The notes beneath the pieces were generated by a model, which saw nothing but the letters and a program-made list of their open reading frames with translations, had not been told where the DNA came from and did not search any database. The translations under genes were made by a program, and so were the position numbers. Positions 1 to 64,000 of a stretch of 64,000 nt of DNA are shown here, piece by piece (the first letter of the stretch is position 1; every line of letters starts with the position of its first letter). Origin of the DNA: an uncultured Acidobacteriota bacterium (lineage in GTDB: Bacteria; Acidobacteriota; Vicinamibacteria; Vicinamibacterales; CAVVIG01); contig CAVWSQ010000001.1 of the NCBI GenBank assembly GCA_963757655.1, positions 742,897 through 806,896 of the forward strand. The letters run 5' to 3'.

Positions 1-190
1 CGGTGCCGGCTCCGAAGCGAGCCTTCGAGCTCGCATTGCCAGACGACTTGGCACGCCGTACCGCTGAGGCGGCTGCATTCTATCAAGTCCGGGAATTTGT
101 TCCCTCCTATTTCCGCCGCCGGCAGCTCGGTCACAGGTTCGCCCGCCGGCCGCACGGCCAAACCGCGATGCGCCGCGCCGGCGGCCCGCT

Positions 191-226
191 CGCGCTCTCT
201 CTCTCTCTCGCGCGCGCGCGCGCGCG
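191..226. repeat. Compound dinucleotide microsatellite (CG)2(CT)7(CG)9
   Basis: Read directly: cgcg ctctctctctctct cgcgcgcgcgcgcgcgcg at 191-226, about 55 nt upstream of the candidate zinc-ribbon ORF. Confidence 0.95.
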
Positions 227-279
227 GCGGCAGGCAGCGACTCACCGAGCCTGCTCGGAAAATCTGCTATGTTCAGGTC

Positions 280-531
280 GTGTCAGGCACCTTGTCGTGC
301 CCGAGCTGTGGAAGGTCGGCGCTCCACTACTCGCGCCCCCGGTCGTGGATCGAGCGGGCGCGACGCCGGGTTACCGGGCGCGCGCCAGTTCGCTGCCACG
401 CCTGCCAATGGCGAGGCTGGCGCAAACCGTCCGCTCGCTGGGCCGCCGCGCCGCGCGAAGTTCGGCGCGCACTGACTGAATCAGAGATCGCGGCGCTCGA
501 GCCAGACGACGCCGAAGGAGACCGGACGTGA
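280..531 (+). CDS. Small zinc-ribbon protein (CPxCG ... RCxxCxWRGW), hypothetical
   Basis: In the frame of ORF 97..531. GTG at 280 (TTG at 292 is an alternative). SCPSCGRSALHYSRPRSWIERARRRVTGRAPVRCHACQWRGW matches the common bacterial N-terminal zinc-ribbon pattern CPxCG..SRRR..ER..RCxxCxxRFW. Start uncertain. Confidence 0.45.
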   Translation: MSGTLSCPSCGRSALHYSRPRSWIERARRRVTGRAPVRCHACQWRGWRKPSARWAAAPREVRRALTESEIAALEPDDAEGDRT

Positions 532-692
532 CGGACCAGGAACGCCAGAAGGCCGAAGAACTGATCAGCCGCCTCGAACTGTCGGTCGGCCAGATTTTTC
601 CCAGGGACAGCAGCAATGCCGCGCTGCTTGCGACGATGATCCAGACGCTGAACGGGCTGCGAAGCTTGCTCGGACTGGTGAGAGCTCACTAG
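528..692 (+). CDS. Hypothetical small helical protein (54 aa), not in ORF track
   Basis: GTG 528-530 overlaps the upstream TGA (GTGA). GGAG lies 8 nt upstream. Translation VTDQERQKAEELISRLELSVGQIFPRDSSNAALLATMIQTLNGLRSLLGLVRAH, stop TAG 690-692. GC-rich third positions. Confidence 0.3.
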   Translation: MTDQERQKAEELISRLELSVGQIFPRDSSNAALLATMIQTLNGLRSLLGLVRAH

Positions 693-757
693 GTCGATTT
701 CACCTGGTCGTTGGAGGCTTCGCGCGGCGGTGAAGTCCACTCGCAGTCGCCGGGAGC

Positions 758-795
758 GCAAAGAAAAGGCCGTGACTCCTCGCGGAGCCACGGCC
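758..795 (-). terminator. Intrinsic terminator downstream of the EEP-domain gene
   Basis: Hairpin ggccgtgactcc-tcgc-ggagccacggcc (768-795, 11 bp with one mismatch). On the minus strand it is followed by UUUUCUUUGC (758-767). Lies 35 nt after the stop at 830. Confidence 0.65.
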
Positions 796-829
796 GATGG
801 CAAGCAGCCGGCGGTCGAACGACGAAACG

Positions 830-2650
830 CTACCTCACCTCGAACACCGCGAGCATCGGCTGATGGTCCGATGGCGTCACGCCGTTGGCGTCGGCCGTCG
901 CGTAAATCTGTTCGCTGACCAGCGTGAGGTTGCTCGTGCCCTTCGACTGGAAAATGTAGTCGAGGCGGTGTGTTCCGTGCGTGATGCCGTTACCGATCGC
1001 CGTGCCCAGCGCCTGGGCGGCAGGCCAGGTGTCGATGTAGGTCGCCTTCATCGTCGTGATTTCGGCCGCGGCTGGCCAGGCATTGAAGTCGCCGGCGACG
1101 ATGCGATTCTCTGCGATCCCGGCTGCCCAGGGGAGCAGCTCGGCGATTTCCTTGAGGCGGTTGGGCGCAGACTCACTGTCGAGGTGAACCGACGTGAAGT
1201 TGAGCGCGCGGCCATTGACGTCGACGGTGGCGTCGACCGCCGCCCGACCGTCGCTCAGCTGGTAGGTGGCAGTCGCGATGAAGGGAATCTTCGACAGCAC
1301 CAGGTTCCCAATGCCGGTCGTGGCGCCGTGAGCGTTGACGAAGATCGCGTACCAGGTGAGGCCGGTTCTCTGCTGCAGCAAATTCTGGTAAACAACAGAC
1401 TGATCCAGGTTCTTGCTCCAGCTGTCCTTGACCTCGATTTCGTTCAACGAGACGAGGTCGGCATTGCTGTTGACGATCCAGTCGGCAATGCGATCGGGAC
1501 TGTAGACGCCGTCGCTGCCCCATCCGCCGTGGTGCGTGTTGTACTGCAGCACCCGTAGTGTTACCGCGGTGCCGGGCGCCGGCGGAACCACCACCGGCGG
1601 AGGCGCCACCGGCGGCGTGACGACCGGCGGTGTCGCGTCGGTGCAGGAGCTGCCGCATCCGCCCTGTGTCACGGTGTAGACCACGCCGTTCACATACAGG
1701 TGACCGGTCCGCTTCGACGCGGAGGCGGTATTGGTCACGGCCCGCACCTTCGCGTAGCCGCTGGCGATTGCGGGCGCGGGTGACGTGCTCTTGACGACCA
1801 GCCAGTCGGCATCGCCGGTCACGGTCCAGGCGCAGCCGGCCGCAGCCGTCACGTTGACGCTCCAGTTCGCTTCGGTCTGGCCGACCGAGAGGCTGGCTTT
1901 GTCCAGCACAACCGGGCAAGTCGCGGCCGCAACCACCCCGGCCGGACTCGGCGCAGGCGCCGGCGTTGAGCCAGTGCTGGTCGTCGTCCCGCCGTAGACG
2001 ATGCGCAACACCGGCCGCACGGACGGATCGATCGCCTTCGACGAGAAATATTCACGGTACGAGTTGCTGGTGGAGACGCCGAGGTCGGCCAGTGCGACTC
2101 GGGTATAGCGCGACGAGTTTGCGCCGCTCACGGCTGCACGCACCAGCGCGGTCACGTCGAAGTTGACCTTGGCACCGACCACGTTGGGCACGTCCTGAAC
2201 CAGCGCCGCCGGGCCGAGATCGCCGCCGGCAGAAATCCATGCGCCGTCAGAACGACGACGGGTCCAGGTCGCCTCTTCCTGCACCCACGATGTGGTGACA
2301 GGGAACACGGTGATGGCGCGGCTGCGGTCGGCGCCGGCATATTTGACGGTGAGCGTCATGATGGCCGACTGGATCGTCGAGCTCGCCGGCATGGTGTTCT
2401 GGGTATCGAACTTCACCAGAGCACGGCGCAGGTAGTCGAAGTTCGTGCTCGCGCGTGTCGCGATCATGTCGGAGTCGTTGAAGTTGGTGTGGGCGGACGC
2501 CCCCGCCTGAATCATGACGTCGGTGACCTGTGTGCCCGGCGCGTCCAGGAGCAGGGTGGTTTGCGCCTGCGCTCCGCCGATCGAGGTGCCCATCGCCAGG
2601 GTCGCCATGAGGAAGGTGCGAACAGATCGTCTTGAGAAAAAAATCGACAT
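830..2650 (-). CDS. Secreted multidomain endonuclease/exonuclease/phosphatase (EEP) family protein with DNRLRE-like and BACON/Ig-like domains
   Basis: Start taken at MSIFFSRRSVRTFLMATLAMGTSIGGAQA (signal peptide, GGGAGCAGG SD upstream). The N-terminal region (ALVKFD...TSWVQEEATWTRR) looks DNRLRE-like. Middle segment CAWTVTGDADWLVV...YTVTQ, then a Pro-rich linker. C-terminal LRVLQYNTHHG...SDHQPMLAVFEVR is EEP-like. Confidence 0.85.
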   Translation of the reverse strand: MSIFFSRRSVRTFLMATLAMGTSIGGAQAQTTLLLDAPGTQVTDVMIQAGASAHTNFNDSDMIATRASTNFDYLRRALVKFDTQNTMPASSTIQSAIMTLTVKYAGADRSRAITVFPVTTSWVQEEATWTRRRSDGAWISAGGDLGPAALVQDVPNVVGAKVNFDVTALVRAAVSGANSSRYTRVALADLGVSTSNSYREYFSSKAIDPSVRPVLRIVYGGTTTSTGSTPAPAPSPAGVVAAATCPVVLDKASLSVGQTEANWSVNVTAAAGCAWTVTGDADWLVVKSTSPAPAIASGYAKVRAVTNTASASKRTGHLYVNGVVYTVTQGGCGSSCTDATPPVVTPPVAPPPVVVPPAPGTAVTLRVLQYNTHHGGWGSDGVYSPDRIADWIVNSNADLVSLNEIEVKDSWSKNLDQSVVYQNLLQQRTGLTWYAIFVNAHGATTGIGNLVLSKIPFIATATYQLSDGRAAVDATVDVNGRALNFTSVHLDSESAPNRLKEIAELLPWAAGIAENRIVAGDFNAWPAAAEITTMKATYIDTWPAAQALGTAIGNGITHGTHRLDYIFQSKGTSNLTLVSEQIYATADANGVTPSDHQPMLAVFEVR

Positions 2651-2979
2651 TTCAATCCTGCTCCCGCCTGCTTCCGGACACACCTCTGGCGCATCGCGAG
2701 AAGCCGCGCTAAAAACCACGGAGTCGTGTTTGGAAAACGGTGCGCTCGGCGGACCGTCGGAGACGCCGCTCGGTCAGCGGCGTTGCATGTCTGATGGCAA
2801 CGCCTGTGCCGATCCATAAGAATGGGGTCGGGAAATCAAGAAATGGGTTTTTTCTCGATAACGCAGTCGTTGCTGCAGATGAGGTGAGGGACCCTTGAGG
2901 CCATGGGAGTCGGAGGCGTTACGCTCCTGCCGGGCCCGTTACAAAAACGAGAGCAGCTCGACCTCTGTCGAGGGAAACC

Positions 2980-4167
2980 TCACTCGGAAGCTGGAACTGC
3001 CTGTTCGCCGACACGAAACCCGACAGTCAATACCGAGACCAGCAGCAGCACAGCGGCAGCTGAGATATACGGCGTCGATTCACCGTAGCGTTGGAGGGAG
3101 GCGTTGCCCCAGACCGGGCCCAACGTACGGCCGAGGCTCTCGACCGCGCTCGCTGCGCCCTGCACCCGTCCCTGCTCCTCACCGCGCGCCACCAGACTGA
3201 CCAGACTCGACACCGTCGGATGCCCGAAGCCGATGCCGAGCGCCAGCGGCACGAGCGCCAGCGCGAACAACGTGACGGTATGCGCCATCGCCGCGGCGAC
3301 GAGACCGACTGCACCGAATCCCAATCCCATCCTAAACGTCGGCTTGTCGCCGAGCCTGCGCACCACGTGTCGAATGAACCCGCCCTGGATCACGGCGCCG
3401 AGCAGGCCGAACGCCGCGAAGAAGTAGCCGGTCTGCGACACCCCGAATCCAAAGCGACGCGCCACGAACAGCGAAAAGGTGGTCTGGAACGTCGCGAAGG
3501 CGAGCCAGTAGAAGAAGTCGATGGCGAGAATTCTGCGGATCGGCGCGCGCTGCAGCAGATCGGGCAGGTAGCCGAACGGATTGCCGGTGCCGGCCCGCGC
3601 GCGATGCACCGTTTCCGGCAGCCACAGCCACGCCATCACCGCAGCCACGAGCGTCAGACCGGCGGCCGCCCAGATCGGCGCGGTATAGCTGATTCCCGAG
3701 AGAACGCCGCTGAGAGCCGGGCCGAGGATGAACCCGAGGCCAAACGCCGCACCGATGATGCCGTAGGCGCGCGCACGATCTTTCGGCTCGGTGATGTCCG
3801 CGACGTAGGCGCGCGCCGTCGAGATGTTGCCACCCGACAGGCCGTCGACGATGCGCGCGGCGAAGAGCATGACCACGGTGTGCGCGACCGCCAGCATGAC
3901 GAAGCTGACGACGGTACCCGCCAGGCTGAAGATCAGGATGGGACGGCGGCCCACGCGGTCCGACAGATCGCCCAGCGCCGGCGCCGCCACCAGCTGGCAG
4001 AGGGAGAACGCCGCGAACAACAGGCCGATGACGAGCGGCGAGGCGCCAAAGGTTTCCGCGTAGAACGGAAGCAGTGGGATGATGATCCCGAACCCTACGA
4101 GGTTGACGAAAATCGTCAGGAAAATGATCAGGAGCGGGCGCGTCACGAGTCTCGATATTCTATACAA
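2980..4167 (-). CDS. MFS transporter (TCR/Tet-like drug:H+ antiporter type)
   Basis: 12-TM-like hydrophobic profile. Motifs IIIPLLPFYAETFGASP and GDLSDRVGRRPIL (MFS motif A). TTG start at 4167 or GTG at 4146. Confidence 0.85.
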   Translation of the reverse strand: MYRISRLVTRPLLIIFLTIFVNLVGFGIIIPLLPFYAETFGASPLVIGLLFAAFSLCQLVAAPALGDLSDRVGRRPILIFSLAGTVVSFVMLAVAHTVVMLFAARIVDGLSGGNISTARAYVADITEPKDRARAYGIIGAAFGLGFILGPALSGVLSGISYTAPIWAAAGLTLVAAVMAWLWLPETVHRARAGTGNPFGYLPDLLQRAPIRRILAIDFFYWLAFATFQTTFSLFVARRFGFGVSQTGYFFAAFGLLGAVIQGGFIRHVVRRLGDKPTFRMGLGFGAVGLVAAAMAHTVTLFALALVPLALGIGFGHPTVSSLVSLVARGEEQGRVQGAASAVESLGRTLGPVWGNASLQRYGESTPYISAAAVLLLVSVLTVGFRVGEQAVPASE

Positions 4168-4233
4168 TCTCCCGGCATCGTCAGATCGCAGGGATGTTTC
4201 TCCGCGCTTGCTGCGATTTCGGCGATTTCTTCT

Positions 4234-6687
4234 CTACAGATGTGATGCGAGCGGATCGTGCATCCGCTTGCCATGCTCCAGTGATGTCAGCACGATGTCG
4301 GCGGTCACCGGTGCCTTCCTGAAGATCTCCTCGCCCACCGCATCCGCGATTGCGTTCAGCACCGAACCATAGCCGGCGCCGACCGGAGGCTCGCCGACGC
4401 CGCGTGCGCCGACCGGCGTCTCCGGGTCGGCCATGCCCAACGCGACGGTGTGCATCTGGGCGGGAATGTCGAGAATGGTCAGCGGCTTGTTGTGATGGAA
4501 GCGCTTGGCGAGCGGCACGCCGTAGTGCGGGTCGTACACCCATTTCTGCTGCAGTGCGTGTCCGACGCCGAGGTTGATGCCGCCGAGCAGCTGACCGTGA
4601 AGGCTGCGCGGGTTGACGACGGTGCCGACATCGCCGACGGCGAGGAAATCGATCAGCCGTGTCTTGCCGGTCTCGAGATCGACTTCGACCTCCGCAAAGC
4701 CGGCCACGAACGAGTAGGTGTCGCCGTCATGCGGATAGCTGTCCTTCGCCACGCCCATCAGCCCCAGACCGGCGAGCGCGGCCGCCGACTTCCTGGTCAT
4801 CGCGTGGATGTCGGGCGGCAGCTCGTGACCGTCGAACTTCCCGCCCAGCGCGATTGCGCGGCCGGCGGCTTGCGCATAGGTCAGGCCGCGCGACGGGTTG
4901 TCGCGGCGGTGGACGCGCTCGTTCCCCAGCACGTAGTCGCCTGGGGCGCCGCCCAGATCGCGCGCCGCCAGCTCCTGAAGCTTCGAGCGCGCGTCGACCG
5001 CGCCGGCCAGATTGGCCCGCGTCATCGCGTGCGTCGTCTGGCTGCCCACCGACATCGCCGACCACGGAATGTTCTTCGCGGTGCTGCCCCAGTTGACGAC
5101 CACCTTGTCCCAGGGCATGGCCAGCGCGTCGGCCGCGACGCGAGCGAGGTCGATGCAGGAATGTGTGCCGAGGTTGCCCACGCCGGACTGGACGTAGAGC
5201 TTGCCGTCGGGCCGCAGCGTCATCAGGCTGTCGTATCCAATCGACCCCGAGCCATGCGGCCCCACCGCCACACCGACGCCGCGGACCTTCGTTCCCTGGC
5301 GCTGTCCGGAGCGCGCCTTGCGTTCGTCCCACTTGAAGAGCTCGGCGCCGCGGTCGAGCGCCTGCTTGACGAACGCGCTGGTGATGTGTCCGCGCTGCCC
5401 GTTTGGCCGCACCGGACCGTAGAGCGCCTTTCCTTCGGGCGAATTGATCCGGCGGATCGCCACCTGATCCAGGCCGAGCCTCTTGGCGGCCTTGGTGACG
5501 ACCGGTTCCATGATCGCGTTCGCCTGCATCGGCCCCGGCGAACGCTGCTGCGATCGCGGCGGCGTATTGGTCAGCACCGCGAGGCCGCGCCAACGCATCG
5601 CGAGCGGCTGCCAGATGAGCGAGGCGGCGAGCGCCGCTGACCGGTAGTCGCCCATCGGCCCGTACGATCCGTTGTCCTCGACGATGAAGAGATCGAGCGC
5701 GATGATGCGGCCGTCGGCGCGGAAGCCCGCTTTCGCCCGTCCGACCATCCCGGTGCGCGCCCGGCCGATATAGTGCTCCTCTTCGCGGCTGACGCGCATC
5801 ATCACCGGCGCCCCGGCCTTCTTCGACAGCAGCGCCGGGATCACCATCGAAACCGCGCCGGCGCCTTTGCTGCCAAAACCGCCGCCGCAATACTCGCTGA
5901 TGAGCACGATGTTCGACGCGTCCATCCCGAGCCAGCTTGCGAGCGGATCGAGGGTCCGGGCGACGCTCTGGGTCGAGCCATGCAGAAACAGCTTGCCGTT
6001 CTGCCAGTACGCCATGGCGCTCCGCGACTCCATCGGCTGATGTCCGGTGGACTGGACGACGAAGGTCTCATCGATGACGACGGCGGCGCTCTTGAAACCG
6101 GCGTCCAGATCGCCGTAGGCCCATTGGTCCGGCGCCTGTCCCATCGGCAGACCGCCTTCGGGAGCGCTCGCGAAATCCTGCGCCGTCCATTTCAAGACCT
6201 GCACTCTCGGCCGTGCCGGCGGCGCCGCGCCGGCCGCTGGTGCGGGCGGTGGTGTGATCCAGACGTTGCCGTCGAGGCGGGCGTTGGCGCTGCCCGGCTT
6301 CAGACTCTCGACCGGATCGGTCACGAACGGGAGCGGCTCAAGATCGACGTCGATGCGCTCGATCGCCTCCGCGGCAGTAAGTTCGTCAACCGCCGCCAGC
6401 GCGAGAATCGGTTCGCCCTGGTAGAGCGGCTCGTTTGTCAACGCCCGCTCGGCGCCGTGCAAATCGGGCAGGTCGTCGGCCGTGAGGATCGCCTTGACGC
6501 CCGGCATGGCGAGCGCCGCACGGGTGTCGATGCGCCGCACGCGCGCGTGCGGCATCGGGCTGAGCAACAGCTTGGTGAACAGCATGCCGTCGACACGATA
6601 GTCCTCGGCGTATTTCGCGCGGCCGGTGACTTTGGCGACGAGATCGGGCGGCGTGTAGTTCTGGCCGACGAGTGATTGATCAGACAT
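4234..6687 (-). CDS. Xanthine dehydrogenase/aldehyde oxidase family molybdopterin-binding subunit (orphan, no adjacent Fe-S/FAD subunits)
   Basis: Start at MSDQSLVGQNYTPPDLVAKVTGRAKYAEDY (ATG 6687). Contains GGGFGSKG and the typical a/b-hammerhead and Mo-binding domain sequence. The ORF-track N-terminal 30 aa are discounted. Confidence 0.9.
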   Translation of the reverse strand: MSDQSLVGQNYTPPDLVAKVTGRAKYAEDYRVDGMLFTKLLLSPMPHARVRRIDTRAALAMPGVKAILTADDLPDLHGAERALTNEPLYQGEPILALAAVDELTAAEAIERIDVDLEPLPFVTDPVESLKPGSANARLDGNVWITPPPAPAAGAAPPARPRVQVLKWTAQDFASAPEGGLPMGQAPDQWAYGDLDAGFKSAAVVIDETFVVQSTGHQPMESRSAMAYWQNGKLFLHGSTQSVARTLDPLASWLGMDASNIVLISEYCGGGFGSKGAGAVSMVIPALLSKKAGAPVMMRVSREEEHYIGRARTGMVGRAKAGFRADGRIIALDLFIVEDNGSYGPMGDYRSAALAASLIWQPLAMRWRGLAVLTNTPPRSQQRSPGPMQANAIMEPVVTKAAKRLGLDQVAIRRINSPEGKALYGPVRPNGQRGHITSAFVKQALDRGAELFKWDERKARSGQRQGTKVRGVGVAVGPHGSGSIGYDSLMTLRPDGKLYVQSGVGNLGTHSCIDLARVAADALAMPWDKVVVNWGSTAKNIPWSAMSVGSQTTHAMTRANLAGAVDARSKLQELAARDLGGAPGDYVLGNERVHRRDNPSRGLTYAQAAGRAIALGGKFDGHELPPDIHAMTRKSAAALAGLGLMGVAKDSYPHDGDTYSFVAGFAEVEVDLETGKTRLIDFLAVGDVGTVVNPRSLHGQLLGGINLGVGHALQQKWVYDPHYGVPLAKRFHHNKPLTILDIPAQMHTVALGMADPETPVGARGVGEPPVGAGYGSVLNAIADAVGEEIFRKAPVTADIVLTSLEHGKRMHDPLASHL

Positions 6688-6838
6688 GGTCACCTTTCTT
6701 CGCGGCGGTCTTTTCAGCCATCGTCTCTTCGTCGCGCGCCCGGCTGGGGATGTCGCGCGGGCCGTTGTTGGCCTCACGACTGGCGAATTCGTGAATCGGC
6801 CCCGCGGTCAAGGCGGTGACGCGCATCCGGTGAGGCAT
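6680..6838 (-). CDS. Hypothetical 52-aa protein translationally coupled to the Mo subunit
   Basis: ATG 6838 preceded by GAGGAG-N6. Its stop TGA (6680-6682) overlaps the Mo-subunit start (ATGTCTGA). Sequence MPHRMRVTALTAGPIHEFASREANNGPRDIPSRARDEETMAEKTAAKKGDHV has no Cys, so it is not a ferredoxin subunit. Confidence 0.35.
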   Translation of the reverse strand: MPHRMRVTALTAGPIHEFASREANNGPRDIPSRARDEETMAEKTAAKKGDHV

Positions 6839-6935
6839 GCAATACTCCTCGCGCTCGCGTCTGACCACCGGCCACGCAGACGGTTTCCCGCGTGGTCACG
6901 GCGCACGACGATCGCGGCTCACGATCGAGGTGATT

Positions 6936-7094
6936 ATGGCGCAACCCCGGATGCTACTGTTCCTATTTGTGGCGGTGCTGGCAATGCCGAGTCGGGTTGC
7001 TCCGCAACTGGGTCCGGCGGCTCAGCCAGTGCCGGTGCTCGACAACGTGTGTCACCACGCCTTTGCGCGCGAGGCCCCCGCGATCAAACCCTGA
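6936..7094 (+). CDS. Hypothetical small secreted protein (52 aa)
   Basis: ATG 6936 preceded by GAGGTGATT. MAQPRMLLFLFVAVLAMPSRVAP looks like a signal peptide. Internal start of ORF 6837..7094. Confidence 0.35.
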   Translation: MAQPRMLLFLFVAVLAMPSRVAPQLGPAAQPVPVLDNVCHHAFAREAPAIKP

Positions 7095-7109
7095 TCGTTC
7101 CGCCCCCGT

Positions 7110-7541
7110 TTATTTCTTGGCGCGAGTCCGTTTGCGAGCTTCTTCCTCGACCGCCAGCACCACCTTCATGAACCCCTTCACATCGTCGGCGGAGACGTGC
7201 CGCGCGACGGCATCTTCGAGATCATTCAGGTGCCGGTGCACCCGTTTCGCCATCTGCATCCCCTTCGCTGTCGGCGTGACGACGAACGTGCGGCGATCCC
7301 GGACGCCGACTTCGCGGGTCACCAGACCGCGGGACACCAGCCGGTCCAGGATGCTCGTCAGCGTCGAGCGCTTGTGGGCGAGGCCACGATGGAGGTCGGC
7401 GATGGTCGCCGGCGCCGACGTCGCCAGCAGGGCCAGGATATGGCCCTCGCCCTGCGAGAGCCCATCCTCACGCAGATCGGCCAGGTAGAGTCCAATCCGA
7501 TGAGTGGCCCGGTGAATGGGAGGGACCAGGCGCAATGACAT
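7110..7541 (-). CDS. MarR family transcriptional regulator
   Basis: Winged-helix pattern: GLSQGEGHILALLATSAPATIADLHRGLAHKRSTLTSILDRLVSRGLVTREVGVRDRR. Confidence 0.85.
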   Translation of the reverse strand: MSLRLVPPIHRATHRIGLYLADLREDGLSQGEGHILALLATSAPATIADLHRGLAHKRSTLTSILDRLVSRGLVTREVGVRDRRTFVVTPTAKGMQMAKRVHRHLNDLEDAVARHVSADDVKGFMKVVLAVEEEARKRTRAKK

Positions 7542-7878
7542 GAGAGAAATCGTCCGCGCGAATGAGGTTCTTGTCCAGCAGGCGTGGATAGGCCCGCAGC
7601 AGGGCGCCGAGATCCACGTCCGGCATCACGGCCCGCGCCGCCGCGACCTGGAGCATCCAGAATACGGTGGTCGGCCCGGAGAACTTGTCCCCCTTGCCGA
7701 CTGACGCGGTGAAACGTCGAAGGGTGGTGGTCATCCGTTCGATGGCCTGATCGAGCGTGTTGGCCTCGTGCAGATAGACCCATGCGAGGCGCAGATGCGC
7801 GGCGTGCGGGAACCCATCCGCCGGCAACTCGCAACGCTCGAGCGCGCGGGTCAGCTCGACGTCGTCTCGGTTCAGCAT
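7468..7878 (-). CDS. Conserved hypothetical helical protein upstream of marR
   Basis: Internal ATG at 7878 (MLNRDDVELTRALERCELPADGFPHAAHLRLAWVYL...). The upstream part of ORF 7468..8187 is antisense to the yciI-like gene. The 3' end overlaps marR by 74 nt. Confidence 0.55.
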   Translation of the reverse strand: MLNRDDVELTRALERCELPADGFPHAAHLRLAWVYLHEANTLDQAIERMTTTLRRFTASVGKGDKFSGPTTVFWMLQVAAARAVMPDVDLGALLRAYPRLLDKNLIRADDFSHVIAPGPSHSPGHSSDWTLPGRSA

Positions 7879-7885
7879 TTTGCTA

Positions 7886-7908
7886 CGATATCGAACTATT
7901 CGATATCG
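7886..7908. promoter_or_regulatory. Perfect 10-bp inverted repeat, candidate MarR operator
   Basis: cgatatcgaa-cta-ttcgatatcg at 7886-7908. It lies 8 nt upstream of the 7878 start, in the divergent region shared with the YciI-like gene. Confidence 0.45.
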
Positions 7909-8029
7909 GTCAAACGAATGGTCATCTCTCGATTCTCGTATCCCAAGCCCATGCCCAAATCCCAGGTCCGACCCCGTGTCGATCGGCGCGATTCCCGTTC
8001 GACCATTGTCCAGAGAGGAGATCAGAACA

Positions 8030-8452
8030 ATGAGAGTCATGGTCGTGGTCAAGGCCAGCAAGGAATCGGAATCGGGCGCCCCGCCGGACGAAAAGATTCT
8101 TACCGCCATGGGGCGTTTCAACGAAGAGCTGGTGAAGGCCGGCGTGATGCTTGCGGGCGAGGGGCTCCACCCTTCCTCGAAGGGCAAGCGGGTCCGGTTT
8201 GCCGGAACTCAACGCACCGTGGTCGACGGCCCGTTCGCCGAAACGAAAGAGCTCATCGCCGGCTACTGGATGTGGAAGGTGAAGTCGATGGAGGAAGCCG
8301 TCGAATGGGTCAAGCGCTGCCCCAATCCGCATAACTCCGACAGCGAGATCGAAATCCGCCCGGTCTATGAGATGGAGGACTTCGGCGCCGAGCTCACCCC
8401 GGAGGCCCGCGAGCAGGAGGCGCGCCTCCGCCGTCAGATTGAGCAGAAGTAA
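8030..8452 (+). CDS. YciI family (DGPF-domain) protein
   Basis: ATG 8030 with AGAGGAG SD. MRVMVVVKASKESESGAPPDEKILTAMGRFNEELVKAGVMLAGEGL...VVDGPFAETKELIAGYW is typical YciI-like. Confidence 0.85.
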   Translation: MRVMVVVKASKESESGAPPDEKILTAMGRFNEELVKAGVMLAGEGLHPSSKGKRVRFAGTQRTVVDGPFAETKELIAGYWMWKVKSMEEAVEWVKRCPNPHNSDSEIEIRPVYEMEDFGAELTPEAREQEARLRRQIEQK

Positions 8453-8456
8453 GAGG

Positions 8457-10211
8457 CTACTGCGTCAGCCGGCCGGCGCGCGGCCCCTTGTTGTCGCGCA
8501 CCGGCGCGTGATCCAGGTCCGCGAGCCGCCGTCCGGTCTCGTAGACCATCTGCGTGATACGCGTCATCTTGTCGAACTCGATCTTCGATACCTCGTCCGT
8601 GTTGGCGTGATAGTCGGGATGCAGCCCGGTCGTGAAGAAGATGATCGGCACGCCCTTGGCGGCGTAGCTGTAATGATCACTGCGGTAGTAGAGCTGCTCG
8701 AGGTCGGCCGGGTCGTTGAACTCGTAGTTGAGGGTCAGTGGCCTGGGCATGGCCGCATTCGCCGCGCCATTGAGCGCGTGCAGCTCGCTGCTGATCCGAT
8801 CCGAGCCGACCAGGTACACAGTGTTCGCTTCGCTCGCCTTGTTGTCGCGATTGCGCCCGATCATGTCGATGTTCAGCTGCGCGACGATGGAGTCCATCGG
8901 CACGGTCGGGTAGTCGGCGAAGTATCGCGATCCCCACAGCCCGCGCTCTTCGCCGGCATGCCACACGAAGAGCAGCGAGCGCTTCGGCTTCGGGCCCTCG
9001 GCAAAGGCCTTGGCCAACGCCATGATCGCGACGGTCCCCGATCCGTCGTCGTCCGCGCCGTTCCAGATGCGATCGTCTTCTGCGCCGGACGTCACGCGTC
9101 CGGGAGCCCCGGCGCGGCGGACGCCGGTGTCCCGTGTGACCTCGCCTTCGGCGTACCCGACGTGATCGTAGTGGGCGCCGAACGCAACGTAGCTGTTCTT
9201 CAGGTGCGGATCGGCGCCTTCGATGACCGCCACGACGTTCTTGGTGAGCTGCGTCCGGACGACCTGGTAGTCCGCATCGACGTTGAAGGTCATCGTCGCG
9301 CCGGCGACGCGGAACGACGGCAGCTCCTCCTGCGCCGCCGCCCGCCGTTTCAACTCGTCGTACTGGATCGGTGCGTGACTGAAGAGAAACGTGAAGAACG
9401 CGTCGTTGGCGCTCACGTTTGGCGGCAATGGCGCGTCGAGCCGTTGCACGGTGGTGAAGTCGGCCGCCGGCAGTGGAACCCCGCGCCCGCCACCTCCCCT
9501 TCCCGTTTCTCCCGGCGGTCGCACCGTTCCCGCCTGTCCCGCCGGTCCTGCCGCTCCGGCCCGTCCAGCCGCTCCGGCCTGGCCAGCCCGTCCCGCCTCG
9601 GACATCGGGCCGATGCTCGCCGCGGCCCCGAGTTGTTCGGTTGCATACCGATTCCGACCGCTGAGCACCCGGCGGAACACGGACCGGTCCATGTCTTTGG
9701 GACCGTTCGCCCCCAGCCAGACCACCGCGGCGCCTTTCACGTCCTTGCCGCGGAAATCGACGTGGCTGGCGCCAGGCGCGTCGAGGCCGTAGCCGGCAAA
9801 CTCCACGCGATCGACGGTGAACCGCCGCGCGCCGCCCATGTTTCTCGGAAAGGCGATCGCATCGCCGTCAGCGAACGTGCGAGTCTCGCCATTGACAGTC
9901 ACACTGACAGTGGATCGAGAGGTCGTCTTGACGCCGAGGACGCGCACGGTCTGAAGATACGATCCGTGATCGCCCGCCGGTCTGACGCCCCACGCGTGCA
10001 GATGGTCCGAGATATAGCCGGCCGCCAGTCCGAAACCGGTCGTGAAAACCGCCCGCCCTTCGAGTTCGTCGGAGGAGATATAGGTCAGCCATTCCCGAAG
10101 CTCGGACGTCGTGATCGCTCCGACGCCGACGCTGGCGGCGGCCGTTCCCACCACAGCGACGATGACGAAGGTTGCCGCCCACCCCCGAAGGCCCCGGCGA
10201 CGACGGTCCAT
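8457..10211 (-). CDS. M28 family metallopeptidase (aminopeptidase) with PA-like domain and Gly-X-Ala repeat insert
   Basis: Start at MDRRRRGLRGWAATFVIVAVVG (ATG 10211). Motifs FGAHYDHVGY, NGADDDGSGT, WHAGEERGLWGSRYF, TTGLHPDYHANTD. Confidence 0.85.
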   Translation of the reverse strand: MDRRRRGLRGWAATFVIVAVVGTAAASVGVGAITTSELREWLTYISSDELEGRAVFTTGFGLAAGYISDHLHAWGVRPAGDHGSYLQTVRVLGVKTTSRSTVSVTVNGETRTFADGDAIAFPRNMGGARRFTVDRVEFAGYGLDAPGASHVDFRGKDVKGAAVVWLGANGPKDMDRSVFRRVLSGRNRYATEQLGAAASIGPMSEAGRAGQAGAAGRAGAAGPAGQAGTVRPPGETGRGGGGRGVPLPAADFTTVQRLDAPLPPNVSANDAFFTFLFSHAPIQYDELKRRAAAQEELPSFRVAGATMTFNVDADYQVVRTQLTKNVVAVIEGADPHLKNSYVAFGAHYDHVGYAEGEVTRDTGVRRAGAPGRVTSGAEDDRIWNGADDDGSGTVAIMALAKAFAEGPKPKRSLLFVWHAGEERGLWGSRYFADYPTVPMDSIVAQLNIDMIGRNRDNKASEANTVYLVGSDRISSELHALNGAANAAMPRPLTLNYEFNDPADLEQLYYRSDHYSYAAKGVPIIFFTTGLHPDYHANTDEVSKIEFDKMTRITQMVYETGRRLADLDHAPVRDNKGPRAGRLTQ

Positions 10212-10373
10212 GCATCCCCCTTGGCTAAACCCGGTCAAGGGCTTTACTATAGCCTCCGCTTGCACCATGATGGGAGTTCAGGTAAGGTTTTTCCCACTGA
10301 CACCGGCTGCCAGCGTGTGCCCCTGCCACCCCGCGCTCTCTCGCCCCTTCTTCCCATATTAGGAGACAGTTGA

Positions 10374-10991
10374 TTGGCCGTTCGTCTGTTCGTTGGTAAT
10401 CTCGCCTACAGCACTACCGAAGCCGACCTGCGCAGCTACTTCGGCGCGGTCGCGCCGCCCTCTCAGGTCGTGCTGCCGGTCGATCGGGAAACCGGTCGGC
10501 CGCGAGGATTCGCATTCGTCGAGTTCATCGATCGCGCTCACGCCGAACAAGCGATTCAACGCTTCAACGGACAGCCATACAACGGACGGCCGCTCGCAGT
10601 CAGCGAGGCGCGCGCCCGCGAGGATCGCGGTCCGGGAGGACCGCGGCCGGGCGGCTACTCGTCGGGGCCGAGACCGGCCGGCGCAGGATTCACGCCCAGG
10701 CCGGGTGGCGGCTTCGGTGCGCCGCGGCCATTCGACTCGGGAGGCGGCGCGCCCACCGGTGCGGCGGCCCGCAGCCGGAACTTCGGCCCCGATGCCAAAC
10801 CGCAACGCGGCGGCAATGCCAAAGGCAAGAAGAAGGGCGACGACAAGCCGCGCGGACCGATCCCGATGAAGAACACCGGCCGCTCCTTCAGCCTCGACGA
10901 CGTCGACGCGCCGGACGACGAGATGCCGGAAATCGACGACGTCGCCACGAGCAAACCATCGGACGAACTCGACAAAGACGACGATAACTGA
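10374..10991 (+). CDS. RRM-domain RNA-binding protein with long RG/Gly-rich and acidic C-terminal tail
   Basis: TTG start with AGGAGA SD. RNP motifs LFVGNLAY (RNP2) and RGFAFVEF (RNP1). About 120-aa tail of RPGG/RGG repeats ending DDVATSKPSDELDKDDDN. Confidence 0.85.
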   Translation: MAVRLFVGNLAYSTTEADLRSYFGAVAPPSQVVLPVDRETGRPRGFAFVEFIDRAHAEQAIQRFNGQPYNGRPLAVSEARAREDRGPGGPRPGGYSSGPRPAGAGFTPRPGGGFGAPRPFDSGGGAPTGAAARSRNFGPDAKPQRGGNAKGKKKGDDKPRGPIPMKNTGRSFSLDDVDAPDDEMPEIDDVATSKPSDELDKDDDN

Positions 10992-11184
10992 GGCGGTCAG
11001 CAGGACGCCACGTCATCGACTCACCAATGTGAACCGCCTCCGCCAGTGGCCTGTCTTCGCGGCACCCTATCGAGCAGGTCGACGGGTTTCCACGCGCGCC
11101 CGTAGGCGTGAGATGTTCCGCGCAAAGGAATTCCTCTAAAGTGAAAAGCGGCGATACCGATGGCACCCTGGCGACTCGCGAGCG

Positions 11185-11973
11185 CTACGGTTTCCAGCGT
11201 GTGCGGGTGACCATCAGCGCGATACCGCCGCCGGGAAGCGCGACGGGGGAAAATGCCCAATAGTCGGCCTGGTGATGGACGACGGTCCGGCCGGCGATCG
11301 ATCCGACGGCCGCGCCGAAAATAACATCGCTCAGGTAGTGACGGTTGTCGTGGATGCGCGACATCGCCACGTACGAGGCGATCGCGTAACCGAGCAGCGA
11401 TTTTCGCCAGCCCAGATGCCGCTCGATGACGGTCGCCGTGGCAAAGGTTACCGACGCGTGACCGGACGGAAAGGACTGATGATTGCTGCCGTCCGGGCGC
11501 TCCCGATGCACCGCGAACTTGAGTGGCTCAACCAGGAGTTCGCTGAGGATCTGCGCCTGCAGGAGATCCATGCCGAGGTGGGCGACTTTCGGCTGATCGC
11601 GCAGTCGGCCGACCGCGTAGGTCGCGAGCGAGAAGGCGATTTGCTCCGGCGTGTCGCCGAGATACTTGCCAGGGGCGAAGATCGTATTCACCGTATCGTA
11701 GTGACTCAACAGTCGGGCGTTGAACGATTGGTCCGCGGGATGCGCCGCCAGTGCGAGCCCGCCGCCGATCGCCGCCACGTAGACGTTCTGCATCTCGGGC
11801 AGATGCTTGATGTCCTCGCCGAGATTGCCGAGCAGGGCTCGGATTCCGGTGTGGACTGGCGTCGGCGGTTCCTTCGCCTGAGCTTTCTGATCCTGAGGAT
11901 CCGGCTGGGCAGTATGCTCCTCTTGAGGCGGGCCAGAGAGCGCGAGCGCGAGCGCCGCAGTCAGCAGCAACAT
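11185..11973 (-). CDS. PAP2 (type 2 phosphatidic acid phosphatase) family protein
   Basis: All three PAP2 motifs are present: KFAVHRERP, FPSGHAS, SRIHDNRHYLSD. Confidence 0.85.
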   Translation of the reverse strand: MLLLTAALALALSGPPQEEHTAQPDPQDQKAQAKEPPTPVHTGIRALLGNLGEDIKHLPEMQNVYVAAIGGGLALAAHPADQSFNARLLSHYDTVNTIFAPGKYLGDTPEQIAFSLATYAVGRLRDQPKVAHLGMDLLQAQILSELLVEPLKFAVHRERPDGSNHQSFPSGHASVTFATATVIERHLGWRKSLLGYAIASYVAMSRIHDNRHYLSDVIFGAAVGSIAGRTVVHHQADYWAFSPVALPGGGIALMVTRTRWKP

Positions 11974-12001
11974 CGCCAGTATCTACCCAAGAAGGGTGCC
12001 A

Positions 12002-12259
12002 ATGAACGCCTGGGAACAGATTCTCGAGAAAATACGAGCGCGAATGCCGGCCGAGGATTTCAGGCGCTGGTTTGGCGGGACCAGCTACGCCAGCGACTCA
12101 GGGGATCAGCTCACGGTGTGGGTGCCCACTGAAGCGGTGCGCCGCCATATCGTCACGCACTATGAGAATGCCATCGAGCGTGAGCTCGCGGCGACCGGCC
12201 GTGCGTTCACGCACGTGCGCCTGGTCGTCAGCGGCACCGACGAAGACGACGAGGAGTAA
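12002..12259 (+). CDS. DnaA N-terminal (domain I)-like stand-alone protein
   Basis: MNAWEQILEKIRARMPAEDFRRWFGGTSYASDSGDQLTVWVPTEAVRRHIVTHYENAIE resembles DnaA domain I (W..il..l......f..wi..l......l.l.vp..f....i...y). No AAA+ domain follows; it ends in an acidic tail. GTG 11996 is an alternative start. Confidence 0.6.
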   Translation: MNAWEQILEKIRARMPAEDFRRWFGGTSYASDSGDQLTVWVPTEAVRRHIVTHYENAIERELAATGRAFTHVRLVVSGTDEDDEE

Positions 12260-12282
12260 GGACCGGATCGGCCGGCTCGACC

Positions 12283-12945
12283 TCAGCGCGGGTCGGCGTC
12301 GTAGACCTGCGTGATCGTCCGCGGCTGGCCCGATCGCCCCCCTTCCATCACCACAGTCAGTCGCAGCTGCTTGCGTTCCGGATCGACGGCGAAGGTCTGG
12401 GTCATCTTGCCGCGTCCGAGACCGTTGATCTCGCTGACTAGCTTGCCGCCGTCCCATTTGGTCTTTCGCTCGATCTTGGTGTTCTCGTCCTTGATTTTCT
12501 TGCCGTCTGGCGAAAGCCGCGTCGTGCGTCCGTCGGCCGCGGTGAGCACCACCATCGACTCGGTCTGCGTGATGACCAAATGATCCGACGGGTTCGTGAT
12601 GTCGCGCATCGCGTCTCGCATCCGCGCCATGTCCTCCGGGTTCATCGCGGGCGCGCCGCCACCACGTCCCATCCCGCCGCCGCGGCCGAAACCGCCGCCG
12701 CCGAAACCACCGCCGCCGAATCCGCCCCCGCCGCCGCGACGCCGGCCGCCGCCGCTGCCGCGACCCTGGGGACTGTCGTCGCCGCCCCGCTGGCCGGATC
12801 CCGCGGGGGCGTCGCTGAGATCCGCGTTGCGCGTCCAGCCACCGGCGAGCGATGGGGCGGCCGCGGACGCCTTCTCTTGTGCAGCGAGGGGATCGGGAAT
12901 CGTCGTGAGCGTCGCCATGATGATGAGGGAGAGCAAGCTTCGCAT
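12283..12945 (-). CDS. Secreted Gly-rich hypothetical protein
   Basis: Start at MRSLLSLIIMATLTTIPDPLAAQ (ATG 12945). Contains a GGGGGFGGGGFGGGGFGRGGGMGRGGG tract and then a beta-rich C-terminal domain. Confidence 0.6.
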   Translation of the reverse strand: MRSLLSLIIMATLTTIPDPLAAQEKASAAAPSLAGGWTRNADLSDAPAGSGQRGGDDSPQGRGSGGGRRRGGGGGFGGGGFGGGGFGRGGGMGRGGGAPAMNPEDMARMRDAMRDITNPSDHLVITQTESMVVLTAADGRTTRLSPDGKKIKDENTKIERKTKWDGGKLVSEINGLGRGKMTQTFAVDPERKQLRLTVVMEGGRSGQPRTITQVYDADPR

Positions 12946-13011
12946 GGCTCGATTATGCGAAGCACTGAGAGGGTGGGAACGTGAAAAGAGTGTGACAGGC
13001 GGGACGGGGCG

Positions 13012-13039
13012 GATTGCAGATTGCGGATTGCAGATTACG
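13012..13039. repeat. Heptanucleotide tandem array (GATTGCA)x4
   Basis: gattgca gattgcg gattgca gattacg read directly. Lies in the divergent intergenic region, 19 nt upstream of the kinase GTG start. Same unit as the array at 28477-28540. Confidence 0.9.
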
Positions 13040-13058
13040 ATGTTCTTACGAGCAGCGC

Positions 13059-14630
13059 GTGACCTGGTACCGCAGCCTCTATTGGCGCATCGCCCTCGGC
13101 GTGATCGGCTTTCTCGCCGCGATGCTGATCGTCCAGGCCATGCTCTTCGTGTGGGCGGTGTCGCAGTCGGGGCGATCGCTGCCCGGGCAGTCACCGGCGC
13201 GGTTCGGGCTCACGATCGCGCTCGATCTCTCGAGCGCGCTCGAGCGCGATCCTCAGATTGATCTTGCACGCTACGTGCGCGATCAGTACGCACAGTACAC
13301 GCATCCGTTCTTCGTGATGCTTGCCGACGGCAAGGTGATCACGAGCGGGAGCTCGACCGTCGCCGATCCGCTGCTCGCCATGGCCCGGATGATGCTCGTG
13401 CGCTGGACCGAGCGCCCGCCGGGCCGCCGCGGCGAGCGCGGGGACGGTCCCCGGTTCGAGCGGCCATTTGCGGGTCCACCCGCTGGCGTCGAAGGCCCGG
13501 GCCGCGGCGGAGCCCCGCCCGGCTTCCCCTTCGACCGCGGTCGCGAACGCTTCGCCCGCCCCTCACCGATCATGGTCTCGGGCCGCCTCGCCGGCGTCGT
13601 TGTCGTACCGCCGCAGGCGCCGTTTGGATTTCTGCTGGGCCGTTTCGCTCCGATGCTCGCGCTGGTTGCGGCCGGCGTGCTGATTGTGGGGACCGTGCTG
13701 ACGTCGGCCATGATCTTCGGGCCGGCTCGGCGGCGACTCCGTTCGCTGGAGACGGCGGCGCGCAGCCTCGGCGCCGGGGACCTGACGGCGCGCGCGCCCG
13801 AGCGCGGCGGCGACGAGATTGCCGCCGTCGCGAGCGCGTTCAACGCGATGGCCGGCGATCTGTCCGCCCGGGCCGAAGCGCTCGCGGCCTCCGATCGCGT
13901 CCGCCGGCAGCTGCTCGCCGATGTGTCGCACGAGCTGACCACCCCGGTAACCGCGATGCGCGGCTACCTCGAGACGCTGACCATGCCCGAGCTATCGCTC
14001 GACGAGGAGACGCGGGCCCGGTATCTGACCATCATCAGCGACGAAACCCATCGTCTCGAGCGCTTGATCGGCGAGCTGCTCGACCTGGCGCGCCTCGACG
14101 GCGGCGGCGGGTCGCTGCGCATCGACCGCGTGCCGGTCGCGGACCTGTTCGATCGTGTCACCGCCCGCCATGAGCACGCGGCGCAGTCGGCCGGAGTGGT
14201 GCTCGCCACGTCGATCGAACCGGGCGCTGTACACGTGCAGGGCGACCGCGATCGGCTCGAGCAGGCGTTGCAGAACCTGGCCGCCAACGCGATCCGGTAT
14301 TCGCCCCGCGGCGGCACGCTCCGCCTGACGGCCAGGGCGGTCGGCGGTGCCGTGGCCATGTCGGTCGAGGATGAGGGAGTGGAAGGGATCGCGGCGGAGC
14401 ACCTGCCGCACATCTTCGATCGCTTCTACAAGGCGGACGCGTCGCGCGCCGGGGTCAAAGGCGGCAGCGGACTCGGATTGTCGATTGTCAAGGCGATTGT
14501 CGAGCGCCATGGCGGCACGATATCCGTCACGAGCGTTCCGGGTCGTACCGTATTCGAGGTCGTATTGCCGAGGGAAGCGTCCGTTCCTTCCACTGCGTCC
14601 GCGCAAACGCCTGGCGGGAACGGTCCGTGA
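13059..14630 (+). CDS. Sensor histidine kinase (TM-HAMP-HisKA-HATPase), no adjacent response regulator
   Basis: H-box LLADVSHELTTPVTAMRGY, N box LQNLAANAIRYSP, G boxes GGSGLGLSIVKAIVERHGG. Start set at GTG 13059 (VTWYRSLYWRIALGVIGF TM helix); TTG 13014 would translate the heptamer array. Confidence 0.85.
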   Translation: MTWYRSLYWRIALGVIGFLAAMLIVQAMLFVWAVSQSGRSLPGQSPARFGLTIALDLSSALERDPQIDLARYVRDQYAQYTHPFFVMLADGKVITSGSSTVADPLLAMARMMLVRWTERPPGRRGERGDGPRFERPFAGPPAGVEGPGRGGAPPGFPFDRGRERFARPSPIMVSGRLAGVVVVPPQAPFGFLLGRFAPMLALVAAGVLIVGTVLTSAMIFGPARRRLRSLETAARSLGAGDLTARAPERGGDEIAAVASAFNAMAGDLSARAEALAASDRVRRQLLADVSHELTTPVTAMRGYLETLTMPELSLDEETRARYLTIISDETHRLERLIGELLDLARLDGGGGSLRIDRVPVADLFDRVTARHEHAAQSAGVVLATSIEPGAVHVQGDRDRLEQALQNLAANAIRYSPRGGTLRLTARAVGGAVAMSVEDEGVEGIAAEHLPHIFDRFYKADASRAGVKGGSGLGLSIVKAIVERHGGTISVTSVPGRTVFEVVLPREASVPSTASAQTPGGNGP

Positions 14631-14642
14631 AGAGGCCGCCCG

Positions 14643-14804
14643 TTACGCCGCCGTCTGTGACTGTTCCGGTTCCCGCTTGGGCTCGGCCTGGGCACGAATC
14701 TGCTCGCGCAGCCAGACGACAGGCTCAGGCTGACGGGCCACAAACGCCTGCCACTCGGCTTCCGAGAGGGTGACGGAGATGACGCGCTCGCGCTCGTTGC
14801 TCAT
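14643..14804 (-). CDS. Hypothetical 53-aa protein (possible ribbon-helix-helix-like), not in ORF track
   Basis: ATG 14804 to TAA 14643: MSNERERVISVTLSEAEWQAFVARQPEPVVWLREQIRAQAEPKREPEQSQTAA. GC-rich third positions. TATTCT hexamer 7 nt upstream; no SD. Confidence 0.35.
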   Translation of the reverse strand: MSNERERVISVTLSEAEWQAFVARQPEPVVWLREQIRAQAEPKREPEQSQTAA

Positions 14805-14880
14805 GCGCTACAGAATACGCACCCGCGACGTACTCCGAAAATAGAATGATCTGATAGAACCCATCTGAATTGTCGATGGA

Positions 14881-15810
14881 TTATCCGACGACGCCGTCGC
14901 CGCGGCCCCGCGGCGCGAGGCGCAGCTTGTCACGGATCGATCCAAAGGCCAGCAACAGCTCATCCACGATCCGGGGCACCCGGTTGGCCCTCGCGTAGAC
15001 CCACCCGGTTTCGCGCACCAGAGCGTGGTTCTCAATCCGCACGCAGAAAAGCTGGCCGGCCTTCACTTCGCGAGCGACAGACTGATACGGCACGATGCCG
15101 ACGCCAAGGCCGGTCTTGACCATGGCCTTGATGATCTCCACGTTCTCGGTATCCATGACGATGGTCGGCTCGATGTTCTGGGAGGCAAAGAAGTTGTCGA
15201 TGACCCTTCGGGTGGCCGAACCGACCTCGAACAGCACGAACGGCAGGCCCGCCAGGTCGCGCGCCTGAACTTTGCGGCGCTTGGCCAGGTGATGGGTGGG
15301 GGCGGCGATGAGCAGCAGCTCCTCGCGCAGCGCCGGCACCGTCACCAGATCGTTCTCCTCGACTGGCAGCGTCAGGAGCCCGGCGTCGACGCGGCCGCCG
15401 CGAATCTCCTGGACGGACCGCCCCGCCAGTGCCACCGTCAGCCGCACATCCAACTGCGGATGGACCCGGCGCAGATGCTTGAGCAGCGGCGGAAAGACGT
15501 AGAGACAGACGGTCATCCCACCCGAGAGCCGCAGGGTGCCGCGCAGCTCCCGCGTCCGGTCGGTAATCGAACCGACGGTCTCGCGGACGTCGAGGAAGAC
15601 ACGCTGACCGAGCTGCACGAGGCTCTCAGCGGCCGGCGTCATCCGCACCTGACGGCCGACCCGCAGAAACAGGGGCTCGCCGAGCTCCTCCTCGAGGAGC
15701 AGTATCTGTCGGCTGATCGCCGACTGCGACACGTGCAGCTTCCTGCCGCACGCAGTGAAGGAGCCCGTTTCAGCGATGGCCTGAAGGATTTCGAGCTGCC
15801 GGAGATCCAT
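14881..15810 (-). CDS. LysR family transcriptional regulator
   Basis: N-terminal HTH MDLRQLEILQAIAETGSFTACGRKLHVSQSAISRQILLLEEELG plus a LysR substrate-binding domain. Confidence 0.9.
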   Translation of the reverse strand: MDLRQLEILQAIAETGSFTACGRKLHVSQSAISRQILLLEEELGEPLFLRVGRQVRMTPAAESLVQLGQRVFLDVRETVGSITDRTRELRGTLRLSGGMTVCLYVFPPLLKHLRRVHPQLDVRLTVALAGRSVQEIRGGRVDAGLLTLPVEENDLVTVPALREELLLIAAPTHHLAKRRKVQARDLAGLPFVLFEVGSATRRVIDNFFASQNIEPTIVMDTENVEIIKAMVKTGLGVGIVPYQSVAREVKAGQLFCVRIENHALVRETGWVYARANRVPRIVDELLLAFGSIRDKLRLAPRGRGDGVVG

Positions 15811-15829
15811 GGGGTGAGGATGACTGAGC

Positions 15830-17080
15830 CTAGTGACGAGCCTTTCTGAAGCTGACGCCCTTGGCTTCAGGGCCCAGCCATGTGACCAGGAAGCCGGTCA
15901 CGAACACGAGCGACACCAGCCCTCCCATCGCCTGGGTATAGCTGAACCGCTCGCCGAGCGCGGCCTCGACGTACGGGATGCTGGCCGCAAACATCACGCC
16001 CAGCTGATAGGCAAACCCCGGAAAGAAGCCGCGCAGGTGGTTCGGCGACAGCTCGTTGATGTGCGCGGGAATCACGCCCCACGCGCCCTGCACGAAGAAC
16101 TGCATCAGGAAGACGCCGATCAGAATCCGCCAGGGGCTGGCGCCGGCAATCCAGAACGGCACGACCACCAGCGCGCACACGATGGCGATCATCATCGCTT
16201 TGCGTCGCCCGGCCAGGTCCGAGTAATAGCCGAAGACGAGGCCGCCGAGAATCGCGCCGATTCCCGCCAGCACCGTGATGTCCGCGATGCGTGTCTTGGC
16301 GTAGCCCACGCTCGACAGTAGCGTCGGGTACATGTCCTGCGTACCGTGCGACATGAAGTTCATCATGGTCATCAGCAGGACGAGATAGACGAAGCGCCGC
16401 CAGTGCCCCGGCAGCGAGCGGCGATAGCTGGCCCAGTCGGTCCGATGCTCGTGCCAGGCATCGGACTCCTTCACGTTGGCGCGGATGAACAACGACAGCA
16501 GCGCCGGCAATCCGCCAAGGAAGAACATCAGGCGCCAGCCGTTGCCGGGGTACATGGTGTTGAACGCGGGATAGACCAGACGGAACGCGAGCGCGGCCAG
16601 CAGGCTGCCCAGGGCGTAGCCTTCCTGCAGCAGGCCCGACAGCAGACCGCGCAGCCGGGGAGACGCCGACTCGAGCGCCAGCGACGCGCCGACGCCCCAC
16701 TCGCCGCCCATCCCGATGCCGAACAGCATGCGCAGCAGCAGGAACGTCTGGTAGCTCGGCGCCAGCCCGGACAGGACCGAGATCACCGCATAGAAGATGA
16801 CGTTGAGCATCAGCGGCAGCCGGCGGCCGAAGCGATCCGCCATGATGCCGAACAGGATGGCGCCAATCGGACGGGTGGCCAGCGCCACGGTCAGGGTGAA
16901 GGCGATATCCGGGCGGGTGCGACCGAACGATCGGGCGATGTCGTCGATGACCAGCGTCAGGATGAAGAAGTCGAACGCGTCGAGAGTCCATCCGAGAAAA
17001 CCGGCGAGCACCGCGTTGCGTTGGTTTCTGCGCTCTGCCACCGACATCGTATGCGCGGCATCTCCCAGGCGAGTAGACAT
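15830..17080 (-). CDS. MFS transporter (organic acid/sialate-type)
   Basis: FLGWTLDAFDFFIL, GIMADRFGRRLPL, MLFGIGMGGEWG motifs. 12-TM pattern. Confidence 0.85.
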   Translation of the reverse strand: MSTRLGDAAHTMSVAERRNQRNAVLAGFLGWTLDAFDFFILTLVIDDIARSFGRTRPDIAFTLTVALATRPIGAILFGIMADRFGRRLPLMLNVIFYAVISVLSGLAPSYQTFLLLRMLFGIGMGGEWGVGASLALESASPRLRGLLSGLLQEGYALGSLLAALAFRLVYPAFNTMYPGNGWRLMFFLGGLPALLSLFIRANVKESDAWHEHRTDWASYRRSLPGHWRRFVYLVLLMTMMNFMSHGTQDMYPTLLSSVGYAKTRIADITVLAGIGAILGGLVFGYYSDLAGRRKAMMIAIVCALVVVPFWIAGASPWRILIGVFLMQFFVQGAWGVIPAHINELSPNHLRGFFPGFAYQLGVMFAASIPYVEAALGERFSYTQAMGGLVSLVFVTGFLVTWLGPEAKGVSFRKARH

Positions 17081-17146
17081 GTTGGCGGAATGTAGAAAAG
17101 GTTCGGGGTTCCGGGAATCCAGCGACCAGCGATTCAGTATCTTAAG

Positions 17147-18631
17147 CTAGAACTCTGCGGGCCTGGCGGGACCGGCCTCGATCGTCGTCGCCTGACGCCG
17201 CGTCAGCGCAAGGTGCGCGAGCCCGGCCGCGAAGAAACCGACGAACCAGGCGTAGTCGTAGAGCGGTTTGAGTACCGGCACGACGAAGCCGCCCCAGGCC
17301 AGCGCGCACCCGACCGCGGTGGCGGCGATCGCGCGCAGGTTCCAGCCGCCGTATGCACCGTCGGCCAGGTAGAGATCCTCGAGCCGCAGCTCGCAGCGGC
17401 GCACGATCCAGTAGTCCACCACCAGCACGCCGGCGATCGAGCCAAGGCCGCCCGAATAGCCGAGCAGCCAAGTGTAGATGTAGCCGGACGGATCCGCCAG
17501 CAGCCGCCACGGCTGAATGGCGATACCGAGCAGCCCGGTGATCAGTCCGCCGGTCTTGAAGCTGACCACGCGCGGAAACGCGTTGGCGAAGTCGTTGGCT
17601 GGAGACACGACGTTGGCCGCGATGTTGACGGCAATCGTGGCGACGACCACCGTGAACATCGAGATGGCGACGATGGCTGGCGAGCTGAACCTGCCGACCA
17701 GCTGCACCGGATCCCAGATGGCTTCCCCATAGATGATCGCCGTCGCGCTGGTGATCATGACGCCCATCGCCGCAAACAGCGACATCGTGGTCGGCAGCGC
17801 CACGGCCTGACCGAGCATCTGCTCGCGCTGGCTCCGCCCGAACCGGGTGAAATCCGGCATGTTGAGCGAGAGCGTCGCCCAGAACCCGATCATGGCGGTG
17901 AGCGACGGCACGAACACCGGCCAGAACTCCGCGAAGGTGCGAAACCGGCCCGGCTGGGCGAGCAGCGGGCCCAATCCGTTGGCCTTGACGATCGCCCACC
18001 ACAGCAACGCCGAGGTCATCACCAGCACGTAGGGCGCCGCCCAATTCTCCACTTCGCGGACCAGATCCATCCCGCGATAGATGATGAACACGTTGAGGCC
18101 CCAGAACAGCAGGAACGACAGCCATTCGGTCGTGGTGTGCCCGGCGAATCCGGCGCCCAGCAGCAGCGGCCAGCCCGGGATCACCGTCTTGAAGAACACC
18201 TGCAGCGCCTCGCCTCCGATCCAGGCCTGGATGCCGAACCAGCCGCAGGCGACCAGCGCGCGCATCAGCGCCGGCACATTCGAGCCGAGGGTGCCGTAGG
18301 CGGCGCGGGCAAAGACCGGAAACGGAATGCCGTACTTGGTGCCCGGATGCGAGTTGAGGAGGATGGGCGCCAGGACGATGGTGTTTCCGAGCAGGATGGT
18401 GAGCAGCGCCTGCGACCAGTTCATGCCCGACGCCAGCAAGCCTGACGCGAGCATGTAGGTCGGAATGCAGTGCGCCATGCTGACCCACAGCGCGGCGTAG
18501 TTGTAGGTCGTCCAGTTCCGGCGCGCGAGGGGGACCGGCGCCAGATCGTCGTTGTACAACGAGCTGGCCTCGACCCGGCGGGCGTCGATCAGCTCGACCC
18601 GTCCATCGGCAAGCTGCCGCTCGTTGTACAT
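17147..18631 (-). CDS. NCS1 family nucleobase:cation symporter (allantoin/uracil/cytosine permease type)
   Basis: Start at MYNERQLADGRVELIDARRVEASSLYNDDLAPVPLARRNWTTYNYAALWVSMAHCIPTY (ATG 18631). The 270 aa upstream in ORF 17147..19444 are antisense to the VWA gene. Confidence 0.9.
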   Translation of the reverse strand: MYNERQLADGRVELIDARRVEASSLYNDDLAPVPLARRNWTTYNYAALWVSMAHCIPTYMLASGLLASGMNWSQALLTILLGNTIVLAPILLNSHPGTKYGIPFPVFARAAYGTLGSNVPALMRALVACGWFGIQAWIGGEALQVFFKTVIPGWPLLLGAGFAGHTTTEWLSFLLFWGLNVFIIYRGMDLVREVENWAAPYVLVMTSALLWWAIVKANGLGPLLAQPGRFRTFAEFWPVFVPSLTAMIGFWATLSLNMPDFTRFGRSQREQMLGQAVALPTTMSLFAAMGVMITSATAIIYGEAIWDPVQLVGRFSSPAIVAISMFTVVVATIAVNIAANVVSPANDFANAFPRVVSFKTGGLITGLLGIAIQPWRLLADPSGYIYTWLLGYSGGLGSIAGVLVVDYWIVRRCELRLEDLYLADGAYGGWNLRAIAATAVGCALAWGGFVVPVLKPLYDYAWFVGFFAAGLAHLALTRRQATTIEAGPARPAEF

Positions 18632-18667
18632 CGTCGTATAGTAGCTGCTCACGCTGTGGAGGCTTCG

Positions 18668-19564
18668 ATGAAAACGCTTCTGCCGGTGCTGGCGTCGGTC
18701 GCGGCGCTGGCGATGACACCACCCGCCGCGTTCGCGCAATCGAAGAGCACTGGCAAGACTCACCTGCGTCATGTCTTCGTCAGCGTGACCGACGGTCAGG
18801 GCGCCGCGGTCGATGGGCTGACGGCCAGCGACTTCACGGTGAGCGAGGCCGGCGTGACCCGGCCGATCTCGCGCGTGGCGCCGGCCAAGGATCCGATGCG
18901 CATCGCGCTGATGCTCGACACCAGCGACGCCGCCGCGCCGGCGCTGACCCACGTGCGCAGCGGCGTCGCCAACTTCCTCGATGCCCTCCCTCCCGAAGAT
19001 GAAGTGATGCTCATCACGACCGGGCGGCAACTGCGAGTCCGCGTGCCGCCGACCACCGATCGCCGGAAGCTGAAGGAGACCGCGGCCGGCCTGTTCACCG
19101 ATGGCGCGGGGACGGTGCTGATGGATGGCCTGCTCGAGATCGACGAGCGCTTCTTCAAGAAGTTCGACGATCGCTGGCCGGTGCTGGTGATCTTCACCAG
19201 CGACGGCACGGAATCCAGCGCCGGTGCCCGCGAGAAGGAGTTCAGGAACTGGGTGCCGATGCTCGGCCCGCGCGGCTTCACGGTGCACGCGTTCGTCATG
19301 AAGACACCAAAAGGCAGCGGCATGCCGGACGTGGTGGCCGAGAGCCTGGCGCGAAACACCGGCGGCCGCTACGACGTGATGAATACCACCATGGCGCTCC
19401 CGGAAAAGATGAAGGCGCTTGGTGAAAGGCTGGCGCTCGACCATCGCAACATGAGCATGTGGTACGAGGTCGACATCCAGACCGACGCCAGCGAGCTCGG
19501 GCCCGTCGACGTGGCCGTCAAGCGCGAAGGGGTGCGCCTGGAGATCGCCAACAGCCGGCGGTGA
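18668..19564 (+). CDS. Secreted VWA-domain protein (acidobacterial VWFA-related type)
   Basis: ATG 18668 with GGAGG SD. Signal peptide MKTLLPVLASVAALAMTPPAAFAQ. Profile of the type ...LTASDFTVSEAG..RPISRV...MRIALMLDTSD... Confidence 0.75.
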   Translation: MKTLLPVLASVAALAMTPPAAFAQSKSTGKTHLRHVFVSVTDGQGAAVDGLTASDFTVSEAGVTRPISRVAPAKDPMRIALMLDTSDAAAPALTHVRSGVANFLDALPPEDEVMLITTGRQLRVRVPPTTDRRKLKETAAGLFTDGAGTVLMDGLLEIDERFFKKFDDRWPVLVIFTSDGTESSAGAREKEFRNWVPMLGPRGFTVHAFVMKTPKGSGMPDVVAESLARNTGGRYDVMNTTMALPEKMKALGERLALDHRNMSMWYEVDIQTDASELGPVDVAVKREGVRLEIANSRR

Positions 19565-19657
19565 TCGGTCAGTTCTCGACCTTGGAGGCTTTCCAAACGC
19601 AAGGTGCGGACCGCCAGAACGGATATAGTGTCCCCGGCGAAATCGAGATCTGACCCC

Positions 19658-20959
19658 ATGGCCGACACGACGATTCCCGACAAGTCGCTCGCCGCGATTC
19701 TCGACCTACTCGATCGCGCCAACGTGCGCGTGGCGGAACAGTTTCCGGGCGACTCCTCAGCGCGCCAGCCGGTGCACGTCGTCTACGGCGGCGCGCATCT
19801 GTTCACGGCGGACACACCCCGGAAGCTTGGCGCCGCCGCGCTGCGGGCGCTGCAGGAACACGCGCCAGACGCGGCGGCGCTCGCGTCCGCGTTCGGCCTG
19901 GATCCCGCGCTCGCGCACCGCATCCGCCCGCGCGTGGTCGAGAAACTGACGCGCGAACCGATCGAGGATTTCCGCATCGACTTCGAGGATGGGTTCGGCA
20001 TCCGGCCCGACCAGGAGGAGGACGATCAGGCCCGGCGGGCGGCCGCCGAAGTCGCCACCGCCATGCGCGACGGGATGCTGCCACCCTCGATAGGCATTCG
20101 CATCAAGCCGCTCAACGACGAACTGAAGCGGCGGAGCCTCCGTACCTTCGACCTGTTTCTCACGACCCTGCTCGAGAACAGTGGCGGCGCGCTGCCGGCG
20201 AACTTCGTGGTGACGCTGCCGAAAATCACTTCGCCCGAGCAGGTCACGGCGCTGGCGTCGGCGTGCGACGCGTTCGAGTACTGGCGCGATATCGGCCCGC
20301 TCGCGCTGAAGTTCGAGCTGATGATCGAGACGACGCAATCGGTGTTCGCGGCCGACGGCAGCGTGGCGCTGCCGCGCCTGATCGCCGAGGGCCATGGCCG
20401 CATCGTCGCGGCGCACTTCGGGACCTACGATTACACGGCGGCCTGCAGCATCACCGCAGCGCACCAGCACATGGGCCATCCGGCCTGCGACTTCGCCAAG
20501 CACGTGATGCAGGCCGCGCTCGCCGGAACCGGGATCTGGCTGTCGGACGGCGCCACCAACGTGATGCCGATCGGATCGCGCGAGGTGGTGCACCGGGCGT
20601 GGCGCCTGCACGCCGGCCACGTGCGCCATTCCCTGACCACCGGCTTCTATCAGGGATGGGATCTGCACCCGGCACAACTGCCGTCGCGCTTCACCGCGGT
20701 CTATGCCTTTTTTCTCGAAGGCCTCGACGCCGCCTCCGAACGCCTGAAGAACTTCGTGGAGAAGGCGGCGCAGGCCACGCTGGTCGGCGACCTGTTCGAC
20801 GACGCGGCGACCGGGCAAGGCTTGCTGAATTATTTCCTGCGGGCCATGAATTGCGGCGCCATCACGGAGGACGAGGCGGTCGAGAAGAGCGGGCTGACGC
20901 TGGGCGAACTGCGCGGGCGATCGTTCGTGAAGATCCTCAAGACCAGAGGCACGGCCTGA
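19658..20959 (+). CDS. CitE/HpcH/malate-synthase-like TIM-barrel lyase-fold protein, function unknown
   Basis: Start MADTTIPDK (ATG 19658). Motifs IEDFRIDFEDGFG, IRIKPLN, KFELMIETTQSV, AAHFGTYDYTAA resemble the DxED / MIET / fG.xD signatures of citrate-lyase-beta/HpcH aldolases. The coding call is firm; the function is uncertain. Confidence 0.7.
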   Translation: MADTTIPDKSLAAILDLLDRANVRVAEQFPGDSSARQPVHVVYGGAHLFTADTPRKLGAAALRALQEHAPDAAALASAFGLDPALAHRIRPRVVEKLTREPIEDFRIDFEDGFGIRPDQEEDDQARRAAAEVATAMRDGMLPPSIGIRIKPLNDELKRRSLRTFDLFLTTLLENSGGALPANFVVTLPKITSPEQVTALASACDAFEYWRDIGPLALKFELMIETTQSVFAADGSVALPRLIAEGHGRIVAAHFGTYDYTAACSITAAHQHMGHPACDFAKHVMQAALAGTGIWLSDGATNVMPIGSREVVHRAWRLHAGHVRHSLTTGFYQGWDLHPAQLPSRFTAVYAFFLEGLDAASERLKNFVEKAAQATLVGDLFDDAATGQGLLNYFLRAMNCGAITEDEAVEKSGLTLGELRGRSFVKILKTRGTA

Positions 20960-20968
20960 AAGCCCGCG

Positions 20969-21451
20969 TCAGAAGACGATGGTCAATGACGCGGTGAGCG
21001 CGGCCAGTGGCTCGGACGATTTACGGAGCACCGCCATCACGTTGCCCTTGAGGTGACCGCAGCCGATCGCGACGCCCGGCACCGGTCCAAACTTGATATC
21101 GGTCGTGTTCCGGTTCGGATACTGATAGTACGCGAGCGTGAGCGCGGCAACCGCGAACAGGTTGCAGCCGGCCGGGAGCGGAGCCATCCGGAATTCGGCT
21201 CCCGCCGACAGCGGCAGCACGAGCCCGCGATTGCTGTTGCGCAGCGCGTCGAATTCGACGAAGAACCGATCGGGCTTGAGGTAGTAGCGAAGTCCGAGAC
21301 CCCAGTTGTCCTCGTTGTAGTCGATGCTCCGATCGACGTGATAGCTCAAGCCCCAGAGCGCGATGCCCCAGTGCGGATCTTCAGCATGAGCCGGCGCGGG
21401 AAGCACGCCGAGCAGGATGAGTGTGACCATCAAGCGAGCCGGTGACCACAC
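20969..21451 (-). CDS. Small outer-membrane beta-barrel protein (hypothetical)
   Basis: Signal peptide ...LILLGVLPAPAHA, alternating beta-strand pattern, C-terminal ...SLTIVF. 7 nt downstream of the PreA-like gene on the same strand. Confidence 0.55.
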   Translation of the reverse strand: MWSPARLMVTLILLGVLPAPAHAEDPHWGIALWGLSYHVDRSIDYNEDNWGLGLRYYLKPDRFFVEFDALRNSNRGLVLPLSAGAEFRMAPLPAGCNLFAVAALTLAYYQYPNRNTTDIKFGPVPGVAIGCGHLKGNVMAVLRKSSEPLAALTASLTIVF

Positions 21452-21458
21452 AACTCGC

Positions 21459-22580
21459 CTAGGAGCCCGGCTGGTCGGCGTAGCCTTCGGCGTCGTAGCC
21501 GCCGCGATAGTCCTTCTCTTCGGCCCGCCGGATCTTGGACTGCAACACGACGCGATCGCGGCGGAGGCCGATGAAGTCGTCGAGCCGGGTCCACCCCTGC
21601 CCGGCGTGTTTGTCGAGAAAGTGCGCCAGCCCCTGGTTCAGCCCCTTGATGATGTTCGGACCGATCGCATGATCCAGCATCGCCGCGGTGCAGACCTGCA
21701 CCGTGCCGCAGCCGAGCAGGAAGTAGTTCAGGGCGTGCTCGAAGGTGGAGATGCCGCCGATGCCGGAGAAGCTCCGATCGGGAAAGGCCTGCGTGAGCTG
21801 CGACATCTTCGCCAGCGACAGGGGCAGGATCGCCGGGCCGCCGAGGCCGCCGGTCGAGACCAAGCCATCGACCTGCACCTCGAACTCGAGCGTCTCGCTG
21901 TCGATGAGCGGCAAGGAGGTGAAGGTGTTGGACGACACCACCGCATCGGCGCCACCGAGGAACGCGCCGCGCGCCTCGACCACGATGTCGGTGGTGGAGG
22001 GCGTGAGCTTGGCCCAGACCGGAATCGTCGCGACCTCCTTGACCGCCTGGGTCACGATTGACACCAGCTCCTGGTTTTTGCCGACATTCGAGCCCATGTC
22101 AGGGCGATCCATGTGAGGGCACGAGAGGTTGAGCTCGAGCGCGTCGCAGCCCTGCTGCTGGCAGGCCAGCGCCAGCTCCTGCCAGTGGCGCAGCTCGGTG
22201 TCGTTGCCGGAACCGGCCATGATCGAAGCGACCACCGCATGCCGCGGAAACGCCTTCTTGATCCGTCCGAGCCGCGGCACCCACCAGTCCAGCGTCTTGT
22301 CGGAGATCAGCTCCCAGTTCCACGACGAGTGCAGCGCCGCACCAGGACGCTTCTTCATCGAAAGGTGGGCGGAGTCGGCATCGGCACGAAGGAACTTCGT
22401 CTTCGGGCCGATCACGTTGACGACCGGGTGCAACCCGATGGTCTTGGTCACGACTCCCCCCCAGCCGGCCTCGAAGGCGCGCACGATGTTCGATTCCGAT
22501 TCGGTCGGCGGCGCCGACGACAGCAGAAACGGATTCTGAAAGCGCACGCCGGTGAATGTCGACGACAGGTCGGCCGCCAT
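21459..22580 (-). CDS. Dihydropyrimidine dehydrogenase PreA-like / class 1 DHODH-like flavoenzyme lacking the C-terminal 4Fe-4S domain
   Basis: GVRFQNPFLLSSAPPT, LELNLSCPH, AKLTPSTTDIV, SSNT, GGLGGPAILPLSL, SGIGGIST match DPD domain IV / PreA. The C-terminus has no Cys clusters. GAGGAGA SD. Confidence 0.85.
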   Translation of the reverse strand: MAADLSSTFTGVRFQNPFLLSSAPPTESESNIVRAFEAGWGGVVTKTIGLHPVVNVIGPKTKFLRADADSAHLSMKKRPGAALHSSWNWELISDKTLDWWVPRLGRIKKAFPRHAVVASIMAGSGNDTELRHWQELALACQQQGCDALELNLSCPHMDRPDMGSNVGKNQELVSIVTQAVKEVATIPVWAKLTPSTTDIVVEARGAFLGGADAVVSSNTFTSLPLIDSETLEFEVQVDGLVSTGGLGGPAILPLSLAKMSQLTQAFPDRSFSGIGGISTFEHALNYFLLGCGTVQVCTAAMLDHAIGPNIIKGLNQGLAHFLDKHAGQGWTRLDDFIGLRRDRVVLQSKIRRAEEKDYRGGYDAEGYADQPGS

Positions 22581-22671
22581 GGTGTCTCCTCGGCTCGGCT
22601 CGAGCCTTGGCGCGATGCTTCGGTGCTCGGCTGAAGCCCTCGCCTCATGGGTAGCGTAGCGCCGAAACGCG

Positions 22672-23547
22672 TCAGCCGGGTGAACGTCGTATCGTCGCCT
22701 CGATCAGCCCGAACGGCTGATCGGTCGCGACGAAGATCTCGTTGGGGTTGTCGAGGCCGAACGGCTGCAGGTCGACGAGCAGATGATGCCGGTTGGGCAG
22801 CGAAAGGGTAATCGCCGACAGTTCCCGGCAGGCCGCCAGTGCCGCCTCCCCCATCGCGTAGAGCGTGTGCTGCACCGAGCGGCTGAGGTGTGCGGCGAAG
22901 GTCTCGACCAGCGCCCGGCGCACGTCGGCGCGCACAGCAAAGTCTGTCGTGCCCGGCTGATAGGCCCACGACGCGGTGATCGATGTTGCCATGATCCGAT
23001 CGTCGGTCTCGGGCAGCGTCGTGTACTGATCGCGAGGAAAGCCGGAGAACGCCGAATCGGACGTCTTGAGCATCACCAGATTCGCAAGGCCGGACCTGAT
23101 CTCCGCCCCGCGCGCGTCACTGGTGACCCGCGCGGTCCAGCGCTCGGCTCCGGGCTGCACGAACGCGTACGGATGCGGACGCCCGCCGACCGACACCCGG
23201 GTCCACGGCTGCTCGACCGCGCTGATGCGCACGCGCGACACAGCCGGCTTGGCGAGAAAGTGATCCGCCAGCCTGACGACGAACCGTTCGATCTGGTCAA
23301 TCGGGTGCTGGCGCGCCAGCGCGTAGACCGTATTCTTCATCGTGTCGGTGGCCAGGCACGACGCGTTGTCCCCGTCCACGTAGACCGCCGCGAAGGCGCC
23401 TTCGAGCTGCACATCGATGGTCACGTCGACGAGCTCGTGTGACGCCGGCACACCCGCACCCGCCAGCTGTGAAGGCCGCTGCGGACGGCGCACCTTGACC
23501 AGCCGGATGCGGGACTTGCCGTAGCGATTCGCGATCAGTTCGGGCAT
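22672..23547 (-). CDS. Urate oxidase (factor-independent uricase)
   Basis: MPELIANRYGKSRIRLVKV..., DTMKNTVYALAR, LPNRHHLLVDL, typical uricase T-fold repeats. Start ATG 23547 (GGTGA SD); ATG 23580 is an alternative. Confidence 0.85.
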   Translation of the reverse strand: MPELIANRYGKSRIRLVKVRRPQRPSQLAGAGVPASHELVDVTIDVQLEGAFAAVYVDGDNASCLATDTMKNTVYALARQHPIDQIERFVVRLADHFLAKPAVSRVRISAVEQPWTRVSVGGRPHPYAFVQPGAERWTARVTSDARGAEIRSGLANLVMLKTSDSAFSGFPRDQYTTLPETDDRIMATSITASWAYQPGTTDFAVRADVRRALVETFAAHLSRSVQHTLYAMGEAALAACRELSAITLSLPNRHHLLVDLQPFGLDNPNEIFVATDQPFGLIEATIRRSPG

Positions 23548-23620
23548 CCGGATTTCACCAGCTCCGTCTCTGTACACCATCGACGCAACGAACCTGCGTC
23601 TGACTCTGACAATGCACGGT

Positions 23621-23953
23621 TCACGCGCCCCGATAGGTGCTGTACCCGAACGGGCTGAGCAGCAGCGGCACATGGAAATGCTCGTCGGGGTCCCGCACGT
23701 TGAACGTAATTTTGACTTCGGGAAAAAATGCCACGGTGAGCCCCTGCTGTCGGTGAAAGGCGCCGACGTCGAAGGTCAGGCGATAGGTGCCCGGCGACAC
23801 CGGCCCCCCGGTGAGGGTATTGACGCGCCCTTTCTCGTCGGTCGTGCCGCGGCCCACAGGCGCCCATTCGCTGGCCTGCCGGACCTCGAGGATGACTGTG
23901 ACGCCCTGGGCCGGCTCACCGCGCGCGATGTCGAGCACGTGTGTCGTGATCAT
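23621..23953 (-). CDS. uraH: 5-hydroxyisourate hydrolase (transthyretin-like)
   Basis: MITTHVLDIARGEPAQGV...HFHVPLLLSPFGYSTYRGA. Canonical HVLD start and YRG(S/A) end. Confidence 0.9.
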   Translation of the reverse strand: MITTHVLDIARGEPAQGVTVILEVRQASEWAPVGRGTTDEKGRVNTLTGGPVSPGTYRLTFDVGAFHRQQGLTVAFFPEVKITFNVRDPDEHFHVPLLLSPFGYSTYRGA

Positions 23954-24489
23954 GGCGCGTCCGACTCCAATTCGAGCAGCTTGATCAGCCTCAGCTGTGT
24001 GATCTTCCGCTGTTCCGCCGCCGCCGTTGCCAACTCTTCGGCTCGATCATGCCGCATTCTCATCTCGAGCATCGCCAGCATCTCGTCGCCGGTTCTTCCG
24101 GTGGCGCAGGCGATGAAAATGTAACCGAAGCGGGCCTGGTAGTCGCGGTTGACCTCGGCGAGACGGCGTCGCGTCTGTCCCGGGGCACCGGCCACCCCGG
24201 CCTGTTCCTGGTCCGACCAGGCTCCCGGGCGGGCCGCGCCGCGGTCCGGATCGGGATCACACCGGGCGCTCGGACCTTCCCCAATCTGCGGGTGCGCCGC
24301 GAACGCCTCGAGCCAGTCGGACGGATCGAGCGACAGCCAGATCGCATCAGCACGGCCGGCCATCGCGTCGGCGCTCGCGAAGGGTCTGGCCTCCGCCATC
24401 AGACGCGCCCACCGGGTCGAACCGCAGCAGCGCAGGAACGCGCGCGCTGCGGCGCCAACGGCGAGCGCGTTCAACGCCGCGAGGCCCAT
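23950..24489 (-). CDS. uraD: 2-oxo-4-hydroxy-4-carboxy-5-ureidoimidazoline (OHCU) decarboxylase
   Basis: Start MGLAALNAL (ATG 24489). AHPQIGE...WSDQEQAG...NRDYQARFGYIFIACATGRTGDEML...EQRKITQLRLIKLL. ATGA overlap with uraH. Confidence 0.8.
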   Translation of the reverse strand: MGLAALNALAVGAAARAFLRCCGSTRWARLMAEARPFASADAMAGRADAIWLSLDPSDWLEAFAAHPQIGEGPSARCDPDPDRGAARPGAWSDQEQAGVAGAPGQTRRRLAEVNRDYQARFGYIFIACATGRTGDEMLAMLEMRMRHDRAEELATAAAEQRKITQLRLIKLLELESDAP

Positions 24490-25478
24490 TACGCCGGTCG
24501 CCCGAACAGTCGCAGGCGTGCGATGCCGCCGTCGGGAAAGATATTGAGCCGCGCATGGGTAACGGCGCCGGCCTCTCGCAGCTCCTCCTCGAACGCATGA
24601 CAGGCGTCGGGCTGCAGCGGGATGCGTGGCAGCAGTTCGATCCAGGCCGCACCCTCGAGCTGCTGACCGTGTTCGAGCCGAGCCGCGTCGAGGCTGCAGG
24701 CGCCCGGGGCATTGCCCTTGAAATGACGCGTGTCGACCACCACGCGGCGGATCGCGCCAGAGGCGCCCATCCGGACGACCGTCCAATCGTGTCCGGGGCC
24801 ACGGCGGCGCTTCGTCTCCCAGCCATCGCCCATGTGCGTCGCGTCTCCCGGCATGATCAGGTTGTGGCGCGATCCGTAGAACATGTTGCTGCACGACACC
24901 ACGGTCCCGCCGTGCTCGACTGCGGCGAGGTCGACGTCTCCGTAGCGGGACAGTCGGTTCCAGTCGGGCACCACTTCACCGTAGACGCGCAGCCGCGCGA
25001 CCCCCCCGTCCGGATAGATGCGCAGCCTCAGGTGGGTGGCCGCCAGCGCCCCGTCGATCGCGAAGACGTTGTCGGTGTTGCCGGTGAGCGACTGCCGGGG
25101 CAGCAGCTCGCGCCACGGCGCCTGCAGCAGCGCGTCGGGCGTCGGCAGGCCCGGCAGATCGCATGCATCGATCGCGCACGACTCGGGATAGTTGCCGGTA
25201 AAGAACGTCGTTTGGACGTCGACGCCGCGCGCAATCCCGCGTGCACCCAGGCGGACCAGGCACCAGTCGTGCGCATCGGGTCCGAGATCGCGGCGGCGGC
25301 GGGTCTCCCAGCCATCCATCCACTTGCCCCGCTCGGTGTAGTCGCCTTCGCGCCACACCGGTGGGGCGGCCTTGAGCAGGTTCTCTTTGGGCGCGAAAAA
25401 CTCGTCGTTGGCCGCTACGGCCGCCGCGCCAAGGCGCTCCGAGGCGAGATCGACCAGATCGAGAAACGGGGCCTTCAT
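24489..25478 (-). CDS. alc: Allantoicase
   Basis: Start MKAPFLDLVDLASERLGAAAVAANDEFFAPKENLL. Two allantoicase repeats (WMDGWETRRRR, DGWETKRRRGPGHDW). Confidence 0.9.
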   Translation of the reverse strand: MKAPFLDLVDLASERLGAAAVAANDEFFAPKENLLKAAPPVWREGDYTERGKWMDGWETRRRRDLGPDAHDWCLVRLGARGIARGVDVQTTFFTGNYPESCAIDACDLPGLPTPDALLQAPWRELLPRQSLTGNTDNVFAIDGALAATHLRLRIYPDGGVARLRVYGEVVPDWNRLSRYGDVDLAAVEHGGTVVSCSNMFYGSRHNLIMPGDATHMGDGWETKRRRGPGHDWTVVRMGASGAIRRVVVDTRHFKGNAPGACSLDAARLEHGQQLEGAAWIELLPRIPLQPDACHAFEEELREAGAVTHARLNIFPDGGIARLRLFGRPA

Positions 25479-26974
25479 AGCAGCACTCCACCGTAGGCGC
25501 GTGCGAGCCTGTTCCGGTCCCAGACGCGTTCGCCGCGCACGAAGGTCGTCAGCACGGCGCCGGAGAGCGTCAGTCCCGCGTAGGGGGTCAGCTTGTGACG
25601 CTGCTGGAGTTGTTCCGGCTCGACCGAGAACTGTGCGTCCGGATCCCACACCACGAGGTCGGCGTCGAGTCCCTCCGCGATGCGTCCCTTCCGCTCGCTC
25701 AGGCCCGCCAGCGCCGCCGGTGCGCCGCTCATCCAGCGCGCGAGATCGACGAGGGCCACCGACCGCAGGTCGGCCGGCAACCGCGACGTCGCGCCGCGCT
25801 TCCCCGCACCGGGTGCGTCGTCCTGATCGCGACGGTCCGAGCCGCGATCGGCGGCATGGGCGGCGTGCGCCAGCACCGGGGATGCCTGCTGCCGCGCCGG
25901 CGAGAAGGGAACGCCGCGAGCGACAGCGGCCTGATACGCGGTCCAGACGGCCGGCAGCGACAGCTCGAGCGACGCAATCCCGCCCCAGGCGCGCGAGAAG
26001 TCGCCCGGCGTCTTGAGCGCGCGCGGCGCCGGCGAATGATCGGTCGCGATCAGATCGATCGCGCCGCTTGCCAGCCCGTCCCATAGCGCCCGACGGTGCC
26101 TGGCGCCGCGGATGGGAGGCGCGCACTTGAACTCGGTCGCGCCATCGGGAATCTCGTCGGCCGCGAACGTCAGGTAGTGCGGACATGTTTCCGCGGTGAT
26201 CGGCACCCACGCGGCTCTGGCGCTGGCGATCGCTTCGACGCCTTCGGCCGACGACACGTGCACGATGTGCACGCGCGTGCGGAACTCCTCGGCGAGGCGA
26301 ATCATCAAGCGGACGGCGTTCAGCTCCATCAACGCCGGACGAGACGCCAGGTACGAAGCGTATTGCGGATCGCGGGCCGCGGATGAATTCGATTGTGGAT
26401 GTGATCGACTGCGGTCCTCGACCTCGGCGTGCACCAGGAGCGGTAGCTTGCGGCGCGCGAGAATGGGCAGCGCCCGCCGCAGATCGTCCTCGGTGACTTC
26501 AGGGAAATCGTCCACGCCTGAAGGGACGAGAAAGCACTTGAACCCGCGTACCCCGGCGGCGACCAGCGCGTCGAGTTCGTCTGCGTTGCCAGGCACGACG
26601 CCGCCCCAGAACGCGACGTCGACGTGACACTGCGCGCGCGCCGCCTTCATCTTCGCCTGCAGCGCGTCAACGCGAGTGGTAGCCGGCGTGCTGTTGAGCG
26701 GCATGTCTACGAGCGTCGTGACGCCGCCCGCTGCGGCCGCCCGTGTGGCGGTGTCGAACCCTTCCCAGTCCGTGCGCCCCGGTTCGTTGATGTGGACATG
26801 GGTGTCGACCAGCCCGGGCGAAATCACCAGGTCAGGCACGTTGAACACCTTCGCACCGGTCGGGTCGTCGCTCTCGAACTCGACGATGCGCTGGATGACG
26901 CCACCGGCGATGTGCAATGCGGCGGAATGCTCCCCTTCCGGCAGGACGACGCGGCGACTTCGGATTACCAGCAC
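25475..26974 (-). CDS. allB: Allantoinase (cyclic amidohydrolase) with about 50-aa low-complexity insert
   Basis: GTG start. PGLVDTHVHINEPGRTDWEGF, KCFL, ETCPHYL, IATDHSP, DADLVVWDP. ATGA overlap with alc. Confidence 0.9.
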   Translation of the reverse strand: MLVIRSRRVVLPEGEHSAALHIAGGVIQRIVEFESDDPTGAKVFNVPDLVISPGLVDTHVHINEPGRTDWEGFDTATRAAAAGGVTTLVDMPLNSTPATTRVDALQAKMKAARAQCHVDVAFWGGVVPGNADELDALVAAGVRGFKCFLVPSGVDDFPEVTEDDLRRALPILARRKLPLLVHAEVEDRSRSHPQSNSSAARDPQYASYLASRPALMELNAVRLMIRLAEEFRTRVHIVHVSSAEGVEAIASARAAWVPITAETCPHYLTFAADEIPDGATEFKCAPPIRGARHRRALWDGLASGAIDLIATDHSPAPRALKTPGDFSRAWGGIASLELSLPAVWTAYQAAVARGVPFSPARQQASPVLAHAAHAADRGSDRRDQDDAPGAGKRGATSRLPADLRSVALVDLARWMSGAPAALAGLSERKGRIAEGLDADLVVWDPDAQFSVEPEQLQQRHKLTPYAGLTLSGAVLTTFVRGERVWDRNRLARAYGGVLL

Positions 26975-27079
26975 CGAGCACTCACCACGGAGGACCGTGG
27001 AAATGACGAAGCTGCAACGTATGCGGAGGAAGGGTGACCGCCGATTTCCATGGTGTTCGCCGCGGTGGCGCCATTGTCG

Positions 27080-28462
27080 TCAGCTGCGCGCGGCCCGCTT
27101 CAGAAACGACCCTGCACCGGCTCGACCCACGAACCGGCCGTTCTCGATCACCAACTGACCGCGCGACAGCACGGTGTCGGTGGCGCCGGTGACCTGACGT
27201 CCTTCGTACGGGTTGTAGTCGCAGTTCATGTGCAGCGTGGTGGCCGCCAGGGTGATCGAGCGATTCGGATCGAACACGACGATGTCGGCATCGGAGCCGG
27301 GCGCGATCGTGCCCTTTCGGGGGAACAGCCCGAAGATTTTGGCCGGGGAGGTGGACGTGAGCTCCACGAAGCGATTGAGGGAAATTCGGCCCGCCCGCAC
27401 CCCGCCGTCGTAGACCAGGCTCATCCGCGTCTCCACGCCCGGCGCGCCGTTTGGAATCTTCGAGAAGTCGTGTTCCCCGAGCCGCTTCTCCGTCATGCAG
27501 AAGGGACAATGGTCGGTGGCAATGCATTGCAGATCGTTGAACGCGAGTCCACGCCAGAGCTGATCCTGCTTGGCGCGATCGCGCAGCGGCGGGCTCATGA
27601 CGTACTTCGATCCGCCGAAGTCCGGCTCCTCATAGTCGTCGTAGGACAGGAAGAGGTACTGCGGACAGGTCTCGGCGAAGGCCGGCAGGCCGCGATCACG
27701 CGCCGCGGTGACCATCTCGAGCGCCTCGGCCGCCGACAAGTGCACGATGTAGATCGGCACGTCGGCGATCTCCGCCAGGGCGATGGCCCGATGGGTGGCT
27801 TCCGCTTCGGCCCGGGCCGGCCTGGTCAGCGCATGATATTTCGGCGCCGTCTTCCCTGCCGCGAGCGCGCGCTGAACCAGCACGTCGATGACGCCGCCGT
27901 TCTCGGCGTGCATGCAGATGGTTCCGCCGTTCTTGCCCGACCGCAACAACGCCTTGAAGATGCTGCCATCGTCGAGCATGAAGACGCCGGGATAGGCCAT
28001 GAACAGCTTGAACGACGTGATGCCCTGACGCACCAGCGCGTCCATTTCGCCCTCGACCTGATCGGTGAGCTCGGTGATGATCATGTGGAAGCCGTAGTCG
28101 ATCACGGCCTTGCCCTCGGCTTTTTTCGCCCAGGTCTCCCACGCCGTGTGGAGGGTCTGGCCGCGATACTGAATGGCGAAGTCCACGATCGTCGTCGTAC
28201 CGCCGAAGGCCGCGGCACGCGTGCCGGTTTCGAAGTCATCGGCGGAGGTGGCGCCGCCGAACGGCATGTCCATGTGGGTGTGCACGTCGATACCGCCCGG
28301 CAGGACATATTTCCCGGTCGCGTCGATGACTCGATCCACGCCGGCAGCCTGGAGCTCGAGCGACATCCCGATGACCGCAATCTTCTCGTTTTCGATCAGC
28401 ACATCGCCGCCATACTGATCGACCGCCGTGACGATGGTGCCGTTCTTGATCAATGTCCGCAT
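27080..28462 (-). CDS. Dihydropyrimidinase / D-hydantoinase
   Basis: MRTLIKNGTIVTA..., PGGIDVHTHMDMPFGG, SFKLFMAYPG, HAENG, YIVHLS, ATDHCPF, GSDADIVVFDP. Confidence 0.9.
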   Translation of the reverse strand: MRTLIKNGTIVTAVDQYGGDVLIENEKIAVIGMSLELQAAGVDRVIDATGKYVLPGGIDVHTHMDMPFGGATSADDFETGTRAAAFGGTTTIVDFAIQYRGQTLHTAWETWAKKAEGKAVIDYGFHMIITELTDQVEGEMDALVRQGITSFKLFMAYPGVFMLDDGSIFKALLRSGKNGGTICMHAENGGVIDVLVQRALAAGKTAPKYHALTRPARAEAEATHRAIALAEIADVPIYIVHLSAAEALEMVTAARDRGLPAFAETCPQYLFLSYDDYEEPDFGGSKYVMSPPLRDRAKQDQLWRGLAFNDLQCIATDHCPFCMTEKRLGEHDFSKIPNGAPGVETRMSLVYDGGVRAGRISLNRFVELTSTSPAKIFGLFPRKGTIAPGSDADIVVFDPNRSITLAATTLHMNCDYNPYEGRQVTGATDTVLSRGQLVIENGRFVGRAGAGSFLKRAARS

Positions 28463-28476
28463 CAGGGCCTGCTTGG

Positions 28477-28540
28477 AATTGCAGATTGCAGATTGCAGAT
28501 TTCAGATTGCAGATTTCAGATTTCAGATTTCAGATCAATT
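28477..28540. repeat. Heptanucleotide tandem array (GATTGCA/GATTTCA), about 8-9 units
   Basis: attgcag attgcag attgcag atttcag attgcag atttcag atttcag atttcag atcaattcag read directly. Starts 15 nt upstream of the dihydropyrimidinase start codon (minus strand). Confidence 0.95.
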
Positions 28541-28618
28541 CAGGGTGCAGATGAGGCGGCCGTCTGTTGTTGGCTCCTCTGCGCTTGAACAGTGGGCCCG
28601 AAAAGCAAGCCATTATAG

Positions 28619-29869
28619 CTATTGCGGAAGCAGCACCGGCTTGGCCTCGCGCCTCCACCCCTCTTCCCATGTCGGACGCGCGAGCTTGCGCGCGCCGGTC
28701 CGCAAACGCTCCAGCGCTTTCTGATCGAGCGGGAACGCCTCGAACAGCTCGAACAGGACGTCGGCCAGCTGGCGGCCGTTCGAAAAGAGGAGCCCATTGT
28801 CACCGTGACGGACGCGCTCGGCCAGGCAGGCTCCGTAGTCCAGCGCACAGACCGGCACGCCGGCGCCGAACAGGTCGGCGATCTTCATCGGGATATCGAG
28901 GCCCGACGAGGAGCGATGGAGGCACAACCCGAGATCGGCGCTGCCGACGACCCGCGGATAGTCCTCTGGCTCGAGAAAGCGCGCCCGCAGCTGAATCCGC
29001 CGCGCCGGCAGGCCGGCGAAACGGCGCTCGAACTCGGCGCGGCGGGCACCGTCCCCGGTCACCAGGATCACGAGCTCGGGGAAACGACGCGCGCCGGCGC
29101 CCGCCTCCCATCCGCGGATGCGCTCTTCCAGCCGCATCACCGCCTCGATGACGACATCGAAGTCTTCGTCTTCGGTCCAGCTGGTCGGGCAGACGATGAA
29201 CCCGACGGTGCTGGCGCGGATGCCGAGGCGCGCAAACAGGGCCTGGCGGAAACGCTCGCGCTCGCCGCGATCGATCGCCGCGAACGCCGAAGCCGGCCGG
29301 TCATACAGCACATGCGCCTGCTGCACGCCGAAGCGGCTCTCGAGAAACGCGGCGAGGCCGCGCGACACGCACAGATTGGCGTCGACGCCGCGCGCGTCGC
29401 GCCGTTCCTGCCAGCGCGCCAGTCGAACGGCGGGATGCCACTGGCCGAGCCGCAGCTGAAGCAGCGTGTACCCGAGGTTGTGCCAGTCGATCACGAATCG
29501 CACGCCGCGACGACGCAAGGCAAACCAGCTGACCGCGAGAGTCGGGAACGCCGGGGGATTCTGGACGACGACGAGATTCGGCCGCGGCAGCGTGCGCAGG
29601 ATGCGCCACAACTTGAAGCCAATGCGCATGGCGTCGAACAGGCCGGCAACCGCATAAGTCGAGCCCATCAGCCCGCCGCGGATCTTCAGTCGCGACGTCT
29701 GCAGGCGATGAACGTTGATGCGCGGCTCGTCGGTAATCTCACTGGGAAGCGGCGTGCCTTCGAGGCCGACCAGGTCGACATCGACACCGCTGGCCGCCAG
29801 CGCGTGTGCGTGGTACCGCATGCGGGCGCTGCGTCCCAGGTCTCCGAGGCAGACGACGGCGGCTCTCAT
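28619..29869 (-). CDS. Glycosyltransferase, ALG1-like (GT33-type beta-1,4-mannosyltransferase homolog)
   Basis: N-terminus AVVCLGDLGRSARMRYHAHALAASGVDVDLVGLEGTPLPSEITDEPRINVHRL closely parallels the eukaryotic Alg1 signature (V.VLGDIG.SPRM.YHA.S....V.L.GY......I.....I.VH.L). GT-B C-terminal half. Confidence 0.8.
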   Translation of the reverse strand: MRAAVVCLGDLGRSARMRYHAHALAASGVDVDLVGLEGTPLPSEITDEPRINVHRLQTSRLKIRGGLMGSTYAVAGLFDAMRIGFKLWRILRTLPRPNLVVVQNPPAFPTLAVSWFALRRRGVRFVIDWHNLGYTLLQLRLGQWHPAVRLARWQERRDARGVDANLCVSRGLAAFLESRFGVQQAHVLYDRPASAFAAIDRGERERFRQALFARLGIRASTVGFIVCPTSWTEDEDFDVVIEAVMRLEERIRGWEAGAGARRFPELVILVTGDGARRAEFERRFAGLPARRIQLRARFLEPEDYPRVVGSADLGLCLHRSSSGLDIPMKIADLFGAGVPVCALDYGACLAERVRHGDNGLLFSNGRQLADVLFELFEAFPLDQKALERLRTGARKLARPTWEEGWRREAKPVLLPQ

Positions 29870-29901
29870 TCAGGAAGTCGAGTGAAGGGGGCGAAAACAT
29901 T

Positions 29902-30783
29902 CTACCTGCGTTGCGTGTCGGCCCAAAACCGCGCGAGCAGATTCGAGGTGACGCGCCGGCGGTACTCAGCGGTTGACCGGATGTCGTCGATCGGCTGGAT
30001 CTCCTGCACGAGCTCGTACTGAGCCGCGTCGAGCGTCGCGCCATCGGCCAGGGCGTTCTCCGTACGCACCGCCCGGATGACCGTGGGTGCGACGCTGCCA
30101 AGGGCGATGCGGACCCCGTGCGCCGCTGGCCCTGACCCTTGAGCCGCGCGCCCGTCGGTGGCGGTGCCGGCGGGGGGCCGGACGCCGGCCATCACGATCT
30201 TCGAGATGGCCTGGGCCGCGCGCGTGCCGACCTTCCGGAACCACTGGGTGCCGACGATCGCGGGAATTTCGAAGCCGACAATCAGCTCGTCGGGACGTTT
30301 CACAGACTGCCGGTAGCCGGTATAGAAGGCGCTGAACGGCACGCGCCGCCTCTCGCTCGCGCTTCGCAGCACGACGACGGCGTCGGCGGCGGCCAGCACC
30401 GGCAGGGTATCGCCGGCGGGCGAGGCGTTGGCCACGTTGCCGCCCAGCGTGCCCCGATTCTGAATCTGCACGCCGCCGACTTCACGAGCCGCCGCCGCCA
30501 GCATCGGGATCCGGCGCCGGACCAGCGGCGATCGGATGAGATCGGTGTGCGTCGCCAGCGCGCCGATGGCGAGCCGGCCGCCGCGCACCTCAATCGACCG
30601 CAGCCCGGCCAGGCCCCACAGACTCAGGAACCGCGTGTCCTTCAACGTGCCGAAGTTGAGCGAGACGTAGAGATCGGTGCAACCGGCCATCGGCACCAGC
30701 GGCCCTTCGTCGCGCAACATCTTCAGGGCGTCGGCGACCGATTTCGGCTGCAGCAGCCGTCGATGCGCAATCGGACCAGACAT
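29902..30783 (-). CDS. Xanthine dehydrogenase family FAD-binding subunit (CoxM/XdhB-like)
   Basis: FAD_binding_5-type sequence: PMAGCTDLYV, GALATHTDL, QIQNRGTLGGNVANASPAGD, plus a CO dehydrogenase flavoprotein C-domain. Confidence 0.9.
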   Translation of the reverse strand: MSGPIAHRRLLQPKSVADALKMLRDEGPLVPMAGCTDLYVSLNFGTLKDTRFLSLWGLAGLRSIEVRGGRLAIGALATHTDLIRSPLVRRRIPMLAAAAREVGGVQIQNRGTLGGNVANASPAGDTLPVLAAADAVVVLRSASERRRVPFSAFYTGYRQSVKRPDELIVGFEIPAIVGTQWFRKVGTRAAQAISKIVMAGVRPPAGTATDGRAAQGSGPAAHGVRIALGSVAPTVIRAVRTENALADGATLDAAQYELVQEIQPIDDIRSTAEYRRRVTSNLLARFWADTQRR

Positions 30784-31332
30784 CTACGTTGACCGCTGAG
30801 GGCGCTGTAGATCGCAGCTCCGATGCCCTGCGCGCGACGATTGCATTTTCTTCACCCTGCGGGCTTCGCGGCCCCTGCGGTTGATGTCATCCCTCGCCCG
30901 CTCTATCGATCGATAGATCGCCGAGTAGCCGGTGCAGCGACAGAGATTCCCGGCCAGGCCAGTCTTGATCTCGTCGCGCGTGGGATGCGCGCCCAGCGCG
31001 ACGGCGGCCATGATCATTCCGGGTGTGCAGATACCGCATTGCGCGCCGCCGTGCTCCACGAAGGCGTGCTGGAGCGGATGGCGGCCGCGCAGGCCCTCGA
31101 TGGTCGTCACCCGCGCGCCGGCGGCATGGGCGGCGGGGACGAGGCACGAGTTGACCGGCGCACCGTCCACCAGCACGGTGCAGGCGCCGCACTCGCCCTC
31201 TCCACACCCTTCCTTGGTGCCGGTCAGCCCGCAGTCCTCACGCAGCACGTCGAGAAGCCGCTTCAAGGGATGGACTGCGAGTCTGGTCCGGCGGCCATTC
31301 ACCACAAAGACGAGAGAGGATGCAACGGTCAA
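30784..31332 (-). CDS. (2Fe-2S)-binding subunit of xanthine dehydrogenase family enzyme
   Basis: TGTKEGCGEGECGACTV and GAQCGICTPG...LCRCTGY motifs. TTG start with TTGA overlap to the upstream Mo subunit stop; abuts the FAD subunit start (TAG ATG). Confidence 0.9.
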   Translation of the reverse strand: MTVASSLVFVVNGRRTRLAVHPLKRLLDVLREDCGLTGTKEGCGEGECGACTVLVDGAPVNSCLVPAAHAAGARVTTIEGLRGRHPLQHAFVEHGGAQCGICTPGMIMAAVALGAHPTRDEIKTGLAGNLCRCTGYSAIYRSIERARDDINRRGREARRVKKMQSSRAGHRSCDLQRPQRST

Positions 31333-33569
31333 GACCGCTTCGATCCTTTCCTGGGTGTCCCTGGCGTGCCTGCTGCCTCCGGTGTCCCTGCCGTTGACTC
31401 AGCCGCCAAAGCCGCCATGATTTTTTCCGGGGTCGCCGGAATCGCGCGCAGATCGAAGCCCGCGTGCAGGAGCGCGTTGACGACGGCCGGGGCCGGACCG
31501 TCGATCGGCATCTCCCCCACGCCTTTGGCCCCGAACGGCCCGTGCTGGTACGGATTCTCGAGGATCGCCACGCGCATGTCCGGCGAGTCGAGCGTCGTCG
31601 GGATGATGTAGTTGGTCAACGAGGCGTTGGCCATGCGCCCGTCCCGCATCACCACCTCCTCGAGCAGGGCATAGCCGAGGCCTTGCGCGCTGCCGCCCTC
31701 GATTTGGCCGGCCGCCAGCAGCGGATGGATGGCTTTACCGATCTCGTGCACGGTGAGAAATGCCAGCGGCCTCACCTCCCAGGTGTCGCGATCGACTTCG
31801 AGTTCCACGACGTCGCAGCCCCAGCCATAGCTGCCGTAGGCGTCGCCCTGGTAGCTGTGGTCGTCCCAGGTCATCTCGCCGGGCCGCTCGTACTCTTTGG
31901 TGATGACCAGCGGGCCGTGCCGTCGCAGATACTCGCGCGGGGTGAGCCGGCCGAGCCGCGCCTTCATGTCTTCCGCGCAACGCTGCAGAATGCGACCGAC
32001 GACCATGCACGTGCGCGAGGCGACGGTCGGTCCGCTGTCGGGCACCACCGCGGTGTCGGCGGCGCTGACCTCGATGCAGTCGTACGGCAGGCCGAGTGCG
32101 TCGGCAACGATCTGCGCGTGCATGGTCCGCGTCCCCTGACCGATCTCGGTGCTGGCAACCAGAATCCGCGCGCCGCGCGCCGTGAGGGCCAGCGACGCCT
32201 TCGCGGCGAGTTTGATCTCGCCGCCTCCGGTGAAACCCGAGCCGTGAAAGAACAACGAGAGACCGAGCCCGCGGCACACGTCCCGCGCCGATTCCGCCGC
32301 GGGCCGGCGGTTGGCGGACGCCAGCGCGCGCCGGCGCCTCTTGAAATCGGTGTCCTTCACGGCCTTGCGCAGAACCTGCAACGCGCTGCAATCCTTTCCG
32401 AGCCGCTGGCCGGTCGCCGTGGTGTCGCCCGGCCGCAGAGCGTTGATCGTCCTAATGCGAACCGGATCGAGTCCGAGCGTGGCGGCGATCCGGTCGATGT
32501 GGACCTCGGCGGCAAACTGCGTCTGCGGCGCGCCAAAACCGCGGAATGCGCCGTTGGGCGGCGTGTTGGTCATCACCGCGCGGCCACGAATGCGGATGTG
32601 ATCGCAGCGATAGGGACCGCTGGCGTGGATCACCCCGCGCGAGAGCACCACGGCGCTGAGCGTTGCATAGGCGCCGCCGTCGAACAGGACGTCGATCTCG
32701 ATCGCGGTCAACCGCCCGTCGCGGGCCACCCCGGTGCGGTGACGGATGATCGCCGGGTGGCGTTTGGTCGTCGCGATCATGTCCTCGACACGGTCGTAGA
32801 TCAGCTTCACCGGCCGCCCCGATTTTTTCGCCAGCAGCGCCGCGTGGGCGGCAATCATCGACGGGTACTCCTCCTTGCCGCCGAAGCCGCCGCCGGTCTC
32901 CGCCTGCACGACCCGGACCTTGTCCCCGGGCAGCCCGAGCAACACCATCAACGCGCGATGCACGTAGTAGGGACACTGCATCGATCCGTAGACCGTGATG
33001 CCGTCGACATCGTCGGGCACGCCGTTGCCGGGCACCGCGATGACGCCGTTTGGTTCGATGTAGAGCTGCTCCTGGTGGCCGGTGCGGTACTCGCCTTCAA
33101 CCACGACGTCGGCGAGCGCGAATCCGTCGGCGACATTGCCCTTGTCGATGGCGATCGCCTTGAACACGGTAGGCGACGCCGCGGGGTCGTAGACCGGCGC
33201 CGATCTGACATAGTCGATCTGCACCTCGGCGGCCTGCAGCCGCTCGCGATCCTGATGCGCGATCAGCAGGATCGGTTCGGCGACGTGCCGGATGTCGCGT
33301 TCGGCGAGGCACGGCTGGTCATCGTCGATCAGGGCGATGACGTTGCGCCCCGGGATGTCGCGACAGTCGACGATGGTGAAACCGGCGGTGTCGAAGTTGA
33401 AGCGGATGGACGCGATCGTTCCGGCGGGAATCGTCGAACGGATCGTGCGGGCGTGCAGGAGATTGGGAAACGAGAGATCGTCGATGTACTTCGCGGCGCC
33501 GGTGACCTTCGACTCGCCCTCCTTGCGCAGGACGTTGCGGCCGACTGACGCTGCGGCGCGAGGCACCAT
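31329..33569 (-). CDS. Xanthine dehydrogenase family molybdopterin-binding large subunit (probable xanthine dehydrogenase from context)
   Basis: KVTGAAKYIDD, HQEQLYIEPNG, GGGFGGKEE, typical Mo-binding domain order. The uricolytic gene context supports XDH function. Confidence 0.9.
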   Translation of the reverse strand: MVPRAAASVGRNVLRKEGESKVTGAAKYIDDLSFPNLLHARTIRSTIPAGTIASIRFNFDTAGFTIVDCRDIPGRNVIALIDDDQPCLAERDIRHVAEPILLIAHQDRERLQAAEVQIDYVRSAPVYDPAASPTVFKAIAIDKGNVADGFALADVVVEGEYRTGHQEQLYIEPNGVIAVPGNGVPDDVDGITVYGSMQCPYYVHRALMVLLGLPGDKVRVVQAETGGGFGGKEEYPSMIAAHAALLAKKSGRPVKLIYDRVEDMIATTKRHPAIIRHRTGVARDGRLTAIEIDVLFDGGAYATLSAVVLSRGVIHASGPYRCDHIRIRGRAVMTNTPPNGAFRGFGAPQTQFAAEVHIDRIAATLGLDPVRIRTINALRPGDTTATGQRLGKDCSALQVLRKAVKDTDFKRRRRALASANRRPAAESARDVCRGLGLSLFFHGSGFTGGGEIKLAAKASLALTARGARILVASTEIGQGTRTMHAQIVADALGLPYDCIEVSAADTAVVPDSGPTVASRTCMVVGRILQRCAEDMKARLGRLTPREYLRRHGPLVITKEYERPGEMTWDDHSYQGDAYGSYGWGCDVVELEVDRDTWEVRPLAFLTVHEIGKAIHPLLAAGQIEGGSAQGLGYALLEEVVMRDGRMANASLTNYIIPTTLDSPDMRVAILENPYQHGPFGAKGVGEMPIDGPAPAVVNALLHAGFDLRAIPATPEKIMAALAAESTAGTPEAAGTPGTPRKGSKRS

Positions 33570-33604
33570 CGCGCCGATTATACGTGCCGCGTCGGGACTG
33601 CGGC

Positions 33605-34624
33605 TCAGGCCGCCGTCGGCTCGCGCGCGCCGCGACGCCGGGGCTGGCGCCGGCCGATCATCGCCGCCACGCCGGCTTCGTCTGTGGCGATCGGCTTGCC
33701 GTCCATGTACGCCGCCAGAATCGCCGGGTGAATGTAGGCCTTGCGGCAGACCGCTTTGGTGTTGCCGAGCCGGCTGGCGACCGACGCGATCGCCTGCATG
33801 ACGTTGCGCCTGGCCTCGGTCTGCGATCGGAAACCGGCCAACCGCGCCAGCGCCTGCGCGGCCAGCACCGTGCCCGCCCAGGTGCGGAAGTCCTTGGCGG
33901 TGAAGTCCTCACCGCTGACCTCGCGTAGATACCCATTCACATCGTCGGAGCAGATTGTCTGTCGTTGCCCCTGGTCGTCGACATACTGGAACAGTTCGTA
34001 GCCTGGAAGATCGCGACATGCCTTGACGATGCGCGCGAGGCGGGCATCGTGCAGATCGACGGCGTGCGCCACGCCGCTCTTGCCGCGGAACTCGAAGCGG
34101 AGCTCCGCTCCCCGGATGGTGGCGTGGCGGTCGCGCATCGTGGTCAGCCCGACCGAGCCGTTGCTGCGGGCGTATTCTTCGTTGCCAATCCGGATCAGCG
34201 TCTTCTCGAGCAGTTGAACGGCCGCCGCCAGCACCTTCTGCCGTGAGAGTCCCTTCCGGCGGACGTCCGCCGCGGTGCGGCGGCGAATCCGGCGCAGGGC
34301 CTGGGCGAATTTCGGCAGCCGGCTGTACTTGACCTCGTCGCGCTTCTGACGGAACTGCGTGTGATAGCGATACTGTTTGCGGCCGCGCGCATCGCGACCG
34401 GTGGCCTGCAGATGTCCGTGAGCGTCAGCGCAGATCCACACGCGGGTCCACCCCGGTGGTATCACGAGCGCCTTGATGCGGGCGCGATCGGCGGCCGACA
34501 CCTTCCCGCCGTCGCCGTGCACGTAGCGAAATCGTCCGGGCGCGCCGAGGCGGCGAATGCCCGGCGTCCGTTGGTCACACACATGGTGCAAGCCGGCGAC
34601 GTCGGTCGTGGTTCCTTTACCCAT
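33605..34624 (-). CDS. DNA topoisomerase IB (poxvirus-like bacterial TopIB)
   Basis: IKALVIPPGWTRVWICADAHGHLQATGRDARGRKQYRYH...KYSRL...RIGNEEYARSNGSVGLTTMR...FRGKSG...LGNTKAVCRKAYIHP matches the bacterial TopIB pattern. Confidence 0.85.
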   Translation of the reverse strand: MGKGTTTDVAGLHHVCDQRTPGIRRLGAPGRFRYVHGDGGKVSAADRARIKALVIPPGWTRVWICADAHGHLQATGRDARGRKQYRYHTQFRQKRDEVKYSRLPKFAQALRRIRRRTAADVRRKGLSRQKVLAAAVQLLEKTLIRIGNEEYARSNGSVGLTTMRDRHATIRGAELRFEFRGKSGVAHAVDLHDARLARIVKACRDLPGYELFQYVDDQGQRQTICSDDVNGYLREVSGEDFTAKDFRTWAGTVLAAQALARLAGFRSQTEARRNVMQAIASVASRLGNTKAVCRKAYIHPAILAAYMDGKPIATDEAGVAAMIGRRQPRRRGAREPTAA

Positions 34625-34653
34625 CCCAGCCGGGTTTGAGCAAGAATGAAGCC

Positions 34654-36231
34654 GTGCGTGAACGTCTCATCCTTTCCATTCTGATTCTGCTGCAGCTGGC
34701 GGCCTCGCCTTTCACACAAACGCCGGCGCGCTACGACGTGCTGATTCGCAACGGGCGTGTCCTCGACGGCAGCGGCAACCCCTGGATCGGTGCGGATATC
34801 GGTATCCGCGGCGGACGGATCGTGGACATCGGCCGCCTCGGAGACGCCGCGGCGGCACGCGTCATCGACGCACGGGGCTTGACCGTGTCGCCCGGATTCA
34901 TCGACGTGCATTCACACGCCACGCAAGGCCTGGAAGGCGCGCTCAAGCAAGCCCGGCAGTTGATCGCGCAGGGCATCACGACGGTCGCGCTGAACCCCGA
35001 CGGCGGTGGCACGCCCGACCTGCGGGCGCAGCGCGCCGGCTTCGAGCAGCGCGGCATCGGCGTCAATGTCGCCCTCTACGTCCCGCACGGCGCCATCCGT
35101 CGCGAGGTGGTCGGCATGGCGGATCGGGCTCCCACGCCGGCTGAGCTCGATCGCATGGTGACGATTGCCAAGAACGGCATGGAGGCGGGCGGCATCGGCC
35201 TGTCGTCCGGTCTGTACTACGCGCCCGGCAGCTACGCCAAGACCGAGGAAGTCATCGCGCTGGCCCGAGTCGTGGGCGAGATGGGTGGCGTCTACGAGAG
35301 TCATATTCGCGACGAGGCCGACTACAACATCGGGGTCGTCGGCGCGGTGCAGGAAGTGATTCGGATCGCGGAAGAAGGTCATCTTCCAGGCATCGTGGCG
35401 CACATGAAGGCGCTGGGGCCCGCGAGCTGGGGTCTGTCGATGGCGCTGGTCGAGCGCATCACCCAGGCACGGGACCGCGGCGTCGAGGTGTATGCGGATC
35501 AGTATCCCTACGACGCCAGCGGCACCGGCATCGTCGGCGCGCTGATCCCGAGGTGGGCCGAGGTCGGCGGCCGGCCGGAAATGCTGAAGCGCATTCAGGG
35601 ACCGGAGCACGATCGGCTCGCGGCCGATGTGCGCCGCAACTTCGAGCGGCGCGGCGGGCCGGACAAGCTGATCATCTCGCGCTATGCGCCCCATCCCGCC
35701 TACGAAGGGCAGTCGCTCGCCCAGGTCGCCAGAGCCATCGGCAAGCCCGCCGACGAGACCGCGCTGGAACTGCTCGTCAAGGGCGACGCCAGCCTCGTGT
35801 CGTTCAACATGATCGAGAGCGACATCGAGCTGATCATGCGCCAGCCGTTCACGATGACCTGCACCGACGGCGAGCTGGTGCCGTTCGGCCAGGGGAAGCC
35901 ACATCCGCGCGGCAACGCGGCGTTCGCGCGCAAAATCCGCCTGTATGTCAACGAGCGCCACACCATCGACCTGCCGTTCGCGATCCGATCGATGACCAGC
36001 CTGCCGGCCGGCGTTTTCGGGTTGAAGGATCGCGGCACGCTGCGGCCGGGCGCCTGGGCCGACATCCTCGTGTTCGATCCCGCCAAGGTGCGGGATGCCG
36101 CCACGTATCTGGAGCCGCACCAGATGTCGGAGGGGATGGACTACGTGCTGGTCAACGGCGTGATCGAAAAGGACGCGGACGCATTCACGGGAGCACTCGG
36201 AGGACGGGTCGTCACTCCTGATCGAAGGTAG
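34654..36231 (+). CDS. N-acyl-D-amino-acid deacylase (D-aminoacylase) family amidohydrolase, secreted
   Basis: YDVLIRNGRVLDGSGNPWIGADIGIRGGRIVDIG, PGFIDVHSH, ADQYPY, DRGTLRPGAWADILVFDP. Start set at GTG 34654 (MRERLILSILILLQLAASP signal); TTG 34636 is possible. Confidence 0.85.
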   Translation: MRERLILSILILLQLAASPFTQTPARYDVLIRNGRVLDGSGNPWIGADIGIRGGRIVDIGRLGDAAAARVIDARGLTVSPGFIDVHSHATQGLEGALKQARQLIAQGITTVALNPDGGGTPDLRAQRAGFEQRGIGVNVALYVPHGAIRREVVGMADRAPTPAELDRMVTIAKNGMEAGGIGLSSGLYYAPGSYAKTEEVIALARVVGEMGGVYESHIRDEADYNIGVVGAVQEVIRIAEEGHLPGIVAHMKALGPASWGLSMALVERITQARDRGVEVYADQYPYDASGTGIVGALIPRWAEVGGRPEMLKRIQGPEHDRLAADVRRNFERRGGPDKLIISRYAPHPAYEGQSLAQVARAIGKPADETALELLVKGDASLVSFNMIESDIELIMRQPFTMTCTDGELVPFGQGKPHPRGNAAFARKIRLYVNERHTIDLPFAIRSMTSLPAGVFGLKDRGTLRPGAWADILVFDPAKVRDAATYLEPHQMSEGMDYVLVNGVIEKDADAFTGALGGRVVTPDRR

Positions 36232-36246
36232 CAACGACCTGCGGCT

Positions 36247-36780
36247 TCATCGGCGGTCTCCTCTGGCGCTTCGCCTCGGTGCCCACCACCACAAACCGTC
36301 GACGACCGATCGCGGCAGGCGTCGATTCAGTTGCCGCGCGACCATGACAATCTGACCGCGGTGATGGGCTTCGTGCGCGACGAAATACGAAAGCACATGC
36401 CCGACGTCCAGGGGGAGGTTGCGCCAGACATACCCTTTCGACGGCGGCAGCACGCCGCCCGACGCGAACCCGAGCGTCAAGAGCGCCTCCATCCCGTGGT
36501 TGCTGCGCTTCAACGCGGCGACCAATTGTCGGCGCGACACTCTCCAGCGATCGACGCGGACCGGAGCGGCTATGCCGTGCTCGCGACCCAGCGTTCTGAT
36601 CCAGCCGCAGCGAGCGTTGTGAAGGTGCGCCGCGATCATCCGGACGGTGCGCCGGGGGGCGCCGGGCACGGCAGCATCCCAGAGATCGTCGGGCAATCCC
36701 TCGACCAGCTCGATGGTGACTCGATTGCTGGTCCGCCAGGCCGGCAGCAGTGCGGTGCTGAGATCGAGCGTGGGAGACAC
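36247..36780 (-). CDS. DinB family protein
   Basis: ...IAAHLHNARCGWI...YFVAHEAHHRGQIVMVARQL. Start uncertain: GTG 36780 or TTG 36798. The further upstream part of ORF 36247..36891 translates the palindromic repeats. Confidence 0.7.
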   Translation of the reverse strand: MSPTLDLSTALLPAWRTSNRVTIELVEGLPDDLWDAAVPGAPRRTVRMIAAHLHNARCGWIRTLGREHGIAAPVRVDRWRVSRRQLVAALKRSNHGMEALLTLGFASGGVLPPSKGYVWRNLPLDVGHVLSYFVAHEAHHRGQIVMVARQLNRRLPRSVVDGLWWWAPRRSARGDRR

Positions 36781-36797
36781 CGGAGTGCGCTCAACCA

Positions 36798-36875
36798 AGG
36801 TCCGGCTAAAGCCGGACACTACCGATAGGCCCGGCTGAAGCCGGACGCGAGTGACAGGTCCGGCTAGAGCCAGAC
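36798..36875. repeat. REP-like mini-array: three 20-nt palindromic units with 9-nt spacers
   Basis: aggtccggctaaagccggac (36798-36817), aggcccggctgaagccggac (36827-36846), aggtccggctagagccagac (36856-36875). Each contains CCGGCT-NA-AGCCGG. Period 29 nt. Confidence 0.9.
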
Positions 36876-36970
36876 GCGACCAAGGGCACATTGGTGTCTC
36901 TCGTCTTTTCGCATTTTTTGTGAGCCATGCTTGTCCCGGCGTTCTCTGCGTTCTTGGCGGTTTCTTCTGA

Positions 36971-38251
36971 TCACCACGCCACCATCGAATCCTCGAAGAG
37001 CGCGGCGAGCTCGTCGGAGCTTGCCGCTCTCGGCGACAGCTTCGTCACGCGGTGCTGCGGCAGCGTGCCCTCGACCAGGCCGGGTATGTCGGATGATGAG
37101 TAGCCAATCGCCTTCAGGCCGTTGGGCATCTGCAGCCGCTGCATGAACCAGGTGATCCGATCCGCGAGCACCTTGCCGGCGTCCCCGGCCTTCACGCCCC
37201 TGATATCGGCGCCCAGTGCGGAGGCGGCCTCCAGGTGCCGCGCCGGGTTGGCGCTGGCGGTGAACCGGAACACGGCCGGCGCGTTGAGGATGACTGACAT
37301 CCCATGCGGGACGATCGGATGATCCGTCACATAGCCTGGCGCGGTGTAACTCTTCACGTGCCCCGACACTGGATACGACATCCCGTGCGGCAGGTGCACC
37401 CCGGCGTTGCCGAAGCCGACGCCGGCATACGACGCCGCCAGCAGCATGTTCGCGCGCGCCTCATCGTCGGACGGGTCGTCGACGGCGCGCACGAGGTAGT
37501 GATTCACCATGCGCAGCGCCTGCATCGACCAGATGTCGCTGATCGGATTCGACCCCTGGTAGGCCGGCCGCATCGCCGGCCGATCGGGCCTGGGTCGATC
37601 GGTGTACGGCATCGCGGTGAACGACTCGAGGGCGTGACTGAGGATGTCGAGCCCGGTCGAGGCCGCCACCTGCGGCGGCATGGTTCGGGTGTTGTCGGGA
37701 TCGAGGTAACCCAGCGTCGGCTTGAGGCGACGGTTCGCGATGCCGGTCTTCGCCCGCAGCTTCTTGTAGTCGAAGATGGCCACGCCGGTCGTCTCGCTCC
37801 CGGTGCCCGCGGTCGTCGGTATCGCCAGCAGCGGCTTCAGCGCTCCCGGTACCGGCAGCCCCTTGCCGATCGGCGGGTTGACGTAGTCGAGGAAGTCGGC
37901 GGGCGGAAATGTGGTGTAGAGGTTCACGGCCTTGGCCGTGTCGATGACCGAGCCGCCGCCGACGGCGACAATCACGTCGAACGGCCGCGCCTTGGCAAAG
38001 GCGATGGCGTCGAGAAACGACTCGTCGCTGGGCTCGACCCGAACACGATCGTAGAGCGCGTAGGGAATCTTGTACTGTTCCAGCGAGTCGAGCACGGTGC
38101 GGACCGGCGGCAGCCTCGCGATCAACTGATCGGTGACGACGAGCACGAGGTGTGCCCCCATTTCCGCCAGATCCATCCCGACTTCCCGGGTCACGCCAAC
38201 GCCGAAGCGCACACTCGAAACCGCCATCTCGAACGCGATGTCTTTTGCCAT
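36971..38251 (-). CDS. Iron-containing alcohol dehydrogenase, hydroxyacid-oxoacid transhydrogenase (ADHFE1-like)
   Basis: MAKDIAFEMAVSSVRFGVGVTREVGMDLAEMGA...VAVGGGSVIDTAKAVNLY closely parallels animal ADHFE1. ATG 38251. Confidence 0.9.
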   Translation of the reverse strand: MAKDIAFEMAVSSVRFGVGVTREVGMDLAEMGAHLVLVVTDQLIARLPPVRTVLDSLEQYKIPYALYDRVRVEPSDESFLDAIAFAKARPFDVIVAVGGGSVIDTAKAVNLYTTFPPADFLDYVNPPIGKGLPVPGALKPLLAIPTTAGTGSETTGVAIFDYKKLRAKTGIANRRLKPTLGYLDPDNTRTMPPQVAASTGLDILSHALESFTAMPYTDRPRPDRPAMRPAYQGSNPISDIWSMQALRMVNHYLVRAVDDPSDDEARANMLLAASYAGVGFGNAGVHLPHGMSYPVSGHVKSYTAPGYVTDHPIVPHGMSVILNAPAVFRFTASANPARHLEAASALGADIRGVKAGDAGKVLADRITWFMQRLQMPNGLKAIGYSSSDIPGLVEGTLPQHRVTKLSPRAASSDELAALFEDSMVAW

Positions 38252-38295
38252 GGGGGCGCCGATTATACCCGGCACGACACATCTCGGACCCGGCG

Positions 38296-39564
38296 TCAGC
38301 GCGGCTGTTTCGGTGATTCGCCGCCGACTTCACCGGTGATGAGACGCACGCGGCGCTGCAGCGTGAAGTAGGCCCATCCCCACTCGGTCATCACCACCAA
38401 ACGATTGCGGAAACCGATCAGCCAGAAAATGTGCAGGAAGATCCAGAGGATCCAGGCGATGTACCCGGAGATCTTCAGGCCGAAGATGTCGCCCACGGCG
38501 GCGCCGCGGCCGATCGTCGCCATGATGCCGTAGTCCTTGTAGCGGAACCGCTCGAGCGGCTGTCCGGCGACGGCACGCCGGATGTTCAGGGCGGCGCGTG
38601 TACCCTGCTGCATCGCGACCTGGGCCACGCCGGGCAGCGGTCTGCCATCCTGCACGAAGACACACAGATCGCCGATGACGAAAATATCGGGATGGGCGGC
38701 AAGTGCGAGCGTCGGCTCCGGCGTCACGCGGCCGGCGCGATCGAGCGGCACGCCCAGCGATTGCGCGATCGGCGACGCCGCCACACCAGCGGCCCACAGT
38801 ACCGTCCCAGCCGAGATGTGTTCACTGCCAATCGACACGCCGTCCTCGGTCACGCTGGTCACGACCGATCCCGTGCGCACCTCGACGCCGAGCCGCTCGA
38901 GCGATCGACGGGCAGCGCCGCGCAGCGGTTCGGGAAAGGTGCCGAGCACGAACGGGCTGCCCTCGAGCAGCACGATTCGCGCCGATTCGGGACGGATGCG
39001 GCGGAAGTCGCGGCGCAGCGACTGCCGCGCGATTTCCGCGAGGGCGCCGGCCAGCTCGACGCCGGTGGGGCCGCCGCCGACGATCACAAACGTCAGCAGG
39101 CGGCGCTGCTTCGCCGAGTCCGCCTCCCGTTCCGCCGCCTCGAATGCCTGCAGCACTCGCCGCCGCATCTCGAGCGCATCGTCGAGCGTCTTCAACCCGG
39201 GCGCGCGGTCGGCCCATTCGGGATGGCCGAAATAAGCGTGGGCCGCGCCGGCCGCAAGCACGAGGTAGTCGTACGCGATCGCCTCGCCGCCGTCGATCAG
39301 CACCCGGCGACCCTCCGGATCGATTTTGCGCACGGTGGCGAGCAACACCTCGACGTTCTTCTGGTGGCGCAGGATCCAGCGGATCGGCGACGCCACGTCG
39401 CCTGGCGACAGCGACGCGGTGGCAACCTGATAGAGCAGCGGCTGGAACAGGTGGTAGTTGTGGCGATCGAGCAGCGTGACGCTGACGTCCGCGCCCGCGA
39501 GGGCGCGCGCGGCGTTCAGCCCGCCGAACCCGCCGCCCACGATCGTCACTCTCGGCACGCTCAC
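38296..39564 (-). CDS. ndh: Type II NADH:quinone oxidoreductase (NDH-2)
   Basis: GTG start. VTIVGGGFGGLNAA, FVIVGGGPTGVELAG, IFVIGD dinucleotide-binding motifs and a C-terminal membrane-anchoring helix. Confidence 0.9.
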   Translation of the reverse strand: MSVPRVTIVGGGFGGLNAARALAGADVSVTLLDRHNYHLFQPLLYQVATASLSPGDVASPIRWILRHQKNVEVLLATVRKIDPEGRRVLIDGGEAIAYDYLVLAAGAAHAYFGHPEWADRAPGLKTLDDALEMRRRVLQAFEAAEREADSAKQRRLLTFVIVGGGPTGVELAGALAEIARQSLRRDFRRIRPESARIVLLEGSPFVLGTFPEPLRGAARRSLERLGVEVRTGSVVTSVTEDGVSIGSEHISAGTVLWAAGVAASPIAQSLGVPLDRAGRVTPEPTLALAAHPDIFVIGDLCVFVQDGRPLPGVAQVAMQQGTRAALNIRRAVAGQPLERFRYKDYGIMATIGRGAAVGDIFGLKISGYIAWILWIFLHIFWLIGFRNRLVVMTEWGWAYFTLQRRVRLITGEVGGESPKQPR

Positions 39565-39601
39565 GATGTCGGTTCCCCTCTCGAGATGCTATCGTATTCG
39601 T

Positions 39602-41659
39602 ATGACGACACGAGACACACTCGGGCGATCGACGCGCGATCAGACGCTGGGCGGCGTCACCACCGTCGTCGAGACGTCCTGTCCGCTCGACTGTCCCGAC
39701 GCCTGCAGCCTCGCGGTCACGGTGCAACAGCGCAAGATCGTCAAGATCGACGGCTCGCGAAAAAATCCGGTCACCAACGGCTACATCTGCGCGAAAGTGC
39801 GCCGCTACGGTGAGCGCGTCTACGGATCCGATCGCCTGCTCTATCCGGCCGTCCGCAGCGGCCCCAAAGGCTCCGGCCGCTTCAAGCGGGTCACTTGGGA
39901 CGAAGCGATCGATCTGGTAGCGGCGCGATTCGAGCACGCCAGGGCGACAGCGGGCGCCGAGTCCATCCTGCCGTACTCCTACGGCGGTTCGAACGGCCTG
40001 CTCACGCAGGACAATATCGACGCCCAGTTGTGGTGGCGCTTTGGCACGTCGCGCCTGGCCCGCACGGTCTGCGCGGCGCCGACCGGTGCGGCCAACCTGG
40101 CGCTCTACGGCAAGATGGCGTCGGTGACCTACCAGGACTACCCGCACGCCAAACTGATCATCCTGTGGGGCGTCAACCCGTCGGCGTCCGGCATCCACCT
40201 CATTCCCTTCGTCCGCGAGGCGCAGTCGCGCGGCGCGAAGCTGGTGGTCATCGACCCGCGGACAACCGCGTTGGCGCGCGCGGCCGACCTCCACCTCGCG
40301 GTCCGGACCGGCAGCGACGTAGCGGTCGCACTCGCCGTGCACCGCCACCTGTTCGCGAACGGACTGGCGGACGGCGAATTCCTCCGTCAGCACACCACCG
40401 GCGCGGAGGTGTTGCAGCAGCGCGCCGAGCCGTGGACGTTTGCGCGCGCCGCCGACGTGGCCGGAGTGGATGCGGCCGCGATCGAAACGCTGGCCACGCT
40501 CTACGCGGAGAGCTCGCCGGCGTTGGTTCGGTGCGGCTGGGGCCTCGAGCGGAACCGCAACGGCGGCAACGCGGCGCTGGCGGTGCTCGCCCTGCCGGCC
40601 GTCGGCGGCAAGTTCGGCGTCCGCGGCGGCGGCTACTCGATGAGCAACTCGACCTCGTGGAATATCGACCGCACCTGGATCGACGCGCCCGAGCCGGCGA
40701 CGCGCATCGTCAACATGAACCATCTCGGCCGCGCGCTCACCGAGTACGACGACCCGCCCGTCAACGTCCTCTTCGTCTACAACTGCAATCCGGCGGCGAC
40801 CGTGCCCGATCAGCACCGAGTGATCAAGGGTCTCGAACGAGAAGATCTGTTCACGGTCGTCTTCGAGCAGGTGATGACCGACACCGCGCTCTACGCCGAT
40901 CTGCTGCTTCCCAACACCACGTTCCTGGAAGCGTACGATTTCGCCAAGGGTTACGGTCCGATCAGCCTCGACCTCGCTCGTCCCGTCATCGACGCGGTCG
41001 GGGAAGCACGAACGAATGCCGACGTCTTCGGCGCGCTGTGCACGCGGCTCGGCCTGCTCAAAGACGGCGAGCCGTCGGGCGAGCTCGATCTGATGGTCGG
41101 CATCCTGAAGCACCTGCCCGGGTCGATCGGCCGCGAGCTCGGCGACGGCGCGATGGCGACGCCGCCGTGCGGTCCCGCGCCGGTGCAGTTTGTCGATGTT
41201 TTCCCGAACACGGCCGAGGGGAAGGTCAATCTCTTCCCGGCCGCTCTCGATTCATCGACGCCATTCGGCCTTTACCGCTTCCAGCCCGATCCCCAGACCG
41301 CTCGATACCCGCTCGCGCTCATCTCGCCGGCCAGCGATCGGACGATCAGCTCCACGCTCGGCGAGCTGCCCCGAAACGACGTCAAGCTGCTCATGCATCC
41401 CGACGATGCGCAGGCGCGCGGCCTCGGGCAGGACGACCTCGTGCGGATCTTCAACGACCTCGGCGAGGTGCATTGCCAGCTGACGGTGGCGGCGACGATC
41501 CGCCTCGGCACCGTCAGCCTGCCCAAAGGCATCTGGCGGCGCAGCACGCGGAACAACCACACCGGCACGGCACTGGTGCCCGACACGCTCACCGATCTCG
41601 GAGAGGGCGCCTGTTTCAACGACGCGCGGGTCCAGGTCGCCTCGCTCGCCAACGCGTGA
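39602..41659 (+). CDS. Molybdopterin-dependent oxidoreductase (MopB/DMSO-reductase superfamily, 4Fe-4S N-domain)
   Basis: ATG 39602. SCPLDCPDACSL (CxxxCxxxC cluster motif)...NGYICAKV. C-terminal MopB_CT-like barrel. Substrate unknown. Confidence 0.85.
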   Translation: MTTRDTLGRSTRDQTLGGVTTVVETSCPLDCPDACSLAVTVQQRKIVKIDGSRKNPVTNGYICAKVRRYGERVYGSDRLLYPAVRSGPKGSGRFKRVTWDEAIDLVAARFEHARATAGAESILPYSYGGSNGLLTQDNIDAQLWWRFGTSRLARTVCAAPTGAANLALYGKMASVTYQDYPHAKLIILWGVNPSASGIHLIPFVREAQSRGAKLVVIDPRTTALARAADLHLAVRTGSDVAVALAVHRHLFANGLADGEFLRQHTTGAEVLQQRAEPWTFARAADVAGVDAAAIETLATLYAESSPALVRCGWGLERNRNGGNAALAVLALPAVGGKFGVRGGGYSMSNSTSWNIDRTWIDAPEPATRIVNMNHLGRALTEYDDPPVNVLFVYNCNPAATVPDQHRVIKGLEREDLFTVVFEQVMTDTALYADLLLPNTTFLEAYDFAKGYGPISLDLARPVIDAVGEARTNADVFGALCTRLGLLKDGEPSGELDLMVGILKHLPGSIGRELGDGAMATPPCGPAPVQFVDVFPNTAEGKVNLFPAALDSSTPFGLYRFQPDPQTARYPLALISPASDRTISSTLGELPRNDVKLLMHPDDAQARGLGQDDLVRIFNDLGEVHCQLTVAATIRLGTVSLPKGIWRRSTRNNHTGTALVPDTLTDLGEGACFNDARVQVASLANA

Positions 41660-41660
41660 G

Positions 41661-41700
41661 CACGAAAAGCACGACGCTCGGCACCGCCTGGCTTTTCGTG
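41661..41700. terminator. 10-bp perfect inverted repeat between convergent genes (possible bidirectional terminator), followed by TTTCGTG repeats
   Basis: cacgaaaagc (41661-41670) ... gcttttcgtg (41691-41700). TTTCGTG recurs at 41703-41709 and 41729-41735. No clean U-tract. Confidence 0.4.
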
Positions 41701-41736
41701 GCTTTCGTGAACCCGATGATTTCGCGGGTTTCGTGA

Positions 41737-44700
41737 TCAGTAGCTGAAGAAAAACAACAGATCGACGCCGCTGCCCTGCGCGCGCTGAAACAGCTGCTGC
41801 GTGCCGGAGCCCTGGAGCACGTTGGTTCTCAGACGCAGCCACTTCGTCAGCTCGTACTCCAGGATGAAATTGGTCTCGGTCTGGCCGCCGATTCCCTGCT
41901 CGACCTTCACGTACAGGTTCTGCCCGAGCTGCTGGCCGACGGTGACCGACGCCGTGCCGCCGGTGTCTGGCGCCGTATTGATCTCGAAGGCGTCGAGGCC
42001 GAGCGCGTTCTCGATCGACGACGACAAGGCGCTCGCCAGCGTACCGGTAGCCAGCTGCTGGGCGCGCTGCGCCAGCGATACCTGCTGTCCCTCGCCGAGC
42101 GAATTGATCGGCTGGTTGAACACGATGAGCGACAGGATATCGGCCTGTTCGAGCGGCGGCGTGCTGCTGAGGACGATGTCGGGCTTCTTGAGCGTCCCGC
42201 GCACGTCGACGCGCGCTTCGACACCTTGAATCAGCCGGCGGGTGCGGATGTCGAGCAGCGGATTCATCTCGTCGAGCGGGTCGCCGGCAAACCGCACCGT
42301 GCCGTCACGAAGGATTTCGAAGCGGCGGCCCTGGAAGTCGTAGGTGCCGCGGACGGTGTTGACAGCGCCGACCAGCACAATCGGCTGGCCCGGTGCCTTG
42401 GTCGCCCGAAGATTGCCGCCCAGCGTCAGGTTGATCGCGCCCAGGCTGACCGGCGCTCCCGGAGCCCGCAGTTCGCTGGCCTTGATCACCAGGTCGTCCG
42501 GCACGGTGACGCGCACGTCCATCTTCAGCGCGTCGAGCGGGGACTGGGATGCCGGCGCGGACGCCGCATCGGGCGTGGTCGCGTACTCGGTCTGCTGCGT
42601 CGCATAGGCCGAATCGCTGGCGAGAGCCAGAATCTGGTCCAGATCCACCTGGCCGGTCGAAACCCCGAAGTCTCCCTCGATACGCGGCCGGCGAAGCTCG
42701 CCGCCGATCTCGAGGTTGCTGTTGATCCGCACGTTCCCCAGCTTGTTGTCGACCACCTTGAAGTCGTTGGCGGTGACGAACAGCTCCACGCCGCCAGCCG
42801 CGCGCTCGTGGATGGCGAGATCGCCGGTTATCGACAACGCGCTCTGGTGGTTGTCGAGCACCGAGATGTTGTCGATGTGCACCTTGTCCGGCTGCAGATC
42901 GAGCTTGCCCTGCAGGTTGGCATAGACGACGCCGGTCGGCTCGACGGTGAAGCCGGCCTTGTCGACGGTCACAACGCCGGTGGGATGCGGGTCGGACGCC
43001 GAGCCGGTCACGTCGATCCTGGCCTGCACGGTACCGGTGACCTTGGTGAGCGCTGTCGTGAAGCCCTGCACCAGACCGAGATCGATTGGCGTGCTGTCGA
43101 TGTGGAGGTCGATCCGATCGCCGAGTGCGACCGGGGCGCCGTGCGCGGCCGATCGCGTTTCAGCCGAACCGCCGCCCTTGAACAGCGCGGTGGGTACGTA
43201 GCCCTTCGCGGTCAGGTAGGTGGTCGGATCCTGATCCAGCCTGGTGTCGAGCGTCAGGCCGGGCCCGGCGTAGCTCACGCTGCCGCCGAAGGCGGCATAG
43301 CGATACTGCTGGAAACCACCCTGCTCGATGCGGAAATCGGCCTTCACCGCCGGCGCCTCGGTGGTGCCCGTGACGGTGCCGGTGGCGTTGAGCGTTCCGG
43401 TGAGCTGCGGCGGCCGCAGCAGCAGCGCGTCCACGCCAGCCAGATCGATGCTGGTGAGCGTCACCTTCAGCGCGTCGCCCGGGCGTCCGAACGTGCCGTC
43501 GGCGGCCAGCCGCTGACTGCCGTTGACCAGCGTGACGCCGTTCACCGACACCGCGTCGTGGCCGTAGTTGACGGCCGCCTGCGATCCGGGCGCGAGCTGC
43601 CAGGTCTGCCCCTGCGCCTGCAGGCCGAGGCGCTGCAGATGCACTTCCTGATGATCCGGGTGCAGCAGGAGCGAACCGGCGGCGGCAAGCGAGCGTTGCG
43701 GCTGCCTGGCCGTCGCGTCGAAGTCGAGCTGCTTCTGCTGGTATGTCGTCTTCGCGTCGAGCGCGTTGATGTCCTGACCGCCGATTGACACGAAGGTGGC
43801 GTGCGTATTGGCGGTGAAGCTGGCGTCGGCCACCGTGAGCTCCGGGATCGACGCGGTGAAGTCGCTGGAGACGGACAATGCGCCGTTGTCTCCGTACTTC
43901 ACACCGTCTCCGAGCAGCGTACCCGCGGCCTTCAGCTCGCGCCGGTTTCCGGTGACCGTCGCGTCGATCTTGCCGATGCCCGAGATCGGCTGATCCACCA
44001 GTTTGCCGATGGCTTCGAGCGCCGGCGAATCGGCGTGAAGCTTCAAGTCGGACTGATGGCGATCGTCCAGCGCCACGGTGCCGCTCGCCTGCACGTTGAC
44101 GTCGCGGCCGACGATTTCAAGCGTCCGGATCTGGCCGACGGAGTCGCGATAGGTGCCGTCCAGCGACGCATGGGTCAGCTCGAGGCCGCCGATGGTCGAG
44201 GGTTGCAGCGTCACCGTGCCGCCGGCCTGCACGTTCTCGGGCGTCAATCCGGTCGACACCTGCGCGACCGTCGCGTCGATGTCGACCGCTCCGCTGATGG
44301 AGCCCTTCGCCTCGGCCTTCCCCGTGGCCACCGCCGGGTCGACGTTCACCAGATCGCCGGTCGCTTTGAGATGCGCGGTGTCGTGGGCGAGCGCGGCGTC
44401 GAAGGCGAGCTGCCGAATCGTGCCGCCGAGGATGGTCGTGTCGCTCAGCGTCCCGTTGGCGCGGACGTCCATGGTCGCCGCCGTCGTCCCCCGGCCGCTG
44501 GCACCGATGTGCCCGTTGACGACGCTCTGGTATCGATCCTCGGCCAGGGCCGCCACACGGAATTGTTCACCGACGCGGCGCAGATCGAGGTCGGCGACGG
44601 TGGCGTCGAGGCGATATCCAACATCGCCGCCATCGATGGTGATGCCGGCGGTGCTGGTCCCGGCGATGTGCGCGCCGGCCACCGTCGACGGCTGAAACTC

Positions 44701-46164
44701 GAGGTTGGCCACGACTTTGGTGTTCGGCGACGCGGCTGCTCCTCCACGATCGCCTGCGCCGGCGGCCGCGACCATCTTGCCGCTGGCGCGGTACTGCGCG
44801 TTCACGTCGGTGGCCGCCGGCGGCACGTTGAGTCCGCGTGGCAGCTGCCGCAAGTCCACGCCGCGCACGCTGCCGCGCACGTCGAATCCGACCGCGCGCT
44901 CCTTCCGCTCCAGATCGGGGAGCGTCACGTTTCCGGCCACCGTCATCGCCGCCCCGTACGCCGATGCCTTGCCGTCCACGCCGACCTTGCGGCCATCGAT
45001 CCGGCTGTCGAGGTGGAGCCGCTCGGCGACGTAGCCGGCGGCCGCCACCCGCGGGGCGTCGAGGGTCACCGTCCCGCGCAAGGCGTTGACGTTCGCGAGC
45101 GCCTCGCCGCGCAGGTCGAGACGGGCGCTTGCCGTGATGTCGCTCTTCTGTTTCGGGTCGTTCAGCAGCGGCGACAGGTCGAGATGCCGCACCGACACGT
45201 CGCCCTGGACCGACTGTCCCGGCGCCACCAGATCGGCGACGAGCTTCGCGCTCGTCAACCCGGCCGACGACTGGACGTTCATCTCGACGCCGAGCCGATC
45301 GAGCGGACCATGCACCTTCAGGTTGAACGAGGGCTGCAGGCGGATATTCGCCAGCGCCGGCACCAGGCGCGCGATTTCCGGCAGCGACAGCTTGTCCGAG
45401 TTCATCTGCAGATTGAAGTTCGGCCTGGTCAGGTAGTTCTGGACGGCGCCGTCGATCGACAGCGCCGTCTCTGACGTGCGCAGCGCGAGTTTATCGACGA
45501 ACAGCGTGTCGTCCCTGACCGCAATCCCACCCGACAGGGCGTTGAGCGCGAGCGCCGGCTCCGATCCACGGAACGATAGATGGCCAATCTCGATCGAGTA
45601 GCGCACCGGCTCGTACTTGAATGAGAGCCTGGCGTCGAGATGCTCGAAGCGCTTCGGCAGCTCGACGCCGGAGGTTCCGAGCGGCGACCCGACGACGACG
45701 GAGCCGTTGCTGATGCCGATGGTGTCGATCGCGATCGGCCTGTCGGGTCCCGTCCGATCCGCTTCCGCCTCCTGTTTCTTGACGAGGCGGCTCAGGGACC
45801 ACGAATCACCGTCGCGCCGCAGGTAGATCACCGGCTGATCGAGCCGGATGCTGTCCACCGACAGGCCCTTGGTCAACAGCTCGAACACGTTGTAGTCGAG
45901 CCCGAGATCCTTCACCGCCACCACCTGGCTGCCGTCCAGCGACAGCCCGATGTTCTCCATCTCGACGCCGAAGAAGAGGTTGCCGCCCAGACGTTCGATC
46001 GACAACGTGCCGTTCAAGTACTGCTGCGCCTCGCGCACGATGTAGCCGCGCAGCCAGTTCTTGAACCAGGCCGTTTGCGACACGATGACCGCCGCCGCCG
46101 TCGTGCCGACGAGCAGCATCAGTACGATGGTCACGACGTGCGTCACCCGTTTGACAATCGACAT
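41737..46164 (-). CDS. tamB: Translocation and assembly module protein TamB (DUF490)
   Basis: 1475 aa. N-terminal signal-anchor VTIVLMLLVGTTAAAVIV, long beta-helical repeat body, conserved C-terminal DUF490-like end ...NFILEYELTKWLRLRTNV. Located downstream of tamA. Confidence 0.85.
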   Translation of the reverse strand: MSIVKRVTHVVTIVLMLLVGTTAAAVIVSQTAWFKNWLRGYIVREAQQYLNGTLSIERLGGNLFFGVEMENIGLSLDGSQVVAVKDLGLDYNVFELLTKGLSVDSIRLDQPVIYLRRDGDSWSLSRLVKKQEAEADRTGPDRPIAIDTIGISNGSVVVGSPLGTSGVELPKRFEHLDARLSFKYEPVRYSIEIGHLSFRGSEPALALNALSGGIAVRDDTLFVDKLALRTSETALSIDGAVQNYLTRPNFNLQMNSDKLSLPEIARLVPALANIRLQPSFNLKVHGPLDRLGVEMNVQSSAGLTSAKLVADLVAPGQSVQGDVSVRHLDLSPLLNDPKQKSDITASARLDLRGEALANVNALRGTVTLDAPRVAAAGYVAERLHLDSRIDGRKVGVDGKASAYGAAMTVAGNVTLPDLERKERAVGFDVRGSVRGVDLRQLPRGLNVPPAATDVNAQYRASGKMVAAAGAGDRGGAAASPNTKVVANLEFQPSTVAGAHIAGTSTAGITIDGGDVGYRLDATVADLDLRRVGEQFRVAALAEDRYQSVVNGHIGASGRGTTAATMDVRANGTLSDTTILGGTIRQLAFDAALAHDTAHLKATGDLVNVDPAVATGKAEAKGSISGAVDIDATVAQVSTGLTPENVQAGGTVTLQPSTIGGLELTHASLDGTYRDSVGQIRTLEIVGRDVNVQASGTVALDDRHQSDLKLHADSPALEAIGKLVDQPISGIGKIDATVTGNRRELKAAGTLLGDGVKYGDNGALSVSSDFTASIPELTVADASFTANTHATFVSIGGQDINALDAKTTYQQKQLDFDATARQPQRSLAAAGSLLLHPDHQEVHLQRLGLQAQGQTWQLAPGSQAAVNYGHDAVSVNGVTLVNGSQRLAADGTFGRPGDALKVTLTSIDLAGVDALLLRPPQLTGTLNATGTVTGTTEAPAVKADFRIEQGGFQQYRYAAFGGSVSYAGPGLTLDTRLDQDPTTYLTAKGYVPTALFKGGGSAETRSAAHGAPVALGDRIDLHIDSTPIDLGLVQGFTTALTKVTGTVQARIDVTGSASDPHPTGVVTVDKAGFTVEPTGVVYANLQGKLDLQPDKVHIDNISVLDNHQSALSITGDLAIHERAAGGVELFVTANDFKVVDNKLGNVRINSNLEIGGELRRPRIEGDFGVSTGQVDLDQILALASDSAYATQQTEYATTPDAASAPASQSPLDALKMDVRVTVPDDLVIKASELRAPGAPVSLGAINLTLGGNLRATKAPGQPIVLVGAVNTVRGTYDFQGRRFEILRDGTVRFAGDPLDEMNPLLDIRTRRLIQGVEARVDVRGTLKKPDIVLSSTPPLEQADILSLIVFNQPINSLGEGQQVSLAQRAQQLATGTLASALSSSIENALGLDAFEINTAPDTGGTASVTVGQQLGQNLYVKVEQGIGGQTETNFILEYELTKWLRLRTNVLQGSGTQQLFQRAQGSGVDLLFFFSY

Positions 46165-46205
46165 CGCTGGTCCCTGGTCCTCAAAGCGCGATCCTCAATC
46201 CCCAA

Positions 46206-48068
46206 TCAGAAGGCTTGCCCGATGCTGAAATGCAGACGGAAGCGCCGCGTCTGCGGGCTGCCGTTCACGAGCAGGTCGGGCGTCGGATTCAATTGATAGC
46301 CGATGTCGAAGCGGAGCGGGCCGACCGGCGTCTGGTAGCGCAGGCCCGGACCAATCGCATAGCGCAGGTCGCCGAGCTTGAACCCGAACGAATCGGCCCA
46401 GACGTTGCCGGCATCGAGGAACAGCACGCCGCCCAGGTTGCCGCGCAAAACGGCACGCAGCTCCTCGCTGAACGCCAGCATGCTGTTGCCGCCGATTGGC
46501 TGGCCTCCGCTCAGCGGGCTGATTTCATAGCGGCCCCATCCCCGGATGCTGGTAGCGCCGCCGAGAAAATACTTCTTGGCAAACGGCACGTTGCTCGGCT
46601 CGTCTCCCACCGGGCGGATGTTGGCGACCTGCAGCCGACTGGCGATCACCAGGTTGTCGCCGAGCGGCAGATAGTGACGGCCGTCGGCTGACGCCGAGTA
46701 GTAGTTGAAGCTGCCCGGTACCAGCCGGCCCGCTTCCTCCGCGTGCAGGGCGACCTGGAAGCCGCGGTGCGCGTTCAGCAGGTTGTCGGCGGTCGAATGC
46801 TGGTAGTCGACCCCCAAGGCGTTGAGGGTGCCGTTCTGCTCGCGCGTGGTGGGGTCCAGGCCGAGTGAGATCAAGGTGTTGCGGAGCTCGACGTTGTCGA
46901 ACGCCTCGTCCGTGATCAGACTGCTGTCGTGTTCACTGGTGATCGACAGGCCCCATGACGTCCGCTCGCTGGAGCGATGGGTCACCGAGAGCTTGGCGCC
47001 AGACACCACCGATCGATACGCCGGAGTGTAGGTGTACCACTGCTGCCCTTCCACCCCGAGCGAGAGGTGTGGCCGGAAGAAGTACGGCTGGTTGAAGTCG
47101 AGCCGCGCGCCGCGATCGAGCGATGACCACCGGACGTGGATACCGGCTGAACGCGCGCCGCCGAGAAAGTTGACGTGGTGATACTCGGCGTCGACGCGCG
47201 CCTTCTCCTCGGTACCGTAGCCGACGCCGAAGTTGACGCGCTGGTGATTGCCCTCGGCCACCGTCACGCGCACCGGGACCTCGTCGGGCTGCTGTTCCTG
47301 GTTCAGGGTCTCGACATTGGCGAACTGAAACAGCTCGAGCCCGTACAGCCGGCGCTGCGAGTCCTGCACCACGCTGCGCCGGAAGAGCTCGCCCGGCTTG
47401 AAGGTCAGCTGCCGCCGGATGATGTGTTCGTCGACGCTCTTGTTGCCGACGACTTCGACCGTCCCGAAGTGCGCGAGCTTCCCGGGCTCGGCCGTGAACG
47501 TCAGCACCGCCTGTTTGCCGTCGCTGCCAGCGTCCTCATCGGTCGTGACCTTGCCGTACGGAAAGCCGTGGTCTTTGAGCTCGTTCACGGCCATTTCGTG
47601 AGTGCTGACGACCAGCTGCCGGTCGCGCGGCTGTCCGACCTTCAACGGGACGGCCTTCTCGAGCGCCTCGAGATGCGCTGGGGGCACCTCATCGAATCCC
47701 GAAAAGACGATCGCCTTGACCACGACGGGGGCGCCTTCATCGACCGTGACGCTGAGATCGACTTCGTCCTGCTTGTCGTTGAGCTTGACGTCGAAGCCGG
47801 TGACGCGCGCGTCGGGGAAGCCGCGATCGGCGTAGAAGGCCTGGATGCGCTTCAAGTCGGCGTCGAAGCGCGAGCGGTCGAAAAAATACTTCTTGCCCCA
47901 TGGAATCTTCGAGCTCTGGCGAGTGGCCAAAGCCTCTTTGAGTCGGCTCTCGTCGACCGCCTTGACGCCTTTGAAGGAGAGGCTGTGGACCTTGACCGTC
48001 CCTCCTTCCTTGCAGGCCGGGGCCAGGGCGAGCACGACGACGGCCAACGCGGCGATCGACAAACGCAT
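46206..48068 (-). CDS. tamA: BamA/TamA family outer membrane protein (POTRA + Omp85 barrel)
   Basis: Start MRLSIAALAVVVLALAPACKEGG (ATG 48068). POTRA-like repeats, Omp85 barrel, terminal ...RFRLHFSIGQAF. Confidence 0.85.
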   Translation of the reverse strand: MRLSIAALAVVVLALAPACKEGGTVKVHSLSFKGVKAVDESRLKEALATRQSSKIPWGKKYFFDRSRFDADLKRIQAFYADRGFPDARVTGFDVKLNDKQDEVDLSVTVDEGAPVVVKAIVFSGFDEVPPAHLEALEKAVPLKVGQPRDRQLVVSTHEMAVNELKDHGFPYGKVTTDEDAGSDGKQAVLTFTAEPGKLAHFGTVEVVGNKSVDEHIIRRQLTFKPGELFRRSVVQDSQRRLYGLELFQFANVETLNQEQQPDEVPVRVTVAEGNHQRVNFGVGYGTEEKARVDAEYHHVNFLGGARSAGIHVRWSSLDRGARLDFNQPYFFRPHLSLGVEGQQWYTYTPAYRSVVSGAKLSVTHRSSERTSWGLSITSEHDSSLITDEAFDNVELRNTLISLGLDPTTREQNGTLNALGVDYQHSTADNLLNAHRGFQVALHAEEAGRLVPGSFNYYSASADGRHYLPLGDNLVIASRLQVANIRPVGDEPSNVPFAKKYFLGGATSIRGWGRYEISPLSGGQPIGGNSMLAFSEELRAVLRGNLGGVLFLDAGNVWADSFGFKLGDLRYAIGPGLRYQTPVGPLRFDIGYQLNPTPDLLVNGSPQTRRFRLHFSIGQAF

Positions 48069-48162
48069 AGTGGGCACTAAAGAACCATAACGCGTGCCAC
48101 TTTCGCGAAGGAACCAGATTGGTGTGGAGTGCAGGCGGGCGGGACTGCCGATTGTGATCGGC

Positions 48163-48351
48163 CTATTCCCTCGTGATCTCGGGCTTGCCTGAGGAAACGG
48201 CGAGCATGACGCCGAGGCCCACGGCGATGATCGCACCAATCGCGAACCACGTGCCGCTGATATGAGCCAGGACGCCGGCCTTCCACAACGCCAACACGGC
48301 GCCGAGGACGAGGACGAAATAGCCGATCAGAAAGAGATGGATGAAGCGCAT
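48163..48351 (-). CDS. Small two-TM membrane protein (62 aa), hypothetical
   Basis: MRFIHLFLIGYFVLVLGAVLALWKAGVLAHISGTWFAIGAIIAVGLGVMLAVSSGKPEITRE. Confidence 0.4.
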   Translation of the reverse strand: MRFIHLFLIGYFVLVLGAVLALWKAGVLAHISGTWFAIGAIIAVGLGVMLAVSSGKPEITRE

Positions 48352-48364
48352 GGGTGACGGTTTA

Positions 48365-48432
48365 GGGCTTAGAGAGGGCGGAGGGCTCAGCCCTTGACTC
48401 TGACTAAGCCCTCAGCCCTTATTCCTAAGCCC
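48365..48432. repeat. Heptamer-based repeat cluster (GGGCTKA / TMAGCCC) with internal palindrome
   Basis: gggctta (48365-71), palindrome agggct-c-agccct (48382-94), taagccc (48405-11), tcagccc (48412-18), taagccc (48426-32). Opposite orientations could pair. Confidence 0.8.
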
Positions 48433-48441
48433 CGTCCTTCA

Positions 48442-50164
48442 CTATCGCAAGTTAACCACCAGGGCCGCGCGACGATTCAGGCGGCGCGTTTCCTCGCGGC
48501 TGTTGTCGTACTTCGGCCGTTCCTCGCCGTAGCTCACCGTGCGCAGACGATCCGCGCCGATGCCGCGGCTGACGAGGTAATCCTTCACGGCGTTGGCGCG
48601 ACGATCGCCCAGCGCGAGGTTGTACTCGGCGGTGCCGATGCTGCAGGTGTGCCCTTCGATTTCCACACGCAGCGTGGCGTTCTCGCGAAGCGCCGCGACG
48701 GCTTCGTCGAGCAGGCGCGTCGCTTCCGGCCGCAGCGAGTAGCGGTCGAAGTCGAAATACACGTCCTCGAAGGTATAGTTCCGTACGGGCGGACTCGTGA
48801 CCTGGATGTTGACCGTGTCGGACGCCGTCTTGTTGTCCGACGGGCAGGTCACAGTGACCGTCACCGGGACGCTGCCTTCCTGCTGCGGCGCGGTCCACGT
48901 CGTGGATCGTTCCGCGGGCTGTGCGAGCGTGCCGCCGGGCGCGGTCCAGCGGTACGTCACCGAGCAGCTGATGGAGTCGGTGACGGTGGCTGTCACGGTC
49001 GATGTCTTGCCCACTTCCACCGTGCACGGATCACAGGCGGCCTTGACGCTCAGGTTGTGGATCGGCGCCGGGAGCGGCGCCGGGGCCGGCGGCGGCGGCG
49101 GTGGCGGCGGCACATAGACCTTCACGCCGGGGTGATAGCCGATCCGGAACTGCATGTCGTAGTAGTCGCCGACGACATCGGGCTCGTCGGTAAACGATCC
49201 GTTGCGCGCACGCGACGGCACGTTCCAGCTGACGCCGGCGCCGAAGAATAGACCCTTCCGGGTCTGGAGCGTGAGGCCCAGCGTCGCGCGCGTGACGTTC
49301 TCGGTATTGGACGTCAGCGGCGAGAGGCTGAGATCGATGCCGGTGAGCGCCGTGCCGGTAGTGGCGACGTCGCTCGACGGGACCAGGCCATTCAACTCAC
49401 CCACGACCCGAAGGAAGTTGCGCGACGGGAAGGTCAGGCCGGTGCCCCAGCGGAACGCACCGCCCGGGGTGTCGAAACCGTCGGGGGCGCCGCGCCACTC
49501 GTAGCCGCCGTAGCCTGAGACTTCAACGAGCTTCGCCGCTTCCTTGCTGACGACGCCGTCGATCGAGAAGTCGGGCTTGCCGGTGCTGACACCCGCGTCG
49601 ACCTTGCCGGTGGGCAGCTTGATCATGCCGCGGACCGCGAGCGCGGCGGGATCGTTGCGCGATTCCGACAGCACGTTGAATTTCGCGCCCACGAACAGGT
49701 CGCCGACGTTGTCGCCGGTCCAGGTACTGGTTGACCTTGGGGTAGCGATCGATGAACCCGCCAAACGCCGGGTCGTTGACGAAGATCGGCCGGATGTCAC
49801 GGTCGATGCGGGTGTCGACGAGAAACGATCCGAAGACCTCGGCGCGGCCGCCGATGCCGTAGGCAAACGTCCCGGCGAAGTCGGCGACGTTGGTGTACCC
49901 CTGGATCCAGTTGGTGCCGCGGCGGTAGACGCTCGTCGACCACTGTCCCTTACCCAGGACCTCGCCGGTCGGCACAAACCACAGCCCAGTGTCTCCGTTG
50001 AACGTCGTCGTCGCCGGTCGCGTTTCCTCCGCGGTCGACGAGGACGAAGGTTGGGTAGCGGTGGTGCTCTGCGCCGTGGATGTCCCTGAAGAGCCGCTCT
50101 GTGCGTGTGCGCTCGCCGCTACGGCGAGCGTCATCACACAGATCGCGGCGACGCGTCTTGCCAT
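48442..50164 (-). pseudogene. OmpA-family outer membrane protein (porin-like barrel + Pro linker + Ig-like domain + OmpA_C), interrupted by a +1 frameshift near 49723
   Basis: N-terminal part in the frame of ORF 49523..50344 (MARRVAAICVMTLAVAASAHA...FIDRYPKVNQY). The rest is in the frame of ORF 48442..49977 (WTGDNVGDLFVGAKFN...OmpA_C: NYTFEDVYFDFDRYSLRPEA...RRAALVVNLR). Total length 1723 nt is not a multiple of 3. Confidence 0.75.
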
Positions 50165-50202
50165 TGTTAGTCGCCTCCAAAACGTTCGCTCGATCGAGCC
50201 GA

Positions 50203-50460
50203 TCATTCCGCACGATTTTCGGCCGGACCATCGACGATGGCCCGCGGTTCCTGCGGGTCCGCCGGAACCACGAGCCGGCCCCGTCCGCCGCGGCTGACCT
50301 GACCGCCCTTGCGGCCGGCGTTGCGCGCCTCGTCCGCGGTCCACTCGTGAGCCGTCCCCTTCTCGTGCGCGGCGCGCCCGCCCTTGCTGGCAATCTCGCG
50401 CTGCTTCTCGGCCGACATCGACGCGAACCCACGCCGTTCTTTGCGTTCACCTGTATTCAC
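50203..50460 (-). CDS. KGG-repeat general stress protein
   Basis: GTG start with GGAGG SD. RGFASMSAEKQREIASKGGRAAHEKG...AGRKGGQVSRGG. Confidence 0.75.
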   Translation of the reverse strand: MNTGERKERRGFASMSAEKQREIASKGGRAAHEKGTAHEWTADEARNAGRKGGQVSRGGRGRLVVPADPQEPRAIVDGPAENRAE

Positions 50461-50481
50461 CGATTTGCCCTCCGTAAGTTA

Positions 50482-50727
50482 TCAGACTTGTGAACCAACG
50501 ACATAAGGACCCTGCTGTCCCGGTTGCGGGGGAGGATCCTGGACACGCGGAGGACGGGGCTGGTCGAGCGGCGTCTCAGGTGTCTTGTCCGAGTCCTTCT
50601 CGTCGCCGTCCGGACCGTCCGGCACCGGCTGGCACCGGAAATCCCGGGTGGCGTCGTTCGAGTGGACCCCCGTCACACCTGGACGATTATCAAAGTCTAT
50701 GCCCACCTCTCCCGCCAGGCTGAACAC
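50482..50727 (-). CDS. Hypothetical Pro/Asp-rich disordered protein
   Basis: ORF only. Mixed codon bias. Ends 21 nt upstream of the KGG gene start. Confidence 0.25.
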   Translation of the reverse strand: MFSLAGEVGIDFDNRPGVTGVHSNDATRDFRCQPVPDGPDGDEKDSDKTPETPLDQPRPPRVQDPPPQPGQQGPYVVGSQV

Positions 50728-50849
50728 GTAAATGGCTGGTTTTCCGAGGATTTACAGAACCCGGGCAAAAACGGAGTGGAAAGACATTGCAGCAGTTTGC
50801 TACAGAAGGGCTTGGAGAAGTAGCAAATGACTGCGAAGCCGGGTCCCGA

Positions 50850-51185
50850 CTACTTGGCCTGTTGAGGCACGTATCCGGGGGGGAGTGCGGCGCCGTCACC
50901 GAAGAAGAAATCCTCCATGTGCTTGGCGACCAGGTCCTGAGCCTCCTTCTGCCACGGCATCAGGCGGTACTCGTTGAGGATCATCTTCATGCGCTCTTCC
51001 CAGAGCTTCCAGGCATCCTTCGAAACGTGGTCGAAAATGCGCTGACCGAGCTCGCCGGGCCACGGTACGCTGTCGAGCCCGGGCAACTCCTTCTGGTACT
51101 TCACGCACATGACCGTGCGGCCGCTGGTGTTGGTGGACGGGCTCGGGGCCGGCTTCGGTCCCGACGGTCCGCAGGAATCAGCCAT
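50850..51185 (-). CDS. YggX-like Fe(2+)-trafficking / oxidative-damage protection protein with N-terminal extension
   Basis: GRTVMCVKYQKELPGLDSVPWPGELGQRIFDHVSKDAWKLWEERMKMILNEYRL parallels E. coli YggX ([36 protein letters not shown]..W...QTMLINE..L). ATG 51185 overlaps the ATP-grasp stop by 8 nt. Confidence 0.75.
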   Translation of the reverse strand: MADSCGPSGPKPAPSPSTNTSGRTVMCVKYQKELPGLDSVPWPGELGQRIFDHVSKDAWKLWEERMKMILNEYRLMPWQKEAQDLVAKHMEDFFFGDGAALPPGYVPQQAK

Positions 51186-52506
51186 GCTGGAGATTGTAGT
51201 GTACCTGGCTTGACGCGAGCACCGGCAGCTCCGAATCGATCGTAAAGACCACCTGCGCATGTGCGGCGCGCAGGGCGCGACAGACCTCGTCGGGATACGC
51301 CGCGCGCGCGAAGATGAACCCGAGGTAGCTGGCGCCTTCGGGCAGCGGCACGAGCAGTTGATCCGGCTTGGCGGTGATGTGAATCGCGTCGACGCCAGGC
51401 ACGGCGCGCGCCTCATCGACACCGTCCACTCCGCGCAACGTACCGCGCTTCGGAATCGGAATCATCATGACGCCGCTGGCGCAGTCCTCACGCTGGTAAG
51501 GCGCCGGGTCTTCGCCGAGAGCATGACACAGCAGGATCTCCTCGAGGGAGATTGCAGCGTGCGGAGGGCTGAGTGCAGAGTGGCTGCTGCCTGTCGATCC
51601 GAATCGGAGCGCGCGGGCGCACAGGCCGCCGATCGGTCGGGCCGCGACTTCCAGCACAAAGACACCGTCCGGATTCACGCGACACTCGGCATGAACCGCA
51701 CCGTGCCGCAGTCCGAGCGCGTCTGCCGCGCGCGCCACGCCGTCCACGATCGCGCGCTGGGTTTCGGCGCTGGCGGACGAAGGCGTCACGTAGATGGTTT
51801 CCTCGAAGAACGGGCCGTCCAATGGATCGGGCTTGTCGAAGATCGCGAGCGTCTGCAGACGCCCATGCTGCAACAGACCTTCGAGGGCGAACTCGGGGCC
51901 GGGAATGAAGCCCTCGACCAGCGCCGCCGCGTGGGCGTCGTTGCGCTCGACGCGAACGTCGGGCTGCCGCATCAGCGACTGCAGCCGCCTGAAGGCGCGA
52001 GCCAGACCCTGCTCATCGTCGGCACGCATGACACCGCGGCTTCCCGACAGGGCCACGGGTTTCAGCACGCACGGGTAACTCAAGGATCGACGGTCGATGG
52101 CTGCAAGCCCGTCGGCGATGGCTGCAGGCGTGAACCACGGCACCGGAAGACCGGCCTGTCGCAGACGCTCGCGCGTGAGTTGCTTGTGCCCGGCCGCCGC
52201 CGCGGCTTCGGGGGAATGCCATGGCAGGCCCAGGCGTTCGGCAACGCGCGCGGCGATAACCGTCGGCCGGTCTCCAACGACCAGCAGACCATCGAGACGC
52301 CGGATTGCCGCCGACTCGAGGATCGCGGCCACCGCTGCGTCCTCCTCGTAAAATCGGATCGGAATCGCGTGGTCGTGCCACGGATCCTCGATGAGGTGAC
52401 AGCGATCGGTCGCGAAGACCAGCTCCACCTGGAGCCGGGCCGCAGCCTCACCGAAAGCGCGCGTCTGGTACCCAGTGGTGGTGGCGAGAATCAGGACACG
52501 CGGCAT
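51178..52506 (-). CDS. ATP-grasp domain protein (carboxylate-amine/L-amino-acid ligase-like)
   Basis: PreATP-grasp N domain MPRVLILATTTGYQTRAF. YPCVLKPVALSGSRGVMRAD, VEGFIPGPEFALEG, HAECRVNPDGVFVLEVAARPIGG. Confidence 0.85.
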   Translation of the reverse strand: MPRVLILATTTGYQTRAFGEAAARLQVELVFATDRCHLIEDPWHDHAIPIRFYEEDAAVAAILESAAIRRLDGLLVVGDRPTVIAARVAERLGLPWHSPEAAAAAGHKQLTRERLRQAGLPVPWFTPAAIADGLAAIDRRSLSYPCVLKPVALSGSRGVMRADDEQGLARAFRRLQSLMRQPDVRVERNDAHAAALVEGFIPGPEFALEGLLQHGRLQTLAIFDKPDPLDGPFFEETIYVTPSSASAETQRAIVDGVARAADALGLRHGAVHAECRVNPDGVFVLEVAARPIGGLCARALRFGSTGSSHSALSPPHAAISLEEILLCHALGEDPAPYQREDCASGVMMIPIPKRGTLRGVDGVDEARAVPGVDAIHITAKPDQLLVPLPEGASYLGFIFARAAYPDEVCRALRAAHAQVVFTIDSELPVLASSQVHYNLQHG

Positions 52507-52561
52507 CGTCGTTCGACGTTCGTCGTTCTCCGTTCGTCGTTCAAAGTCGTCGTTCGTCGGT
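52507..52561. repeat. Heptanucleotide tandem array (CGTCGTT family, = GTCGTTN)
   Basis: cgtcgtt cgacgtt cgtcgtt ctccgtt cgtcgtt caaagt cgtcgtt cgtcggt, beginning at the base after the ATP-grasp start codon. Shares the 22-mer cgtcgttcgacgttcgtcgttc with the 58201 array. Confidence 0.9.
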
Positions 52562-52579
52562 GGTGAACCACGAACGACG
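52548..52579 (-). terminator. Strong hairpin just after the extended radical SAM stop (terminator-like, weak U-tract)
   Basis: Minus-strand CGUCGUUCGU-GGUUCACCACCG-ACGAACGACG: 10-bp perfect stem, and the loop can add 3 more pairs. Followed by ACUUUGA. One arm belongs to the heptamer array. Confidence 0.35.
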
Positions 52580-52581
52580 CG

Positions 52582-54021
52582 CTACACCAGAGCCAACTGC
52601 TCCGCATCCGGCTCCGCTCAACAGTACCAGGGTTCATTCAGATAGGGAACCGTCGCACGGGCTCGCGCCGGGCGGGTATCGGGCGGACAGGGTAACCCGC
52701 TGCGCTCGTGTGCGAGGGTCCGGACCTGCGCGAACAACCGGCGACGATCGGAAGTCAGCCGGCTCCCGACCAGGGTCATGACGTCGTGCTGGAGCTCGTC
52801 GACTCGGGGATCGGGATGCGTCCAGCGGTAGGTCAGCGTCGATTCGTCGAAAGTCCCGAGATGCGCGCGCATCTCGGCCACCTCCAGCAGCCGCGAACCC
52901 TGCGGAACCAGCAGGCGAATCGCCAGTTGAATGGGCGCCACGTGATCGACGAGATCGAGGGCGTCGATGGTGTCGAGCAGATCGCAGTACGACGCCAGCG
53001 TCAACCACGGGTGAAACGCGACGAAGGTTGGCACCAGCGTGACGCCGGCGTCGCGGCATAGCGCGACCGCCTCCAGGAAACCGGCCCGGGTGTGGCCTTT
53101 GTCGAACCGGCGCAGCACATCGTCATCGATCGATTCGACCGCGCTGGTCACGAAGGCGCAGCCGGCGGCGGCAAGCTGCGGCACTAGGTCGCGATGCTGC
53201 AACAGATGTTCGACCTTGATCGTGACGTCGAAGCTGACCCCGGGGTGCGCCTCGTGCAGTCCCGCCACGATCCGCATGGCGTGGGTGGGGCCATTGAAGA
53301 AATCCGGATCGCCGAAGGTGATGTGCCGCGCGCCGGCCGCGACCTGTGCGGCGACATCGGCCGCGACGATGTCGGCCTGCACGATCCGAAACTGCCCGGC
53401 GTAGACCGGCACCACAGGGCAATGCCGGCACAAGTGGCGACACCCGCGGCTCGCCTCGGTATAGCCGACCAGCCGGCGCTCGCCGCCCGGCATCTGCAAC
53501 GTCGCGTATTTCGAAAGCGGCGGCAGCCCGGTCCGATCGGGAACGAGAAAGTGAATCCGTGGCAGCGGAGGCCTCTCGGCAACAACCGCCGAGTCTGCGG
53601 GGAGCGCTGAGACGCTGTGGCTCTGCGAGCGTTGCGGTCTCCGCGGTTTTTTCTGCGTCGTGTCGTCCGCCCACGCCGCCAGACCCTCCTCGAACTCTCC
53701 GCCGAAGATTTCGTCCACCCCGAGGCGGTGCAGCCAGCCGGCATTGAGCGGCGCGTACAAGCCGAACGCGCAGATGCGCGCCGGCGGGTTCTCCCGCCGC
53801 GTGGCCGCAATCAGCGGGCCGGCCAGTCGCGTCGCGGTGTGCATCGGCAGATGAAACCCGACCAGGTGCGGCCCGCGCAGGTTGTCGAGGCTCAGCTTCT
53901 CTTTCGCGGCATCGAGGCACGCGACCGTCCATCCGTCGCTGCGCAGCCATGCCGCAGCCGACGCCAACCCGAAAGGCTGGCGTCCCATCTCGTAGGTGCT
54001 GATCAGAAGCGCGCTGCGCAT
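52582..54021 (-). CDS. B12-binding-domain radical SAM enzyme with C-terminal Cys-Sec tail (CUAEP-type); UGA 52618-52620 read as selenocysteine
   Basis: The ORF-track product ends ...TVPYLNEPWYC at TGA. In-frame continuation: TGT TGA GCG GAG CCG GAT GCG GAG CAG TTG GCT CTG GTG TAG = C-U-A-E-P-D-A-E-Q-L-A-L-V-stop. Radical SAM motif CRHLCRHC. B12-binding-like N domain. Confidence 0.75.
52588..52616 (-). promoter_or_regulatory. Candidate bacterial SECIS hairpin immediately 3' of the UGA
   Basis: RNA nt +2..+30 after UGA: CGGAGCC-GGA-UGC-GGA-GCA-GUU-GGCUCUG. That gives 7 bp (one G-U), two G-U pairs plus one A-G mismatch, 3 bp, and a GGA apical loop 15-17 nt after UGA. Hand-folded only. Confidence 0.4.
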
Positions 54022-54027
54022 GCCGTC

Positions 54028-54038
54028 ACAATCATTGT
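54028..54038. promoter_or_regulatory. Palindrome ACAAT-C-ATTGT in the 29-bp divergent region between the radical SAM and POT genes
   Basis: Read directly at 54028-54038. It is the only symmetric element in the very short intergenic region 54022-54050. Confidence 0.3.
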
Positions 54039-54050
54039 ATTCTTCGGGCC

Positions 54051-55541
54051 ATGTCTGTTGTTGCGGACGCGCGCCCGTACGATCACGCGTTCTTTGGTCA
54101 CCCGCGCGGGCTCTCGGTGCTCTTTTTCACCGAGATGTGGGAGCGGTTCAGCTACTACGGCATGCGTGCGCTGCTCATCCTGTTCATGACCGCACCCACC
54201 ACCGCAGGCGGACTCGGATTCGACACCGGCGTGGCTGGCGCGCTCTACGGCCTGTACACGTCGATGGTGTATATGACCAGCCTGCCTGGTGGATGGATCG
54301 CGGACCGCCTGATCGGTCAGCGCCGCGCCGTGCTCTACGGCGGCATCATCATCGCCTGCGGCCATTTCGCGATGGCGGTGCAGTCGCTCACCACCTTCTA
54401 CATCGGGCTCACCCTCATCGTGCTCGGCACCGGCCTGCTGAAGGGCAACGCCGCGGTGATCGTGGGTGCCCTGTATGCGCCGCAGGACGCCCGCCGCGAC
54501 GCCGGCTTCTCGATCTATTACATGGGCATCAACCTCGGCGCGTTCATCGCGCCGCTGGTCTGCGGTTATCTCGGCCAGCGGGTCAACTGGCACATCGGAT
54601 TCGGCGCCGCTGGCGTCGGCATGGTGCTCGGCGTCGTGCAGTACCTCTTCGGCGCGAAGTACCTCGGCGACGCCGGGCTCCACCCGACGCCGGCTGCCTC
54701 TCCAGCGGCCGCGGCCGCGTTGCAGACGCGCACCATCATGGTCGGCGCCCTCAGCATGGCGGCCGTGATGGCGCTCGGGTTCGGGATGTATTCCGGCGCC
54801 GTGCCGATCACCGCCAAGCAGATCGCCGATGCCGCCGGCTGGGTGCTGGTCGCGATCGTCGTGGTGTTCTTTGCGTGGCTGTTCCTGGCGGCGGACTGGA
54901 CTCCGGCGGAGCGGCGGCGGCTGTATGCCATCGCGGCGCTGTTTGTCGCCTCCCTGATCTTCTGGTCTCAGTTCGAACAGGCCGGCTCGACGCTCAATCT
55001 GTTCGGCGATCGCAACACCCGCACCTCGGTGTTGGGGTGGTCGTTCCCCAGCAGCTACTACCAGTCGCTGCAGCCGCTGTTCATCATCACCTTCGCGCCG
55101 ATCTTCGCGTGGGTCTGGGTCCGCCTCGGCAGACACGACCCATCGAGCCCGGCTAAGTTCGGGCTCGGGCTGTTGTTTGTCGGCAGCGGGTTCGCGCTGC
55201 TGGCGGTGGCCGCGCTGCTGTCGGCCCACGACGTCAAAGTTTCGCCGTGGTGGCTCGTCGTGACCTACCTGCTGCACACCTGGGGCGAGCTCTCACTCAG
55301 CCCTGTCGGTTTGAGCGCGACCTCGAAGCTGGCGCCCGCACGGGTGGTCGGCCTGATGATGGGCGTCTTCTACCTGGCGATTTCCGTCGGGAACTTCATC
55401 GGCGGACGCCTGGCGTCGCTCTACGAATCGATGCCGCTGGCCCGCCTGTTCGGCGCCATCGGTGCGGTCGGTCTGGTGGCCGGCCTGGTGATGTTCGCGC
55501 TCACGCCGCCGATCAAGCGGCTGATGGGTAACGTAAATTAG
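54051..55541 (+). CDS. POT/PTR2 family proton-dependent di/tripeptide transporter
   Basis: FFGHPRGLSVLFFTEMWERFSYYGMRALLILFM (ExxERFxYY motif), GGWIADRLIGQRR, 14-TM pattern. Confidence 0.9.
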   Translation: MSVVADARPYDHAFFGHPRGLSVLFFTEMWERFSYYGMRALLILFMTAPTTAGGLGFDTGVAGALYGLYTSMVYMTSLPGGWIADRLIGQRRAVLYGGIIIACGHFAMAVQSLTTFYIGLTLIVLGTGLLKGNAAVIVGALYAPQDARRDAGFSIYYMGINLGAFIAPLVCGYLGQRVNWHIGFGAAGVGMVLGVVQYLFGAKYLGDAGLHPTPAASPAAAAALQTRTIMVGALSMAAVMALGFGMYSGAVPITAKQIADAAGWVLVAIVVVFFAWLFLAADWTPAERRRLYAIAALFVASLIFWSQFEQAGSTLNLFGDRNTRTSVLGWSFPSSYYQSLQPLFIITFAPIFAWVWVRLGRHDPSSPAKFGLGLLFVGSGFALLAVAALLSAHDVKVSPWWLVVTYLLHTWGELSLSPVGLSATSKLAPARVVGLMMGVFYLAISVGNFIGGRLASLYESMPLARLFGAIGAVGLVAGLVMFALTPPIKRLMGNVN

Positions 55542-55592
55542 TCGTTAGTCGTTAGTCGTTAGTCGTTGGTCGTTGGTCGTTGGTCGTTGGTC
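55541..55592. repeat. Heptanucleotide tandem array (GTCGTTA)3(GTCGTTG)4
   Basis: Read directly. The first G is the last base of the POT stop codon TAG. The array ends 7 nt before the LigD-PE ATG at 55599. Confidence 0.95.
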
Positions 55593-55598
55593 TCAGCC

Positions 55599-56381
55599 AT
55601 GGCACTTGAAGAATACAAACGGAAACGCGATTTCAAGAAGACACCCGAGCCCGACGGTGTGGTCGCTCCCAAACGGTCGGAGCGGTTTTTTTGTGTGCAG
55701 AAGCACCTGGCGAGCCATCTGCACTACGACTTTCGACTCGAGCACAACGGCGTGCTGCTCTCGTGGGCGGTGCCCAAGGGACCGTCGCTCGATCCAAAGA
55801 CCAAGCGGCTCGCCATGCAGACCGAGGATCATCCCTTTGCCTATGGCGAGTTCGAGGGTGTGATCCCCGAGGGCTACGGCGCCGGGATCGTGATGCTCTG
55901 GGACAAAGGGACCTGGACGCCCGAGCAGGACGATGTGGATGCGGCGCTGAAACAAGGCGACCTCAAGTTCACGCTCGACGGCTACAAGCTGAAGGGATCG
56001 TGGGTGCTCGTGAAGACCGGCGGCCGCTACGCCGGCGCGCGCGGCGGCGGCGACCGCACGTGGCTGCTGATCAAGCATCGTGACGACTGGGCTGGCGACG
56101 TCGACATCGCGGAATTCGCGCCGCGCAGCGTGAAGAGCGGCGGCGATTTCGAAGACATTCTTGCCGAGGACAACCCCGCGATCTGGCACACGAACCGGCC
56201 GGCCAAGGGCGGTGACGCCGGCGCGGCGTTCGAGACGATCATCGCCCGCGCCGCCGAGATCAAGGCCGCGCGAGCCACGCACACCAAGGTCGCGAAGGGT
56301 TCGAAAGGTGCAAAGCAAGGGCCGGGCCGGAAGGCGCCGGCGTCCAAGTCGACGAAGAAGACTCCCGCGCGAAAAAAATGA
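55599..56381 (+). CDS. Stand-alone DNA ligase D 3'-phosphoesterase (PE) domain protein with Lys-rich tail
   Basis: MALEEYKRKRDFKKTPEP...FCVQKHLASHLHYDFRLEHNGVLLSWAVPKGPSLDPKTKRLAMQTEDHPFAYGEFEGVIPEGYGAG...FTLDGYKLKGSWVLV is the LigD PE signature. Tail KVAKGSKGAKQGPGRKAPASKSTKKTPARKK. Confidence 0.85.
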   Translation: MALEEYKRKRDFKKTPEPDGVVAPKRSERFFCVQKHLASHLHYDFRLEHNGVLLSWAVPKGPSLDPKTKRLAMQTEDHPFAYGEFEGVIPEGYGAGIVMLWDKGTWTPEQDDVDAALKQGDLKFTLDGYKLKGSWVLVKTGGRYAGARGGGDRTWLLIKHRDDWAGDVDIAEFAPRSVKSGGDFEDILAEDNPAIWHTNRPAKGGDAGAAFETIIARAAEIKAARATHTKVAKGSKGAKQGPGRKAPASKSTKKTPARKK

Positions 56382-56393
56382 TGGGTTGTGTCG

Positions 56394-57368
56394 TTATCCG
56401 TCGACGAGCAGGCGCTTCGACAGCACGCTCCAGACCGCGTACGCCAGCCGGAGCCGGTCGTGGCGCGCGATCTCGCCAGCCCAGAATTCTCCGCCGACCA
56501 GCTCGCAGTGCGCGGGGAGGTCGCCCGGCGCCAGCGGCTCCTTGTGTTCCTGCGCGTACCGGCTCAGCACCTGCGGCGACGGCCACTTCATGTTGGTAAT
56601 GACGACATCGACCTTGCGGCCGGTGGCCTCTTCAATGCGCGCGACGGCGTCGGCGGCGGTGAATCCGAGCATGCCCCGCCCCTCGGTCAACAGGTTGGCA
56701 ATAAGAATGATCGGCCCTTTCATCTCCGCCAGCGCCTCGCCGACACCACGCACGAGGAAGATCGGCATCAGGCTGGTATAGAAGCTGCCTGGACCGATGA
56801 TCACGGCGTCGAACTGACAGATGGCCTTGGCCACCAGCGGATGAATCGAGACCGGAGGCTCGAGCCAGATCCGGCGCACGAACTGTCCGGACGTCTGTCC
56901 GGCGTCCACTTCCACCTCGCCGCGCGTCGCCGATCCGTCGCCATATTCCGCGCACACCGATGCCTGCTCCACACTGACCGGCCACACCCGCCCGCGGCAG
57001 CCAAGCAGCGCGCGCAAGCCGTCGATGGCGTCGAGGAAATCACCGCTGTAGCGCTGCATCATCGACAACAGCAGGTTGCCGCCGGTGTGTCCGCCGAGCT
57101 TCGCGTGCTCGAGCGTCGGCAGACGCGCGAGCAGGACGCGGCGCGCTTCCCGCGCGTTGCGCGCAAGGGCGAGCGCGCATTTCAGGATGTCGCCGGGCGG
57201 CAGGACGCCGAGCTCGTCACGCAACTGCCCCGAACTGCCGCCGCTGTCGAACATCGTGACGACGGCATTGAGGTGCAGCCACGGGTTCTGGTTCAGTCCG
57301 CCGAGCAGGCTGGGCAAGCCCGTGCCTCCGCCGAAGCAGCCGACGTTGAACTGGCGCAAGCGCATCAC
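56394..57368 (-). CDS. YvcK/CofD family protein (gluconeogenesis factor / UDP-sugar-binding type)
   Basis: VGCFGGGTGLPSLLGGL...VVTMFDSGGSSGQLRDELGVLPPGDI...IGPGSFYTSLMPI. Confidence 0.85.
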   Translation of the reverse strand: MMRLRQFNVGCFGGGTGLPSLLGGLNQNPWLHLNAVVTMFDSGGSSGQLRDELGVLPPGDILKCALALARNAREARRVLLARLPTLEHAKLGGHTGGNLLLSMMQRYSGDFLDAIDGLRALLGCRGRVWPVSVEQASVCAEYGDGSATRGEVEVDAGQTSGQFVRRIWLEPPVSIHPLVAKAICQFDAVIIGPGSFYTSLMPIFLVRGVGEALAEMKGPIILIANLLTEGRGMLGFTAADAVARIEEATGRKVDVVITNMKWPSPQVLSRYAQEHKEPLAPGDLPAHCELVGGEFWAGEIARHDRLRLAYAVWSVLSKRLLVDG

Positions 57369-57416
57369 GGCATTCTACAAGTTGTCGTCGTCGAGTACCG
57401 GATGGCCGGCTGAACG

Positions 57417-57444
57417 CTGACGGCCGAGCGGAAGCTACTAGAAT
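57417..57444 (+). promoter_or_regulatory. Sigma70-like promoter candidate for a leaderless transcript
   Basis: CTGACG (57417-22), 16-nt spacer, TAGAAT (57439-44). The second in-frame ATG at 57452 lies 7 nt after the -10 hexamer. No SD. Confidence 0.35.
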
Positions 57445-58201
57445 GGTGGGCATGGTGCTCTCCGACGCCGTGCAGACGCTCGAACGAGACCTCCGCCGCA
57501 TCTTCGGCAGCCGTTTCCAGGCGCTGGTCATCTATGGCCAGCGCCGGCAGACCGGTCGACAGGCGCCGGGCGATCGCCACGACGGACATGCCGGACCCGA
57601 CGCGCCACTCCTTCACACGCTTGCGGTGGTCGACGCGATGACTTCCGGCGATCTGGATGCCTGCGCCGTGCGCATCGACGCGTGGCACGAGGCCGGTCTG
57701 GCCACGCCGCTCCTGATCGCGGACCACGAGTTCGAGCAGTCGCTCGACGCCTTCCCGCTCGAGTTCGGCGCCATCCTCGCCGACCACTCGGTGGTTGCCG
57801 GCGTGAGTCCGTTCACCTCGCTCGCGGTCGATCCCGCCGACCTCCGGCGCGCATGCGAGGTGCAGGCACGCAGTCATCTACTGCACCTGCGGGAAGGCTT
57901 GCTCGAAACGCGCGGGCGCGCCGATGCCCTGGCCCTGCTGATCGTGCGCTCCGCCGCTGCGTTCGCGGCGCTGGTCACGAGCATCGCGGGGCTCGAAGGG
58001 CATGCCACCGACGATACCGCGTCGGCGGCTCGCCACGTGGAGCGCACGCTCGGCACGCCGAACAGCGCGATTGCCGAAGTCACCCGGCTGGCCGACGCTC
58101 ACGACATCTCCTCGGCGGACGCCGAACGTCTGTTCGGGCCCTACCTCGACGCGGTCGATCGGCTGGTTCAGTACGTCGACGGATGGACGCGTGCGAGTTA
58201 G
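57443..58201 (+). CDS. Hypothetical protein (helical; possible degenerate nucleotidyltransferase-like fold)
   Basis: Coding-like composition with no recognisable catalytic motif. Start ATG 57443 or 57452. First gene of the TPM/LemA operon. Confidence 0.6.
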   Translation: MVGMVLSDAVQTLERDLRRIFGSRFQALVIYGQRRQTGRQAPGDRHDGHAGPDAPLLHTLAVVDAMTSGDLDACAVRIDAWHEAGLATPLLIADHEFEQSLDAFPLEFGAILADHSVVAGVSPFTSLAVDPADLRRACEVQARSHLLHLREGLLETRGRADALALLIVRSAAAFAALVTSIAGLEGHATDDTASAARHVERTLGTPNSAIAEVTRLADAHDISSADAERLFGPYLDAVDRLVQYVDGWTRAS

Positions 58202-59033
58202 TCGTTTGCCGTTCGTCGTTCGACGTTCGTCGTTCGCCGCCGGTCTGACGCTGGCGCTGACCGTCCTCCTTGCCGGCGTCGCCGGCTCCCAGCCCAAGGC
58301 GGCTCCCCTCCCTGAGTTGACCGCGCCGGTCAACGACTTCGCGAAGGTCATCGATGCCGAGAGCGCCAGCGCCCTGGACCGGATGATTCGGACGCTCCAG
58401 ACGGCGACCGGCGACATCGTGGTCGTTGTCACCGTGCCGACCATCGAGCCCTACGGCGACATCAGCCAATACGCCGTCAAGCTGTTCGCGAACAACGGCA
58501 AGGGCATTGGACAGAAGGGCAAGAACAACGGACTCCTGATCCTGCTGGCGCTGAAAGAGCGCAGCGTGAAGGTCGAGGTCGGCTACGACCTGGAGCAGTG
58601 GATCACCGACGGGTTCAGCGGTGAGACCAGCCGCGAGGTGATGGCGCCGTTCTTCCGCGACGGGCGCTATGGAGAGGGACTGCGCGCTGGCGCCGAGCGC
58701 ATCATCGGCCGGATCGCGCAAGGGCGCGGCGTCACCCTCGACGGCGTGCGGGTACCGCGGCAGAGCTCGCGCCAGCGCGGCTCAGGCATCCCTGGCTGGC
58801 TCCCGATCGCGGTGTTCCTCGCCATCCTGTTCCTCAGCCGCATCGGGGGCGGTGGTGGACGCCGCGGCCGCTTCTGGAACGGCGGCGGCTGGTCGAGCGG
58901 CGTCGGCCCGTTCGGCGGCGGCTTTGGCGGTGGCTTCGGCGGCGGCGGTGGCGGCGGCGGCGGATTTGGCGGCGGCTTCGGCGGCTTCGGCGGTGGGAGC
59001 AGCGGCGGCGGCGGTGGCGGCGCCAGTTGGTAG
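58191..59033 (+). CDS. TPM-domain (YgcG-like) protein with TM segment and Gly-rich tail
   Basis: Signal peptide, then LTAPVNDFAKVIDAESASALDRMIRTLQTATGDIVVVVTVPT...LLILLALKERSVKVEVGYDLE (TPM). TM WLPIAVFLAILFL. Tail GGGFGGGFGGGGGGGGGFGG. GTG 58191 or TTG 58206 start. The N-terminus is encoded by the heptamer array. Confidence 0.8.
   Translation: MRVSRLPFVVRRSSFAAGLTLALTVLLAGVAGSQPKAAPLPELTAPVNDFAKVIDAESASALDRMIRTLQTATGDIVVVVTVPTIEPYGDISQYAVKLFANNGKGIGQKGKNNGLLILLALKERSVKVEVGYDLEQWITDGFSGETSREVMAPFFRDGRYGEGLRAGAERIIGRIAQGRGVTLDGVRVPRQSSRQRGSGIPGWLPIAVFLAILFLSRIGGGGGRRGRFWNGGGWSSGVGPFGGGFGGGFGGGGGGGGGFGGGFGGFGGGSSGGGGGGASW
58201..58235. repeat. Heptanucleotide tandem array (GTCGTTN)x5
   Basis: gtcgttt gccgttc gtcgttc gacgttc gtcgttc. 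Begins at the last base of the upstream TAG stop, the same TTAGTCGTT junction as at 55538-55546. Confidence 0.9.
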
Positions 59034-59042
59034 AATGCCTGT

Positions 59043-59621
59043 ATGAAGATCACGCGACGAGCTCTGATGCCGATGGTCGCGCTGGCAGTGGCGGCGACGC
59101 CGCTGACCGGCTGTTCGTACAACACGTTCGTCAGCCAGGAGCAGGCGATCAAGGCGCAATGGGCACAGGTCGAGAACCAGCTCCAGCGGCGCAACGATCT
59201 GATCCCCAACCTGGTGGAAACGACCAAGGGCTTTGCGCAGCACGAGGAGGCGGTCTACAAGGACATCGCAGACGCCCGCTCGCGACTGCTCGCGGCGAAG
59301 TCGCCCGAGGAAACCATCGCCGCGGCCAACCAGCAGACCTCGGCGCTCGGCCGGCTGCTGGCGGTGGTGGAGAACTATCCCCAGCTCAAGTCGAACGAAC
59401 AATTCAACCGTCTGATGGACGAGTTGGCCGGCACCGAGAATCGCATCGCGGTCGAACGGATGCGCTATAACGAGGCGGTGCAGAACTACAACACCTCGCG
59501 CGGGCAGTTCCCCTCCAACCTGACCGCGAAGATGTTCGGCTTCAAGGAATATCCGTTCTTCCAGGCGCCGGCCGAAGCCAAGCAGGTCCCCAAGGTCAAC
59601 TTCGGCAAGCCGACGCCGTAG
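59043..59621 (+). CDS. lemA: LemA family protein
   Basis: Lipoprotein-like start ...LTGCSYN. QEQAIKAQWAQVENQLQRRNDLIPNLVETTKGFAQHE...ENYPQLKSNEQF..L..EL.GTENRIAVERMRYNEAV..YN is canonical LemA. Confidence 0.9.
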   Translation: MKITRRALMPMVALAVAATPLTGCSYNTFVSQEQAIKAQWAQVENQLQRRNDLIPNLVETTKGFAQHEEAVYKDIADARSRLLAAKSPEETIAAANQQTSALGRLLAVVENYPQLKSNEQFNRLMDELAGTENRIAVERMRYNEAVQNYNTSRGQFPSNLTAKMFGFKEYPFFQAPAEAKQVPKVNFGKPTP

Positions 59622-59630
59622 CCGGGTGCC

Positions 59631-60557
59631 GTGACGCCACAGATTCTGCTGCCATGGGAACGGTTGCTCTGGAGTGGCCGTCCGTGGCGTCTCCTGCCCG
59701 CGCTGCGTGGCGAGCGTTACCTGCTCACCGACTTTCGCCTGCTTCGCCTCACCCGTACCACTACCGCCGAAGTCACGCTCGACGAAGTCGGGGACGTCCA
59801 GCGCACGGAGTCGACGGCGGATCGCCTCCTCGGAACCTCGTCGATCGTGATTCATCACAGCGACGGCCGCCCGGCGCTGACGCTGAGCGCCGTGCGCCGG
59901 GGCGCCCAGTTGGCAGCGCTGCTCGAGCTGATCGCCGGCGATCCGCGCGCCCCGCGCGACGCCGACGCCGTCCGAGCGGCGCTGGCCTGGGAACCGACGC
60001 CGCCGGCGGTCGACTTGCGTGGAGCGCTCGCCGGCTTCATCGGCGTATTGATCGCGATTGTCGCGCTCGCCGCCGGGCTGCACGGCACCTCCGTCGCCAT
60101 CACCTACGCGGCCGACGAGGTTCTGACCCCGAACGGGGAAAAACGCAGTCAGGCTGACATCATTCGATTCATGGAGTCACAGGTGATGCCCTGGGCCCGC
60201 GTCACGCTCGGACGCCTCAAGGGCGGCCCTGATCGCATCACCTGCGAGACGTGTCACGGCGCGCACGCCGAGGCACGCCAATGGCGGATGCCGGCAGTCG
60301 CTGCGCTGCCGCAGCCCGATATCAGAGATCGAGCCTGGGAAATCTATCACTCGAATATCGACGCACAAATGCGTAATGCCATCTACGGCTATCTGGCCGA
60401 GTCGGACAACCAGGCCAAGGCCGCCTACATGCGCGAGATTGTGGTGCCAGGCATGTCGGGCCTGCTGCACCGTCCGGCGTACGATTTCACGCAATCGTAC
60501 GAATACAATCGCTCGCGCCACGCGCTGGGCTGCTATCATTGCCATCAAGTTCAGTGA
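59631..60557 (+). CDS. Membrane protein: N-terminal bacterial PH-like domain, one TM, C-terminal domain with two CxxCH haem-c motifs
   Basis: GTG start. ERLLWSGRP...YLLTDFRLLRL...VGDVQRTES..DRLLGTSSIVI (bPH-like). TM LAGFIGVLIAIVALAAGL. CETCH and CYHCH motifs in a context resembling reaction-centre cytochrome c-type domains. Confidence 0.65.
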   Translation: MTPQILLPWERLLWSGRPWRLLPALRGERYLLTDFRLLRLTRTTTAEVTLDEVGDVQRTESTADRLLGTSSIVIHHSDGRPALTLSAVRRGAQLAALLELIAGDPRAPRDADAVRAALAWEPTPPAVDLRGALAGFIGVLIAIVALAAGLHGTSVAITYAADEVLTPNGEKRSQADIIRFMESQVMPWARVTLGRLKGGPDRITCETCHGAHAEARQWRMPAVAALPQPDIRDRAWEIYHSNIDAQMRNAIYGYLAESDNQAKAAYMREIVVPGMSGLLHRPAYDFTQSYEYNRSRHALGCYHCHQVQ

Positions 60558-60952
60558 CCCGCGATAGCGATCGATCCGCAATCGTCCCCGCCGCTGTGCC
60601 GCGTCGCCGGCTGTTGAGCTCGTGGAGCGCCCACGACTGGTGCGGTGGCGTGCGCGTCGACGACCTGTCGGCGCTCGAGCGCCTGATTGTGACGACGGCG
60701 AACAGCATCTACGAGATCGTCCTGGTCGCGCCGGACCGGGCGGAAGTCCTGATCCGGGGCGGCGTCTACTTTCCGGTCTTCACGCCGGCGCGCCTCGCCG
60801 GCAGTTCGCTGGGCGGCAGCTTCCTCAAACTGCGCAGCGTGCACGTCGGCTTCCGGCTCGAGCTCGGCACCGAGCGCGGCTTCATCATCACCAGCCCCGT
60901 CCGCGCCGTCGCCGTCGCCGAGCCGGTCGTCGATTCCAACGACATCATGTAG
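60554..60952 (+). CDS. Hypothetical beta-rich protein (132 aa)
   Basis: GTG 60554 overlaps the upstream TGA (GTGA). The stop TAG abuts the next ATG. No recognised motif. Confidence 0.5.
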   Translation: MTRDSDRSAIVPAAVPRRRLLSSWSAHDWCGGVRVDDLSALERLIVTTANSIYEIVLVAPDRAEVLIRGGVYFPVFTPARLAGSSLGGSFLKLRSVHVGFRLELGTERGFIITSPVRAVAVAEPVVDSNDIM

Positions 60953-62185
60953 ATGCGCGGTCGGGGCGGACTTCGCCACGCAGCAGCCATCCTCGTCCTG
61001 GTGGTCGCGTGCGCAGCTCTCGGCGGGCAGCGTCCTGTCGCGGGACCGCCGATCGTCATCCTGATCTCGTTCGACGGCTGGCGCTGGGACTACGTCGATC
61101 GCCTGGCGGCGCCGAATCTCAGGGCGCTCGCCGCCCGAGGCGTACGCGCGACGGCGATGATCCCGTCGTTTCCGGTCCTCACCTTCCCGAACCATTACAC
61201 CATCGTCACCGGGCTCTACCCCGAGCACCACGGTGTGGTTGGCAACACGATGCGCGACGCAAAAATGCCCGAGCGCTTCACGCAGTCTTCACGAACCGCC
61301 AAGGACGCGCGGTGGTGGGGAGGCGAGCCGCTGTGGGTGACCGCGATCAGACAGGGACGCCGTGCGGCGACGATGTTCTGGCCCGGGAGCGAAGCGGCGA
61401 TCGACGGCGTCAGACCGACCTACTGGAAGCGCTACGACAAGACGTTCCCGACGGCCGACCGCGTCGCGCAAGCATTGACGTGGCTGGCGCTCCCCGCTGA
61501 CCGGCGGCCGTCGTTCGTGAGCCTGTACTTCGAGGAAGTCGACACGGTGGGGCATGACTTCGGCCCGGACTCGCCGGAGCTCACCAGCGCGGCGTCGCAC
61601 CTCGACAAAGCGCTCGGACAGCTCGTGGCGGGCATCCGGCGGCTCGGACTCGACGATCGCACGTCCATCGTGATCGTCTCGGATCATGGCATGACACCCC
61701 TCTCCTACAACCGCGTCGTCTACCTCGACGCGATGATCGATCTCGATTCGGTCGACATCCTCGAGTCGGGCAGCACCCTGGCCATCGATCCGCGGGACGG
61801 CGACGTCGATGGCCTCTATCGGCGCCTCCACGGCAAGCACCCGAAGCTGGCGATCTACCGGAGAGCGGAGGTGCCGGCACGGCTCCACTTTCGCGACAAT
61901 GCGCGCATTCCGGCGATTATCGGAGTACCGGCCGACGGCTGGACGGTGACGTCGGGACAGCGCCTGACCGTGGAGGAGTTGCACGCCGGCGCCCACGGCT
62001 ACGAGCCGACGACGTCAGACATGGGTGCGCTGTTCGTTGCCGCCGGTCCATCGCTCCGGCACGGGCTCGTCGTCACGCCGTTCGAGAACATCCACGTCTA
62101 CGATCTGCTCTGTCGGATTCTGCAGATCATTCCAGCCAAGAACGACGGCCGCTCGAGCGTGACGGACGGCTTCCTGCGCCGTTGA
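60953..62185 (+). CDS. Ectonucleotide pyrophosphatase/phosphodiesterase (ENPP, alkaline phosphatase superfamily)
   Basis: ILISFDGWRWDY..., PSFPVLTFPNHYTIVTGLYPEHHGVVGN, VSDHGM, GAHGYEP. The catalytic Thr and metal-ligand pattern are present. Confidence 0.85.
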   Translation: MRGRGGLRHAAAILVLVVACAALGGQRPVAGPPIVILISFDGWRWDYVDRLAAPNLRALAARGVRATAMIPSFPVLTFPNHYTIVTGLYPEHHGVVGNTMRDAKMPERFTQSSRTAKDARWWGGEPLWVTAIRQGRRAATMFWPGSEAAIDGVRPTYWKRYDKTFPTADRVAQALTWLALPADRRPSFVSLYFEEVDTVGHDFGPDSPELTSAASHLDKALGQLVAGIRRLGLDDRTSIVIVSDHGMTPLSYNRVVYLDAMIDLDSVDILESGSTLAIDPRDGDVDGLYRRLHGKHPKLAIYRRAEVPARLHFRDNARIPAIIGVPADGWTVTSGQRLTVEELHAGAHGYEPTTSDMGALFVAAGPSLRHGLVVTPFENIHVYDLLCRILQIIPAKNDGRSSVTDGFLRR

Positions 62186-62211
62186 CAATATATCGGACTC
62201 CGGAATAACAT
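62182..62211 (+). promoter_or_regulatory. Sigma70-like promoter candidate for leaderless padR
   Basis: TTGACA (62182-87), 18-nt spacer, TAACAT (62206-11), GTG start at 62219 (7 nt later). No SD. Confidence 0.35.
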
Positions 62212-62218
62212 CCCTGGC

Positions 62219-62548
62219 GTGATTGGCGAGGCGAAAAAAGGATCCGCGGAGCTGGTCGTGCTCGCGCTGCTGGAGAACGAGGCGCGCCACGGATACGATC
62301 TCGTCAAGATCATCGAACAGCGCTCGGCGGGCGCCCTCACCTTCAACTTCGCGTCGCTCTACGCCACGCTCTACAGGCTCGAAGAGCGGCGCCTCGTCCA
62401 GGGCAGCTGGATCGAACGGGCCGGCCAGCGCCGACGGCGCTACTACCGCATTACCGCCAGAGGACGTGGGGTCCTCGCCGCCCAGCGGGCCGAGTGGAAA
62501 GCGCTGTTTGCATTGGTCAGCGACTTGGCGGGGCTGTCGAATGCCTGA
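62219..62548 (+). CDS. PadR family transcriptional regulator
   Basis: SAELVVLALLENEARHGYDLVKIIEQRSAGALTFNFASLYATLYRLEERRLVQGSW......RRRYYRITARG. Confidence 0.9.
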   Translation: MIGEAKKGSAELVVLALLENEARHGYDLVKIIEQRSAGALTFNFASLYATLYRLEERRLVQGSWIERAGQRRRRYYRITARGRGVLAAQRAEWKALFALVSDLAGLSNA

Positions 62549-64000
62549 GTGGGGTCTGAGTGACTGGACGGCGCTGGTGCGCCGCCACGCGGACGCCACG
62601 GGGCAGCCGCTGTCACCCGAGGTCGTGGAAGAACTGGCCGAGCACATCGCGGACGTGTACGCCGCCGAGCGGGACGCGGGCCGAAGCGACCGTGCCGCCG
62701 CCAACAGCGCGATCGCGATCCTGACGGCAGGGGCCTACGACGAAATTGCCGAGCGGCATCGCGCGCACCTCGGTTCGTCGCGGCTGATCGCGCGCGACGC
62801 CGACCGACCCGCGCGCCTGTGGGCGGACATCGGCTTCGACCTGCGCTACGCGTGGCGCAGCATGTGTCGTCAGCCCGCGTTCACCCTGGCGGTCCTCATC
62901 ATCCTCGCTGTAGGCATCGGTGCAACGACCTCCGCCTATGCGGTGATCGACGCGGTGCTGCTGCGGCCGCTGCCCTATCCCGCGCCCGATCGACTCGTGG
63001 TTCTGTCGCGCGTGACGCCGAAGGGCAACACGCGGGCGCTCGCGGCGGCCGACTGGCTCGACCTCTCGGCGGCGGACGAGGCGTCACTCGCGTTGGCGGC
63101 GTACGCGTCGTGGCCGGAGAACCTGACCGGCGGCGGCGAGCCGGAACGGCTGCGTTCTGTCATCGTGTCGGGCAATTTCTTCGACGTCGTCGGGCAGGTG
63201 CCGGCGCTTGGACGCGTCAGCATCCCGGCCGACGACACCCCGTCGGCTTCGGGCGTGGCCGTTCTCAGCCACGGGTTCTGGGAGCGGCGCTTTGGGGGCG
63301 ACCTCTCGGTCATCGGCGGAACCATACTGCTGAACGGCCGGCCGGTGACCATCGTCGGCGTGATGCCGGAGGAATTCGCGATCCCGAGCCGCGACGTCGA
63401 CCTGTGGATGCCGATGGCGCTGGCGCCGGACATCCTCGCCGATCGGGCGAGCGAATGGCTGTCGGTGGTCGGGCGGTTGCGCCCGGCCGTGACCGCGCGC
63501 GCAGCGCAAGCCGCGCTCAACGCCACTTCCGACTCGCTGGCACATCGCTTTCCCGAGACCAACAAGGATCGGCGCGTCGCCATCCACTCGCTGCTGGAAG
63601 AAACGATCGGCGGCGTCAGCCGCCCGCTATGGCTGGGCGGTCTCGCCGCCCTGTTCGTGCTGCTCGCCGGCTGCGCGAATGCCGCCAATCTGATGATCGC
63701 GCGGGCGACGCTGCGGCGCGACGAGATCGCGATCCGATTCGCGCTCGGTGCGCACCCGTTGCGGCTGGCGCGTCAGCTACTGGTTGAGAGCGCGGTGCTC
63801 GCCTCGTTCGGTGCGACGCTGGGCGTCGGCGCGGCCGCGGTGTTCCTTCGGGCGTTCGTGCTGCTTGCCGGCGGCGCCATCCCGCGCGTCGATCACCTGC
63901 AGCTGAATGCCGCGGCGCTGGGTGTGGCGATCGGCGCCGCCCTCGGTACCGCGCTGCTCTTCGGCGGCACCGCGGCGTGGTTGCTCGTGAACCGGGCCTC
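62541..64000 (+). CDS. FtsX/MacB-type ABC transporter permease, duplicated 'orphan permease' type (partial, continues past window end)
   Basis: Not in the ORF track (no stop in the window). ATG 62541 overlaps the padR stop by 8 nt. My translation: MPEWGLSDW...LRYAWRSMCRQPAFTLAVLIILAVGIGATTSAYAVIDAVLLRPLPYPAPDRLVVL...NFFDVVG...LLNGRPVTIVGVMPEEF...LGAHPLRLARQLLVESAVLA (MacB_PCD + FtsX). Confidence 0.85.
   Translation, partial: MPEWGLSDWTALVRRHADATGQPLSPEVVEELAEHIADVYAAERDAGRSDRAAANSAIAILTAGAYDEIAERHRAHLGSSRLIARDADRPARLWADIGFDLRYAWRSMCRQPAFTLAVLIILAVGIGATTSAYAVIDAVLLRPLPYPAPDRLVVLSRVTPKGNTRALAAADWLDLSAADEASLALAAYASWPENLTGGGEPERLRSVIVSGNFFDVVGQVPALGRVSIPADDTPSASGVAVLSHGFWERRFGGDLSVIGGTILLNGRPVTIVGVMPEEFAIPSRDVDLWMPMALAPDILADRASEWLSVVGRLRPAVTARAAQAALNATSDSLAHRFPETNKDRRVAIHSLLEETIGGVSRPLWLGGLAALFVLLAGCANAANLMIARATLRRDEIAIRFALGAHPLRLARQLLVESAVLASFGATLGVGAAAVFLRAFVLLAGGAIPRVDHLQLNAAALGVAIGAALGTALLFGGTAAWLLVNRA

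Follow-up and report, generated by a model that had tools for sequence, protein, structure and literature searches.

A radical SAM enzyme of the Vicinamibacterales with an in-frame UGA that almost certainly encodes selenocysteine, and its likeness to the arsinothricin enzyme ArsL

Family assignment of the recoded gene

The window analysed here, a single 64-kb stretch of DNA, contains a gene for a radical SAM protein whose reading frame is interrupted by an in-frame UGA that, judged by comparison with orthologous genes, is almost certainly a selenocysteine (Sec) codon. The 479-aa product of read-through was matched to the profile NF040546.1 with 616.8 bits (cutoff 500, E = 2.2e-185), residues 5-477 of the protein aligning with positions 2-467 of the 468 in the profile. 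The original prediction, made from the sequence alone, had given the family name as 'CUAEP/CCAEP-tail radical SAM (seleno)protein', and NF040546.1 is the profile that bears it. The gene is a member of this family with no difference in kind, and its recoding is already catalogued. Recoding and family membership together are held with very high confidence; the ArsL-like mechanism described below is held with less confidence, and the reading as a whole is rated, as a compromise between the two, rather probable.

The (seleno)protein name of NF040546 is applied by NCBI to a Vicinamibacterales protein that is 91% identical. Haft & Gwadz (bioRxiv 10.1101/2022.07.06.499078) list the family among selenoproteins with a CU motif, a rare motif concentrated in proteins acting on heavy metals or organometallic compounds, and describe the family's structure and its function as 'not well known'; neither its name nor its accession appears in a review of prokaryotic selenoproteins from 2026. 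At E <= 1e-30, a representative library clustered at 50% identity contains 552 clusters of the family, and each of two genome scans turned up more than 540 relatives. It occurs in abundant aerobic bacteria, both soil-dwelling and thermophilic. The cultured hosts of Sec forms include Thermomicrobium roseum DSM 5159, Thermosporothrix hazakensis ATCC BAA-1881 and Ktedonosporobacter rubrisoli SCAWS-G2, while Thermogemmatispora possesses a natural Cys form, as does a CCAEP type in Vicinamibacterales. UGA forms are present in the complete genomes NZ_CP035758.1, OZ219745.1, OZ244976.1, OZ242279.1 and OZ252008.1 and in the chromosome of T. roseum. A sequence search of the PDB with the protein found no solved relative (best match 9ccb, E = 0.0099). 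The features of the gene and its neighbours are collected in Table 1.

Table 1. Positions of the radical SAM gene, its elements and its neighbours in the window.
Feature	Position	Strand	Details
Complete CDS, 479-aa radical SAM protein, putative selenoprotein	52582..54021	-	ATG 54019-54021, true stop TAG 52582-52584; from translation
N-terminal Rossmann-like (B12-binding-type) domain	53662..54021	-	residues 1-120; AF2 secondary structure, Foldseek
CRHLCRHC, CxxxCxxC motif for [4Fe-4S] cluster	53419..53442	-	residues 194-201 (C194, C198, C201)
Cys288 codon, fourth invariant core Cys	53158..53160	-	100% Cys in 78 family members
In-frame TGA, predicted Sec, residue 468	52618..52620	-	directly after Cys467 (TGT, 52621-52623)
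Eleven codons after UGA, predicted to be translated as AEPDAEQLALV	52585..52617	-	A469-E470-P471 family-invariant
SECIS-type hairpin	52588..52604	-	5' arm 52599-52604 CGGAGC, loop 52594-52598 AGUUG, 3' arm 52588-52593 GCUCUG
ATP-grasp L-amino-acid ligase (LAL), 442 aa	51178..52506	-	75 nt downstream of TAG; Pfam ATP-grasp_4, LAL_C2, ATPgrasp_N
YggX-type Fe(2+)-trafficking/oxidative-damage-protection protein, ~86 aa	50850..51110	-	PF04362 112 bits; NF003817 113.4 bits, cutoff 74
POT-family di/tripeptide:H+ symporter, divergent	54051..55541	+	TIGR00924 426.6 bits; PF00854

The reading frame and its continuation past UGA

In the list of open reading frames the gene appears as a 467-aa orf (52618-54021, minus strand) that ends with ...EPWYC at the TGA. 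The original prediction held that this orf had been cut off at TGA 52618-52620 and that the frame stays open as far as TAG 52582-52584, and the sequence is exactly as claimed: the 3' end reads CCC TGG TAC TGT TGA GCG GAG CCG GAT GCG GAG CAG TTG GCT CTG GTG TAG. The start of the gene agrees with that of an orthologue (P0001, MRSALLIS...). Gene callers truncate orthologues as well: the best 120 database proteins all end with ...EPWYC, and the RefSeq CDS of the T. roseum orthologue is truncated at the same point. A check of the window for further recoded TGAs, made at junctions where other high-GC3 orfs meet in frame, revealed none that looked recoded.

The read-through protein is recognized by the Pfam Radical_SAM model (47.9 bits, cutoff 29.5). 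The CRHLCRHC motif to which the original prediction had drawn attention is present; its CxxxCxxC pattern is invariant in 78 family members and aligns with the cluster cysteines of ArsL. The sequence PMHTATR (residues 59-65), in the N-terminal domain, is likewise invariant in the family. In the AF2 model, pLDDT falls below 50 from residue 452 onward, and the tail that carries the Cys-Sec pair is predicted to be disordered or flexible.

Orthologous genes were compared at 157 loci from at least six phyla, of which 127 have TGA in the Sec column and the other 30 have a Cys codon (TGC or TGT). With one or the other present at every locus and AEP following at 155, the observation that the UGA is recoded stands far above chance, and the alignment for which the original prediction had called bears out its reading of the UGA as Sec. 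The AEP residues are written with all of their synonymous codons (GCG/GCC/GCA/GCT, GAG/GAA and CCC/CCG/CCT/CCA), and the motif C-U/C-A-E-P is invariant in the 78 aligned family members. The eleven codons after the UGA vary at the third position while the first and second are fixed, as is true of the codons before it: entropies at codon positions 1, 2 and 3 are 0.43, 0.44 and 1.13 after the UGA and 0.42, 0.22 and 1.10 before it. Beyond the real stop the pattern is lost, every codon position having an entropy of about 1.9. Orthologues are therefore not unconserved beyond WYC; periodicity of the coding type persists through the extension. The tail is 11 aa long in 46 of the 69 Sec forms of the first ortholog set (set 1), and between 11 and about 29 conserved residues lie beyond the Cys-Sec pair.

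A SECIS-type hairpin downstream of the UGA

A hairpin with a 6-bp stem begins 13 nt after the UGA and places its loop (consensus AGUUN, with the A and G invariant) at +20 to +24. Models of bacterial SECIS elements expect a defined distance between UGA and loop. In class A of alignment A1, between 42 and 47 of 47 sequences are paired at each of the six positions, with compensatory changes; in an independent alignment, A4, pairing is 88.1%, five of the six pairs have changed on both sides, and covariation is 0.442 as against 0.235 or less when the hairpin is slid. In Cys-form genes the same positions pair at only 29-41%, the hairpin being absent or weaker in most of them, and by the Mann-Whitney test (p = 0.002 and 0.009) the fold of the Sec forms is more stable than theirs.

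The original prediction had folded the 29 nt after the UGA into a longer, almost continuous hairpin whose G-rich apical loop lies 15-17 nt downstream. That structure, in which the loop is GGA, is the minimum-energy fold of this particular window, but it is poorly conserved: in A1, 67.6% of its cells are paired and its covariation of 0.124 is exceeded by a control slid by +1 (0.177). The expectation of a SECIS-type hairpin after the UGA, and of covariation within it, is thus upheld for the short hairpin, which covaries in both alignments, and not for the long one, which was rejected. Taken by itself, the short hairpin has a free energy of -7.1 kcal/mol, and the single-sequence fold of the 66-nt region is not significant (z = -1.17), so it is the comparative data and not thermodynamics that support it. 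Searches of Rfam over the whole window at the gathering threshold, and over 52450-52750 at a permissive threshold, gave only noise (mir-1471 and RAGATH-25, E ~3); Rfam contains no curated model of the SECIS of CUAEP genes for comparison. The comparative evidence supports a model in which SelB would use this mRNA hairpin, with its 6-bp stem and AGUUG loop, as a bacterial SECIS and Sec would be inserted at UGA 52618-52620, giving a 479-aa protein that would terminate in a flexible tail, ...EPWY-Cys467-Sec468-AEP....

Selenocysteine machinery and alternative decoding

Neither selA, selB, selD nor a tRNA-Sec gene was found, whether within the 64 kb of the window or in the sequence flanking the Vicinamibacterales loci; tRNA-Sec was sought by ARAGORN in the window, in 60 loci and then in all loci, and the sel genes by NCBIfam and Pfam scans of the approximately 45 orfs of the window and by tblastn with E. 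coli proteins. We therefore infer Sec decoding in the source genome. At two acidobacterial loci, selD adjoins the LAL gene and the UGA-form radical SAM gene and itself has TGA at the position of the catalytic Cys17, as do 80 of 80 SelD genes of Blastocatellia; the genome MAG146 also carries selD plus a UGA-form gene. Adjacency to selD was considered as a functional link and set aside as subclade synteny, being seen at only 9 of 80 Blastocatellia loci. A scan for acidobacterial sel genes with SelD of Gemmatirosa returned only Proteobacteria and Bacteroidota, one with Blastocatellia SelD returned Blastocatellia matches only, and Thermomicrobium was absent among the matches listed when SelD and SelA were compared with plasmids by tblastn. 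Both Acidobacteria and Chloroflexi have been recorded as possessing selenoproteins (PMC1794560).

Another way of decoding the UGA would be for an opal suppressor or a tRNA-Sec-like tRNA-Cys (an allo-tRNA or one of the selC* type) to insert cysteine or some other residue. Acidobacteria have unusual allo-tRNAs that have been proposed to be nonsense suppressors, selC* tRNA-Cys occurs in other phyla (PMC5389517), and cysteine evidently works at this position in 30 orthologues. Nevertheless, such decoding is very improbable: the covarying hairpin at SECIS distance is particular to the UGA forms, the same arrangement of UGA and hairpin is found in Chloroflexota and other phyla, related Acidobacteriota have a Sec-containing SelD, and neither the window nor the loci yielded a suppressor tRNA. 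That the TGA is a genuine stop behind a 467-aa protein, with a conserved terminator or regulatory hairpin accounting for the likeness downstream, is effectively refuted by the comparison of sequences, for although every automated gene call stops there and the hairpin could in principle be a transcriptional or translational signal, codon-periodic conservation spans exactly the extension, AEP is spelled with all synonymous codons, Cys-form orthologues translate the same AEP tail, and the NF040546 profile aligns up to residue 477.

Conserved gene neighbourhood

The LAL gene lies immediately 3' of the radical SAM gene on the same strand at 61 of the 67 loci with enough flanking sequence, with a median gap of 53 nt. 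Its product is closest, among solved structures, to BL00235 (3VOT, E = 1.5e-40) and next to BacD; BL00235, the nearest characterized relative, makes Met-X dipeptides (PMC6920838). A tandem repeat in the spacer between the two genes was examined as an operon-specific element and rejected, since heptamer arrays like it are also present at further gene boundaries in the window. The YggX gene adjoins the operon at 57 of 80 acidobacterial loci and is immediately upstream of the radical SAM gene at 47 of 79 loci of the second set (set 2), mostly of Chloroflexota, so that the linkage exists in two phyla with different gene orders. Another conserved partner encodes a DUF169 protein. No mention of these partners (LAL, YggX-type and DUF169) of the radical SAM gene was found in the searchable literature. 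The POT symporter gene is adjacent at only 25 of 80 loci, all of them from close relatives; its link is consequently weaker and may be synteny only.

In some lineages the LAL gene is missing or replaced: the loci of Thermomicrobia carry genes for an aminotransferase and an MFS transporter, and at two Bryobacterales loci there is a methyltransferase gene. The pathway past the radical SAM step is accordingly not uniform. In hundreds of species the radical SAM gene keeps a conserved position among housekeeping genes, a context that fits better with a core metabolite than with a toxin-like antimetabolite.

Fold and relationship to ArsL

The second-best family match of the protein is ArsL (NF040542, RCCLKC-tail), at 281.6 bits, which falls short of that family's cutoff of 450 bits. 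When the two were aligned with C substituted for U468, identity was 34% over residues 5-416 (about 410 residues). ArsL forms the C-As bond in arsinothricin biosynthesis, its Cys-rich tail holding arsenite for the transfer of ACP, which is 3-amino-3-carboxypropyl (10.1101/2024.02.01.577332). The tail binds As(III), and its removal abolishes C-As bond formation while SAM cleavage is kept (10.1101/2024.02.01.577332; 10.64898/2026.04.29.721666); truncation leaves the Fe and S content unchanged, and reconstitution was done without added cobalamin (10.1101/2024.02.01.577332). Both proteins have the same two-domain architecture, the same position of CxxxCxxC, and the motif F-x-D-x-D-F-F-N, which is suggestive only, at the level of sequence, of ACP-type SAM cleavage (to MTA and an ACP group) in the CUAEP protein as well. 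ArsL likewise ends in a thiol-rich tail, the CC of which aligns with C467-U468. The two differ in that the tail of ArsL is R-C-C-L-K-C at the very C-terminus, whereas C-U-A-E-P is followed by at least eight residues and lacks the third tail Cys; in that the column of Cys288 is Leu in ArsL, making Cys288 specific to the CUAEP/CCAEP family; and in their loci, the genuine ArsL locus being arsQ-arsL-arsM-arsN in contrast to the L-amino-acid ligase, YggX and DUF169 partners of the CUAEP gene. No ars genes (arsM, arsQ, arsN or resistance genes) were found near the radical SAM gene or its orthologues.

A Foldseek search with the AF2 model placed AprD4 at the top, along with OxsB, TsrM, MgmA, CysS and TokK (TM 0.58-0.66, E down to 1.5e-15), all at 13-19% sequence identity. 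The B12-binding-like N-terminal domain of the original prediction therefore has support at the level of the fold, as the resemblance to AprD4, OxsB and TsrM attests, but not at that of the Pfam model, PF02310 giving 18.3 bits against a cutoff of 32.1. The sub-threshold Pfam score, the reconstitution of ArsL without cobalamin and the identity of the top hit combine to make the use of cobalamin doubtful, AprD4 being a diol dehydratase, unlike the cobalamin-bound methylases in the same list.

Proposed mechanism and alternative roles of the tail

Because the architecture is common to both, the CUAEP enzyme, as a probable sister family of ArsL, is most likely to work in the ArsL fashion, although a substrate-carrying tail is put forward tentatively, by analogy. 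A soft thiophilic substrate atom, from a metalloid or chalcogen species, would be bound by the Cys-Sec tail, possibly with Cys288, and carried to the active site, where it would take up the ACP group to give a 2-amino-4-(X)-butanoate, an analogue of methionine or arsinothricin. The co-transcribed L-amino-acid ligase would then join this amino acid to a second one, and the YggX-type protein (in some lineages an Nfu-type protein) would provide iron for the oxygen-sensitive cluster in these aerobic hosts.

The original prediction likened the tail instead to that of thioredoxin reductase, with Cys467 and Sec468 cycling between a selenylsulfide and the selenol and thiol as in GCUG. Such a shuttle would bring reducing equivalents to the active site or remove them from it, one conceivable use being the resolution of a substrate disulfide or a radical intermediate; both the cycling and this role are considered unlikely. 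The pair is vicinal and on a tail predicted to be flexible, Sec often stands in for redox-active Cys (PMC1794560), and at two loci a gene for an FAD-dependent pyridine-nucleotide-disulfide oxidoreductase lies beside the cluster of selD, LAL and radical SAM genes. Yet the pair is not C-terminal, a conserved AEP and at least eight residues extending beyond it; the protein lacks a reductase domain, and its conserved neighbours include no thioredoxin-type partner; and CU motifs are rare and occur in heavy-metal and organometallic proteins (Haft & Gwadz, 10.1101/2022.07.06.499078). The homologous tail of ArsL is a substrate binder, not an electron relay, and because it holds arsenite, a substrate-carrying tail is the better-grounded model.

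It is less likely still that C288, C467 and U468 are ligands of an additional Fe-S cluster, of the kind seen in MiaB, LipA and BioB, or carry a persulfide or perselenide as a sacrificial donor, so that S or Se would be inserted into a substrate by canonical 5'-deoxyadenosyl radical chemistry. This possibility would account for the three invariant Cys/Sec residues beyond CxxxCxxC, for the presence of MiaB among the Foldseek neighbours and for the Fe-S support proteins YggX and Nfu as conserved neighbours. Against it, the ArsL tail binds no extra cluster, Fe and S being unchanged on truncation, and the CUAEP tail is predicted to be disordered and not part of a cluster-binding domain. We know of no precedent for Sec as a ligand of an Fe-S cluster.

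If the ArsL-like, substrate-carrying tail is taken further, CUAEP/CCAEP proteins might be a second and far wider branch of the ArsL-type non-canonical radical SAM ACP transferases that makes a methionine-like non-proteinogenic amino acid destined for a dipeptide, a proposal that is speculative and, as a whole, improbable. The candidate substrates of the tail would be selenide, sulfide, arsenite and antimonite, and the product might be a seleno- or arseno-amino acid. If this were true, Acidobacteriota, Chloroflexota and Nitrospirota that live aerobically would share a hitherto unrecognized small-molecule pathway. Only two radical SAM enzymes, ArsL being one, are known to use the ACP group instead of the 5'-deoxyadenosyl radical, and if the analogy holds, a new reaction forming a carbon-heteroatom bond and a new metabolite would be expected. 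Routine gene calling truncates CUAEP proteins at the UGA and so loses the residue that is most likely catalytic; the Cys-Sec tail, the ligase and iron-trafficking partners and the several cultured hosts make the function of these proteins testable.

Comparison with other Cys-Sec proteins

The rare Cys-Sec dipeptide is common to the CUAEP protein and to variants of HgcA, the MerB-like SaoL family and variants of MerT, and has been read as a site of interaction with heavy-metal atoms (Haft & Gwadz, 10.1101/2022.07.06.499078). These proteins have folds and gene neighbourhoods unrelated to those of the CUAEP protein, and the motif alone links them. Mammalian thioredoxin reductase ends in GCUG, Cys-Sec followed by a C-terminal Gly, and thus has adjacent Cys and Sec on a flexible C-terminal extension, as the CUAEP protein is predicted to have. 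It belongs to another superfamily, and the CUAEP protein has no flavin or NADPH domain; the arrangement typical of thioredoxin reductase, a penultimate Cys-Sec pair (GCUG-COOH) beside an oxidoreductase site, is absent, at least 11 residues following the Sec. The redox shuttle and the ArsL-like model nevertheless have one idea in common, a flexible tail whose task is to bring something into the active site.

Translation of the UGA codon

The minus strand of the radical SAM gene (rSAM) ends in CCC TGG TAC TGT TGA GCG GAG CCG GAT GCG GAG CAG TTG GCT CTG GTG TAG; the mechanical ORF list terminates a 467-aa ORF at the TGA, and the read-through product is 479 aa long, with the C-terminus VPYLNEPWYC-U-AEPDAEQLALV (selenocysteine, Sec, at position 468). 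The coordinates, tail and CRHLCRHC motif of the original prediction are all borne out by the sequence, and so is the family name that it gave: with Cys substituted for Sec, the product aligns to residue 477 with NCBIfam NF040546.1, the equivalog model "CUAEP/CCAEP-tail radical SAM (seleno)protein" (616.8 bits, cutoff 500), a match that places the gene in NF040546. Haft & Gwadz counted this family among the few CU-motif selenoproteins and termed it uncharacterised (10.1101/2022.07.06.499078); text searches of the searchable literature for CUAEP and CCAEP returned nothing relevant beyond that mention, and a 2026 review of prokaryotic selenoproteins contains neither the name nor the accession of the family. 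Recoding in NF040546 was already catalogued before this analysis; added here are a correction of the SECIS structure, which covariation supports across phyla; the ligase, YggX and DUF169 as conserved partners; a list of cultured hosts, Sec-form and Cys-form, suited to functional tests; and the sister relationship to ArsL with the model of a substrate-carrying tail drawn from it.

The best 120 matches in a large protein collection each have 97% query coverage and end at EPWYC, and are therefore truncated at the UGA; the top match (91% identical, from a Vicinamibacterales MAG) already bears the NCBI name CUAEP/CCAEP (seleno)protein. In Thermomicrobium roseum DSM 5159, the DNA past the annotated end reads TGA-AEPLEDPSGPVASQVRMVDQPLR-TGA, with a GGACCC-GUC-GGGUCC hairpin, and therefore this cultured strain holds a truncated Sec-form annotation.

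Orthologous loci were gathered in two sets, on contigs from one genome per species. Set 1, for which the window protein was the query, is almost all Acidobacteriota (Vicinamibacterales, Terriglobia, Bryobacterales), and its 78 complete C-termini have TGA in 69 cases and TGC/TGT in 9, followed by AEP in 77. Set 2, for which the T. roseum homologue was the query, covers Chloroflexota (Thermomicrobia, Ktedonobacteria), Nitrospirota, Rokubacteria, Gemmatimonadota, Poribacteria and other Acidobacteriota, with 79 complete C-termini (58 TGA, 21 TGC/TGT, AEP next in 78). Of the 69 Sec forms in set 1, 46 have a tail of 11 residues, and every synonymous codon of Ala, Glu and Pro is in use in the AEP motif. 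Where the tail has 11 codons (47 sequences), column entropy for codon positions 1/2/3 is 0.43/0.44/1.13 past the UGA, 0.42/0.22/1.10 in the 12 codons ahead of it, and 1.89/1.90/1.94 beyond the real stop. The post-UGA pattern marks a translated sequence under purifying selection; because codon-position conservation continues past the UGA and ends at the real stop, a true stop at the TGA is effectively excluded. On this comparative evidence the UGA is decoded, with Sec and Cys alternating at position 468, and the recoding interpretation of the original prediction is correct.

SECIS-type hairpin

The structure conserved in alignment A1, of 70 gap-free Sec-form sequences, is a short hairpin: columns 20-25 form a stem with columns 31-36 and enclose a 5-nt loop, AGKUN, whose A and G are invariant. 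In class A (47 sequences), each of the six positions is paired in 42-47 sequences, and compensatory changes occur (pair 20-36: CG 31, AU 10, GC 1; pair 21-35: AU 25, GU 11, GC 7; pair 23-33: AU 36, GC 5, GU 4, CG 1), while the other class (23 sequences) has the hairpin displaced by 1 nt and the loop AGUU. Pairing is only 29-41% in the Cys-form orthologues (n = 9). The independent alignment A4 samples other phyla (50 Sec forms); there, pairing over the six stem pairs reaches 88.1%, changes on both sides are seen in five of them (pair 24-32: CG 23, UA 19, GC 2), and covariation is 0.442 versus at most 0.235 in slid controls. In both sets, folds are more stable for Sec forms than for Cys forms (p = 0.002 and p = 0.009). 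The comparative evidence shows that a SECIS-type hairpin is present downstream of the UGA. Its stem begins 13 nt past the UGA, and this position and the apical-loop G agree with the general bacterial SECIS model; Rfam holds no model for comparison with it.

The long hairpin proposed from the window alone is the window's own minimum-energy fold. As a conserved element it was rejected, having only 67.6% of cells paired and a covariation of 0.124.

Selenocysteine machinery

Decoding of the UGA by a non-Sec suppressor is an alternative. No tRNA-Sec, selA, selB or selD was found in the 64-kb window or in the flanks of the Vicinamibacterales loci. The evidence for Sec decoding from related lineages is positive, if indirect. 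Two acidobacterial loci (L198, L227) have a divergent selD beside the LAL-rSAM(UGA) pair (LAL, ATP-grasp L-amino-acid ligase); this selD carries TGA where E. coli SelD has its catalytic Cys17. The selD genes of Blastocatellia/Pyrinomonadaceae (L246-L325) have TGA at that position in 80 of the 80 species retrieved, and therefore SelD is a selenoprotein there too. A single MAG combines selD with a UGA-form rSAM gene, the two being on different contigs (L265 and L237), and selenoproteins are on record for Acidobacteria and Chloroflexi (Zhang et al. 2006, PMC1794560). Because selD adjoins the LAL-rSAM operon, divergently, in only 9 of 80 loci, the adjacency is treated as synteny. A gene for an RclA/MerA-like FAD disulfide oxidoreductase is beside selD in 12 of the 80 Blastocatellia/Pyrinomonadaceae loci.

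Protein architecture

The AF2 model (mean pLDDT 77.9, pTM 0.79) has AprD4, OxsB, TsrM, MgmA, MiaB, CysS and TokK as its best structural neighbours, which uphold a B12-binding-like N domain at the level of fold; the Pfam match is below threshold. Invariant in the family are the three cluster cysteines, C288, PMHTATR (residues 59-65), FGDPDFxNG and, in the tail, E463-P-W...C467-U/C468-A-E-P. Cys288 could join C467 and U468 as a third ligand. Thermogemmatispora spp. (L179, L181, L187, L194) have Cys-form tails of about 34 residues with additional Cys and CC motifs, e.g. CCAEPTRGQFGSCRSPANPRQSAAAASSDCCGVGH, which points to further thiolate ligands in forms that lack Sec.

Operon context

Among the 67 loci with enough flank, 61 have LAL directly downstream of rSAM and co-oriented with it (median gap 53 nt); these include all eight Cys-form loci. 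YggX adjoins the operon in 57 of 80 acidobacterial loci and is immediately upstream of rSAM in 47 of 79 set-2 loci; therefore the link between rSAM and YggX survives rearrangement between phyla. A Cys-rich DUF169 (PF02596) gene of about 238 aa, with the conserved motifs PSACxFW, HYNCPIG, GRPACAVIP and GCxGAR, lies between rSAM and LAL in ten Nitrospirota and five Terriglobia loci and is possibly a third pathway component. The context in Thermomicrobia includes an aminotransferase and an MFS transporter, and in one Blastocatellia clade an Nfu-type Fe-S carrier follows rSAM. The rSAM gene is in housekeeping synteny across hundreds of species, which favours a core metabolite over an antibiotic.

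Just 29 nt (54022-54050) separate the divergent start codons of rSAM and the POT symporter gene; either the promoters lie within the adjacent coding sequences or one start codon is mis-assigned.

Features of the window, the rSAM protein and the collected loci (L numbers)
Feature	Position	Strand	Remarks
In-frame TGA	52618-52620	-	sequence
True stop TAG	52582-52584	-	sequence
Hairpin stem	52599-52604 with 52588-52593	-	conserved in A1 and A4
Hairpin loop AGUUG	52594-52598	-	
Cys288 codon	53158-53160	-	fourth invariant Cys, 78/78 aligned members
LAL	51178-52506	-	Pfam ATP-grasp_4, LAL_C2, ATPgrasp_N; 75-nt gap after rSAM
YggX-type Fe(2+)-trafficking protein	50850-51110	-	67 nt past LAL
POT di/tripeptide symporter	starts 54051	+	divergent, upstream of rSAM
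Heptanucleotide arrays	28478-28535; 52506-52559; 55538-55592; 58197-58236; also 13009-13036		
Rossmann-like alpha/beta domain	residues 1-120		AF2 model
Disordered linker	residues 123-156		AF2 model
CRHLCRHC motif	residues 194-201		
Radical SAM barrel, then helical C-terminal domain			AF2 model
Low-confidence tail	residue 452 onward		AF2 model
T. roseum DSM 5159 rSAM	L081 9932-11437		megaplasmid NC_011961.1, 796522-798027
DUF169, Terriglobia	L020 4543-5262; L059 9505-10221; L062, L073, L076		
DUF169, Nitrospirota	L204, L212, L216, L219, L221, L230, L235, L236, L243, L245		
Bryobacterales methyltransferase	L041 9439-10764; L057 9384-10709		
selD	L198 3305-4318		TIGR00476, 365 bits

Other features of the window

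Heptanucleotide tandem arrays (5-8 copies of the unrelated units ATTGCAG, TCGTCGT, TTAGTCG and GTTCGTC) are located at gene boundaries, often touching start codons, and 16 of 78 orthologous loci have 7-9-nt arrays of differing units (up to 18 copies) in the spacer past the rSAM stop. In these Acidobacteriota, tandem arrays look like an intergenic feature that occurs genome-wide. From about 4200 to 36300 extends a large cluster for purine and pyrimidine catabolism (two xanthine-dehydrogenase-type molybdoenzyme sets, urate hydroxylase, allantoinase, dihydropyrimidinase, a PreA-like dehydrogenase, an NCS1 permease), where the top NCBIfam match of a LysR regulator is the 'selenium metabolism-associated' LysR (153 bits, below the cutoff of 250).

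Proposed function and comparison with ArsL

The second-best family match of the rSAM protein is NF040542 (281.6 bits, below the cutoff of 450), that of ArsL, the C-As bond-forming radical SAM enzyme of arsinothricin biosynthesis, and residues 5-416 share 34% identity with a genuine ArsL encoded by a Pseudomonas amygdali plasmid. Because of this homology, the most likely role of the Cys-Sec tail would be to present a soft substrate atom to a radical SAM centre that transfers a 3-amino-3-carboxypropyl (ACP) moiety. The product would be a methionine-like amino acid, passed on to LAL, and, in these aerobic hosts, YggX or Nfu would help to sustain the oxygen-sensitive cluster. Methionine is itself the amino acid ACP-S-CH3, and the closest solved relative of LAL is BL00235 (E = 1.5e-40), the products of which are Met-Gly and Met-Met (PMC6920838). 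Alternatives are a redox-shuttle tail, as originally proposed, and a tail that serves an auxiliary cluster or as a sulfur or selenium donor.

The substrate-presenting tail has its precedent in ArsL, the RCCLKC tail of which binds arsenite for ACP transfer; tail-less ArsL still cleaves SAM, with 2-aminobutyrate as the sole product (10.1101/2024.02.01.577332). All three cysteines of the tail bind arsenic, and an Fe-C organometallic intermediate has been proposed (10.64898/2026.04.29.721666). The CC of the terminal CCLKC of ArsL aligns onto C467-U468, whereas ArsL has Leu at the column of the invariant C288. In two Bryobacterales loci, a 441-aa class I SAM-dependent methyltransferase replaces LAL directly after rSAM, a pair that echoes the pairing of ArsL with ArsM.
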